DNA of 64,000 bases, from the NCBI GenBank assembly GCA_010909165.1, contig MU008149.1:248001-312000 (forward strand), in the 5' to 3' direction. Both the position numbers and the translations under genes were made by a program. How positions within the stretch are numbered: the first letter of the stretch is position 1; each line of letters starts with the position of its first letter. Shown piece by piece: positions 1-64,000 of the stretch. The stretch comes from Anthoceros angustus (lineage: Eukaryota; Plantae; Anthocerotophyta). The notes below the pieces were generated by a model that did no database searches, was not told the origin of the DNA, and saw only the letters and a list, made by a program, of their open reading frames with translations.

Positions 1-3000
1 AAGCAGAGTATCACCCATCAAGTTTTCTCTACGTTTTTTGAGACTAGAGACCTGCTCTGCCCAGCGATGGCATTCCCCATCGAGTCTTGTGATGAGACGT
101 ATGGCTCGTTGCAATTTCAGTTCTGAATCCTCCGCCTTTCTAACAAGGCTACCCTTTGTAAGACTTGCATTTTCATATCTGCACAGGAATCGATAATGTA
201 GCTCAGTTAGGAAGGATCTAGGAAGACTACTATCCGCCTTGGTGCCAACTTTGATAAATCTTTTGTACCTGGCTCTCAGGTGGAAAAGACTCTCCTCTAT
301 TGCTGCGAGGTTCAATCTTTTTTCTTCAAGTTTTTCTTTACATTTTTCAAGATTCTCATTAGCGACCTGCTCGAAACGGATTCTACTTAGTGTTCCACAT
401 TACAGCAGGGGCAACGGAGCCACTACATTCACCTTGTATTGTACTGTGGACCACTAGACAGCATCTCTCTAGGCCAAAGGGAAAGACAGCACCCACCTTC
501 AATTTCTCCAGTCTTGGCTCCATTTTGATGGTCTTCGCAACATGGTATTTATACATGGCTCTTATCCATATGCAAATAGAACGACAAGCAACTGATATCC
601 TTCTTACTTTCTCTGGCTTGAATAGTGGATTCTCCATGTAAGGCCGTAGTTTTTCCATGGTAGAACTTTCCATCCCATCTTTGTTGAAGTTCAAGAGTAG
701 CTGAACGAAGTTGACCTGCACAAAACTCGAATTCTGTTAAGGTCTGAACAACGCAAATTGACAATGACATAGTATGCTAACTACAAAGGAAAGACCATAC
801 ATCTTACTTGAGATAGGAGTTCTCGAGCTACAGGCCAGTAATCATCTGTCACTTCATACTTAAGAATCTCATGTGGGACAGAGGGTCGCCTACGTCTGGG
901 TTTCTTCCTAAGGATAATGCAGAGAGCTTCTAGCACAATAAGTAGACGGGGAGGCGGCTGAGTAAATGATTTCAATTCAGACACATCCTTTTTGTTAAGA
1001 AGGCTGAGCTGTTTGATAGCAGCTGAAACCTGTGTGGGAGCAAGGGTTTTAGAAACTGGAAGGGGAAAAACGAGAAGAAACTAAGAGCCTTATGCTGTTA
1101 ATAATCAGTGTTATCAACCATGTACTACACCTGCGGAGCAACCTCCTCAACTTGCTCTTGAGCAGCTTGTGCCAACTGCCTACACAATTCAGCCTCCTCT
1201 ACAGCAAGCTTCTCCTCATCATAGACAGCTTGTAATGCTTTGTCCATGGCTAACTGCTCATCATATATGGAATTCAGAAGCTGATCCATATCTGAACTGG
1301 TGTGTTCCTTGCAGCTCAAAATTTCCTGGAGATCCTTTTGCATTTGCACAACTAGATTTCGAGTGGATTTGAGCTTCTTCACCCCTGTCTCGAGCCGGTC
1401 CAGATAAGTAGCCAATTCGCCTCCCTTTTTGTCCAGTATGCTACCAAATACATAAAGCATCTCATGATAGCTAGCCAATCCAATCAGCCTCCAAGACCCT
1501 TTCTGCCACACATATCCTTGACGGATAAAATTGGAAGAACTCTTACCCTGCAACGAATCACAGAATCAACGAGTGTAGTCGTTGGGCTATTGTCAAAGTA
1601 AGATGCACATGTGGAATATAGCAGCAACGAGAATAGCTGCGATTCATAAAAAACACACCATCGATAACTCTGAAGCCAGAGCGTTGCTAAGATTGTGCAC
1701 TGCTGAGCATGACTTGACCAAGCTTTCCATGGCTGGATCAGGCCAGGCTTTCACAAGATCATGCTCAGTGAGCTTGACTTTCGCAACTGCCTCAAGGGCT
1801 CCTGGCGTCCACCTATCATAAAAGTCAATTGAGAAGTGGGTGGCTATCAATGTTGAGTCGTAGAAACTGCTCTGGATTGCTTCACTTCCAGAAGAGTTCC
1901 CTGCACAGATCACCTACACACGTCGCCACACCATTTTATCTGGTGAAGCATGATGCTGTTACAAGCATACCTCACGGAGAGATTTAGAGCGCCGGTGACT
2001 CAGCGGCAAAAGTTCCACTTACCAGATGAAGCCTGGCTCTCAGTCTCTGCAAGAAACGCAGCTTCAAGAACTGCTCCCTGTCACTGCCAGTCTCCAGCTC
2101 GAAAGTGGGCAGCACTGACATATCCTCTAATCTGTAGAGCTCTTGTTGGATAAAGTATTTCTCCTTATCGCCAAGTAATTCCCAGGCCTGACCAGTATTT
2201 GAACATGCCGGATCATGAAAGACATGATAGTTTCAAGCAGGGATAGTTTCAAAGCAACAGGAAACAACATCAACCTCTCCACAGTGTATGATTTGCTTAA
2301 GGTCTTGCATTATCCTTCGCTGAATATCAATGTCAACCTCCATCTTGAGGAGGAGCACGGTTTGTATGTCCCTAAGGCTGCATGACTTCAGCAGCTCTTT
2401 GAGAGTCACACTCCAAGTTTGATAATCATAATCACTATTGACTTGAACCTGTGATGTATTGCTCTATCAAAGTTCAGGTCTAACCTGGACATTGTAAAAT
2501 CTTAATATAGAGGTTAGATTGACTGCAACTAACCTCATAAAGGACGAAACCAAGTACATGTGTTGCCAGTCTGGTCATGGAACTCCTCCCACTTCCAGAG
2601 CAACCCAGAAGTAATGCATGTCCATCTGACATTTGAATCATCCGTAGAATCCTAGAGAGGTGTGTCAATGCCTCTGGAAACAATACCAACGCATTTTTAT
2701 ATCCCTCTTCCAAGCTGTAGCTGATCAAAAATTTTTTCATATTCTCAGCCCATACAGCACGGTTATGGATTTCATCATACTGTGACCATGCTTGAATCAC
2801 TCCGTCGGCCTGCACGACACGGTAGTAGGACCCATATATCGCTTGTTTCTGCTCGCTTACAAGAGATGCTAGAAATGGAAGCTGATCACCAGTCTCAGGG
2901 ATCAACTTTTCTTTTGCAACTGCTGACAAAGCCGAGACCACCAAAGCTCTGTCAGCAGGATTCTTCAATCCATCACAGAATGCTCGGCAAAACTCATTTG

Positions 3001-6000
3001 CCCAAAGTCGAAATATACCATCCTTTTCTGTAAAACTCTCTAAAGAAGCTGAAAGAAGCCGCTTGAGCACAAGAAAAATACTATGTAGGCTAATGGAGAA
3101 ACGGTCTGTAAGTGTCTGAAAGGTCAACTTGAGCTGTGAAAAGAGCTTGACAGACGCTTCACTGATATGACTTAGAAGCAAGCCGGTTACAACATTGTCG
3201 TTAAGCTCATGGTATCTTCTACCAAGTGCTTCAGAGAAGATGGAGGTAAGGGAGCTCTCATTGTGTTCACTCACATGGATCTGAAAGTAATGTCGAAAGA
3301 GTCTATCCACAGGCAACTGTGAAGGTGATCGATGGGTGGTCACAGCTGCTAAGTGCACAAGCCCATGTACAGCCGTAAATGTAGCATCTGCAGGGAAGCC
3401 ATACCATCCTTGGTACTCAATGAGGAACCTGATAAATTGTTGAGTCGGCGCCTCTCCCTGGGGAGCAATATTCAAGTCGTCTATGAAAACTGCCATTTTC
3501 TCATGGATTGCAGGTGAGAGCATCCTCCTTTTCCTAATGGCCATTTTTGGCCTCAGCACATCATATAAACCTGACCCACCTGAGGCTTCATGGAGCGTAA
3601 CTCCAACAACTTGATAGTTCTGTGAGGCTCTCAGTTTGTGCAAGAGGTAAGATGCAATACTGGTTTTCCCACAGCCTGCCACACCTGACAGAAGAACTGG
3701 CCTAGAAAGGTCTGACAGGCAAGCTGCAAGCATCTCATATCTCATTGTTTCATGAGTATGCACGTGCAGTGCTCCATCTACCAGACTCAAGCTTAAGTGA
3801 CAGCAATGTTTAACCAAATCATTTGGTCTTGAGACCAGCTCCATCCCTGCACCAACATGCAACACTGTATCTGACAAGAGATCTTTCCAGCTCTTCCAAA
3901 CCATAGTCTCTGCATCAAAATAAAAATCGTAGATAGATCCATCTGGAAGCATCCCTGAAAAATCTGAATACGTAGAGGAGCAGTCTCGAATAACTCTGTC
4001 AAACCGTTCTTGACTTTCCAAGTCAGCAAGTATTCCTCCCACCGACCAAACAAGGCTGAAAATGAACAAAGAGCCCACACTTGCTTTCAGCTTTTGCAAA
4101 ATGTCATTAGAAACTGGTATAGCCTTAATGTCCAGCTCCCGCTCATGCATGAAAATCTCTGCTTCACCTGCCTGACTATTCTTCTCATCCGTGTCTCCAA
4201 TATCTCGATCCCCGCAGACATCCTCACACGAGCACCATGAACCTTCATGGTACAATCTCCGCCAGTTGACAATATCCCGTACTTGTTTCTGGCTTTTGGT
4301 AAGAATCTGAAAACTTTTTTTGGGGCTCAGCCCATTGCTGTCTCCAGTGTCACCCCGACAGTTGGAGTCCGTATTGCCTTTCTGGCTACAGCAAACCTCA
4401 AAATAAGATAGTCCACCTTCATATCCACGTCCCACTCGCTTCAAAATTGCTTCCAGCACATTTAGCAAGTTTTGCACTAGGCCTACGTTGCAAATTGACC
4501 CAGGAGGAGATCCTGAGATGACTTTTAGACAGGGTGCAAGAAAAGACTCAAAGAGCTCCTCAAAAAATGTATGAAATGCCGATCCTGCCACATGCTTCTG
4601 CACCCAGGATAGGATAAGAGGCCGCCACCCTGGTTCTAATGGGTCCATCAATACTATCCCACATCTGGAAACCGTTGCTGGAGAGACACCCTTCAGTGTG
4701 TCAACTTCAAAAATGACACTGAAACTCTCTGCAGGAGGTAAGAAAATCCGTTCACCGTTCTTCAAAAAGAGGACGCCTGTGTCATCGAGCATGGTGTTAA
4801 CACTGTCAACCCACTGCCCACTCATTGATCCATCCAAAACCATCCAGAGTGCCCTGCCTTTTGCTGAAATAGCCTCACATTTCTGCACTATGTGCGGTAC
4901 AATACCTTCCTGCCAGCAATGTGATTTAGGGTTCACACTTCCAAAAAGATGTCTCGTGGATACGGCGGTTGGATTAACAACCTCTACCATAACGTGCTTA
5001 GCAAGGGCCCTGTTCCGGTCATCCCTCTTCACCTGAGATTTGATCAAAAGGCCTGCATCTTGGTAGCTTTGCGCATCTGCCATGATGTTGAAAGCTCTGG
5101 CAAGGCTGGAGTAACACTGGGTCTTCCCAGTACCTGACCCTCCAACAATCATCACACCCTGGTGCACTCTCATCGTGCCATGGAGTTGCACACATTTCTG
5201 CACTAGGGGCTCATGGGGGCATAGTCTTCGCTGTGCTAATCCTAATTTAATGGAAGCTTCCAACCCTCCTTGCTTAATTGGGGGGATCTGCAAGTAAGGA
5301 AAAAGGTCGAGCAGAAGACTTGAGAAGAGGCTGAAGCCGTCTCCCACTAGGCGGGGTAAGCAATACTGCTGCAAGGTTTTGCAAAGAATTAGGTCTCCAT
5401 TGCACACATTAGAGGAAACTGTGAACCACTGGTCTGGTGCTGATCGTAAAATTCCCATCCACTTTATGACAGCCTTCAAGGCCCTGAGACCAAAGTCACA
5501 GTGGTGATTCTCGAAAAAAAGCTGCTTCCCAGCAATGTGAAAGCACAAAGTCAGTTTCCTAGCCACACCGGCTGAATCCTCAAACCCTTCAGCAACAAGC
5601 AGGATCCGTGCAACCATGCTAGTATCAGGATGAATCATAGAGACTGGCCTAAATAGAGACCGGATATTTTGAGTGCATTCAGGTCGAGAGGAGCACACGG
5701 GCTTCATAGTGGTACAGATGGCAAAGGACGGATTCAGAGCAAGACCAATGCCATCATAAGCAAATCTTTGTGCTTTCATGATAACAGCATGTTGAATGAT
5801 TAGCAGTTGCTTTGCCAGCACAGAAATGATGTCAGGTCTTAGGCACTCGAATTCATCTAAACAGAGCCAGATCCCTCCACTTGCCATACCCTGCAGATGA
5901 AGCCACCCCATATCTCACAGACACAGTCGAGGATCTATCCGTAAAACAACTGCAAACCAGTAGAAAGCAACTAAGCCAAGCCCTCCCCATGCAGATAAGA

Positions 6001-9000
6001 TCGACTTCAAAACTAACCTTCAAAGCATTTCCAATCGCACTGTGATCGATCTCTTCAGAGCAGCTCATCACAATACAATGTTTACCCAAGGATTTTGCAA
6101 GATCCTTCACTGTTTCAGTTTTTCCTGCCGCAGCAGGCCCGCTAATAGCACCCCCTAGGCCGAGGGAAAAGGCATGCATCAGACCAACAAAGCATCGTTC
6201 TGTAAGCGGTGTCATGACCAATCGGTTCTGATAGTCAACAAGATCAAAGCCGTATTGACGCTCAATTTTTAGAACTTGAGCCTGGCAGGCCCCATTTGCA
6301 TGGCAGTAAAATCGTAAAATCTGCTGCCATGAAAATGCGTCCAATCCTACAAGTGGATCACATTTTAGTTTTTCAACGGTGTCCCTCAGGTAAACACCAA
6401 CCAAGACAAGACTCTTCCAAGTTCCTTGCTCGTCAACACTTGAACGTGACTTGATGCTCTGCAACAAATCCTGCAACTGCTTGTCTATAAGGATGAGCTC
6501 AGTATTCAGATTTTTGGCCACATCTTCCGTCAATGACATTATCATTTCCACGCGATGGCAGAATATAACACAAGCTGCAACCACCAATATTTGGCAGTTG
6601 AACATGTACTTTTCTGGTTCTTCCTCCTGAAGCATTGGAGCAGGGCTTCCAGTTCTTGCTGTGCATGTTGAAATGTCAATAACTGTCTGGTCCAAAGTGC
6701 TGGGCTTAACATCAATACTTGCTCTTGCAGAGACAGGAGAATGCTGGGCAGCAAGATAGGTTTCAGAGCACAGCAGCATCTTGACTCTCGCCAGAAGAGC
6801 CTCCTTTACCTTCTCCTTCATTGCAAGCTCAACAGCAACCATCCAATGCTCAACAGGCTTATCAGATGTTGTGACCGGTGTTGAAAACAAGAGCTTTTCT
6901 GATTTTCTGATCCATAAGCCCGCAACATTACTTTGATGTTGCTGATCACCTTCGGTTTCTACAAACTCTATGCAGCGCACATCACCAAAGCACTTACAGA
7001 GGTAGTACTGCAATTCCTCAGGGTTGCGTTCATGAGAGATCACCTAGATGCGTATGCTTCGTGAGTCTTGGAACTAACCATTCATATAATTTGAAGGAAA
7101 GAAGAAATAACCATTTATTGAAAGATCAAGGAGCACCCACCTGAAGTAGCTCGTCATTCGAAAGAAAGAAGAACCTTGGGAAAACAGCACGTTTTCTTTC
7201 AAGAAGAGCAACTAGGCTGCACATGATTCCCTCCATTGTCTGTATGGACTGAGGCACATTGTCTGTTATCAGGCTTGACTCACACAAATGCATGAAGAGA
7301 CCTCGGGTAGTCACCAAGTCCAGAACTTCCTCCCATCTTAAGTTAACGTCTTCAAACCTACTGGATTCCTCTGTAAGCTGCTGCTGGATATTTGGTGATT
7401 GGAATATGGGCTGTAGGGTCTGGCCAATGGCAGCATATATGTGATCAGATATAACATTAGGCAACTCCATGTGGACCCAGGGACACGAGACTTACCTGCA
7501 TCCACTTCTGACAGTTTAAAAGGCCTTCTAGAAGCTGAAGCAGAACATATAGCTTTTCTCGCCAAGCACGAATGTTGCCCTCCAAGGCTTTTGCATAAGG
7601 ACTGTGAAGCATTGAGCCAGCTGCCACAAGCTGATCATCCAATAACTCCAACACATGCTCACTCCCCTGAATGACCTGTCCTTGTCCCTTTTCAAGCGGG
7701 CTCAAGTGAAGATTTGCCCGCCTCATCTCTTCCTCCATTTTCTCCAGACATACCTAGAAGAGTGAAGATCATGATCAGATCACCTTGCTGTGCAAACTGA
7801 CTTGTATTCACACAATGTGTTGAAAGTGTGCAAGCATAAAACATTTGATGCCTCGATAATGTCACTCATCTTACTTCTTGATTGTACTCCTCTGCTGCAC
7901 GCTCTAAGACGGCCACAATAGCTTGACGATTTTCAAGAAGTGGTAATTCGAGCACAAAAGAGAACATACACTCATCATCTGCTTCTTGAAAAGTGTTGTC
8001 ACCAGTGTCTTTGGAAAGCTCAATCCAGTGCATTCTGCGTACTCCTGGATGATGTAGCCGGACAATCAATGGCATCCTGGCTACCATCCAGTTCACCTGA
8101 TTATCAGAGTAGTGTAATCACGTAAATCTGTCAGCATCATGAAGAAAATCTACAAGAAAGCGGAACCAGCAAAAAATCAGGAACTTTCTATTCAAGTAGG
8201 ATTTCAAAATGAAAGCACAAACCTGGTCGGAAAGTGCAAGCAAGGCCTGCTTACTCGAAGAGGAAGCCAAAGGATTTGAAAGGGTATCAACCTTCTCCAC
8301 AAACGTTTGAATCTGAGTTATTCATTGACAGCAAGGATGAGAGCCTTATCCTAACAGTGAAAATTGTCACAGAATGTCTGTTGTAGATATACTGCATATA
8401 TGGGTAGAAAAGTGAAAATCTCCTGCTGTGGCATAGGGTTCTAGGTCAAATTTGCACAAGCTTTTAGTTGAATACTGATTGTCCTAAACGTTACCAAAGC
8501 TGACATGTTATCGACGTTGATCTGCTTGAACTGCAGACTCAGCCAATGTTTCCTGGCACGTTCCCAGTCTGCAGCTGTGATCCACAAAGCTGCAAGCCAA
8601 TCCACCTTGTCAAGGGAAGGCGCGATCAGCCGTGCACACTCACCTTCCTCAAACATCTCTAGCAGCTTTTCCTGTCTCTGCAGCTTCTGAATAGCTGAAC
8701 AAATTTTCCGTAGGTCCTCTGCTGACATCTGAACCCGAAGTTCATACTCCTGCGAGCTAGTTAAGTCTTTGAACTGCTCATAGACAGGAATGGCTGCAAC
8801 AACTTCGGAAGCTTGGACGAGCAAAGATGCCTACGTTCAAGAAAATGCAACCAAAGCCTCTGTTGGACACTCAAACTTGGCAGCTGCAAGGAGGACTAAC
8901 GGTCAGAGCATGTATTGGGTGTAACCTGTTCAGCCCGAACACCTGCAACAACTGAAGGCTTTGCATCTACCAAATGCTGCTCCTTTGCATAAGCCTCCTT

Positions 9001-12000
9001 CAGTAGAGTTTGAACTCTCTGATAAACTGACCAGTAAGCATGTGCATCAGCATCTGAAAGTTCGATGAATAAACTCTCACAAGCACAGTAGCTCCCTTGT
9101 AAAACATCCAGGGCCGACAACAAAGCACAGCAGTTGCTCTTGTAATCTTGAACAAGCAACTCTAGCTCCGCAAATTTTTCAGGGCTTACATCAGAGAGGG
9201 GGGTTGACAACAGGAATACATCCTTGTCCAGTTGCCCATTGAGCTGGTTGATTTTGCACTGAAGTAGGTCACGTAGTGTATCCGAAACTTTCCTTTTACA
9301 CTCATGACCGAGCCTGACCGTTCCACTAAGTATCTCAGAGCAATTGAAGACAAACAGGGACCCAACTACATTTCCTTTTGAAGACTCCAAATACGATTCA
9401 AGAAGCTTCTGATGTGCTAACAAACATCCCATAGATTTGACCAGCCTTTCCAGGATTTTAAGAGCACATGCTGAAGTTTGTGAGCGCATATGCACATCCA
9501 AGTCTGCCAATGCCTCCAGGCCCTTCTGATACGTAACTGATGAATCGTGTCCTTCAGAGAGCTCAGACACGACATCCAGCAACTTTTGCTTCTGAAAATC
9601 CTGGTCCTGTAGCCCTACATGTCCATGATTCAGAACTGCAGCATCTTTGATGCATAATTCCAAATCAGCTTTCTGAAGGCAAAGATTTGTCCAGAGCAAG
9701 GATATCTCTCTAGCTAGCTGCTCCAGCATCTGCACCCCTGGGTAAAGAGCAGCATCAATCCTCAGACGACACGCTGCAACCCTTTCAACTGCCGCCGCAA
9801 ACAAACTCACACGATAGGCTTGCGACAATTCTGTCTGCATCCAGCAATATTCAAGTCATAAAGTAGATTTGTGCCACTGAACCAATGCTTAAACATAAAA
9901 TGCTAACACTTCGTCCCGTCCATCGGCTACAGCACTCTTGCATTACAGGGGATAAAGACCTTAGTGTGGATTGCACCCTTTGATTCCATGAAAGGCACCA
10001 GTGTGAGAGCCTTAACAGCATCATCGAGCTGCACACAGTCAAACCCATCACAACAACTGAGGCCAAAACGCACATCCAGGTCTGATACAATATGCCACAT
10101 TTTCACGCATACACAGCCAGAGACACAGTATATGCAATGGGCTATGCACCAGTCCTACTTTCCCAAATATTCATACAGGCAGGCAACCTGGTAAGCTGAC
10201 AGGAACAAAAATACAGGAAACAGAAGTTCAAAGTGCCTAACCATCTTGCCAGAAAGAACATCCAGGCATGCTAAAGGAGGTCGGTAGCTCAAATTTTTGT
10301 CACTGATCCTTAGATGCACAATGAAGAGAGGCACCACTGGCTTTTGACTTCGGTCAGCTTGCCCTCCATCAAAAGTTGCAGCATATGAATCTAGTGAATC
10401 CTTGAGCGCCTCTCCAAGTGCAGTCTCCATAACAAAGTCTGCCCACCTGCAGAACATCATGCAGGTAACCCGGTTGACAGAAGAAGCATCCTCTGTGCTA
10501 TGTCCATTTAAGAAAGCCAATGCTAGAATCAATCACAAACCGAACAATTGAGACCCAAGAAATTCTGTGCTAGACTCTGTCAGGTAATACTTGTGATTGG
10601 CATGAACCTGCTTCTAACTACTGCAGACACTCGGTGGGAGAGCGCACGAGTTACTTGTTCATCATGGTGCACACCTTGCAGTTCGAAGATAGAGACCTGA
10701 GCCATTCTCCAGGACACTTGGGCCCTATTCAAACACACAGCAGAAAGTGGGGACAAGTTACACACTAGGATAAACAAACTTATCCATAAGAATGCGTATA
10801 CCGCTAACCTAAGAGAAGTCCTACCTCATCTTCAACAAATGCCATGTTTAGAGCATCTCTAGCATCCACAAGAACTCTTTTTCTAAGGTTCTTTGATATT
10901 TCCCTGACAGTTTCCGTCTGCACAAAGGTGCGGAAATTGAATCAGTAACTGTGAAGTTCCATGTCCACCAGCTTGACAACCTGGGCGTTGCCAACCAGGC
11001 TATGTGTCATGCAAGGTACTACATGGGGAACAATCACTGCCGAGTATCACCTGAACACTTATTGCCCTTTCAATATTCGCACAGGGACATGCCGTTGTAA
11101 AAATACGTGTCTTTCCAACTGCCAATGAGGTGGCTATGACAGACTGGATAGCACCCTGCAATCTTGGTCTAAGAACGGCCATTGAAGCTGCTATGGCATA
11201 CTGTTCCACCAATCTGTGTGCAGGAATCACCACAGGTCTGGGACCCTTCCCTGTCAATCCTACAGAGACAGAATTGCCAACATTGCTTCATCTGTAATCT
11301 CCCTTGCATGCACACATCACTTTCCTGCATTAGGAAAGATCACCTGTATCTACATTGAGTATTCTAATCCCTTAAAGTGGAAGGGGCAGCTATTTTTTAG
11401 GATCACCTTTGTCTGTAGTGGAAGTGTCAGTGGCTCCTGCTGCCTGCTTGAACTCAGCTGCTAATTCCGATAGAAGGGGAAACAAATTGTAAACAATGGG
11501 CATTGTGGCCTTGTGTTTTGATATCCACTCATCACTTCTTCCAACAAGGTAACTTGAATCTTTGTCACCGTGCTCGACGACATCATTCCCAGCAGCAACA
11601 ACGTTAGAGCGACCTTTAGTCACAGACACAACTTGTCTGGAAAACGTCTGGGCATCTTGTGGTCCATCAACAACAGCGATACCAAGCCGAGAGTCCACCC
11701 CACGGAAACTTCGACATCCAGAATTGATAGCAGAGTTACTTGCATCAATAGGCTGACCAGGTTTTCCTGTTCCCTGCCTACTGCGGGGTGTAGCAGTCAA
11801 AGGCTTGAAAGGAGCGTCACCACTGCCACCAGACAAAGCTATTGGAGCAATATCTGGATCTTCGCTGTGCGCAACTGACGACAAAACTGCTGAATTTGGT
11901 CTCTCCTGATGCTCACTTGGTGAAGCTGGTCTGTCCTGTTTGACAAGTCAATCTTAAGCACGCATCTACCAACATCAAAGAACAGGAGAGTGCTAAAAGA

Positions 12001-13225
12001 ACATCTAAGTCTTGATAGGCCAGAATGAGCAGGGATGACAAACCTGAATGTGGAAATGTAGATTAAGTCGAGGTACCAAGCGATGGAAAGCAACCTCGCC
12101 GCCACCTTGGATTCTGCTTGGAGTGGGGTCCAAGCAGGTCGCTGCATCATTTCTTGCGTCACCATCACAATGACCACTTGCTTCCTGCCGGTCTCTCGAC
12201 CTTGCCAGTGAATCTTGTTCAATGCATTTGTCCCAAGCACAGGACGTTTGACATCCAGCCCCTTCCTTCTCTCTCCAAAACACAAGGTAAAGTGATGTAT
12301 TCACATCAAATCCTAACACTACACAAGGCCGCCAACAACAAGAACCATCCGGAGAGCAATATAAACACTCAGCAACTGAAGGTAGCTTCACAGCTTGTAC
12401 TACACTTTGTGTACCCATGGTGGCCTCGAATGCACTGTCCACATCCCACCTCTTCGGAGGGCAGCTTTTGGGTCCAACAACAGGAGTTTCCCTTTTTTTC
12501 TCGGAAAGGATTCTGGTTTGAAACTCCATTTTTCTGCTTCTCCTTGGACGACAGTCGTCTCCTCTAGCTGTCAGGCTTCCATCACATTGGCGGCGTTTCT
12601 TATGGACCGCTCTCTCTTCCTGAAGCAAGATTTCGGGCACTGGAATTCCAATAGCAGCATAGGACTGCCGTCTATCCAGCCTAGCTTTAATAGCTATGTC
12701 CGAAGGTGTCCAAGCAGCAATCTCCTCCTGTTGAGCCAGAAAAAAAGATACGTTGATGGGATGCAAAGCAGATGCTTTTTGGCTCTTGGTGCCCACAACC
12801 GTATAGGAGTGCTTCCTGGATGTTCCGGTTAGGCCAGCCTGAGAAAGAGCCAGAGCATTCTCCACACTCATATTACCGAGCAGATGTTGAAAGAGGAGCC
12901 CAGCAGGAAGGCGGTTCTCTTTAGTTGCAGACCGGACCCTGAGAGCACTTTCAGTGCCACTGCTTGCCGTGGAGCCATGGAGCCAAGAAGTGGGATCCTT
13001 AACATCCCTAACTCTGCTGACGTGATTCATAACTCCCCTCGGTGATGCAGAAAAGGCACGAGCAGCTGGGTGGCCGTCTCTACTAGTAGGCCGGCAAGCT
13101 TGATCTGCAAGATTCTTCAAGCCTGCTTGTCCACCACTTGGAAAAATGGGTGAGGAACTGGGCCTAGTCTCCTCACAGAAGGAGACACTGCGTTTCACAT
13201 GTTTGATAGGTCCCGGATCAGCCAT
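1..13225 (-). CDS. Axonemal dynein heavy chain, multi-exon, 3' end beyond left edge (probably DNAH1/inner-arm monomeric type)
   Basis: Minus-strand exons in dynein order. ATG at 13225; N-terminal WRPCVVLGFDVNTSLYLVFW and RLVPRLNLHF resemble the DNAH1 N-terminus; linker FPRFFFLSNDELLQ (~7126-7470); AAA1 RLVMTPLTERC...GPAAAGKTETVKDLAKSLG; AAA2 GGSGTGKT and WMVLDG; AAA3 GVAGCGKT; AAA4 GHALLLGCSGSGRSS; stalk LETGVKKLKST, MTBD ELKSFTQPP, return coil ending LMGDTLL at base 1. Short GT-AG introns; not every splice site was verified. Confidence 0.93.
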
Positions 13226-14266
13226 CTTCGTGGCCTTATGAGACAGTGGTTATATAGGCTGAGTGGTCATCTTGTCGGGCATCTGGGACAGCTGAACGAA
13301 CCAGTTGCTCCTGCCAGTCCTAAATACAGATCATTCAGCCCATGTGAAGGCCACTCCTCCACTTCATGGGATTCACCTCGATCAAGACCATAATAGTCCG
13401 GCAGTCCAGAAACGCTTGGGCAGATTAGACGGCAGATTGTGTGCTAGGAACACGAGTTTCACGAGCAGAAAATCAAGGTTGTGTGTCATACAAAGCCTAC
13501 AAAGAAGGTGTAGGAAGTACAGAAGCGAGAAGGAAAGCCCACAAAGGACCTAGAATTGCAAAGCACCCTGCTTCCAGACATGGAAGCACGTTCGCCACGA
13601 AAGCTGGAGGGCTCATGGATAGAGTTTCTCGAGTTCCAGTGGCAAGAGCGCCACATTCGAATAAAAGCGCATGACGAGGCAAATGGGCAGTTAGGTCGCA
13701 AACGGTGTTAGGTGCGCTTCAGAAAGCCTATATTTCAAGCAACATTCGTGTGTTCATTACCTAGGTGGAATACTGATGGTTGGACCCATCAAATTACAAG
13801 CAACTGGTGTGCAAGTTCGAAGGAAGTGAGCGAGTAGGTAGTGTAGGCAAACAAAGACCCTGGAAGAGGTCCCTAGGGGTTTCCTAATCGCCGATAGCAG
13901 GTGATGAACGAGCAGACAAAAAAGTGTATGAAGTTGGCAGCAGGAACTTCAGTGTCTTCTCTTCGCCTTGCAGCCCCAAGTAGGTCCTGCAGAGTCTTGA
14001 ATTGCAGCCATGCACATATCCACAACGTGAGGGGGAACGTTCTTTCTACCTCCGATCCACCAACCAAACAGCTTCAAGAAGACGGGGAATCAATTCCTCC
14101 CTCGTGCTACTGCCCGATGCCTGGAAGCAAACAAAAGAATCATGGTCTGCAGTGTGGAGGGACGTCATCTACCTTCATCCAACAGGTGCATGATGCTCAC
14201 CTCAACACATTCCCACAAGGCCTGAACCGCGCGCCCTAGTATGATACATGTGCTACAAGCGGAAAC

Positions 14267-14866
14267 CTATTTTTTAGAAGTCCCGAAGCCTCCGAATCCC
14301 ATCAAGGACGACATCTCCGCATTGATCTCATCCGCCGTCTCCTCCTCGGGGGCCTTGTCCTTCTTCTTCTCCTTCTTCTTCTCCCGCCGCTGCCGCTTGC
14401 GCTCCTCCTCCTCTTCCTGCTGCTTCAGCACTCTGGCCTCCAGCTCCTCGGCCGAGAACCCCGGCTGCTCCTTCTTCCTCTTCAGCTTGCCGAACCGCTC
14501 CTGCACCTGCTGCAACGTGGCTCTCTCCACGCGCATGGACATCCCCAGGGCTCTCTGGTGCTTCTTGCCATTGATGTGGTCCAGGTAATTGGCCGAGTCC
14601 TTGACAACGCACTCGCAAACGCTGCAGTAGTAGCCGGCCTGCTGGCTTAGAGGTGCAACCTGCGTCACCACCTGCGTCTTCCCCAACCGGGCTGTCAGAT
14701 CAACCTCATAGTCCCTGTGCTTCAGCGGCTTGCGCTGCACAGGCGGGCCTCTCGCCTTGGGCCTGTGCCTGTCCTCCTCCTCCCGATCCCTATCTCGAGC
14801 CCGATCGGTGTACTCATCTCGGTTCCACTTCCTCCGAAATGTGTTGTCTACGCCGCTGGCGGTCAT
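14267..14866 (-). CDS. ZMAT2: Zinc-finger matrin-type protein 2 (Snu23, spliceosome B complex), intronless, 199 aa
   Basis: MTASGVDNTFRRKWNRDEY...GYYCSVCECVVKDSANYLDHINGKKHQRALGMSMRVERA...MGFGGFGTSKK; the true ATG is at 14866 (the ORF track used an upstream alternative start). Confidence 0.95.
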   Translation of the reverse strand: MTASGVDNTFRRKWNRDEYTDRARDRDREEEDRHRPKARGPPVQRKPLKHRDYEVDLTARLGKTQVVTQVAPLSQQAGYYCSVCECVVKDSANYLDHINGKKHQRALGMSMRVERATLQQVQERFGKLKRKKEQPGFSAEELEARVLKQQEEEEERKRQRREKKKEKKKDKAPEEETADEINAEMSSLMGFGGFGTSKK

Positions 14867-15307
14867 AATACTTGCGCGAATGGTTCCTGCTTCCGAAGAT
14901 CGCACTCCTCCTCTAGCGCGGGAATCCTAGTCGCTCCCAGATGCTAGCCTGCTCCCCGCAAGCCCATGCATGATTTTACCACCTAAGCGCAAATATCTAT
15001 AACTAAATTGCGCAAAGCCCTTTGTGTGCCCCTAATTCCTCGGTTTTTTAGCCCTCTCACAGACAATCGGCTTGATCTATGTCCTCTTCGCTTCACTTCC
15101 CTTCGAATTGTGTCCTATGTTGTTGAGGATGATAAAAATGAAAAAGGCAACTTTTCTCGGTTGTTATGTGTTCAGAATGACAGCAATAACCGCACAATGG
15201 AAGAGTTGATGGACCTGGTTATATAGGTACATATTATTGTCTTATTTTTTGTTATAAATAATAAAAATTTGTATCTGATTTATTAGTTTATAAATGAAGA
15301 TCACCTA

Positions 15308-15600
15308 GGGGTATTCTCCTCTTTATTCCGCTTGCACTAGAAACGTATGGGGCAATGGCTGAGGAATTTGTCAAGTCCTGTGCCAAAGCGTACCATCAGA
15401 CACGGTACGGAACTATCCCTCTCGTACTTCACAGCATACCTCCGACAACGGGTTTCAATTGCCCTTCAACGGGCGCTCTCAACAGCAATCCTCCACAAGG
15501 CCGCGACAGTAGGTTACCCATCTTCCTCTACCTCCGTGGTTTGCATGCCGTTTATTCTTCCTGCATATGACATTGTGGGTGCAATAGGTGACTTTAGGTA
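15308..15600 (+). mobile_element. 3' remnant of a non-LTR retrotransposon with restriction-like endonuclease (CRE/R2/NeSL type)
   Basis: Frameshifted FIPLALETYGAMAEEFVKSCAKAY...YLRQRVSIALQRALSTAI, the C-terminal ETxG / QRxSIALQR motifs of REL endonucleases; similar to the copy at 23.8-24.4 kb. Confidence 0.65.
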
Positions 15601-15735
15601 GGGAGCTCAGTTACTCCTCTCCACCTCGACTTCTTGGTCCCCTTTAGTTGTCCCCTCCTGGATGGGCTCTTCCCGTCGCTTTTTCACCTCAATAAGAACT
15701 TTTCCTAGGGATATGCATACCATTACTAAGGAGCC

Positions 15736-15858
15736 ATGCATGTTAGTGAGAGGCTATATATGCTAGTGAGAGGCTATGCATGCTAATGAGAGGCTATGCA
15801 TGCGAATGAGAGGCTATTCATGCGAATGAGAGGCTATGCATGTGAATGAGAGGCTATG
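15736..15858. repeat. 20-bp tandem minisatellite, ~6 copies
   Basis: Unit ATGCATGC(T/G)AATGAGAGGCT read directly. Confidence 0.9.
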
Positions 15859-16215
15859 AAATCCTCCAGCCCGAGAATAATCACCATGCCCGAAGAGGAG
15901 CTGCAAAAATCTCATGCAGAAAATAGAAGCACTAGAGCGGGACGCCATGGGAAAAAACTCGTCGACGAGAGAAGAACTAGGATGGTCACTCTTCACATCT
16001 CGCTCATCCTAATATATTATGTGGGGGCTAAGGTTGAGTCTTCAATCCCTAGATAAGTAGGAGGGTGAACAAAGTGTGGAGAACAACAATTCTGGTTTTT
16101 TTCTCCTACGAGCTTTCTTTTTCTCTTGGCATCCGACTGTAGTGCTTCCATTCTCCGCATTAGATTTGGCAACTCCTCTTCTAGCATGGTGATCATTCTC
16201 GGGCTGGAGGATTCC
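15858..16215. repeat. Imperfect inverted repeat, arms ~150 bp, short spacer
   Basis: The left arm AATCCTCCAGCCCGAGAATAATCACCATG... matches the reverse complement of 16060-16214; the two opposite-strand ORFs both read SSSPR(I/M)ITM(P/L)EEEL. Confidence 0.8.
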
Positions 16216-16574
16216 ACCTCCATCGTTCTCATTAACATCAGTATGTTATTCAAATAGATTATTACATACTTGTCCATCAACTCTACAAATACAAGTTGTC
16301 AGCTTGTTCAAAAAGTATGTGTACAAGTACCATGATTTGCCCAAGTAGGTTGTGAGTAATAGGGATCCAAGATTCACAAGAGAATTCTAATAACATTTGA
16401 TGAGAAGTTTGAGCATACAACTATGTATAAGCACAACATATCATTGGGATACATATGGCTGAATTAAAAGAGTCATCGAATCTAAGAAGAGTACTTTTAA
16501 CATTATCTGCAGATTTATCAAAGAGATTGGATTGAACATCTGGATGATGCAGAGATTTGTTAGCTAGTTCTAAT

Positions 16575-16700
16575 GGGTCCATTCCCTAACACTAAGGCTA
16601 GCCCTAAAGGGTTCATTTCCTAGCATTGAGCCTAGCTCCAAAGGGTTCATTCCCTAGCACCGAGCCTAGCCCTAAAGCTAGGTTTATTCCCTAACACTTA
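16575..16700. repeat. 34-bp tandem repeat, ~3.5 degenerate copies
   Basis: Unit approximately GGGTTCATTCCCTAGCACCGAGCCTAGCCCTAAA. Confidence 0.75.
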
Positions 16701-17854
16701 TGCCATAGTCTTCTTGACGAGGATTGGAGTGCCTAGAGTGTGTGTGTGTCTAGAGAAGAGCTTTGACAAGGGGATTGGGGGGAGAGAACTAAGTATTCAG
16801 GCGAAGATGGTCAGCTCACCTTGATCTCTCTTGTACTCTTGTTGAACTCTTGCTATAGTAAAGAGCAATGGCAGAGAGACGTTGTCTACAACCTTAAGTT
16901 GTCCTTGGGAGGATGTCGGGCTATTTGGGCCTAGTTTTGGTGTCTTGATGTGTGTTGTTGCTTTTAACCGCATGTCTAATTGCATCGTGAGAAAAAGGGT
17001 GTTACTCCATCTCAATATTCATCCAATCTAGAGATTCAGAGAACCATTAACTCGAGCTTTCGTAAGAACTTATAGCCACTTAGGGCTGCTTTCCATGGAG
17101 CCCATAAAATACATGCTTAGCTCGCAACTTGTAAAACCCTCATAGCGTGTTTTGGCTTTCCATGGGTAGTCGATTTCAACAAGTTTCCGTGACAGACGGA
17201 AATATGACCGGCAGCGTTTAGGAGCCCACCGATGTGAACAAAAGGCCCGTCGCGAACAAAACCCCATGTTTGTAATAGTGGCTTGCTAGCGGCGCTGAAA
17301 ATGATCTTGTAGGTTGGGACATAAACAAGAAGCTAGCACGTTGTTAATTCCTTACATCTACAATAGCCAATAACATTGCTTGCTGCCCTGAATTTCTGGA
17401 ATTCTTGAGAAGGCACTATTGCCAAGGTTTCAACTATGATGTTTCTTTTGGCTGGTGCAACAATTTTAGTATTGTCATGGAACAAACGTATGATAGAAGA
17501 CTTTTACATCAAGGATAGATGCTTGGCATGGTGAACTCTTTTAAAGAAGCTATTTGGCATGAAGATCTTGAACGATTATGCAAGTTTCCCCGGATAACTC
17601 CCACAACTTCACCTACATTTCCAACTTGGTGGCTGAAGATCTCACGAGAAAAACTCCCGGCCCTCACCTCGTAGGCAGATTCCAAACAGACAGCTAGTGG
17701 TTAGCTCAAATACCAGCTTCGAAGCATGAGAAACCGTTAACAAATATGAACTTGAACCAGACTTGTGGCTAACAAAGTGCTTGGTGGCAAGGTGCTCGTA
17801 TCTCCCAATTGTTTAGAATCAAGTGCAATGGCTTGGGAGTGTGTGTACCACACC

Positions 17855-18150
17855 TTAATTGCTTAGAAAAGGCTTTGATCGAAAGCAAATGGCAATTTCT
17901 GAGCCTTCTTTTCCTCAGCAGACAACTGCCAATATGTATCTTGGCCGCTCAATGGACGCCAAGAGTTGTCATTGATTTTTTTCTAGTATTGAGAAAGACT
18001 ATCCTACTTGCTTTTTGGTTGATTGGGGGTGCACACTACGCCATTCGCTTTGCAATAATTAACCACCTCCTCCCGCCGTTCCGTGGCCTTCATGTTTTTC
18101 CTTCTTGTTGCCTCCGAGCATTCCAAATTCATGGTCTATTCTTTTGACCA
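17855..18150 (-). pseudogene. Trihelix (Myb/SANT-like, ASR3/SH4-type) DNA-binding domain pseudogene
   Basis: Manual translation WSKE*TMNL...EEVVNYCKANGVVCTPNQPKSK*DSLSQY*KKIND...DTYWQLSAEEKKAQKLPFAFDQSLF*AI matches the trihelix W...W...KW...YW...LP..FD pattern, with 4 in-frame stops. Confidence 0.75.
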
Positions 18151-18779
18151 TCAGTCCCTAATCTCCGTACCCAGCCAGATTGCAAGCAAGTCCAGAAAGT
18201 GGCAGCGCCGAGCCTTGCCCCCCGCGCTGCTCGATTCTGATTGTTTCTGTTGTGATGAGGTGCCAGGATAAGAGTTGGCCATCCATGTCCATGTCTCAGT
18301 TTGGACAGCAGTGGAATTAAGCAAGCCCGTTCACCCCGAAAGCAAAAGTCTCTTAGCCGCCGCTAGCGTACATACACACTTAAGTACCGGCTACTTCCTC
18401 ATTATTCTCACGGTCGACCCTTACAACTGCAACAACCAGCGAGAAACGATGCACACGATACCCACCCCATACAACGTCACTCTGTTTAAGCCATGACATT
18501 ATTGGCAGTCACTGCACATGCGTAGACTCTACGTTACCACCAGAGGTTTCTCACTCGGAGTGTTCAAGAAACCAAACGCCGCAGCATGCCCTCAAAGTGC
18601 ATCCTCCTTTTCCTTCTCACACACTTGCTTCAGCACCAACTTTGTCTGAGGCACGTGGCCTCCTTCCTGCTTTAGACGGGTATTCGTGTCCACTCCACCA
18701 TACCTTAAGCGCAATATCCTCTCTCATGTCTCCCACGAGGAATTTATGTACCTACTTATTCACCTCAACGGTTGCCACT

Positions 18780-20355
18780 GCAGGTTTCTAGTTAGCTCCT
18801 GCTACCATTCTCTGTGCTTTGATCCTGTCTGCATCGCTCCACCTACCTGTATCTGAGTAGGCATTTGTCATTAGCACATACGCAGACGCTCTTTGAGGGT
18901 CCAGCCTAACAATTCTTTCAACCCACCATCGCCCTGTCTATACCCCGGTGACTCTCGCAGGCATTCAATACAGAACCACAAGATTACTTTGACCCTCACA
19001 TGATAATAGCATCGTCTTTGCCCCGTCTAAATGGCCAGCACGCCCAAGAAGATCAATCATGCAGGTATAATGCTCAAACCTGGCGTGAATCTTCCAGATC
19101 ACCACATTTGGTATACTTGTCCACCAGGAAGGAGCCCACCACTGCGTCATCCACCAGTCCTTTTTCAGCAATCTGTATAGTGCAGCTGCCTGCCCTTCTG
19201 TAAGGCACCAGCACTTGCACAGGCCTTTGGATGGCAAGCAAAAGTAACATGGTTAGCTATAAGCAGACCCTCCTGCTCCATTTGTCCACAAGCGCCTCAT
19301 GTCCGAACCCTTGCTGGGCATACCCAGCTATCAGAGCAGGGCATGTCACCACATCTTTTGTGTTCATGCTGTCAAAACCCTGGCATGTGTCTTCCAATTT
19401 GCATATATGTCCACCAGGCAGGTGCCCACCACTACGTCATCCAGCAGCCCTCTTTCGACAATCTGTGAGTGCAGCCGCCTTCCCTTCTGCAAGGCACCAG
19501 TGCTCGCACAGGCCTTCCAGAAGGCAAGCAGAAATAACATGGTCAGCCAAACTGAGGCCCGCCTCCTATGTTTGGCCATACACAACACACGCCTCTTGCC
19601 CAAGTCCTTGCTGTGCATACCCAGCGATCAGGGCATTCTATGACACCACATCCTTTTTGGCCATGCTTTCAAAAACCTGGCGTGCATCTTTCAGTTCCCC
19701 ACATTTTGCATACATGCCCACCAGGCAGTTGCCAACAAACAAGTTAGTAGGAGTGCCCCTGTGCAACACATCACAGTGCACTTTTCTGCCAGATTCCAAG
19801 TCTGCGGCAAGCGCGCAAGCCTGAAGGGCAGCGAAAAAGACGCGACTATTCACCTTCACTCCTGACCTACGCAACGCATCTCATGATAGAGTTGTATGGC
19901 CTCCTTAGGTTTCCTGTGCTTATCATGTGCAGAGATTATGGAAAACCATATGAAGACATTTGGTTTGCCCACCCTGGTGAACAAATCCATGGCCTCCTGC
20001 AGCCTGCCTCCACCTGCATATATGCGCAAGATATGCAGGTATGCACTCGACTCGCACCTAAGTTTGGCAGTGAGATCATGAACTCGTCGCCCCACAACCA
20101 AATCCTTCTTAGCTGACACAGTTTCAGCACAGTGTAAACCAGAAACTGAGAAACAGCAGAGTCTGTCTGCGCCAGAGATTCCAGGGCTCCAACGGCCTCG
20201 GAAAGGTTCTCCTGCTGACATAACTTGCTCACGGTTCCAGCCGTTACGACGCCCATTTCCGATCCTGCACGCCTGCCGGGTTCAGGCTTATCCGGAGAGC
20301 TGGAGTCGGAAGCAGAGGCACCGTGGCACCGGCACCAGGATATCTGCATATCCAA
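18780..20355 (-). pseudogene. PLS-class pentatricopeptide repeat (E-type) pseudogene
   Basis: [67 protein letters not shown], E domain ASAYVLMTNAYSDTGRW; several frameshifts and premature stops. Confidence 0.9.
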
Positions 20356-21537
20356 GGAAACGAGGCTGGCTTAAACATGTTGTCTAACCACAGCACCTTC
20401 TCAGATGCCTTACGCCGGAAGTCAGGCGAACGGGAGCTTTGCTTACCTGGTCTGTAGTCTCACCACATGGAAGGGTCCAGAAACAATTGCTGCCACAAGT
20501 ACTCCTGATCCTGGCAACGACCATCGCTGGAAACCCGTCCCACCCTTACAATTTCTCGGAAGTGGAAGTGCTGGGACCCTTACACTGCTGCAGCTGGAGG
20601 CTTTGTTTGCCATCGTATGAGGTGAGCGGGAGCTCCTGGTAGAACACACACCAAGTTGTTGGGTCCACAAGCGGTCCGGTTGCCATACTGTGGCCATAGT
20701 TCAGGGACCGCTGTCGGAAGATGGGCCTAACAACAGACTACGGCAAAATGCCCAGGTACTGTGTTACGTCCACACCAAACGGACGTGGAGAGTACTTTGG
20801 AGGTGCATCATAGGCACATCCACCTGGCTCATACGTGCATGTTGCTCAATTTTTGATCCATCTGGCACCATGGTTTCTTTATGTGTTCGCTAATTTCGAT
20901 TGTTGTGTGTGATGTAGGTTTCTCCCCTATTTTGGAGCGAAGATGGTAGCAAGTTGGGTGCTTGTCAAATACCGTTGGAGCTCTACAAGTTGCCTTGCCT
21001 TGGGAAAAGAAATAGGATAGCTATTATTCAAAGTCTTGGAGATATGGAAGCTTTGGCTGCGGAGCAGGCCCTCCTTTGAAATTTATGATGTACTTGATAA
21101 ATGTGCTGACTCTCATTATATGTATGCATCTATGTCCTAACCCTTGTCCTACTTAGGAGTGCATCTTATTGGCCACTGTTGCGGTACGTAGGACAGCCAT
21201 ATGAGTTGACACTATTTTCCCACCAACGGCAGGACTTACTACAACACCTCCATAGGATTTGGTCCCCATTGACAAACTTACGTCGTGTCAGGAAATCGGC
21301 CGAAGGTGGTGTCTACACTTTCTACAAAATCATGTGTCCCTGGGTCTGTGCTGCTAGAAGTGAATGAGTCAGGTCGTAGCTAGACACACAATCTTATTGT
21401 CAGTGTTACTACATTATCGGCACAAACCAGCACCTAAAATGAACCTGCTTTGCTACCCGATAGGTCCAATTACTGAGTTGATTGCGAAATATCTTTTGAG
21501 GCAAGAAAGTGAGCAGAATAATAGTAGCAAATGGCAG

Positions 21538-21822
21538 CTTGGACAATGGGATTGGACACTTTGCTATGCCACTTGCTTGGACAAGGGGATTGGACACTTT
21601 GCTATGCCACTTGCTTGGACAAGGATTGGACACTTTGCTATGCCATTTGCTTGGACAATGGATTGGACACTTTGCTATGCCATTTGCTTGGACAATGGGA
21701 TTGGACACTTTGCTATGCCATTTGCTTGGACAATGGGATTGGACACTTTGCTATGCCATTTGCTTGGACAATGGGATTGGACACTTTGCTATGCCATTTG
21801 CTTGGACAATGGATTGGACACT
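21538..21822. repeat. 36-38-bp tandem minisatellite, ~7.5 copies
   Basis: Unit GGATTGGACACTTTGCTATGCCATTTGCTTGGACAATG, head to tail with no spacers. Confidence 0.95.
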
Positions 21823-22359
21823 TGCATACCTCCCCTCAGTGTGTTAATCCGCCTCCAATTTTGCTTTCGACATGATTCGATCCAACGATTGTGCTTTTGG
21901 AAGTGCACCAAGGTAGAGAATAGAAGGAGGTCGGCGTATGCAAGACTTTGAAGAAGTTAGTCGCGAGTGCGAATTGACTCCTTCAAAGGTCTAAATGGCC
22001 TACCTAAATATTTTGCGTTCCACTGGGATGTCCTCTCCGTAGCTTTCTTTATTCGAGCCTCCCTAGATCTATTTTTCTCATGATAGGGGTAGAGATGCGG
22101 CACACTATCGATTCTCATGCCCAACGATTAGCTCTGATGAGATTCTACAAGTCACGATCGGTGGAGTAATTGCAGAAGTTAGACGTCCTTTTGCCTCCAC
22201 GTCCCTTCTAGATTGTGAACCTCGTCTCGGCATCTTCATGGAAGTATCGAGCAAGAAAACACGGGCTTTAATACTATGTTCGGGTTTTCGGGAAAGTAAA
22301 TTCATGCAGAAAATATACTCCACTATAAAAAATAATAAATTGAATATCTCGCTTTCAAA

Positions 22360-22406
22360 AATATCTTACATACTTAATATCTTACATACTTAATATCTTA
22401 CATACT
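22360..22406. repeat. 16-bp tandem repeat x3
   Basis: AATATCTTACATACTT repeated three times. Confidence 0.85.
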
Positions 22407-22929
22407 CAGTTCACTTATAAAACTCTAATGGCCTATGTCACAATATGCGATTACACATCGTACTCTAGACATCTCTAGAGATATATACGATATTGCCTTA
22501 TAAATCTCAATCACCAAAAGGATCTCTCGTCATCGCCATCATTCAAGGTTGGCGACCTTCGCGACTCCACTTGCAGATTCCGCTACACCAAGGGAGATTA
22601 ATTTGGGAGACTTGGAGTGCCACATCTTTCTCGGAGCACTGCAAGACGTGCTACCAAGTAGGCGCTCTGCAAGCATATCTAAAGGGAGGCTGTGATTCCT
22701 TACTTTTGGATTCGCCCATGGCGCGCTCGTCAAGGCCCATTTGTCTCATCTATTGTAGCAAACAAGTAACCGTAAGTCCTTAATTAAGGGAAAGGGCACT
22801 GCTTGAAACATTATCTAACCCATATGTCATTTTTGTTAGAAATGATTTATTACAACATATCAAAATATGTTATGAATAATGCCCTAAAATAGGTTATAAA
22901 GAGTGCCATAAAATCAAGAATAGAGTAGA

Positions 22930-23579
22930 CGTTATTAACAGACGAGATGGGAAATCCCATCTACCCCTAAAGTCCGAGGAGGAACAATCCAAAAAGGGCT
23001 AATGGTAAAAGGGGAAGTTGTGGCACGAGGTAAGCACTTGAATTCATATAAGCACTTCCTCAACAAACAACCAAGCAAAACAAATCTAATACGCAGATGT
23101 AGGTGCAAACTAATAAGAATAGGAGGGAGTACCTTGCGCATCATGGCACAAACACACTCTCCCCATGAGAACAACATGTAAATTCCTCACACATCGCTCT
23201 CTGAGTCATAGCTTTGGCCTCTTCACAACACTCTTGCATTGCATATCCAGAGATCAAGCGATGATCTGAGCTTGTCCTCTGTGAAAGGGTCTATATATAC
23301 TAGCCCTTAGCATCGGCATATTTCTAAGGTATCCTATTGGCATCAGCATATGCCGGAAATATCTTAAGAATACATTATAATATGCAAAGAATTTGTTGAA
23401 GCATATTACTGAAGCTTATCCACTTAACTATTGCTAACCATGTTTAATTAACACTAATAAATACTTAATTAACATAAGCACGTTAGATTAATTAACATTA
23501 ATTACTTACTTAAAGATATGTGATTAGATTAATTAATGCTAATCAAACACTAAACCCAAGTGCATAAATTAGTGTCACA
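22930..23579. mobile_element. Possible solo-LTR-like sequence
   Basis: Ends ...GTGTCACA, has an internal TATATATA box and typical LTR composition; no TSD, PBS or partner LTR found. Confidence 0.3.
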
Positions 23580-23799
23580 CGGCATGACAAAGTCCTAGTC
23601 CCCTCGAGTGCCTTTCCCATAACTACCTACTGCACCAATGATATCATGATCAGGGATGATGAAGGGCCTACACCGGTGCTGAAGAAGCCGCTAGTCCGAC
23701 GCACGAAGCCGTTCTATAAACAGCATTAGCCGCGAGCTATGGAAACTGTTATGAAAGAAAGCCATCACGAGGAAAGGGAGGCCCTTCAATTCACATGGG

Positions 23800-24420
23800 T
23801 CGTGATAGGCTTTTGCACACTCCTTGATTAACCGAGAGAAGTCCTTGCCCATAACCCCATGAGTCTCGAGGGCGAGGGGGTTGAAAACATGGCCGTCTTG
23901 CATGAGAGAGTATTTGTGAGTCTTGCTGGTTGCACATCATTTCGCTGCCCAGCCCGAGAGGTTGATGATGACGTGCTCGCATATAGAGTCCCTCGTGGGA
24001 TCCGTGACAACCACATTAGCGATGTAAATTTGCTCTCCCGTGGTATAAAAAAGGTCCGCCCTGAGTGACACGCCATTATGCAATGTATATCGGCACTCCC
24101 TGTGCGGAAAAAATCCGCTCTCCTTAGTTATCGAAAACATGACGTCGCAAACGGCGTCATGCGTAGCAATACTTTGCCTCCCATGGGACAACGCGCCAAA
24201 TGGGACTCGAAGTCGTAGATGGCAGCTCCACAACTGCACGAGGAAAGAGAAGAGGCCAAAGGATGAGCCAAACCGAGGCAGACCCTCATCGCTGTCGAAA
24301 AGGACGCTGGTGCGATTCGGAACGCCAAAATGCAAGGCCCAGCCAGAAGTCAGGAGCTTGCCCCCTTCCCCAAACAGGAACCCAGGCGTGCCTGCGAAGA
24401 CCTAGGAATGGAGGAGTCCA
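23800..24420 (-). mobile_element. Non-LTR retrotransposon fragment: zinc knuckle plus restriction-like endonuclease
   Basis: CSCG...HLARCPMGG..THDAVCDV...RADLFY...VVVTDPT...FNPLALETHGVMGKDFSRLIKECAKAY, the CCHC + RHD + PD-(D/E)xK architecture of CRE/R2-like elements; frameshifted. Confidence 0.8.
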
Positions 24421-24440
24421 GAAGGAGGACCCTTTGCGCC

Positions 24441-24758
24441 TGTAAATATTGCTTCTCATGGAATAGGTTATGAAGAGTACCCTAAAAAGAACAAAGTTGT
24501 ATACTTTCTAGAAAACCACCTTTCTAGAAACTCATGTATCTTCTAGAGAATATCTTATAGAAAGCCCAAAAGTAAAAGGCAAGTCAAGTGACCAATATAA
24601 TTTAAGGCTGAGGACTATATAAGGCCAAGCGCACCTAGGTGTGTGCAAGTGTGCTTGTGTACAAGTGCGCTAGTACCTAGTATGCCTAGTGTATATAACC
24701 TATATTATATGGGAGTATTGTGTTGCCTCTCAATAAAGGCTAAGCTCTTTTCCTAACA
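24441..24758 (+). mobile_element. Solo-LTR-like sequence (~318 bp)
   Basis: TGTAA...TAACA termini, TATATAA box and AATAAA near the 3' end; the flanks GCGCC/GTTTC give no TSD. Confidence 0.45.
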
Positions 24759-27700
24759 GTTTCGTCTCAGTCTTTTTAAGATATGCAGCTTGATTGTTGT
24801 GGAGAAGAAAACCCCTGCAACCTGATTGTTTTTTCTTCCTTTCCTATTGTTTGAAAAGTTAGATATTCTTGTGGTGGAGCGAGAGCTAACCTTCCAATCT
24901 GAATCAAGCCTGGCACTGATAGCACGGGGAATTTCCATGGAGGCATCATTGATATTGCACAGGTAGACCAGGAGTTTGAGACGCTAAAGGATACGAAATG
25001 GGGCACGCAAATCAATATGCACAATTTTTAGCTACCCTGGACAGAAAACGAGGGACACTGGACAGGCTTAAAAAAGCAATTGAAAGACGTTCTCCGTGCC
25101 ACATGCTAACCAGTTGGGAAGCTGAAGATTTTAAAAAAGGCACTCGACAACCTCTTTTGCGTTGATCATGCACAGCGACTCAAATTTGTGTATCCTGAAA
25201 ACACGAAGCATTTTGTTTGCTACTCCTCCTATTGCTTGAACACAAACGGGATCTTCCAAGTTCTGCAAGCGTGCAACTTGATAGTTTGCACTTGCATTGA
25301 AAGGCAGAGGGAAGTTGCCGTAATTGCTCGACATGGCTATACATTCTTGTTTTGTCTGCGCACCTTGAATCAGTCAGGGGAAGTAGTTGTGTTGCAGTTC
25401 CTGAAGAGGCTTCTTGAAGTGTACTAACTGCCACGTTTTTTAGATTCGATGGATTGTTTTGACACGTGGCTGCATGGATTTTTTATGCTTGAGTAGCGTA
25501 GCATCATGGGCAATTGTGTGCATTGTAGCACTGCAATTTTGCGTTGCGGCAGTGTTTCAGGCATAAGATCGATATAGTCTGCTGACATCATGGGTCCGGT
25601 GTTGCAGCGGTAGTGGGGTTTAGTGCTTACCTTCAAGACATGGCTATCTATGGCGTAGCACTCAACTGATCAGCATTAAGAGAAGTAACCCAATAAAGGG
25701 GTGTATGTTGTGAATTTCGGCATATGCATGCACATTTGAAATCACACGCGGGCCCTGGCGGAAGTTGTGAGTTTCGCACTATAGGCCATGCCGGTGGACG
25801 GAATGAGAACTCTGCAATTGCGATGCCAAGAACCCAAATCCTTGACCCAATTCAGGTTGCCTACGGTGTCTACTTAATTAACAGATTGCAACGGGCCAAA
25901 ATTCAAAAACACACCAATGGTTAGTTCCTGGAAAAGTCCAGTCAAAACAAGAGTTGGGGAAATTATCTAAATTTTCCTCAGCCGGGCCCTTTTTTTACCT
26001 TGCCTGCGGGATGCAAATGGAAGCTGCCAGGGAGCCTTGGGACCGAGACCCCGTGAGGTGACGACCGGGATGGTTTGATTTAACCCTGATCCACCGACTC
26101 TTCCAACTTGCACGGAAGTAAGTGTCATGGATGCGTGATGTGGTGATCGAGGACTTTAGCCATTAATAACGCAAGCACTTTACGTTGTTTTTGAGGGAAT
26201 CTATGGTCCTGGGATGGTTAACCTTGCAGATGTGGCACACAAAATATAACGGCAGAATAACGCGACTAGGCCACGTTATTCCACTAACCTTATTCTAGGG
26301 CTCACATTGAAGTAGCGCTGGTTTGCATGCGCCAAATTCCAGCTCCAAGGAATGTGCCGACAATCCAATCGAAGAGGTCCTAAGCACCACTTGCTCTATT
26401 ATGTCCCTCCTCTTGTGTATGCTAAGAGAGGAGATAAGATAAGAGGGAGAGGACATGAGAGGGCTCCTCAGCAAACTACTAAAGAAAAGATTCAAGCTGG
26501 TCTTCGAGCAGTTCTTCGAGGTGGGTGAAAGGCTTAACAACGAGATCCTTATCAAGTAGGTCCTCGATTTCACTCTTGATAGATATAGCCAAAACCCCAG
26601 TTACATCCTATAGATGATAGGAGTCATCAACTTGCTGAATGAGGAAGGGGCTAGGAGAGATGAGATATTTCCTATGAAGCCGGAGGAAGTGTTTAGCCCT
26701 GACAACAAAAGATGGCCAATGTTGGCAGCGACAATACCCTTTTATATTTGGAAGTCCACTTCAGAAACGAATGCGCCTCCCTAATGAGATACGCTGGTCC
26801 CACTGAAGATCCCTGGGCTCGACCAAGCTTTCCAACTCCCAATCCAAGCGGAAGAGGGATTGGATGGCTTAGTGAGATATTAGTCGAGATGGCAAGCCTC
26901 CTGCAGAAAATTAGCCAAGTTGCGTTGCTTGCAAGGGTGATTAATCGGCTGCTAGTTGTCAGCAATTTGAGGCTGCCGCATCGCCCGACGATGATCCATA
27001 GCAGCAGAAACGAGCTCTTGGATGATATGTCGATCGTACCTCCTAGTCTTGCGAGTGAAGCGTCGGCAAAGCTCCCAAACAAGTGAGAGCAACCGGTGCT
27101 GCAAGTGATCGGAATGAGCAATCCTTTGCGGACTGCTAGCATCCACATTTTAGAACTTGGGGCCGATTTAATGAAGGAAACGAAAGTGAGTCCGAAGTCG
27201 CAAATCCAAAGAGTTAGATGCTTTAGGATTAAGGCTATATAAAATTTACCTTCATAGATCTCAATTAAAATTTACAATCAATTAAAATGCGAAAAATATC
27301 TAAATAAAGCTTAACATATCTTACTTATGACAATATACAATCGAGAAAGTCACGTAGAAGGGAAGACCTTCCGAGTTGCAGTCAAAAGGTATAGCCTGTA
27401 GGTATGCTTTCACGTGGGATGCTTTCTCCACGACTTTTCATATCTTATAACACGGTGTGATGAGACCACCAAGTCCATGGACTCGTGGCGAAATAACTAC
27501 CAACAGTATCTACAACAATATACATACCTCTGAGCGCGAATTGTATAATAATAAGGCGAGGGCCCGACTACGCGGGTTGCTGTCTGGTGGCGGCACCGTT
27601 TCCTTCCGTTTTGCCTCGGAGTCGTATTCCCGCCTGTCCATTATTGATAAAAGTGGCACCTCGGGCTGCCTGTGCAGCACTTTGCAAGACGCATAGGATC

Positions 27701-27798
27701 TGCCAGGCCGGTGACAGAAGTGGGAATCGAAGGATCGGCGGAGGGGGAGTCGGCGGGAGAGCATCGCAGGTGAGGCAATCCAATCCAGCGCGGTAGCA

Positions 27799-29047
27799 AT
27801 GGGATACCTGGATACAGCAGCATTGCTGGAGGCGCCGAGACGGCCGGTGCAGGCGGCGCTGGGAGTAGAGCAGCTCAAATTCATGTTCGGGGAGCAGAAG
27901 AAGTACATCGACTACTTCTTCGCCAACCTAGACTACAGGCAGGTGGTGGCCTTCACGCACCTGTGCCTGGAGACCAATGGGACCATCTTCTTCTCGGGCG
28001 TGGGGAAGAGCGGCTTCATCGCGCAGAAAATCTCGCAGACGCTCGTGTCCACGGGCACCAGATCAGGGTTCCTGTCCCCCCTGGACGCGCTGCACGGCGA
28101 CATCGGGATTCTGAGCTCCAAGGACATGCTGGTGATGCTGAGCAAGAGCGGGAGCACGGAGGAGCTCTGCAGGCTGGTGCCCTGCGCCCGGGCCAAGGGC
28201 GCGTACCTGGTTGGAATTTCGTCGCTCAAGAACTCCAGCCTCTCGCGCCTGTGCGACATGCATGTGCACCTCCCGCTGCTGCGAGAGCTCTGTCCCTTTG
28301 ATCTCGCGCCGGTGACGTCCACCGCGGTGCAGATGCTGTTCGGCGACACCGTGGCCATCGCGCTGATGCAGGCCAAGAACCTGACCAAGGAGGAGTACGC
28401 GCTGAACCACCCTGCGGGGCGGATAGGGAAGCGGCTCATTCTCAGGGTGAGGGAGGGAGCTGGCCGCATTGCCGGTGTTGATGCGTCTTGGCTTTTAGCG
28501 AAACGTTGATGCTTGTTTGGTGTCTTGGCAATGCTGACCTTGTGCGGGGAACGGGTGCAGGTGCAGGATGTGATGAAGAAGGAGAAGGAGGTGCCTCTGT
28601 GTAGGGAAGGTGATCTTATCATGGACCAGCTTGTGGAAGTGAGCATGAAAGGCTGCGGATGCCTGCTTGTTGTTGATGACAAGCACCGGCTTCTCGGAAC
28701 CTTCACGGACGGGGATTTGCGGAGGACGCTCAAGTCCCACGCGGAGAGGATCTTCAAGCTGACTGTCGGGGAGATGTGCAACAGGTGATCTGTGTCTGTG
28801 CGAGTGCGTTTGCCCTATTTGTGCATTCCCTGAATCAGATGTGAGAATTGGATCTGGCTTCCTACTGACATGACTTATTTCCGTCTGCAGATTCCCCAGG
28901 TGTATTCAGGCAAACTGCATGGCTGCGGATGCCATGCTCTTGATGGAGGCTCCTCCATCTCCCATCACTTTCCTCCCAGTTGTGGACAACTCCAATGTGG
29001 TGATAGGTCTTGTTACTCTGCACGAGCTGGTGTCTGCTGGTCTGTGA
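27799..29047 (+). CDS. SETH3: Arabinose-5-phosphate isomerase (KdsD/KpsF family, SIS + 2 CBS), join(27799..28446,28561..28784,28891..29047)
   Basis: [60 protein letters not shown]; GT-AG introns keep the frame into VQDVMKK...[10 protein letters not shown]...[11 protein letters not shown]...[11 protein letters not shown]. Confidence 0.96.
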
Positions 29048-29513
29048 CCATCTCTCCGATATACTTCTCTGTTCCCAAGTCTGCAACCTTTGAAGCAGAC
29101 GGAGAAGTTCAGGCTACAACAAAAGGGAGGCAGCCTGTAATGGGAGTGTACTTTAGTTGTGAGACACTGATACTTTTTAGGTTTGAAACTGGTGTCTCGC
29201 ACGCCTGATTCTTTGCCACCTATAGCGGTTGGCCGCCTCTTTGAACTGTGCAAGCCAGTCTTTGCTCAATGTATCTTGCATCCCACAGCCAAGGTACGTG
29301 GAAGGCGCATAACACTCTCCGCTGAAAAGACCACTGGGATGTGGTGTCACCCATCCCCTATTCCAAGGCTCTTTGTGGCTACGATATATTTGTCTGAAGC
29401 CCTCCAGGGCTCGCACGATTAAAATAAAGCCACCCTTGGGATCGTGAAAGCCAATGAGGATGGTCTCTGAAGCCTTTCGAAAAAGCACTCTTGAGCCGTG
29501 AAAGCCCTTGAGG

Positions 29514-30535
29514 ATGGTTGTCCCAATTGCTTGTGATCAGGGGCCGGTTTACATCATCGGAGGAGGTCGCATAGGAACGGCCTTTTTGCAGATTGCAGGT
29601 GCCAGGTACCTTTCTTCTTGCAGACATTTGCTGTAAACGTTCATGGCTATTTGGCAACAACTCACGCTCTTGCACCACCCTGGCCGGAATGGCTCATCTG
29701 AATGGCGTGTGAGGCAGGGGGAAAATCTTGAAGCGTGGAGAGAACGTCCCCGATAGCAGCCCGACTTCCCCTATCCTGGTGGCAACTCACTGCAGTCATC
29801 TCGATGCTGTACTAGCACAGACAAGTTTTGAAAGGTGGAAGGACCTTGTGTTCACGCAGAATGGAATGCTGCAGCCTTGGCTTCGCAGGCACGGTCTCCA
29901 AGACAACACCCAAATGCTCCTCTACATGTCTTCTTTTCCAGAGGCAAACGGTAGCATGAAGATCGTCACTGGAGGAAGGGAGTCACTCGTCTGGGGCAGG
30001 TGCGTCTGTTTACTCACCGCCTTCACCTCCAGGACATGTTATGAATTCGTTCACCTCTCAGTCGCACCTGCTCTTTCGCTGCAGATGGGCGTGCACTGTA
30101 GCTGAGATGATGCATTCTAGGGGACTGCCAGCTTCAGAGGTTACGCACCGAGTTTTCCTCGAGGGTGTGATAGAGAAGCTTCTTTGGAGCTCCACCTTCT
30201 GGCTCCTCAGTGCTGCTCTTGGAGGTGTGCCCGTGGGAAGACTGGCAAAGGAGCACACCCATGACATCCTTCAACTCACCGCTGAGCTGCTACCATTGGC
30301 TCATGCCGGTTCGTTTTCACATGGCGTCGTAGAATCCTTGTCCGATTCTCACGAGGTGCCCCACAAGAACGTCAAGGAAATGGTGGATAGACTGTGTGCG
30401 TACTCCCTAGCCATTGCGGATGCAGTCCCCAGCGTGGATGTGGCCAGATCTGAGTTTCCTTGGCGAAATGGGTGGTTGTTAGAGCTCAAGCACACCCCAT
30501 TGCATCTGATGTGGCTGAAGAAGGCAGGATTCTAG
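29514..30535 (+). CDS. At1g16080-like conserved Rossmann-fold (ketopantoate-reductase-like) protein, join(29514..29605,29718..29999,30085..30535)
   Basis: IIGGGRIG dinucleotide-binding motif, KRGE..P..PILV..HLDAVL...RWKDLVFTQNGMLQPWL, GRWA, EKLLW, RLCAYS, EFPWRNGW, PLHLMWLK; introns keep the frame. The start codon is uncertain. Confidence 0.8.
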
Positions 30536-31192
30536 CCTAGTTCAACGTGGTCACCGGCATGTCCTTTCCTGCTTGCTTTTCACTTCAGCGACGTAAGGCG
30601 GGGGCTAGCCCTGCCTGCTCTTGGTCTGTCGCCGGCCTTGTTCTCATGCTGGGCACGGTATGTAATCGTTCTCATCATATGAAGTCCAGAACCGTTCTAT
30701 AAAAAACAAAACCTTAGCCACCGACATCCTAGCACCCATAGACTCCAAGATTTTAAAGGCTTGTGCACATCTTTGTGTATTTTTATTTTTCGCTATTCCA
30801 CATATATATATAAATTATGCTATATTTTATATAGGATAAATATATATGATCTATGATTTATAATAAAAATTTATAAAATTATACTTAAATTATATTTTTA
30901 ATAAGAATATAATTTATATAAATTTAATCATATCGATTCAATTTCATTTCTATATAGAAAGTATCGAGTTTTTGATCATTTTTGTGTTATATATGTATAA
31001 CCCCTTCTTCAGTTCTCAGTTATTTTTTCTCTTCTTATATTTCTTCCTTTTCTCAATTATTAAATTGTTAGACATAGCTTAGATGTTCCTAACTTTTTTG
31101 TCGACAAAGTGAAGGAAGGTTTCCATTTTGGATTGAATTTTAGGTTATGTACCTCCCCATCTGCACGAGACAACCAGGTATTCCTCTTGTGT

Positions 31193-31213
31193 GGGTTTAG
31201 GGTTTAGGGTTTA
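31193..31213. promoter_or_regulatory. Interstitial telomeric repeat / telo-box (GGGTTTA)x3
   Basis: GGGTTTAGGGTTTAGGGTTTA about 370 bp upstream of the TPD1-like ATG. Confidence 0.6.
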
Positions 31214-31582
31214 TCTTACAAGTTTTGGTCGCCTGGGAGGTCATCTAACCCATTCTGACATATTTTCCAAAACATATGTACCTGGAGAACGAAAGACATG
31301 CCTGTTGATTGATTGAGTTTTTCTATGCTTTCTTCTTTAGAGCTAATATTTTTATATATGTGATAATGGGGTCATACAAAAAAAATCTTTTCTTTCGAGT
31401 GCAAAGTGAGTTTGGTCATGTTTTCTTCTTTGTGAAAAAGTAATTCTTGTTTTTAACATGTCTATTGCTATTGGTTTTCAATTCTGGAGGAAAAAATATT
31501 CTATTCAGTCACGGATCAAAAAATTGATGTGATATATTTATAATAATTATCTGGACCTTCATTTTTGCAGATATTTTTAAGG

Positions 31583-33357
31583 ATGAAGAGAAAGGAAAAA
31601 TGGGCATTGGTATCACTAGTTACTCTTATCTTATCTTTCAACATGTGTAATCTGTTGAATATTTTTAAACTCCATCATAAAGGTACGTGATATATTCAAT
31701 ATGTTTTGGTTAGCTGATTGACCTGAGTGAATTTCAATAATCTCATGTCATCTCTTTAAATTAATATAAATATTTTTTTAATAGTTTCACACAGAGACAG
31801 CCCACTCGTCTCGGTTGTGCGTTACCCAGAATCACATCGACGCCTACTTTTTGCTAAGCTGCAAGATGTTGAAGGTTTGTATTTTGATTGCCAAATTAGA
31901 TAAAAACTTTTGTTAATGAGCTTATAGAATTTTATTGACCTCCAATTTTGATTGCAGATGGACAAGTGTGTCCAAACAGTCTTGTTCTCATCCAGACCGC
32001 GCTAGAGCAAAGCACCAAGGGCTACAGGTACATGGTAAACGTGACTAATCCATGTGCAGACGCAACAGAAACATGTGGGCCTTCACAAGTGATCTTGGGT
32101 TGTGACAATTTGAAGGCGTTAGAAAATCCAAATGGAGATATATCTGCGGTGCCCGGGGAGACAAATCAATGGCTGGTTCATTCAGGGAAGGTCATAGTAC
32201 CGGACTCCGATGTGGTATTCTACTACGTCAGGGATGACAGCTTCCAGAACGACTTTGTGTTTCACAGTGTGAAGCAGTGTGATGCAGGGGGGAATACTAG
32301 TACTCCAGGAACGCCAAGGACACCAGCGGCTCCTCCACCTGAGGACGGATCCCAACCATGGCCATTGGAGCCGCCTAGCAATGGCGGAGCTGGAGGTCCA
32401 CCGGGGAAGGGATTGAAGCCCACACCGCTGCCTCCTCTCGGATCCCCAGCCAGTCCCCCAGGTTCAAGAGGAGGAGGTTCGCCACCACCTCCCATCAAGT
32501 TCTTGCCGCCGTTGATTTCACTGCCTCCGATTGTTGTTCCACCGGTGATGTTCGCACCAGGACAGGATTTTGCTACCCCGCCTGTAGTGTCACCGGCGTT
32601 GCCGCCGTTCCCGCCTCTGCCACCATCGCCACCGGTGGTGATGCCACCAGGACCTGGAGCGCTTCCGCCAGGAGCACGAGAGCTTCATCCGCCTCCAGTG
32701 TTGCCGCCTGGAGTGTCACCGGCGTTGCCGCCGTTCCCGCCTCTGCCGCCATCGCCACCGGTGGTGATGCCACCAGGACCTGGAGCGCTTCCGCCAGGAG
32801 CAGGAGAGCTTCACCCGCCTCCAGTGTTGCCGCCAGGAGGGTCACCGGCGTTGCCGCCATTCCCGCCTCTGCCGCCATCGCCACCGGTGGTGATGCCACC
32901 AGGACCTGGAGCGCTTCCGCCAGGAGCAGGAGAGCTTCACCCGCCTCCAGTGTTGCCGCCAGGAGTGTCACCGGCGTTGCCGCCATTCCCACCTCTGCCG
33001 CCATCGCCACCGGTGGTGATGCCACCAGGACCTGGAGCGCTTCCGCCAGGAGCAGGAGAGCTTCACCCGCCTCCAGTGTTGCCGCCTGGAGTGTCACCGG
33101 CGTTGCCGCCGTTGCCGCCGTTCCCGCCTCTGCCGCCATCGCCACCGGTGGTGATGCCACCAGGACCTGGAGCGCTTTCGCCAGGATCAGGAGAGCTTCA
33201 TCCGCCTACAGTGTCGCCGGCGTCGCCACCCGGAGTGTCACCGGCGCTGCCGCCGTTCCCGCCTCTGCCGGCATCGCCGCCGGTCGTGATGCCACCGGGA
33301 CCTGGAGCGCTCCCCCCAGGAGCAGGAGAGCTTCATCCACCTTCAGTGTCTGCTTAG
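31583..33357 (+). CDS. Secreted TPD1-like Cys-domain protein with Pro-rich repeat tail, join(31583..31682,31785..31874,31958..33357)
   Basis: Hydrophobic leader MKRKEKWALVSLVTLILSFNMC, RRLL motif, domain VCPNSLVLIQ..YMVNVTNPC...CGPSQVILGC...LVHSGKVI...VVFYY...VKQC (TPD1-like Cys spacing), then ~6 copies of a ~41-aa Pro repeat; phase-1 GT-AG introns are consistent. Confidence 0.75.
32570..33350 (+). repeat. Coding tandem repeat, ~123-bp unit, ~6 copies
   Basis: Encodes PPVLPPGVSPALPPFPPLPPSPPVVMPPGPGALPPGAGELH. Confidence 0.95.
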
Positions 33358-33959
33358 GAAAGGTGCCTCGGAGTTCCACATTTTTGGACCTCATAAACTG
33401 TGACGCTCACTCCTCTGGATTAAAATAAATTTCTTCTTTTCTTCTCATCCGCAAAGCACAGGACGCGTTGAGGGGCCTGCAGTTTTCGGGAACTCCTTTG
33501 CGCTTGCTTTCAATTGCTTTTACTGGGTCAGATCAGGCTATCCTGGATTTGCTAAGGGCAACATTCATTCTGAGTTGTAGGGAACTTACAAGCAAGCAAA
33601 CAGGTCGTGCCAACGGAAGCGCTGTTTGCATCCTGAAAACTGCACTGCAAATTTCCATGGTCAACCAACACATCGGGTTTTTCAAGTGTCTCAGACAACA
33701 ATCATGGTCAATAAATGTCCACCTGCACCAGCCTGCATATGCCAAAACCCGTCAGGCCAAGAGTAATGGAAATTTAACGACAACACTGAGCTGTGCTGGG
33801 CGGCACAGTGTGTGAATACTGCGGCTGCAAAAGACGGCCCTACACATGTACAACCCTCCATGGCTGCCTCGAAAAAAGAACGGATGGCAAGAGCAAGTAA
33901 CATCTGGACATGCAGCAGAATGTTGCGGAAACCATTTCAGGTCGTAGATCTTCTAGACG

Positions 33960-35100
33960 GCGGATAGCTAATAGCAGCAATCAATCTGCTGGGGAGCTTA
34001 CTGGGGCTCAGACCCTATCTCGCCAGCAGATTGAGGAGACTCAGAGCATTAACTGGCACGACCCCTGAAAAATGGGACCTCATAACTCGCAAGTCCTGTG
34101 TACACAGCTGTGAAGTTGCCCAGTATCGATCAGATTCATTTGCTTTATGATCACCGGGGGCGTGTACGTGAAAGTATTGTGGCACGAACTGTTATACATA
34201 CTGTTGTATGTAGGCAGATTGAATTTAAACCACTCAGGAGAATATTTGACTTGTTGGTTTATAAGCCACCTTTCCAAGCAATGAGGATATGGCTCTCGTT
34301 CTTCGGGTAGACAAGAACAAGGTGTTGTCTCGATTTGAGGGATCTTTTCTCTTTGCTATGTATCATATGCATGCAGGCATGCCTAAGGCAACGTCTGACA
34401 GAACTCTGGTGCGGATTTGCTTGCGGATGGGCATATGCAAGTGCTTGTGTCAACAGCGACACTTGTGTAGGCAGGCCCATACTGTAATTATCAAGGGTGC
34501 GCAAATCTAAAATCCTGAGAAAGGAATCGGGACAGAGCTGAGCCCCTTGGATGCTATGCAACTGCTTGGTCGTGCTCGTCGCACGCAGTTTGCAAGTTGA
34601 CACTTATGGGGAGGGGATTATCATCGAAGGCCACAGCGATCCGCAGTATTATCTCTCGCATGAACCAGCAGCTGCCTCTTGAGAGTCAGTATATATCACG
34701 GCTTGATTGTGAGGGAGACATTGAGGTGTGTCAGCCTTGGTACTATGGCGTATGGAAACTTACAATGAGCATTTGAAGCTCACAACGAGCATTTGAAGCT
34801 TACAATGGGAGAAATTGAGGTGTGCATATTGTTTTCTGTGAGTAAGGAATTTTGTGATTGTCCGTGAGGAAGAGAAAATGGAGCTTGCCAAGTTGTTAGA
34901 TAGAGTGCGGATACCGGAAAGCTTGGAACGTTCAGCCAAGTGCCAAAGTCGATGCACTCTTGCAAGCGCTTATAAAACATCACACCTGCAGCTGGGGAAC
35001 TCGTCTCTTACCTCATACCTGGCTTTTATTACCCAGAGTCCTGGGCCATTGCTGAGGGGCTTGTTGCTGGCCATGGGTCGTCCCGACTTGAACGGATCCG
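33960..35100 (+). pseudogene. BRR2: Collapsed fragment of the U5 snRNP helicase Brr2/SNRNP200 (first helicase cassette to Sec63)
   Basis: Frameshifted GELTG..LSRQQIEETQ..TPEKWDLITRKS, DQIHLL...ESIVART, LALVLRVD, HAGM, HMQVLVSTAT, AHTVIIKG, ELSPLDAMQLLGRA, DTYGEGII, MNQQLPLESQYISRL, EEKMELAKLLDRV, AFITQS. Confidence 0.85.
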
Positions 35101-36949
35101 GAGAGAAAAAGCGGCAGTCTGAGATGCCAGGTACTAGCTACATAGAGGTTTCGGCGGTGTGACCTGCTCCGAATACCTGCAGTGAGAGCAGTCCAAGACA
35201 TCGCATATCGTTTTTGGACAGATTTGTGTTAACGCTTTCCAACCTGCCACATTTTTGTGTACATGTTTATTACCGATCAACTGTTGGTTGCAGACACAAT
35301 AGACTGAAGCCCTCGTTTTCTAGTTTGTGTATGAGCTGCTTGCCTTTCCCAAAGCGGAGTGCCCGCACATGTACATCTGGTGGTATAGTGTTAATTGGGA
35401 AAGCTACTTTGCAATCAACGAGATCAGATTCTTATTTCTCGAGATTATATCATCGAACCATTGAACTCAAAGGCTATATATGTAGTGATTTGGGACATTA
35501 AATATCATGTACGCCGCCTTTCGTCAAGCGTTCAAGCAAAACGAGCTCGAGGTTGCGGGATGGAGACGGAGAATGAAGGTTCCGGATGGATGGTGCAGGA
35601 GGATGTTGCGTGTAGCGAGTTGTGTGGCACCGTGGTGGCCTTGATCCGTGCTCGGCCGCCATTGGTGAGTCTTCACGATCCCGCGTGTGTGTAGGGCATG
35701 GAATGCGGCCGTGGAGTCGCCGTGGTTGTTGAAGGCGCATGGAATCCTGCAAGCGGGGGTACGAGTTGCATCGTTCGTAGTAGGCGCCTCCACAACATGA
35801 GCATGGCCTCATGCGTCTACAACTTGACCTCAGGCCGCGGTACCAAGTCCAACTCCGCCATGGATTCGGGCGGATGTGGAGCTCCCACGGTGTCGGCGGC
35901 GGTCTTGCGGCCGATAGTCGCGAATACATATCTTGGATGGCGGCAAAGGCGGATGGTCATCCCACATGCGCAACCCGGCGGCGGGCTCTTGGGCTCGCTT
36001 CGCACCGTGGTGTGCGGGTCGGCGATGTGGGCGTGTTGGTGGACGCCACGGCAAAATGCTTCAAGCTTGTGGCACTCGCAGCTCGAGGCTGTCCGAGGAT
36101 ATGGGCCAACCCGTCCGGACGTTTGTCTTCGATTCACGCTCGGGAGGTGGAGCATGACAACCTCAAGGTTTCGAGGGGCCGCGTGCTTGACAACAAGTCC
36201 GATCATGGAGTCTTTGTGGGCACCGTGCTCTCTGCTTGGCCACACTAGGATGCGACCGCTGGCCTATGACCTAGAGGGAGGAGCTGGACCCGGCTGGCCC
36301 GAGCCCATACTTCATCTTCTACTCCAACCTCGTGAGCGTCACGAGGCCAGTTGTGCGTGACCAAGTGTTGAATTCCGGTGAGTGAAGTGAGTTTGGAGAT
36401 TTGGGAGTGGATTTGGCGTCCATGACGTGGGCGATGGTGGAGGCCATGCCCCCGCCATGTTCACTCAATTATGGAAAAATTTGAGTCGCGGACGCACGGG
36501 GATTGTGGCGGGGGATTTCCAAGTATCGTGATGCATGAAAGGTGGAGCCGATCGTGTCGCCGATTTGCGACAAAAAACTGCGGACTTGGAGGTGCCTTCC
36601 TACTGTAACATCATAATATTTGAACCGGCGAATATACGAACCGCTTTGAAAGGACCAAATTCGGGTTCCCCATCGATCCGTTAAGCATGTTTAGTGCTTG
36701 AGTTTGCGCATCCCGTTTGTGGATGCTTTCACACGAATGTGGGTATGTTGGTGCATTCGGACCTCTCGTGAGCGGCCAGATGTCTTATAGGTGTGAAAGC
36801 AGGTCTACGGATATTTTGCCGTCAAGGAAGTCATCCTTGTCAAAGCGAATAACAATGTCACTCATAGTAAAGAAGGAGAACAGCGGCATGCCCCGCCGCA
36901 TGTAATTCTAACCATTCGAGGTTATGGAACTTTCAAAACTAAACTAGAC

Positions 36950-39900
36950 TCACTTCCTCACGAGGGGATTCTCGGCTTGAGGAGCTCGGAGGCATTGTCC
37001 CGACACGCTATCTAACACAACTTCCGTCTTCGTAGTCGAGCATCCTCGGGATCCTCGAAATTGTCGTTTTCGACCATAGCATTTCCGCGATATCGACCGC
37101 ATCCTCCTTGCTCTTCTCCAAATAGTCGGGATGCCACAATGCGAGCGGTTTCTTTGGCGATCATCTATAAGATCTCCGTCTTCTCTTTCATCTGCTCAAC
37201 CCAAGTGGGACTACACGGGCACTGGGATGCATCCTTCTCGGACAAGCTCAATTCTTTTGCCCTGGGTGGGGCCTCGGCGGTGTGGCTCATGGGTCAATTC
37301 CTCCTCTGCGTCCGGTAAAACTTCATAGCCATGAATCCTTTGCGGAATGAACTCTGCACAGCGTTTGTCAACCTCCACAGCAATGCAATTTCGGCCACAA
37401 AGGAGTGCCGCTAATGTCGTTGTTCCACTCCCTGCACATGCATCTAATATCCAATCTCCTTCTCTGGAGAAGTTCTTGATCAACTTCATCATTAGACCCA
37501 GTGGCCTCTGATACGCGGAAACAACCAGCTTGTCCAGCGACATGTATAATAACTTCTTCACCACAGCGTCGTGTGCAATAACCGCTCGCCCATTATTGAA
37601 AGAGCCCTGCAAGGTATTCGGCAGCATGGACACCTTTGTCTTCTTGCTCGTGCAGGTCACACCCCACCCCACAGTGATGTACTCCACAATGTCAAAGCCT
37701 CCTTGGTCATTGTGCATATTAGTTTTGTCCCAAACAAATGAGACCATGCCTCCACCGCACACCACTTCCTCATACTCTCCCCGACAATATGCCTCTTCCA
37801 CACCATGCATTACTATCATTCCGATCTCGTCGCACATTGTCATGTCATGGAAGGAATGAAATATGTTTGCCATTTGCTACCGCTCAAGTTTGACATCATA
37901 CTTCCCTTGTTGAATCCCGGGACATCCATCACCAGCGTATACTCCGACCCAAAGAAACCCTCTCATTTCGCCACATCTCTGCGCACCACTTGATACTTCA
38001 CTAACTCCTCTGCTTTGGGCACAAGAAAGATTGCAGCCCTTCCTCCATGTCCATGTCCGCAAGTGCCCTCTGCTCATCCTCCAGCCCTTTCCATGTGTGG
38101 ACCTCTAATATAAAAGCCTGGAAATCTTCTGGTAGCTTTTTCAGGTCTTCAACATCTTTAACTTGCTGCAAAATAACACAAAACAAGTGAGGTTGCCGAA
38201 AGTCGACGGGACAATAGGGGGAGGGCGCATGCACGCCCTCTTAATAGTTCTATCTTGGTAAGAACAAAGAAAACTCACCTTCCCTTCGAAAGCGGTCCAA
38301 ATCGCAATGACTTCATCCGAGTGCACCGGTACTCCTTCCTCACCATCTCGAATGAATTGCAGCCTAGATGCTTCGCCATAGCCACTTGGATCACATGTAG
38401 TTTCTTCCAAGAGTGATCTCTTTGGCCATACCATTGAGGTCTATGAGACTGTCAGACCTTCTCGACACGATCAACATTTTTGGCCTCACCCGGTGGAATA
38501 CCGAAAACTTCGCCAAGGCTTCCTTGCATGTCTTTTCTTGGCTTAAACTTTGGTCCACTTCGCCTCATCTGCAGCCTTCCGCTTCCCTTGCTTTTCTTGC
38601 TTGTTCTGCAGAACATGTTTGGCTTGTTCGCAACTCCATGGCCTCCCACTGAAGATCTTATCAACATTTTCCCACACTCTCCCTTCAAGTTTAGCGATGC
38701 AAAGGATATGTGCGATTGTCACCTTGTTTTGCTTATCGCTCATCCTCTCGGCCTCATCATCATCTATCAAGCCTAGCACCTTATAGGTTGAACTTCCGTT
38801 CATGCTCATATTGACACCATCTCTCTTTGCAATGCAACTCATCTCGCAAGTACCTTACTTGCTCAATGAAATTCATCTTCCGCCGTTGTCGACATAGTGT
38901 TGTGGTGGTGGCGAACCCTCATCTCGTAAAGTGAGCCCACACACATGGGCTTCCATCCATTGGTATCCGGCCTTGATGGAGATATGTCCGCGATGCTTCA
39001 TCACGCATAGGTGTGATTGCCACGAGCACTCCCATGACATACTTCTTGGCTCTAAACTTATCCGTCTATAGATTGAATGTCGACACTGGGTCAATCATGC
39101 ATAGAGGCAAGACACCTTCCTCCACTCTACCTTCAAATGACTCGAGCTGTTGGTTGGTCCAAGCTTCATCCACAATCCGAACTGTGCATCCGGAGAAAGA
39201 AAGGATGGCCTTAAATTCTCTAATTTCGGAAGAACTGCTTAACCACTTTCTTCACGTATGCCGCCTCGATATTCCGCAAATAATCTTCATCCGAATGGAG
39301 GCCTCCTCCCCGTCACCGCGACATGCATAGTCGGGATGTCGTTGCTCCTCGCTGCCGCTTGCCTTTCTTCCTTCTCAAATCTCTTCGGGCTCCACATTTG
39401 TTGACCGCCAAACCAGCATATGTCGAACTCGTTGCGCTTCCCACTACTCCGATCGCCACTATCATCGATCACGGAGGGCGCCGCACGCCTCCCTCTGTCC
39501 CCAGGCTGAGGGCGCGGCATGCGCCCTCGCTCCCGGCCGGGGAGGCGCGGCATGCCGCCTCCCTCCTGGCCCAGCTGGCATGCCGGCGCCCTCTCGCTCC
39601 CATGAGGCGCAGCGCGCGCCTCCTCTGGTCCCAGAGGGCGCCGGCATGCCGCGCCTCTCGCCTCCCGCGGGCGCTGCATGCCGGCGCCTCCTCAAGGCCG
39701 GCGGCCGCATGCGCGCCCTCTTCGCCCCAGCCGGCGCATGCCGCGCCCTCTCGCCCCCGGCCAGGGGGCGCCGGCATGCCGCCCTCCCTGCACAGCCGGG
39801 CTAGTTCCGATGTTCGCTAACCGGGTGCCCTCGCACATCCCATAGTACTTGGATGCCGCCTTCGGGCGGTTAGAAGGGCCGCCCTTCCTCTCCTCCCATG

Positions 39901-40200
39901 CCTTCATACCGATATATAAACCGCCTGGGGTACCCAACTCCATGTGCTCCTGCAGTACCCCCGCCTTGCTGCGACCCATGTCCTCATCTGGATTGGAAGG
40001 AATAGTGGGCACCGCATGGATGCCCGGCATTATGGAAGCAATTCCATTCTCATGCCTCAAATTATCACCGTCCTCCTCCGACATTTCGTCATCCGTCTGG
40101 CCAAGCCCCAGATAGGGCCATCCTCTTCACGAGGGTCCATACGCCTCCCCTCATCTCCTTCCAGTTCATAGTCGATAGCCCACGGTCCTTCTAAAAGACA
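36950..40200 (-). pseudogene. Decayed large gene: acidic/low-complexity N-terminus, possible ParB-like domain, C-terminal beta-class N4/N6 DNA methyltransferase
   Basis: ORF 37211-37873 ends SAYQRPLGLMMKLIKNFSREGDWILDACAGSGTTTLAALLCGRNCIAVEVD (motif X / motif I, consensus QKP..L...I...S..GD.VLDPFxGSGTT..AA...GR..IGIE); degenerate motif IV EYTLVMDVPG at 37915-37926, upstream as expected for the beta order; YLRNIEAAYVKKV (~39240-39285) and GNHT (39010-39021) further upstream. Stops and frameshifts outside the last ~220 codons. Confidence 0.8.
39470..39790. repeat. GC-rich array of ~33-bp palindromic units centred on GCATGC, ~10 copies
   Basis: Example unit GAGGGCGCCGGCATGCCGCGCCTCTC; it produces the many overlapping Arg/Ala/Pro ORFs. 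Confidence 0.85.
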
Positions 40201-42299
40201 TCTCGGTGATTGATGATAGAACTTGTAATCACCTCACATAAGCATCGATAAAAATTCCTTGCATTAAGCGTTAGAAGTGCGAAAAGTGTTAAGTGGATGC
40301 AATGATGTTCCAAAACTTCAAAATCAATGACTTCCAAAGACACACACACTTACAATCCTATCAAGAGCTTCCGAATTTAAGAGGCAGTTCGTGGCTCGCA
40401 CTTTTTCTGCAAGCTGCTATGCTCAACACGAACACACCGTAATCTTCCGACCAGCAAAGCTTCAAACCCATAAGGCTTTGAAGTCACCAGCCTGAATATC
40501 CGGATCTCCTTCCGCTTCTATCAAAGTTGCCTGCACCACATACCCACGCTCTCTCGATTCAGAGCACCATTGTGGCCATAAATCCACAATTTCAGCATGG
40601 GTGTCCACACCACATTGTCTTCTTCAGCTCGGCCTGTGTCACAAGCGTCCTTCTCCGGAGAATTGTCTCATCAATCGTTAGTGTGTCCGCAAGAATCTCC
40701 TCAAGCGTAAAAGGTGAGGATTAGAATCCATGGCGGTTTTTTGTGACTTGGCCATCTCGATTTCCTCCCCGCCTCGCTTCGTTGCTCACCTTTGCCGACC
40801 CGCGGATCCACGAGAGTTCAGGCCGCTGCGACATCGGGCTCGTTACCTTTTGAAGAATGTGCTCCGAATTGGAACACCGGTCGGCTCGAACTTTGGTGTG
40901 CATCCACTCCACGCACGGCTCCTTGCGTGGTCGCCCGCCTTCTTCCCTTTTGGTCTCTTGACGTTTTGGTTTGTCTACATGCGGCGGTTTCTTCTTCCGC
41001 CCCAACCTTCCTTCTACCGCCCACTTGCCATAGCTCGATGCAGCTGATTACGACTACCCTTCTCCTCAACCGCAAAAGGAGGTGGGATGCGCACCGCACG
41101 AAGTCACTAACGGCACCGTGCAATTGACAAAAATCACGAACAAGCGGCGTGAGCGCAAGAGCTCACGGAAGTGGAGCGCAACTCACGCGTGAACACGGTG
41201 TAGGCCGTGATGGACGCTCCATTACGGTAGGTTGAACCGCCTAAAAGGTCGGGCGGGTTAAAAGCGACGGTAATCGCCACCGCGTTTGACAGTGTCCATT
41301 TTAAACCCTAATTGGCACCGCTTGCTTTGCCATGGTTTTAAACGGTGCCCATGTTTTCCGCGTGGTGTTACGTGCTACATTAAATGATTCCGATACCAAG
41401 CAAAAGCCGAACATTTATGTCCGCCAAGAAATGACGGCGTCGGATCCGACTTGATAGGTAGATCTTCTCAACGTTGAATGGAAATATTAGACGCTAAGGC
41501 ATCCGCTTGTTCTCCGATGTCTCATACTAATTTGCCTCCTCCTTGTTTGTTGCTCGTTGTGGTGGCTCGTTGCCCGCGAGACGTGAACGCCACACCATGC
41601 TCCACTCCACCCATACCGATGAGGATACAGAGGTAGCTTCGGAAAAGCGATTGCTGCTCCTTCAATGTAGTTTATATCCGCTGGTCGTTGTTCACCGGGT
41701 GTCATGCCGATCGACGAGTGGATGGGAGGAACTTGTCCGCATACTTGTAATGTCTTGCACTCAAGCGACGCGCATGCGACGAAAGGAGCATCCGATCTAT
41801 TTCCGTAAGCGCTTGCAAACTTTGCGGCGAAGGAGCGACCACATTCGGCTCTTTGTTGAAAAGCTCGTTTCATAATTCGTGTATGTTCCGATGTTTTCGA
41901 GCAACTGTGCTCACATCGGGCATGGTTTGTAAATCATCATCTGGCTGGATGACGATGAGCTTCACCTTGTATTCGAAACATGCTTGCGCTGTGGTGTCAA
42001 GGACTCATCACCATTCGCGTGCACCCCTATGTGCCACCGACGCCTGAACTTGAACTTGTATGCGGCTATGGAACTTAGCCAAGAGCGGAGGAGATGAATC
42101 ACGGGCAATGAGAGGTCTCTTTCGCCTCCGTGGAGTTTTGGGTGCATCGGGAGCTGAGCGGGCGACGACAACTTCCCCACCCTCGCAGTTCACCTCCCTC
42201 GCGATATCATCCGAAGCCAATGTCGAGACATTGCCGCGAGCTAGCTTGCGTTGCTGCAAACACGGCGGGTGTCTCCTTGAAGAAGACCAGAGGACATTA

Positions 42300-44720
42300 C
42301 GGAGGATTTTAAACCGTGTTGCAACAAAGTATGTATTCAACGACTTTCGAGGGAAGGTTTCGGGAAGAGAGGCAAAGGTTCCTTAGGTTGGGAAGGTCCG
42401 AGGAGACATTCCTAGAGACCCTTGTAAGACGACCATGGTTCGAATGGCAAAGACAAAGTCGTACTTTCCTCAAGGCACCGGTTCCAATCAAGTGTTGCAC
42501 GAAATCCTTGTATTGCATAGGGTCGAAAGGTACGAGGAGGTGAAGGGCATCGTTGAATTCACCATGGGATTGTAGCAAGCCAAGGGTGAAATCCTCTCAT
42601 GCATTGGGCGCTATTGCATGGATGGATGCAACATTTCGCAATTGCGAGCGGCCGCCTAATGTTGAAGTCTACAATCTTCCGACACTTTCACCAAACTAGA
42701 AGTGTGGACACAATACAAATGTGGCATGGGAAAAAAGGCTGCAGATATTTCGTATGCTTACTTTACGAGACTATGGGAGAACTGCCGCGTGAAGATACCC
42801 AAATCCAATCGGTTTTCAACATGTTCTCTTTGCGCCGGTCTAAAGTTCAACATTCGATAATCGGATCGCGATGATCAAGGTAAGCTCATCGCCCACACCG
42901 CTTTTTCGCATGGTATAAAGAGGGTGAAAGGTTAGAAGTGATGTGCCATCCGATATCTAAAGGGAGTTGGATGGTGGAGGTTGAACCCTTGGTCGAGGCA
43001 CAACTGCCCCGCAGATGAAGGCGCAGCGCCTGAGTGGGGAGAGGGAGGGCGAGATGCGCGCCCTCGGGGTCGTGGAGGAGAGGAGGAGGGCCAGATGCCG
43101 CGCCGGGTGGAGGAGGAGAGGCGATGCATGCCTCAGGGTGGAGGGGGCAGAGGGGGAGGAGGCGGCATGCCGGGACCTAAACCCCAAAGGAAGGCGCCAG
43201 ATGCCATGCCCCCCGTGGGGAGAGTGTGGGAGGAGGCGCCCATGGGTGAGGGTGTGCAATGGGGAGGAGGCGGCAACATGCAAGAACCCTAAACCCTAAA
43301 GGAGCTTGGGAGGCGATGCCACATCCCTAATTGAGGCGGTAGGGAGGGGCCCCGCCTTACCGATGGGATTTAAGGACACCGGATCTGGGCCATACAACGG
43401 GTGGATCCCTAGGTTCGCTGGGCATGACCCTTCCGAGGGTTGCCATCATGCTATTGCCCTTTGCCCCTACGTTATGCCGAACTCCGTTGGTTGGTCCCGG
43501 TTAGCGATGACGTTATATTTCATGGATGGACACCGACATGATGTTTGGTTGAAGGGCGATATATATCGGGACGCGTTGAACAAACATCGATAAAGCTTAT
43601 GGAGGAGCGGAAGAAGTTGACAAAACATCGAACGAAAGGATACACCGAGCCTCACAAGTACATGTTGTTATGTATCGATGGCATGGATCGAAAAAACATC
43701 CTTACGCATATACTTAGATGGCCTAAGGAGCTAAAGAAGACGCCGTTACCGTCCATGTGGTGGGGTGTATGATCCACAATCACACGTTCAAGTCCGTATG
43801 ACGCACACGCAAATTTGAATGATGCTAATTTAACCATATGCATTATCCAAGATGTGATACATACATATGTTGGCTTACTTCCCAAGGTTCTATATTTGCA
43901 ATGGACAACACATGTCGGAGAACAAGAATCAATCACTGCTTGCTTATCCGAATATGCTCGTGGAGTCGGGGACTTTGAAAAGTGAAGGTGGGCTTTCTTC
44001 TTGTAGGTCACACACATGACCAGTGGACCAAATGTTCTCGTGTTTTCCAAACATTTGAAGCACAAAGAGGCAAAAACTCTTCCCCATGCGGGATATATTG
44101 AGCAAGGCTTTCACGCCAAACCCGTATGAAGGTCTCGACCGAGGTTCCGTTCTCTTCTTTTGAAAACAGGGAAAGTCAGACGGAAGTTTAAATGGTTCTA
44201 AACAATCTATCATACCAACACCAAAATCACGCGGGAGGAAAAGTCAAAAGTCCGTTATTCGGAGTAAATGATTCGACCTCACCGTTATGGGAAATGAAGA
44301 ATGGAGTTCTTGTCTTTTATTCCAAATGCCGAGATTGGACCTACAACCCCGCTAGCTCTGTGCCAAGGACAAGAAAGGCGTTGATGGAAGCCCGACGCAC
44401 GGGATGGAGTAGACCACTTAAGAAAGGGTTTGCAAAATCACAACATATCTAACTGCTGAGGAGGAGTGGTGGAGTGACTGGAGGATCAAGAGGAGATCGC
44501 AACTATTGTGGACAATAACATCGGCCTTTGTCTCGAAAAGACAGGGAAGTGGTATGACAGATCTGCAGATGCACTTGTACCACTGCAGTTCCGGAGGAGG
44601 CTATATTGACAAGCCTTATTGCGAGACGTGCCTCCACGGACATGTACTTGGGAGCTCCAGAGTGTGGAAAGACGGGAACAAGAGGTCGAGCGGATGAATG
44701 GTGACATCATGGAGATAAAA
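42300..44720 (+). mobile_element. Decayed DDE/RNase-H-fold DNA transposase (IDGMD / LQMDN / VGHTHD family, Sola-like/DUF7869-like)
   Basis: YFTRLW...VKIPKSNRFSTCSLC (42789); MEERKKLTKHR..PHKYMLLCIDGMD (43674); KVLYLQ(M)DNTCRENKNQ (43890); VKVGFLLVGHTHDQ(V)DQMFSCFSKHL (43994); motifs rebuilt across single-base frameshifts. Superfamily naming is tentative. Confidence 0.8.
42930..43530. other. GC-rich interruption (intron or insertion) inside the transposase, with GGCATGCC units and CCCTAAA motifs
   Basis: Separates the CxxC block from the ER..H/IDGMD block; contains GGAGGCGGCATGCCGG, CCTAAACCCC and AACCCTAAACCCTAAA (~43286). Confidence 0.55.
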
Positions 44721-46161
44721 AGGTATGTTTATTGTCACCTTGTGAGGGGACACTCACAACAGTGGCATTCTGGGCTGAGGTGCACATGACCTCACTTCCT
44801 GCGAACCGTATAATGCACGAGGGCAAGTATACTTGTTAGGACCTGTGAGGACAGAGAACTACCTCCTACCAACAAAGGTGCAAAAGCATGGAAGCCTCCC
44901 AACATTCGTAAGTTGTTTGTCCATAAGACATTGTGTACTATGGGTTCAATCTCACTTCTAGGAAACATCCGTGACCATGGAAAAAGCTATCAAAGAGAAG
45001 TTATGCCCTCCGTCCCCATCTTCAACCCCGCACTTACCTGGACAAATGAGGATGATGGGGATGACGCAGTCTTGGGCATGGAGAACCCGACGGTCTGAGT
45101 CGTGTGAGGAGTGAATAACCGAACGGCTTCAAATATATTCCACCATGGTCCGCTCCTAAGAACTTATGACGCAACCCTTTGTAACACCTCATGGCATGCC
45201 GCACTCCTTCCGCACCACATTTTGTGCGTCTATTCCTAGTGGCCCCTTCCATTGTCACCGGGGCTCTGCCTGGTAGTGGATTCGCTTTAATGGTGGCGCC
45301 AACCCAATGTTTCCGTGAAACTCCAGCCAAGATGCCAAATTGTGGTTTTGTTGAGGGTTCACAAGAACATGGTACACTAAGAGATTTTTCCACAATGGAT
45401 ATCAAAAGGCCAACTGTTTGGTGCAGTGGAATGGCTAAGGTGGCAAGACATGCTTGCCGCATCGCGCGTTCCCCTGTTTACTCACCTTTCTACCATAGAG
45501 GAACCGCACATTTTCCATACCTTGCCGTAAATGTGAACCGGATGCAAAAGTGGCTTCCATTCCCTTGATATAAGACAATATATTGTAAACAACAGTCGGC
45601 GGGTTTCGGATCCACAAAGGAGTGTGAAGTCGGTGCTAAATCATTGCAAACCACAGGAATGTCCCCACGACCCTTTGCTGGAGCTCTTGTAAATTTAGTA
45701 GAATGTGATTTTGACCATAATTTTGAACACATTATCGCGACTACATACATGAACAGATTTAGTGACCATCCACAACCCGGTTCAGCGTATATTCATGCAT
45801 AAAGCCGCTTGATGTATATTCCGCCCGGTTCAAATGTTATGGTGTTCTCGTCCCAACAAACACTTTTTAGGTACAAGAGCTTTCACCGCCTCGATCCTTG
45901 GTTGAACTCGACACCGAAAGCAAGTTGAGGAACATAGCCCAACCCCAGCCAAAGTTTGGGCCTGTTGTGGCTAGGAAAGTAGTCTTTTACATTACTTTGA
46001 ACACGCCACTCTGACATGTAATGCCCCGCTTCTTTTGAAGTAAAATTTCACTCACTAAAAATGTCTAGGAACATACATATATCTACTTAAAGTGTTCGAC
46101 CGGGGTTCTTTCACATCATTTAGGGAATTGCAGATTCCTCGACCGACGGGAAATCATTGTT

Positions 46162-46350
46162 TGCTCGAAGTAACCCCATTAGGTTAACTTAAGTAAACAT
46201 AGTGTAGTTGTTGCTACGAGCATATATATATATATGGGCTCTTTTATGAATGTCACTGACTCTCGTGAGTTTTGTATATAAACACTTTTCGTTTATTTAA
46301 ACATTCTCTTTTGGGTACATCGTAGTAAGAATACTCTCCGATGTTTTACA
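46162..46350 (+). repeat. Copia 5' LTR
   Basis: Aligns to 52105-52280; followed directly by the PBS. Confidence 0.92.
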
Positions 46351-46362
46351 TGGTATCAGAGC
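46351..46362 (+). promoter_or_regulatory. Primer-binding site for initiator tRNA-Met
   Basis: TGGTATCAGAGC immediately after the LTR's CA end. Confidence 0.93.
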
Positions 46363-49300
46363 AACCAAGTTGCTACTAGATCCTGCTATTCTGCTATGTC
46401 CTATTTAGCATCCAAGATGCATGAAGTGTAAGGGCTCATTGGGCACAGAACCCAATAACCATCACCCTGATGGCTCCTAGGTCATGTGCCCAAGATACCT
46501 TCACCGCCTGCATGAACACATTAGAAATAGGATTTCTAAAACCAGCAGAAATCAACTAAGAACTTCATTTATGCGATTACATTGCAAATTTGGCGGAGAA
46601 CATGCTACTCTATTTTAAAATGATTACGAGGACAATCTAGTGCTCCAAGCATTACCACATCATCGAACATAAGACTTCCATTTTGCACAAGGTGTCAAGG
46701 AGAAGGACTGGAAGGAAGTTCACATACCTTACTTTTCAGCCGTACTCCTAATCTAGTGCATCAAGGAAGGCGTTCTGAGGAGGACTTGAGAGACACTATC
46801 AGACCTCGAGCAACAGGCTTGCTTGAGATTATAGGCGCTTACCGTGTGCTCAACGACATATTGGGCCGCACGGAGAAAGCCCTATTCACGTTTCTGCCCC
46901 TCCAAAATGAGGGCATTTCCGTGAGACACTCTGAGGTTGTGGATGCGCTGGTTTTGTTCTCAAGCGCGCTGGAAGCAATCAAACAATATTTCGCAACTCG
47001 AAATTGATGGGCATTCCCAATTTCAGTGCGCAATCTCTGCCGTGTAACTGCGGCAAACTACGGGCGCTGTCGCGGCACCCGGATCACGAGTCACACACTC
47101 TGCTGTAGAAGGGCGCGGCTCTCAACAGGTGTGCCTTTTTTTTGCTGAATAGGCGCCCGGGAGGCGATCGCGACCTGCGCTGTGGCGTGTCAACGGCACC
47201 CCAACCGTCACCGTTACTTCAACATGCCTGCTGACATCTGAGCGGCATCAACACCTCCCAGATAGCTTCCTAGTTCCAAATCCTGCCCAATTTTGACTCT
47301 CTGCGTGAAAAGAAGTGTGTGTGCACTGGCCTGATCACCCGGCACATGCAACTCAATCACTCAGAAAGTTGAAATGGCATCAGCAGGAGGAGGAGGAGAA
47401 ATCCTTCCTCCCTCTCCATTGTCCTCGCCATCTTACTCCGTTGAATTTAAAGGCGGCCTTCAGCAGTCACAGTTAATTTGTGGCGGCGTGAGGATGTGGC
47501 TGCCTTCAAGCGGACGTTTGAGGGGTTGATGATGGCACCATCAACTGAACACATCATCGCCACACAAGAGGAAAAGGACAAGTGGCGAACCTCAATCACG
47601 TCGCTCTGCCGTTTTGATTAGCGTGGGCGAGATCCCTCTTGCCGATGTGGCTTTCCTTCTCAAAGCCGAAGAAATATGGACAAAACTCCTCTGAGACATA
47701 TGAGGCTAAGAATATCCTCACCATGTGTCTTTGAGAGAGCTCTTTTCTTTACTTGCTCAAAGAAGGAGAAAAGGTTTCACCTTCATCCTCCGTTTCCGAC
47801 AATTGAGAGCTCAACTCATCAACCTTGGTTCTCAATTCCCTGAGTTGGACGCTGTATCTCAGTTGCTCACAAGCTTGCCTCAAAGCTACCAGCCATTCGT
47901 CTCCAGCTATGGTGCTTCCATACGTGCTGCCGACAAGGCGGTCGTGAGCAGGCTCACGCCATCGATCTCCTGGATGTTATTGGGGCCCTGTTGCAAGAGG
48001 AGCAAAGTTGAGTTAATTCCAATCAGCATGGTGGTCGAACTAAGACCGACAAAGTCCTTTACACTAAAGGCAGAAATGACAGAGGTAGACCTACCTCAGG
48101 AGCAGGCCCATCCAAGCCTGGCCCCACTAAACGGACTGGAACATGCAACTAGTGTGGTCTCCAGGGCCATTGGGAAAGGGAATGTAGAAAGAAGAAAGGT
48201 GGACAGCCCCGCAAAACTGAGAAGCCTTCCAGACAGGCTGAAGTTCATGTGGCTACCACAAAAGATCGACCTACCTCGTCGACTTCTAACAAGCACCCTG
48301 TAGTAATGACAGTCTGCTTTGCGTCTTCTTCCATTTCTTCCCCACACACTTGGTACCTAGATTCCGGTGCCACATCTCACATTTGCAATGATAAGTCCTT
48401 GCTTAGCCATTATAGTGCATCTGCCATAGCTAACAAGGTGTTGTTGGGTGATGAGGTCACACGTACAGGACTACGCATCAAGGGATACGGTACACATGGG
48501 TTCCGTCTTCATGATGGCTTCATCCTGCACTTGGATAACGTGTTGCATGTCCCACACATGGCAAAGAACTTGATGTCTGTCGACGATTGATGTCGCCAGT
48601 ATGACCTCCTTTTCCCGTCCGGTGTGAGCTTACTCGAGGAGGAGATAAGCGGTCATAGCCAAGCGGCATTTTAGTTCATGATTTGTATCAACTCAATCTA
48701 ATCGCCTACCTGTGGATGTCGCTCATGTTGCTCACATGTCTCAAGCGGTGAGGCGGTCTTTGGCATGCCCGATTAGGTCATGCTAATCGTGACAAGTTGA
48801 TAAAGATGTCGAACCTCACATGCTATAGAGCCCCGCCTAAGTGTTTCAGGACCTTCCTTTGTGTGATGCCGTCATAGCTAAACAAAAGGAAATTCCTTTC
48901 GAGAACACTTGCTCATCGAGCATCACAGGTCTTGGAGTTAGTCCATGCGGACATATCTCGCAAGATCCACATTCCTAGTCTGGGTGGTGCACAATATTAC
49001 TTAACCCTCACAGACGATTTCAGTAGATACTCCTGGACTTACCCTATAAGGTTGAAGTCCGACACCTTCAGTGTCTTCCAGGAGTGGCTGCCAATGGTAC
49101 AGCGACAGACAGGATGCTTGCTGAAGTGTTTTCGCATGGATAACGGGACAGAGTTCGTCCATGCTCACTTCAACCAGTTATTGCTTGACAGTGGGATCAT
49201 CCGACAGTTGATTGTCCCTTATACTCAGCAGCAAAATGGTGTTGCTGAGAGGAGGAACCAAACCCTGCTGGGAATGACCAGAAGCATGTTAGCATGGTCG

Positions 49301-52104
49301 GTTTGAGCAAGACTTTTAGGCGGGCGGTGGTGGCGCCACTTACATATTGAATCGGATATTGACAAGTGCAGTTGCTGGGCAGACCCCTTTCGAAGTGATA
49401 TGGCGGAGGAAGCCCAGTCTTCTCCATCTCCGAGTCTTCGGCTCTCCAGCTTACGCCTATGTTCCAAAGGAAAAACGTAAGAAACTAGACGACAGGGCGA
49501 GACCGATGCTATTTGTAGGCTATGGGGAAGAAGCAAAGGCTTACAAACTGTATGACACGCTTACCAAAGCTGCTGTCTTTGCTCGGAGTGTGACGTTTAA
49601 GAGCTGCTACCGGCTAAACCGTACTTCCATTCTCGGCCACACGACCAGGAGATTGTTACTCACACAGATATTTCAGATCTTGATGATCCGTTTTCTTTTC
49701 CACAGGATGATGCCCCTCCTGAGTCGACTCAACTCATTGTCGATGGATCCGGATCAACAAGGACGTCCGGTTCACGATCCGAGGCGTCGAGCCCCTGTAG
49801 TAGTTCCTTTGCCTGTTGATGACAACATCCCTGTTCCAGAACCAGATGGTTTGGCTGTTCCTCACAATGAAGATGCTACAGTCGCTGCCGAAGGCTTGCC
49901 ACTGAACCTGAAGATGAGTTTTTAGGCTTTGAGGATTTTGCTCAAGACATTTCAGCTGGGTCTGATCCGGATGACGTTTTTGTATGGGCCCCAGTTCAGG
50001 ACGCTCCTCCTGTGGTTCCTGATGAGCCAGTGTTAGATCCAGAGCCTCGATATCCTCGACGCACAAGGCTGCCTCCTTCTCTGGTAGAACCACCATACAC
50101 CTATTCGACTTGGCCAGTCACGTGCAGGTGTATCCACTCGGGGATCTGTCACCTCTTATTGCCACCAGTTCTCCTTTTATGAAGCCAGAGCCTCGCTCAT
50201 ATGTTGAGGCCACTACAGGAGCTGATAAGGATCACTGGATCCCTTCCATCAAGGACGAGTACGACTCCCTGATCAAGAATGATACATGGGAGTTGTGTCC
50301 ACGCGGCGACCAGGTCGGCCCAAGTGGGTTTTCAAGCAAACGCATAAATGGTGACATAGCTTTATTATAAGTCCTGCCTTGTAGCAGCGGTTTTTCTCAA
50401 GTTCACAGAGTTGACTTGAGACTCGCCCCGCTGCCAAGACATACCGATTAGGATGATTCTTGCTCGGCATGCAACGATGGGATTTGCAACAAATGGATGT
50501 ATGCACCGCACGTATGGGGCTGGAGGAGGACATATATATGCAGCCCTGAGGGTTTCGTTGACCACAGGCATCCAGGCTGGGTGCCGCCTCAAGAAGACCA
50601 TTTATGGCCTTAAGCAATCTGCTAGGGAATGGTATAAGACTATTGATAAATACCTCAAGTCACTTGGTTTCCAACAGAACCCAGGTGATGCTAACGTCTA
50701 TTTATATTCCAAGGATGGACGGATTGTAGTGCTGGCCCTCTACGTCGACGATGCCATCCTCGCGTCAAACGATCCTTCATTGTTAGCCTGGGTCAAGCAG
50801 ATGTTGCACCAGAGGTTTGACATGAAGGACATAGGGCCCCTTACCTTTGTTCTCGGAGTCCAGCTCGTTAGGGACCTTGCCTCTCACACCATTCTGCGCA
50901 TCAGCCAATAAATATTTTGAACTCTTCGCTGCTTTCGATTGACAAAGCCAAACTGTCTCCCTGTGTTACTGCGCTGTTATCTGCACTGCCTCGTGACCTC
51001 GATTGAAGATGGGCAGCTGTGCCATGTCTCAAGTCCCTTATCGCCATGCTGGTTAATTACATAAGTTGTTGGACTACATATCCAGATTACTCTTGTCAAT
51101 CTTGTTTCTCGGTTCTTGACAACCTGGCAGAGAGGGAGAACAACGAGTGTGCGTGTTACGCTTATTTGAAGGGTACTCAAGATTACGGCTTATGCTTGGG
51201 GCAATCAAATGAGCATACCATTTACGGATTTGCACGCCGTGCAGACTCTATCGGACCCGGATGCTCAAGAAGCATTTGACTTATTGCTTCACCACGCCAA
51301 ATGCACCACCGGAGCTCGAAGAAAGCAGTTGGTGTGGCTCGTCCTCTAGGCGCAAAGCATAGCGAAGCGGCCAAGGAAATTTGCACGGAAGCGTTGTTTC
51401 ATGCAAGGTTTTGGATTTGCCCAGTCTCAGCCAACCCCTATCCACTGTGATAACATGTCCACCACCAACCACCCACGTTTCCACGTCCTGAAGCACATAG
51501 AAGTGCACCATCACTTTATTAGGCATTCTGTAGAACAGAAGCAAGTCTACATTCAGTATGTTTCCACAGATGAAAATATCGCAGATTTGCTTACCAAGTA
51601 CTTGCCTACGCACAAGCACATGCTGCACATGGAAGCCATGGGTGTGAAGGACTGTCGGCTACATCACAGGTAGCTGCATAGGTCACCTAAGTTGCAGGCA
51701 TGGCGGATGAAGCTTCATCGAGGACACAATCGCCGCCGCTAGCCTATGGTTTCAATTGATCACTACTAGCAGATCTGCAATTTGCATACTTGAGCACTTC
51801 GGCCCACCACCAAAGTTACCCGGTTGCCCGTCAATCCTCCCGGTGGCGACGAGCCAAAGTGCACTCCCAGGTTTGCAATGCCACCGCTGCTCTGCAAAAG
51901 TTCGTTCCAGCTGTAGTTATGTTTCGTGGCTCGAGCTCAAGTTTCGTGCGTCTTCTCGCCTCCTTTGTTCTCGCGGAGGTGCCGTCTGAGAGGAACACTA
52001 CAGCGATCACAAAGGCAGTAGACTCGTGCAATCGGATTAGCAGACTTGCCATGGTTTTTCAGAAATCACGTTGCCGCTAACAAGCTGCTCTGTTTATGGG
52101 GGCG

Positions 52105-52280
52105 TGTTCTAAGTAACTTCATTAGGTTAACTTCTTAAGTAAATAGCGCTTGTTGCTAAGGGCTATATATATATATATGGGTTTTTAAATCATGACTCGT
52201 GAGTTTTGTATATAAACACTTTCATTTATTTAAACATTAATCTTTGGGTACATCGTAAGAATATTCTCCGATGTTTTACA
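52105..52280 (+). repeat. Copia 3' LTR
   Basis: Preceded by polypurine GGGGGCG; ends GATGTTTTACA like the 5' LTR. Confidence 0.92.
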
Positions 52281-52851
52281 ATTGTCCTGTTTTTGTTTTG
52301 TTGCTTCATGTAGGGCATGCCACACTCCCTCGAGCACTCACACTATGTGAGACCACCACGAGAATGAGCAGGGGTCTGTTGGCCTATTTTTCAATGATTC
52401 ACGAGCTTCACTCTTTCATTTTTTAAGGCGTGTAATGAATCTAAAAACATCAGCCCCTCATGCAACGACGAGCTTTCCAATGGCATGCGTATTGCATGTC
52501 AACTTCATGCACCACAAAGGCATCTCGCATCGAGAATTGTGAGATGAAATGTGGCGAACCACCTAAAGACATTGAATTATCCACATGTTTTGCACAATTT
52601 ACCTCAAAGAGGTAACACCATAATTTCTAAAGGGGAATATAGTCACCCCTTTGGTCAACACCCTTGACACATTTTACACCCTTCCTACGATAGCGGATCG
52701 CTAAGCTATGATAATGGGCACACCCTTTGGGAGTCCATACCTTGGATGAAAGACGACTTTCAATTCTATACCCAGTAGAAACCTTTGTAGGCGCGGGCCC
52801 ATCTCGCATTTTTGTAGAAAGCACGGTGGGCTGCCATTTTCATCTGTTAAA

Positions 52852-53043
52852 GAGCTTGTCGACGACATCTTCGTCCCCAGGCTCGCAAAAGTCGGCGTGG
52901 TGTGTCGCGTAGCCTTGAACTCCATCGTCCCGGAGCTGCATCAGTCGACCGGCCCACAAACCCGCGAGCACGTTGCGGCGGGCAAGGACGTTGTCACGCG
53001 TGTCGGTGTCTATGCACGAGTCGGTCCCGGTGGAGGATGCGGT
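52852..53043 (-). pseudogene. Fragment resembling alphaproteobacterial DUF1476 / F1Fo-ATPase inhibitor zeta subunit
   Basis: VLARRNVLAGLWAGRLMQLRDDGVQGYATHHADFCEPGDEDVVDKL matches the zeta pattern ARRNxLxGxWA...D...YA...DFxEPGDEDVxxKL; ~64% GC by hand count and CpG-rich against AT-richer flanks; N at 53044. Confidence 0.7.
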
Positions 53044-54592
53044 NCAAGGCCTCATTTGATCGCAAGCGAAGAGGAAAATTGGAAAAATGGAAAGTGCTTG
53101 CATATGGACTTCAAGTACGAATGGAACAATTTCTTGCAATAAGCAATTTACCTAAGCCAAGTCCTTCATATGACAATAACTGGATCAACATCGACATTAT
53201 GTGAAAGAAATACGAAATTGGATGGATAGATCAAATGTTATTGCACAAGACGATGTCCCACAAAATGTTGCCCCACAAGAAACTACAATAAAAGAAGGAG
53301 TATAAAATCAAGATTTATGTGAAAACAATGTCGACCACACTCCAAAATTTTATGATAGGAAGCCTGGATATAAAAACCCCAATCATATTGAAGGATGCCC
53401 TACGGCATATGTTGAAAGTTATGCGAAAATTCTAATACAAGGGTCCCATCACCTAGTTCCGTGTTGGATCCAATCATGGTCAAGAGTATCCTCCAAAGGG
53501 AGCACAATATTCATCGAATCAGACATAGTGCCATGAAGTGTTTCCATGCATTTAGGAAGAGTTGACCACCAAACCACACAAACGTGACATCCGGTTTTTT
53601 TGCCAAAGAGATGGCGCAGGAGATCCAAGCCTGTGGCCGCAACGCCACACTTGGTTCAAGGAACATGCGCACCCATCGACCTTCAAGACTTGAGTCAATC
53701 AAGAAGAAGGAGAAAGATGGCAAAAAGGTCCGATAACCCTAAGAACATGGGGAAAGAAGAGCTAAGACCAAGAAAGCGACCCTACTTGGGACAACCAACA
53801 TCCGGAGACGCTTTGGCGAGTCCCAAGGTGGAGAAACGCCATATCTTCCTCTTGCTATTTACGATCCGCAACGGCCGCAAGAGAACGATGACATCGCCCC
53901 GAGGAAAAGACAACATTCGCCAAACTAGCTAGAAACATAGACCATGTCAACTGTTGGAGATCAAAATGTGAGTGCGCGCACAAGTTTGTGCACAAATAGC
54001 ATGGCTACCAAGGAAAAGTCGATCGAATGTCTCGATGGTTTTCTCGTAATTCGATGTAATGTCCCATATCGTATCGCACTAAAAAATTGAAATGTTTGCG
54101 GGTGACTGTCATGGGAGAAATACAAAAAAGGTGATTCCAAGCATGGATTTCCGCCGGGGTATCCGGAACGTCCAGAAGCAAAAAGGGGGTTTGGAGAACC
54201 CTTTAGAATGTGACCGTTAATGGTGTGCAAACAGATGGACGGCCCCAGGATCATGGCCGATCACCCGGAAGTGCATGCTTTGTAATGACCGCGTATGACA
54301 CATATCTATTTCACACGCTTATCCACGATGCATGTACCGTTGCAATTTAGGTACCAAGGGTGACGCATTACCCAAACGCGCCTCGGTCACCGGGATTGTC
54401 TTTTTGGTCCATGATGAGTCAATGCATGTCATGGTCCTTGGATTGGGAAATGCCCATGTCCGCAGTGTCATTTGTCCTTCCGCCATGACATGTACATGCA
54501 TGACATGGTCCACGACATCGATGATTTGGGCCATGACATGTATATGCATGTCATGGGCTTGACCATGGCATGCATTTACATGTCATGGCCGA

Positions 54593-55908
54593 ACATATAT
54601 AGTCACGAATATCTCGCCACATAGCGACGGCCAAGCATTATTCCGGCATTTCGAGGGCCAAGGACAAATGCGACCTCATTGCACAAGGATTTATTTGTCC
54701 TTGGGCCTCGACATCGTGCATGTCATGGCTCCCATGGTCTTGTCATGTCCTTGGCCCATGACGCATATACATGTCATGGGCCAAGGACATGATATGACCA
54801 TGACATGCATATGCATGTGATGGTCCAAGGAAACATTTTTCCTTTGACCATGAAAATGTATATGCATGTAAATGTCAGCGCATGACATTTATATAATAGG
54901 CATGGGCCAAGGACATTTATATAATTGCCATGGGCCAAGGACAAATTTGTCCTTGGGCCATGACATGTATATTAGGCTTCATGGGCAAGGACAACTTTGT
55001 CCTTGGCCCATGGCAATGCATGGCATGGTCAAGACCAGGACATGAACCGCCATTTCGTGGGCCAAGGACACATTTGTCCCACCAAACTGCATGCATGGCA
55101 TGGTGGCCCAGACATAAATTTTCATGCCAATAAGGACAAATTGTCCTCGCCCAGACATGTAATTCATGTCATGGGCGAAGGACAAATTTGTCCTTGGCCG
55201 GAAAGGCCATATTGGTGTCTATATATGATATGTGAGTGTGGTGTAGACTTCATTTGGGAGGACATGCTATTATGAGGACTTAAAACACAAGGAGCGCATG
55301 ATGAGGTGGCCAAACATGCATGGGGATGGGCCTAGTTGTCATGGGCCAAGGACAACTTTGAGCTTGGCCCATGACATGTAAATGCATGGCATGGTCTTAA
55401 CCATGACATGACATGCCATGGGCCAAGGACAAAGTTGTGCTTGGCACATGACATGCATATGGATGTCATGGGCCAAGGAAAACTTTGTCGCCCATGATGC
55501 ATGCATGTCGTGCGCAGACATGCATATATATACATATGACATGACATATATACATGCCATGGGCCAAGGACAAAGTTGTCTGGCCCATGACATGATATGG
55601 GGCCAAGGACTTTGTCCCATGGCATGTATATGTATGAACATATGACATGTATATACGACATGGTCCAATGAAAATGTTTCCTTGGACCATGTCATGTACA
55701 AGTCATGGTCATGTCATGTCCGTGGGCCATGACATGTATATGCATGTTATGGGCGAGACATGACATGACCATGGGCCATGACATGGACGATGTCGAGGCC
55801 CAAGGACAAATAGTTCCTTGGGCAATGACAAGCTGGCATATGTCCTGGCCCTCGAAATGACCGTGAATGTTCTTGGTCAAATGTGTAGAATTTGGTGACT
55901 ATATATGT
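54593..55908. mobile_element. Foldback/MITE-like element, 1.3 kb, long inverted arms and internal CATG palindromes
   Basis: ACATATATAGTCAC (54593) vs GTGACTATATATGT (55895-55908); arms of at least ~280 bp align as reverse complements (CATTTCGAGGGCCA, ATTTGTCCTTGGGCCTCGACATCGT, GGTCCAAGGAAACATTTT); the interior repeats CATGGGCCAAGGACAAATTTGTCCTTGGCCCATG-type 34-bp palindromes. Confidence 0.85.
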
Positions 55909-56699
55909 CTACGAGTGATAAGTGTGGTCATCCTTGATTAGGTCCCACTTGTTATAATGAGGAGTTGAGACATAAGGGAAGGCGGCGAGGTGGCAACTTT
56001 GAATGGCGACGCGCGCGCATGGCAGTCACGATCGCGCATCGCATGCTGTCCGGAGACATGGCCTATTACTTCCGCCATCACACCGCGTGTTACTTCCACT
56101 TGCATCTTTTCAATCACCTTGCGTTGCAATCTTTGTCTCGGTTCGCTCTTCGTGCTTTCGACTTTGCGCGTTACAAAGATGGTGTGGGACGTGGACTTGA
56201 GGATTTGGCCGAGGTCCGCCTAAGTCCGCACCGACTTCAACTCGCTGCGTGACACACCCGCCGGTGAAGATGGCGCCCGGCCGCGTCAAAGGAGGGCGCC
56301 CGCCGGGGCGATGGCAACTATGGCGGCGGCGGCTGGGCTGGTGGTGGGCAAGCACGCGAGTGAAAGGGACCGCGTGCTGGTCATGGAAGTGTCACGGCTC
56401 GGCGGTGGGAAACGCGAAGCCGGGAGGTGGAAACGTGGGTGGACCCATAGAGGCCGGGCACATCCGAGACGGAGAGGGCGTGGCGAGGAGGGTGGCACAG
56501 TGACAACAGACTGGGAGCGCCACCATGAAGATGGGCGGGCAAGTGTCCTTCCAAGGTTGCGGAGGAGGAGGTGATGGCGATGCCCGCAAGTTTGCTCGCC
56601 GAGGGTGGGGATGGGAAGGAAGATGCTTCCACCATCAACCCCCGCCGGGAGGGAGCGCACCCGCTCCTATGGGCGTTGCTGGCTGCTCCGGAGGGTTTT

Positions 56700-59460
56700 G
56701 GTCCTCGAGGCGGGAGGTGGCCCTTCCCGGAGCAGTGGCTGGTCCTGGGATGAGCGAACATCGTCCCCTTGTGGCATGGATGCCCTCAAGTGCGCCCACT
56801 GGGCCCATCCCGCCTCCCGAGGGACCACTTGCCTATGCCGACGCGAGCGAGGTGCACGCGAGCCAAGGGAGGAAGGGCATGCTCGACCTCCACCGTGAAG
56901 AAAACCGGATGTGGGAGATGAGGACAGGGTTGAGGGGGCAAGCCAGCCAGAGGCCGAGACGGCCGACTCCGAGGCGGATGGAAATGGCGAGGACGAGGAC
57001 AATTGCGAGGATGAGGCTGAGGTGGGTGAGATGGAAGAACGGGTGACAGGGACGACGTCCCCACCACTGCAACTCCGGCAGAGATAGGAGAACTCACCAC
57101 AGCGCTGGCCGGTAAGCAACTCGACGACGTCATTGTTGTGTGTGCTCCACGCAGGAGGAGTGTTTATACCGCCTGTGCGATGGAGGTTGGGTCGAAAATG
57201 AGGATCAGCCGATGCGGTGGAGGATGAAGAAGGATGCTGAGGAGGGCCTTCCAGTGTCTTGGAGCTAGTGTGTGCGAAGATGACGTTGATGGTGCCGTGG
57301 ACAAGCCATGACGAGTCCGAGGGAGAGGTGGTGAGTATGGTAGAGATTGAGTTTCCGTGCATCGACCGGGATGAGATTGTGGCGAGGTGCATCACGGACA
57401 AGGAACCACAACGAGGGAAGAAGGTGAGGCAAGCATTGATATGGAGGGAGAAGGTGATGCGAAATGGCTCCATCCGAATGTCACAACGAAGGCATGGAGG
57501 AAGGCCGTGGAGCGGGGTGACGTTGCACAAGAATGGGGGTGTGGCCAACACCTCAAAGAAGCTGCCGCAACGCCCGCAAGGCCGGCAAAGCATGATCAAG
57601 GGACCAATCTTTGGTCCACTAGGGGCGAAAGATTTTGAAAGGAAGTTCGCAACGGTGGGGAGGGAGCGAACGGTAGAGGAGTGGGCAGCGAGGAATGGCT
57701 TGGAGAACATGCCGAGTATTGGAGAGGTAAGGGAAAAGGCATGACGGTGTGAGAGGGCAAGTGGGCGAGGCAACGCTTGTCGATCGATGTGATCACCGGA
57801 GTGGCATGTGATGCTTGGAGACGGAATGCAAGAGGGAAGCAATGGATGAGGCGAGGATGACACATGCAAAGTGTTGAAGAGGGTGGGGGGACAACGAGGG
57901 AGAGGGAGGGAAGACAGCTGGTGGCACTGGAAGAAGGGGGACAACAGGGTGGAAGTGGTGGCACCGACACGGAGGATCACACGGAGTGTCGAAAAGTGTA
58001 AGTGCAAATGTGTAACATGTCATGCAAATGGCGATGCAATGGGCGAACATCGATCGGTGCTTTTTGCAGCCCATGGTGGTCGAAAAGAAGGAAGCTGTGT
58101 GGAAGGATGTGGGAAACGCAGAGCCCGTGAGGCGTGAGCAAGGGAAGAGAAAGCGGCACCAAGCATGACACCAACAAGCAAAGGAAGAAACGCGGTTCTA
58201 CACGGAAGAAGAAGAAGAATCCTCCGAGGACAACCAATGAGTGTAGGGGTGTCTGCAAGAAGCCTAAGTAGCATAGGATTTAGTTTTATGTAGGAAGAAA
58301 GTGAGGGCTTCGAGGAGTTAGCCATCTAGATGAATGTGTGGTTCAGCGCAGGTGATGTGTGAAGGCGAAAGGGAGAAGCTTGTGGCTGCCGAATCGATGA
58401 CTCAAGATAATTGTGACATTGCGCTTTGACACAAGCGAATTGCCGGTAGGTGTGGGTTGAAGCACGATTGCTAGGTTTGCTGATGTGTGAAAAGACGACC
58501 AGTGGACGGTTGGGGAAACGACGACGCCATTGCTCATGGGTACGGACAAAAGCATGGGATTAGTCCTCATGTACCACCCTTTCCCAATTTCGTGTATGTA
58601 TGTATAAAGGAACCTAGTTGTCCATGCACTCAGTTGGTGGAGGAGGAGGAGATGGTGACGAACAAGCGGTCGCGTGTTCAAGCCGCTTAAGTCAAACGAT
58701 TTTGCAACCGCAAGAACAAGAGGTAACGAGGCGGTCAAGAATGTGCGATACCCGACCAAAGAAGAGAACGATATCTCGTAATCGGAAATAAAAATATCAG
58801 ATAATCCAGTTCATGTACAAATACCTACCTACAAGTAGGTACCGTATGAAGGTAAATCCAGATCTACAAGTAGGTACTGTGACGTATGAAGGTAATGTGT
58901 ATTCTATCTCTACCAAGATATCGTGCAAAAGCCATAAACAAATAGTATACAAGCCAATAATAGCTATGGTAAGCCATAAACAATTAGTATACAAGCCAAT
59001 AATAGCTATGGTAGGGAAAAAGGTTGATATAGGAATTATGGGGTGTGGTAGAGGAAGGAGACAATTAATGAGAGACAATTAATGAGCATGTTAGTGTGAT
59101 ATCCGTTTGGGCGCCATTAACAATAGTTGTGAAGAGAGAGTGCAATGAAGAGCAATAGGAAAAACATTAACTAATTGTACTTCCAATGGGGTGTAATAAA
59201 GAGGGGACTGATAGAGAAGAGAGAGAGGGTCCTTATACCATGTTGCATTTGCATGAGGGAATTCATAAACAATGCGTATGAGAGGGATGTAGTTAAGAGG
59301 GTGAAGTGGTAGGAGAGAGAGCAAGGTTCGTGTTAAGATTGTAGGCCCAATGCGGAAAGAAATGACAAACTTAATACCAAGCCTCCAAATGATGTTGCAA
59401 GTTACAAGTGTAACATAAAATTGCAACAACGATCAGAATATAGGGGCCATTTCTAGTAGG
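56700..59460 (-). mobile_element. Possible highly degenerate non-LTR retrotransposon remnant
   Basis: Strong purine/pyrimidine strand skew; weak RT-like traces (AKSFD, PMSNGV, FAFTHHL, YLG) followed by Cys-rich CRPCGRC / CLRC. No intact motif. Confidence 0.25.
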
Positions 59461-59469
59461 AAACTTGTC

Positions 59470-60621
59470 CACCCAACCTCACACCACATCACCATTTGTG
59501 ACTGCGTGGAGCACCTTGATACTCAGGAAACCCGGAGCATTGTTGGCTCCTATCCCGACCTCGACCGCTTGCAATGAGGAGGAGAATATTGAAATTGAGT
59601 ACTCTCTCAGGCCCCGCGCGCCCCGCTGCCACGCCTCGCAAAGGTTGTCCTACCCTGCTCCCAATTGTTCCTCCCTCCGGTCGTTGCCAAGCAGCCAGAT
59701 CCTCAAGCTGCTCCCGCACCCGGAGTCACTAACCCCGCTCCTACCAGAGCAAATCCACCAGCCGCCATGCCTGAGAGGCGTCAATCCTCACGAGCTCGCC
59801 GCCGTCCGGCTTACCTTGATGATTACGTGCCGCCCCTGCTCACCGCAACTCCATCGGACCGGCTCAATTGCTTCAAATGGAGAATCACTGAAGGCAGACA
59901 TCGAGGCCGACACTCCTCCTGCCACTCTCATGGCAAGAGCAATGTTGGCTGCCACTCACGTTCTGGAACCAGCAACTCTTGAAGAAGCACTTGCATCACC
60001 TGACAAGGAAGGATGGATGCACGATTCGGCAAGAATATGATTCACAGCGATTGAAGACATGGTGGTGCCACTCCACTCCCTCGAAGGCAACCAAATGTGG
60101 ACATTTCAAGTTGAAGTCAGCGGAACCAGAAGACTCAAAGCATGGGTGAAGGGTTATAGCCAAAGGCCAGGCCTCGACTATGGAGATAACATCTACGCAC
60201 CTGTGGTGACCGCCCAATCAGTGAGGTTCCTCCTGGCAATCGCGGATGAGCATGACCTTGATGTGCATCAGCTTGACATTTCAATAGCCTTTCCTTTATG
60301 CCACACTGAAGGAAGAAATTTACATGGAGCAACCACCCATGTATGTTGATCCCAAGAGACCTACACAGGTCTCCAGCCCAAGGGCTCAGACGCCTCAAGC
60401 AATCACCAGCTGAATTTTATGTGCTGATCGATGGCCACCTTATTCAATTTGGCTTTGTCAAGACCTTAGCAGACCAGAATTTATACTTGCTGCGAAGAGG
60501 AGACAAATTCCTGGCGTTGGCCCTTTATGTTGACGATTGCATCATGTTTACCAACGACCCAGGAAAGCTGCTTGTAGATGTAAAGGAGATGCTTGCTGCT
60601 AGGTTTAAGATGAGAGACCTC
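59470..60621 (+). mobile_element. Second Ty1/Copia fragment (integrase-RT linker plus RT), truncated
   Basis: RRPAYLDDYV, EPATLEEALASPDKEGW, KGYSQRPGLDY, APVV...VRFLLAIA...VHQLDI, LKQSP, LALYVDDC, FKMRDL; ends abruptly at 60621. Confidence 0.9.
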
Positions 60622-60700
60622 CACTACAACAATGTAGATGATATTAAGACAAAAATAAAGACAAAATGGAGACGAAATCCTCCCTCTAATGACGCGGCTG
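60622..60700 (+). mobile_element. Probable left terminus of a CACTA (EnSpm) transposon
   Basis: CACTACAACAAT starts exactly where the Copia RT homology breaks off; no matching right end (TTGTAGTG) seen in the window. Confidence 0.55.
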
Positions 60701-62099
60701 CCCAGGATGCATTCCGTCTTTACATTGTCATAACGAGAACGCGTGCAGTTAATGACACGGAACCCCAGTCCTCCCTTGGTTAACCCGCACGCTGGGAAAT
60801 CCTGGCTATCCGTCTATGAACGGACGGAAGAGGAGAACCGGACCGCCCACCTCAAGCACCTCGGCTGAGCGGACCGGCGGTAAGTAAGCATGTCCGCCGT
60901 CCCGCTTCTCCACTCGAGGTGTGTGTCGTCCGCACACAATGTCCGGTGGTCGACGCCGCAGGCGCATACCGTGCTGCTAGTATGGTTCTGTTTTGAATTC
61001 CAAACATAGTGTCTCCCGGGTGGTGTTCGCACGCTATTAGACTTAGCAATCAATCCAGATTTTCCACCGCAGCACGCCGTCAGTGCACGCAATGCATGCC
61101 TCAACAACAATCGGCTACGCTTGATTTTCACGATCGCGTAACATCCGTCCGCTCGGGTTCCACAAAAAGGGTGATGCCTGTTCAAAGTGATTCGATAAGG
61201 ATGCCCATTTACATTAGCGAAAACGCGTTCGGAGCTCGTAATCAAACACCCCGGCATTTGGTGCTTAGTCATGGAGTCTACAAAACGCAAGCAACAATTG
61301 CCCATGCCCCTAAAGATAGCGATCGCGGGTAAAGTGGGGGCCCATCCGGTTTAGCGTTTATGCTTTGCGATGCACCACCATGACGGCTCGCTTTCGCATT
61401 CCCCAATCCGGTCCGAACGGGTGGGCTTGTGTTTTGCGATGGATTCCCCTCGCTCCTCCCTTCGCACTCCCCACGGACATCGATCCCATGGGACCTGAGA
61501 CACAATCCATGCGCATAGCCAATGCAAGTATCCACAATGGACATGGGCTGCTTACCGGCGTCATCTCTGTTCGCGTTGCTCTTCCCGATGGTGCGGCTCT
61601 CGGTGACACTTGAGATGAAAGCACAACGTCAATGGCGACCACGCTGAAGTTCGGCCGCGTCTCGTCCACCGACTTGTCCCCGCCATGCGGCTTTAGGCGC
61701 TTCCATATTACTGCCTGAAGAACAACATCGATCCGGCTCAACACCTGATCCTAACACGACATGTTCTGAATACAAACCCCCAGCAAGTCGTTATAAGAAA
61801 ACTCTAGGCTCACCACTCGCAAGTGCAGGAGAAGGGAATGCGCCGTCAGACTCCATTGGCCCATCTCCCTGAGATGCAACCTTCTCCGGGACCCTGGATT
61901 GTCGCCTCAGGAATCCAGCCAATCCACCTTTTCCGTATGGATTTGTCCCCGCCTTGCCATGCTGCGATCTGCGCTTCCACCGCCTTCCATTGTAGCGGGC
62001 CACCGTCGTGGTTTGCTGCCAGCTCGCACCTCGGCCTCCACGGCCTTCGTCGGCGGCCAAGCCCATTACTGGCGAAGATGGTCACCGCCCCGATTCCTC

Positions 62100-62800
62100 C
62101 TTAATTCCGCCTCTCGGACCTGGTTCGGACAAAATAATTAGAGGAAGACAATTCTTTGAACGTTTCTTGATGTAATCCGATTCGGGACCTTTGGAAATTC
62201 TGCAACCAAGTCCAGCAGAGTGCGAGAGGGACTTGTCCCGCGACTAGCAAGTCAAAATCAGCCTGGTAACCACCAACTCGTGCACCGGGCCATGAAGGCA
62301 CTCGTCCGTGTCCCTCCCCAAAACGCCCTACTTCTTGTTCAAGACCGTCTTGATGTTGCTTGCACCATCCGTGGCCGTGAATGTGAGCAAGCGCCTTCAA
62401 AGCCGGTCCTAATGGCACCGTGAAGCTCGCCACCGGATCGCTATCCACGTACCAATTCTGCTCGGATCTCCACCAACATCGATGAAGCTTTTATTCCATT
62501 GCGCATGAAAGGTGCCCATCCATTGTAATTCCTCCATTTCGAGCCCTCACCTCGCCACCTTCTAGCTCCTCCCCGCCCACCACCCATGCTCTCCTCCCAT
62601 CATCGCCGATGTCCCCTCACATGAGGCCCCACGCTCTACCAAGAAGGCATCTTTCACGTGACCTCAATAACCGGGTGAGACACACAATCCGGGATTAGCA
62701 ACAACGAGGAAGCGGCGAAAGGGAAAGAGAGCGCTAGACTTGCACTGGGAACATACCATTGAACTATGCACATGGCCAAAACGCGGACATGAAGACCCTA
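62100..62800 (-). mobile_element. Possible hAT-like transposase remnants
   Basis: LLTFTATDGASNIKTVL resembles hAT TD(N/G)ASN; ECLHGPVHELVV resembles CxxHxLxLVV; upstream GITMDG and VCSQC. Heavily disrupted. Confidence 0.4.
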
Positions 62801-64000
62801 CCCATTGCAGCGTTTGCTCGGGAAGTTCAAACCCAACAGCCCTATCCTTGCATTGGCCAGCGGTCTCACGATCAGGAAAGTCTGGCACACTTTGGATGAC
62901 GCCATCTCCCTGACATGGCGACCAGGTGGCAGGGCTTGGCTCACGCCGGTGGCATGAGCCGGCGGCCCACTTCACCTCAAGCCTTGTGACGTAAGGGAAC
63001 ATGGGCGCAAAACCGCAACAGCGTAAGAGCGACAGGTCATGACCGAAGCTCCTTTGATTTCGGCTTCATGCGTGCTTGTAATGACACAAAGCTCTTCTCG
63101 ACCACCGTGCTTGCCATCTCCATCTCCAACACATCCATATCGGCGGCACCTCGCACATCCTCGCTAACCTCCGGATCCATGTCGGCTTCCATGAAGGCCT
63201 GTGGTGTGGGGAGATAAAATGGAAGGAGTCAAGGCCCTCCAAACTCAATCAAGTGGCTCGAGTCTTTTCCCGTGACCTCGGCGGTGCGGCATATGGAATC
63301 TCTAGCATACGGCCCTAGTCCCATTACTTGTCGCCCCGCCCACCATGCGTCGCTAGTGAATAAAGTGCATCCACATCACTACACCGGGCAGCAGTTTGGG
63401 CGGGTCGCCTGGCGAACCACAGCAATGCGGTCGCGAGTGGCGCGAAATCCGTGACTCGTGCAAAAATTGTGACCCGAGTCGGAATAAGACCACACACACA
63501 CCGCAGCTTGACCACGATTTGGGTGCTTTGGTGACCCACTCTTTAAACCCGCCCACCAACACACTCGACGAGTGCCATGGAGGACCCACGATATCAAGAG
63601 TCGATGCCCTTCAAGATGAAGATGCTCCTCTTCTCCGACGACAATCGAGCTTGTGCCAAGAGTCTCCCGCCACCACCGAGCTTGTGACAACGGCGTACAA
63701 TTGCAGTGCTGGCGATGCCTCCTGCACGGGATCGCATGATGAGGCCGAAAGCCGGACGATGGGTTCTACAACAGGTCATTCGCCTCAACTCCTGCATGGA
63801 CTCGTCATATGTTCAATGCCATTTCGCCTTCAGACATTACCTTGTGCCCGAGGCACGAGCGGCTCAAAGTGAAAGCCGAGTGAGTGTCCATGAGGTCGTG
63901 CCCCAAAGAACATGTCTTGTAATTGTATCATCCCATGCATGTCTTGTATTTGTAAGCCACTTGTTAATCATCCCACACATTCGGCCGAACTTCGCAGTGT

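Follow-up and report, generated by a model that had tools for sequence, protein, structure and literature searches.

The window analysed here, that is, the whole stretch of 64,000 nt of DNA from the hornwort Anthoceros angustus, contains 195 nt of bacterial-type sequence (52849-53043, minus strand). This sequence is an internal fragment of a bacterial gene for the ATP synthase zeta subunit (DUF1476). In all likelihood, it does not belong to the plant genome and is instead the trace of a chimeric plant–bacterium long read that survived at the end of a contig. The absence of any mismatch to bacterial DNA, the position of the window's only N, the contigs of a plant-holding sequencing run that depart from the window, and the lack of a contig bridging the junctions together favour an artefact. 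The fragment encodes nothing functional, and the open reading frame (ORF) that runs across it is accidental. The original prediction had left the choice between a recent capture and an assembly artefact, flagging the latter as a real possibility. The evidence now favours the artefact, on the grounds of the zero mismatches, the run contigs and the position of the N, and the capture is without positive support.

The edges of the bacterial stretch were defined by DNA alignment to bacterial contigs. The fragment had originally been placed at 52852-53044; its existence was confirmed, but its left edge lies 3 nt further out, at 52849, and its right edge at 53043. Translation of the window on the minus strand from 53043 to 52843 gives the peptide TASSTGTDSCIDTDTRDNVLARRNVLAGLWAGRLMQLRDDGVQGYATHHADFCEPGDEDVVDKLFNR, which comprises 67 amino acids and is followed by a stop. 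In a Pfam profile search, this peptide matches PF07345 (ATPaseInh_sub_z, formerly DUF1476) with 31.8 bits and covers positions 20-72 of the 102 positions of the profile, the gathering cut-off of the family being 25 bits. Comparison with the sequences of solved structures also identifies zeta subunits (7vkv and 2ll0/5dn6), with E values of about 1e-5, and a search of the fragment against NCBIfam models gave no match. The earlier assignment to the alphaproteobacterial DUF1476/zeta family was therefore correct, as both the profile score and the DNA match to bacterial contigs indicate. The score places the 67-aa fragment within PF07345 (31.8 against 25 bits), and the fragment falls short of a complete domain of about 100 aa with a start and a stop of its own.

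Relative to the complete bacterial gene, the fragment corresponds to codons 14-80 of 114 minus two codons, codons 1-13 and 81-114 being absent. It holds only nucleotides 40-240 of the gene and has neither a start codon nor the native stop. The sole difference from the bacterial gene is the absence of AACCGC (plus strand; two codons, Ala-Val) between 52902 and 52903. The stop codon that closes the reading frame belongs to the plant side. There, the bases at 52840-52848 (minus strand) add Asn-Arg-stop by chance, so that the window reads NR and a stop where the bacterial gene reads GDLTRCG and continues. A functional chimeric ORF (52840-53139, 99 aa) was considered and rejected: its TTG start lies in repeat DNA, it passes through the N, and it contains only an internal part of the domain. 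Because the N-terminal segment of the protein lies outside the fragment, no inhibitor function is possible from it.

The description of the locus as a GC-rich and CpG-rich island within AT-richer, CpG-poor DNA was also upheld. The fragment has a GC content of 62.6% and 25 CpG dinucleotides, with an observed/expected (o/e) CpG ratio of 1.31, compared with 44% GC and a ratio of 0.70 in the left flank and 38% GC and 0.61 in the right flank. The values for the whole window are 48.6% GC and 0.69, the published GC content of the genome being 49.6% (PMC7027989). Segments of 195 nt that are equally loaded with CpG account for 0.6% of those in the whole window. The window contains about 15 GC-rich and CpG-rich islands, and composition alone is insufficient to single out the fragment. 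The ORFs of two of the other islands (35.5-36.4 kb and 56.1-57.0 kb) were compared with Pfam in search of further bacterial pieces, and no match was obtained.

Several other features were noted in the window. Tandem arrays are located at 32452-33351 (126-nt units), 21499-21847 (38-nt units), and 15724-15863 (20-nt units), the first of them lying inside an ORF of 469 amino acids (31948-33357). Degenerate repeats, some direct and some inverted, are clustered at 54300-55850, with arms at 54986-55079 and 55350-55443 (80%) and at 54905-54966 and 55790-55851 (73%); the region carries ORFs rich in His, Met, Trp, and Cys on both strands. An ORF of 110 amino acids at 53600-53929 shows a sub-threshold match to DUF3736 (19.6 bits, cut-off 22.6), which is probably due to chance.

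The bacterial source of the fragment can be described at both the protein and the DNA level. A protein search with the peptide yielded 47 PF07345 proteins with lengths of 83-114 aa, the best of which shows 96% identity, and public DUF1476 proteins of 114 aa match the peptide at 96-97%, well above what chance would give. All 47 homologues carry PF07345 alone and have bacterial length, and the few that are named are bacterial. A scan of bacterial species genomes found three loci. Two of them, L003:3040-3240 and L004:3040-3240, both on contigs of Hyphomicrobiales genomes, align to 52849-53043 with 0 mismatches and a single 6-bp gap; the third, L002, and the Logan contig L001 show 2 mismatches and the same 6-bp gap. 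Divergence from the donor and amelioration towards the host, the marks of horizontal transfer, are thus not seen: there are 0 substitutions over 195 nt relative to L003 and L004, and GC and CpG content are unlike those of the window.

The three loci are filed under different names. The 118-kb contig L003 carries the label Aquamicrobium terrae DSM 27865, L004 belongs to a metagenome bin from an algal culture recorded as Hyphomicrobium sp., and the label of L002 is Afipia sp. Identity is 99.2% over 6.3 kb between L003 and L004 and 97% between L002 and L003. To judge from these identities, the three are closely related, and their labels are inconsistent with one another. The full bacterial protein (P0048, 114 aa) matches PF07345 with 64.5 bits, the profile match beginning at position 20. 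In bacteria, the complete DUF1476 gene stands between the genes for a TerC membrane protein and a DUF533 protein, in the order Usp, TerC, DUF1476, DUF533, and pyruvate kinase. The exact bacterial protein occurs on 115 contigs (NCBI, JGI, ENA, and Logan) labelled as Hyphomicrobiales or Aquamicrobium, and a near-identical variant is found under Enhydrobacter and Roseitalea. The labels attached to pieces of the neighbouring TerC gene include Bradyrhizobium and Burkholderia, and such pieces are also present as contigs of 247-264 nt in assemblies filed as Escherichia coli and Vibrio parahaemolyticus. The same bacterial locus is encountered under the names Afipia, Aquamicrobium, Hyphomicrobium, E. 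coli, V. parahaemolyticus, and Burkholderia, which suggests that the public records of the L002/L003/L004 locus include mislabelled or contaminant contigs.

A similar breadth is apparent among sequencing runs. In 23 runs, about 8% of the sampled words of the searched stretch are present, a share close to the size of the bacterial piece; for three of the 23, contig alignment confirmed that this share represents the bacterial piece. The sources of these runs are sediment, freshwater, activated-sludge, bioreactor, and biofilm metagenomes, together with several coded organisms. The donor is a widespread water or soil bacterium and a frequent by-catch in the sequencing of other organisms.

The right edge of the fragment leads directly to the question of how the assembly was built. 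The sole N of the window lies at 53044, and the bacterial homology stops one base before it, at 53043; the adjacency of the N to the fragment had been reported correctly. A lone n is what the scaffolder SSPACE ordinarily inserts where its gap estimate is non-positive and no overlap is found. A search of the literature on this way of writing gaps produced nothing usable. In the published work, the raw reads of A. angustus separated into one group from the plant and another, large one from bacteria, and bacterial micro-colonies were described on the surface of the gametophyte and in its intercellular spaces (PMC7027989). Filtering, correction, and decontamination reduced the Illumina data from 126.5 to 17.1 Gb and the Nanopore data from 63.6 to 3.78 Gb (PMC7027989). 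For the assembly itself, wtdbg was run on the cleaned Nanopore reads and Pilon was used for polishing; a MEGABLAST screen led to the removal of 29 Mb of prokaryotic or organellar contigs, and SSPACE scaffolded the contigs by means of Illumina pairs, the scaffold total exceeding the contig total by about 210 kb (PMC7027989). Since this pipeline first builds Nanopore contigs and then joins them with SSPACE, Ns are expected only at scaffold joins. From this we infer that the single N at 53044 is a join of two contigs, on which reading the foreign piece lies at a contig end (53043/53044).

The DNA on both sides of the fragment is of plant type. The left flank (52281-52848) is AT-richer DNA of low to moderate copy number, with k-mer depths of 2-64 in the run X1 described below. 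It stands beside a degenerate Ty1/copia retrotransposon (46162-52280, plus strand), which is recognisable by rve, SH3_retrovirus, and RVT_2 domains on ORFs split between reading frames and by an LTR-like pair with 81% identity (46162-46350 and 52105-52280). The right flank (53045-53520) is a high-copy plant repeat with a depth of 250-500 in X1 and would be the start of the next contig. The window's copy would open 14 nt or more into the repeat, where the contig starts. Comparison with sister copies of the repeat that lack the insert had been suggested along with the original prediction; no empty copies of the flanks are present within the window, where the only match is the 190-nt LTR-like match of the copia element. 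A search for Nanopore adapter remnants around both junctions gave scores no higher than those of shuffled controls, which is a weak negative. The 74-aa ORF across the left junction (52701-52925, minus strand) had no exact counterpart on record, and no chimeric protein ending in DKLFNR was present among the homologue matches or in the 90% cluster.

Contigs from four runs (X1, X2, X3, and X21) were compared with the window over 51500-54500. The three unrelated runs X2, X3, and X21 each provide one contig (1874, 2527, and 400 nt, respectively) that matches 52849-53043 with 0 mismatches, inserts AACCGC behind 52902, and continues at both ends with sequence that is identical among them and absent from the window; on both sides, these continuations read as bacterial sequence. 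A substantial share (0.29 of the words) of a 1.3-kb stretch including the plant flanks is present in X1 alone. This run was available as contigs rather than raw reads, covers 29% of the words, and may differ from the source sample, so that a gap between its contigs is weak evidence.

In X1, the bacterial stretch is represented by no more than two contigs, each with a depth of 2.6. The first spans 52849-52902 and extends for 197 nt past 52849; the second spans 52876-53043, with the 6 bp present, and extends for 311 nt past 53043. In both cases, the extension is unlike the window. The mean X1 depth of the bin 52813-52913 (2.37) is wholly explained by the contribution of these two contigs. Consequently, no X1 contig lies on 52813-52848 and none bridges 52848/52849. 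X1 contigs bridging 53043/53045 were also sought, and none was found. Most simply, the X1 contigs that leave the window at both junctions would be part of the bacterium's own genome, the run-on sequence being in that case bacterial.

The plant repeat to the right of the N is well represented in the same run. A 411-nt X1 contig over 53084-53493 shows 1 mismatch to the right flank. In six X1 contigs that extend as far as 53045 from the right, the sequence to the left of this position is AATTTTAATGAGAT. These 14 nt are not bacterial; 9 of the 14 positions match the left flank of the window, an agreement too weak to decide whether the two flanks once abutted. Over the approximately 1 kb covered, the window differs from X1 contigs by at least 12 small indels, of 1-2 nt and several of them in homopolymers, versus 7 substitutions. 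This indel-heavy pattern in the region 52300-54500 looks like the noise of an incompletely polished long-read consensus in repeat DNA.

These observations can be combined into a plausible sequence of events for an assembly chimera. The stub would derive from a bacterium present in the sequenced sample and would have been attached to the end of a plant long-read contig, either through a chimeric plant–bacterium Nanopore read or as an erroneous contig tail supported by a single read. An origin of the chimera at the read or consensus level is the form that the pipeline and the data suggest. The assembly graph would have broken at the high-copy repeat, and the chimeric tail could have survived there. 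Decontamination, in which whole reads and contigs were screened, may have passed over the stub owing to its short length. SSPACE would then have used read pairs to link the contig to the next one and, as the foreign tail left no overlap to be found, would have written one N; the foreign overhang of 195 nt would explain why the two contigs were not merged. The 6-bp gap may itself be a long-read consensus error, which would point to a long-read origin of the stub.

The same facts must be weighed against a real and very recent integration into the nucleus. According to this explanation, 195 bp of DNA from a member of the Hyphomicrobiales were inserted as filler when a double-strand break at a repeat edge was repaired, the donor living in the intercellular spaces of the hornwort, and the 6 bp were lost at that time or later; the adjoining contig break would be due solely to the start of the high-copy repeat. 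Some of the evidence lends itself to such a scenario. None of the bacterial copies seen shares the AACCGC deletion, which could be genuine, and the high-copy right flank could have ended a contig at 53043 even with a real insert, which weakens the argument from the N. The last 14 nt of the left flank agree at 9 of 14 positions with the sequence that precedes 53045 in other copies of the repeat, an agreement that fits a foreign overhang equally well. Since the gametophyte harboured bacteria in its intercellular spaces and on its surface, donor DNA would have been physically near (PMC7027989). Against an integration stand the massive contamination of the sample (PMC7027989), the zero substitutions relative to living strains, the coincidence of the fragment end with the N, and the lack of any junction-bridging contig or called protein among the X1 contigs and the protein records. 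The same stretch is, moreover, present in the plant-holding run X1 on contigs that depart from the window at both junctions. Contaminant chimeras are common in draft genomes, and a non-T-DNA bacterial insertion into plant nuclear DNA with no difference from its donor would, to our knowledge, be exceptional. A recent integration thus has a low prior and no positive support, and it is considered unlikely.

The fragment might also be the edge of a larger genuine bacterial insertion whose interior was lost through decontamination. Reads and contigs matching prokaryotes were indeed discarded, which could break an assembly inside such an insert (PMC7027989). Bacterial sequence is, however, found on one side of the N only, the right contig opening directly in the plant repeat, and the X1 run-on contigs leave the window at both junctions, unlike an insert with plant DNA on either side. 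Furthermore, the gap was written as one N and given no size, which suggests, given the usual behaviour of SSPACE, that no missing sequence was estimated. A larger insertion is therefore regarded as very improbable. An old DUF1476 gene resident in the plant since an ancient transfer, a piece of which was taken up by a transposon, would suit the transposon-rich region. It is scarcely credible in view of undecayed CpGs and of homologues that have bacterial length and no domain other than PF07345 in 47 of 47 cases, and the identity of the DNA to present-day bacterial genomes is incompatible with an old copy. The same identity led to the rejection of mitochondria or an ancient plant sequence as the source of the fragment.

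With an assembly chimera as the preferred explanation, the fragment has little biological weight, as it is non-functional and most likely lies outside the plant genome. Its significance lies in quality control. Hornwort genomes are mined for bacterial transfers, and most of the reads from this sample were bacterial. Short foreign stubs that are fused to plant repeats at contig ends pass screens of whole contigs and may be misread as transfers. In the light of this case, the ends of contigs and the sequence next to Ns should be screened at the sub-kilobase scale before transfers are called, and the locus itself is a candidate for trimming or masking in the assembly. The case also illustrates that one widespread bacterium of the Hyphomicrobiales stands under many inconsistent names in public records.

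In comparison with known systems, the closest characterised protein is the zeta subunit, an inhibitor of the F1Fo-ATPase in Paracoccus denitrificans and its relatives (PF07345; PDB 2LL0, 5DN6, and 7VKV), which belongs to the same Pfam family as both the fragment (31.8 bits) and its bacterial source (64.5 bits) and aligns with them over the motifs ARRN...W and DF.EPGDEDV. In contrast to the Paracoccus protein, the fragment retains only profile positions 20-72 of 102, and the source is a 114-aa Hyphomicrobiales variant. Compared by eye, the first residues of the source protein are unlike the N-terminal segment that blocks F1 rotation in Paracoccus zeta, and the source is a putative inhibitor at most. 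As an assembly feature, the locus resembles the contaminant chimeras of draft eukaryotic genomes, of which the disputed tardigrade assemblies with claimed horizontal gene transfer are reportedly an example. The likeness consists in a short, microbe-identical stretch at a contig end in heavily contaminated data; the difference is that here 195 nt are fused within a plant contig and escaped the screening of whole contigs, rather than forming an entire contaminant contig. The genes reported as transferred from bacteria to hornworts are likewise bacterial-type sequence in a hornwort assembly (PMC7027989), but the present sequence differs from them in being an internal fragment with zero divergence beside an N. 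By analogy, the situation therefore appears to match contaminant chimeras in draft genomes and not genuine gene transfers to hornworts.
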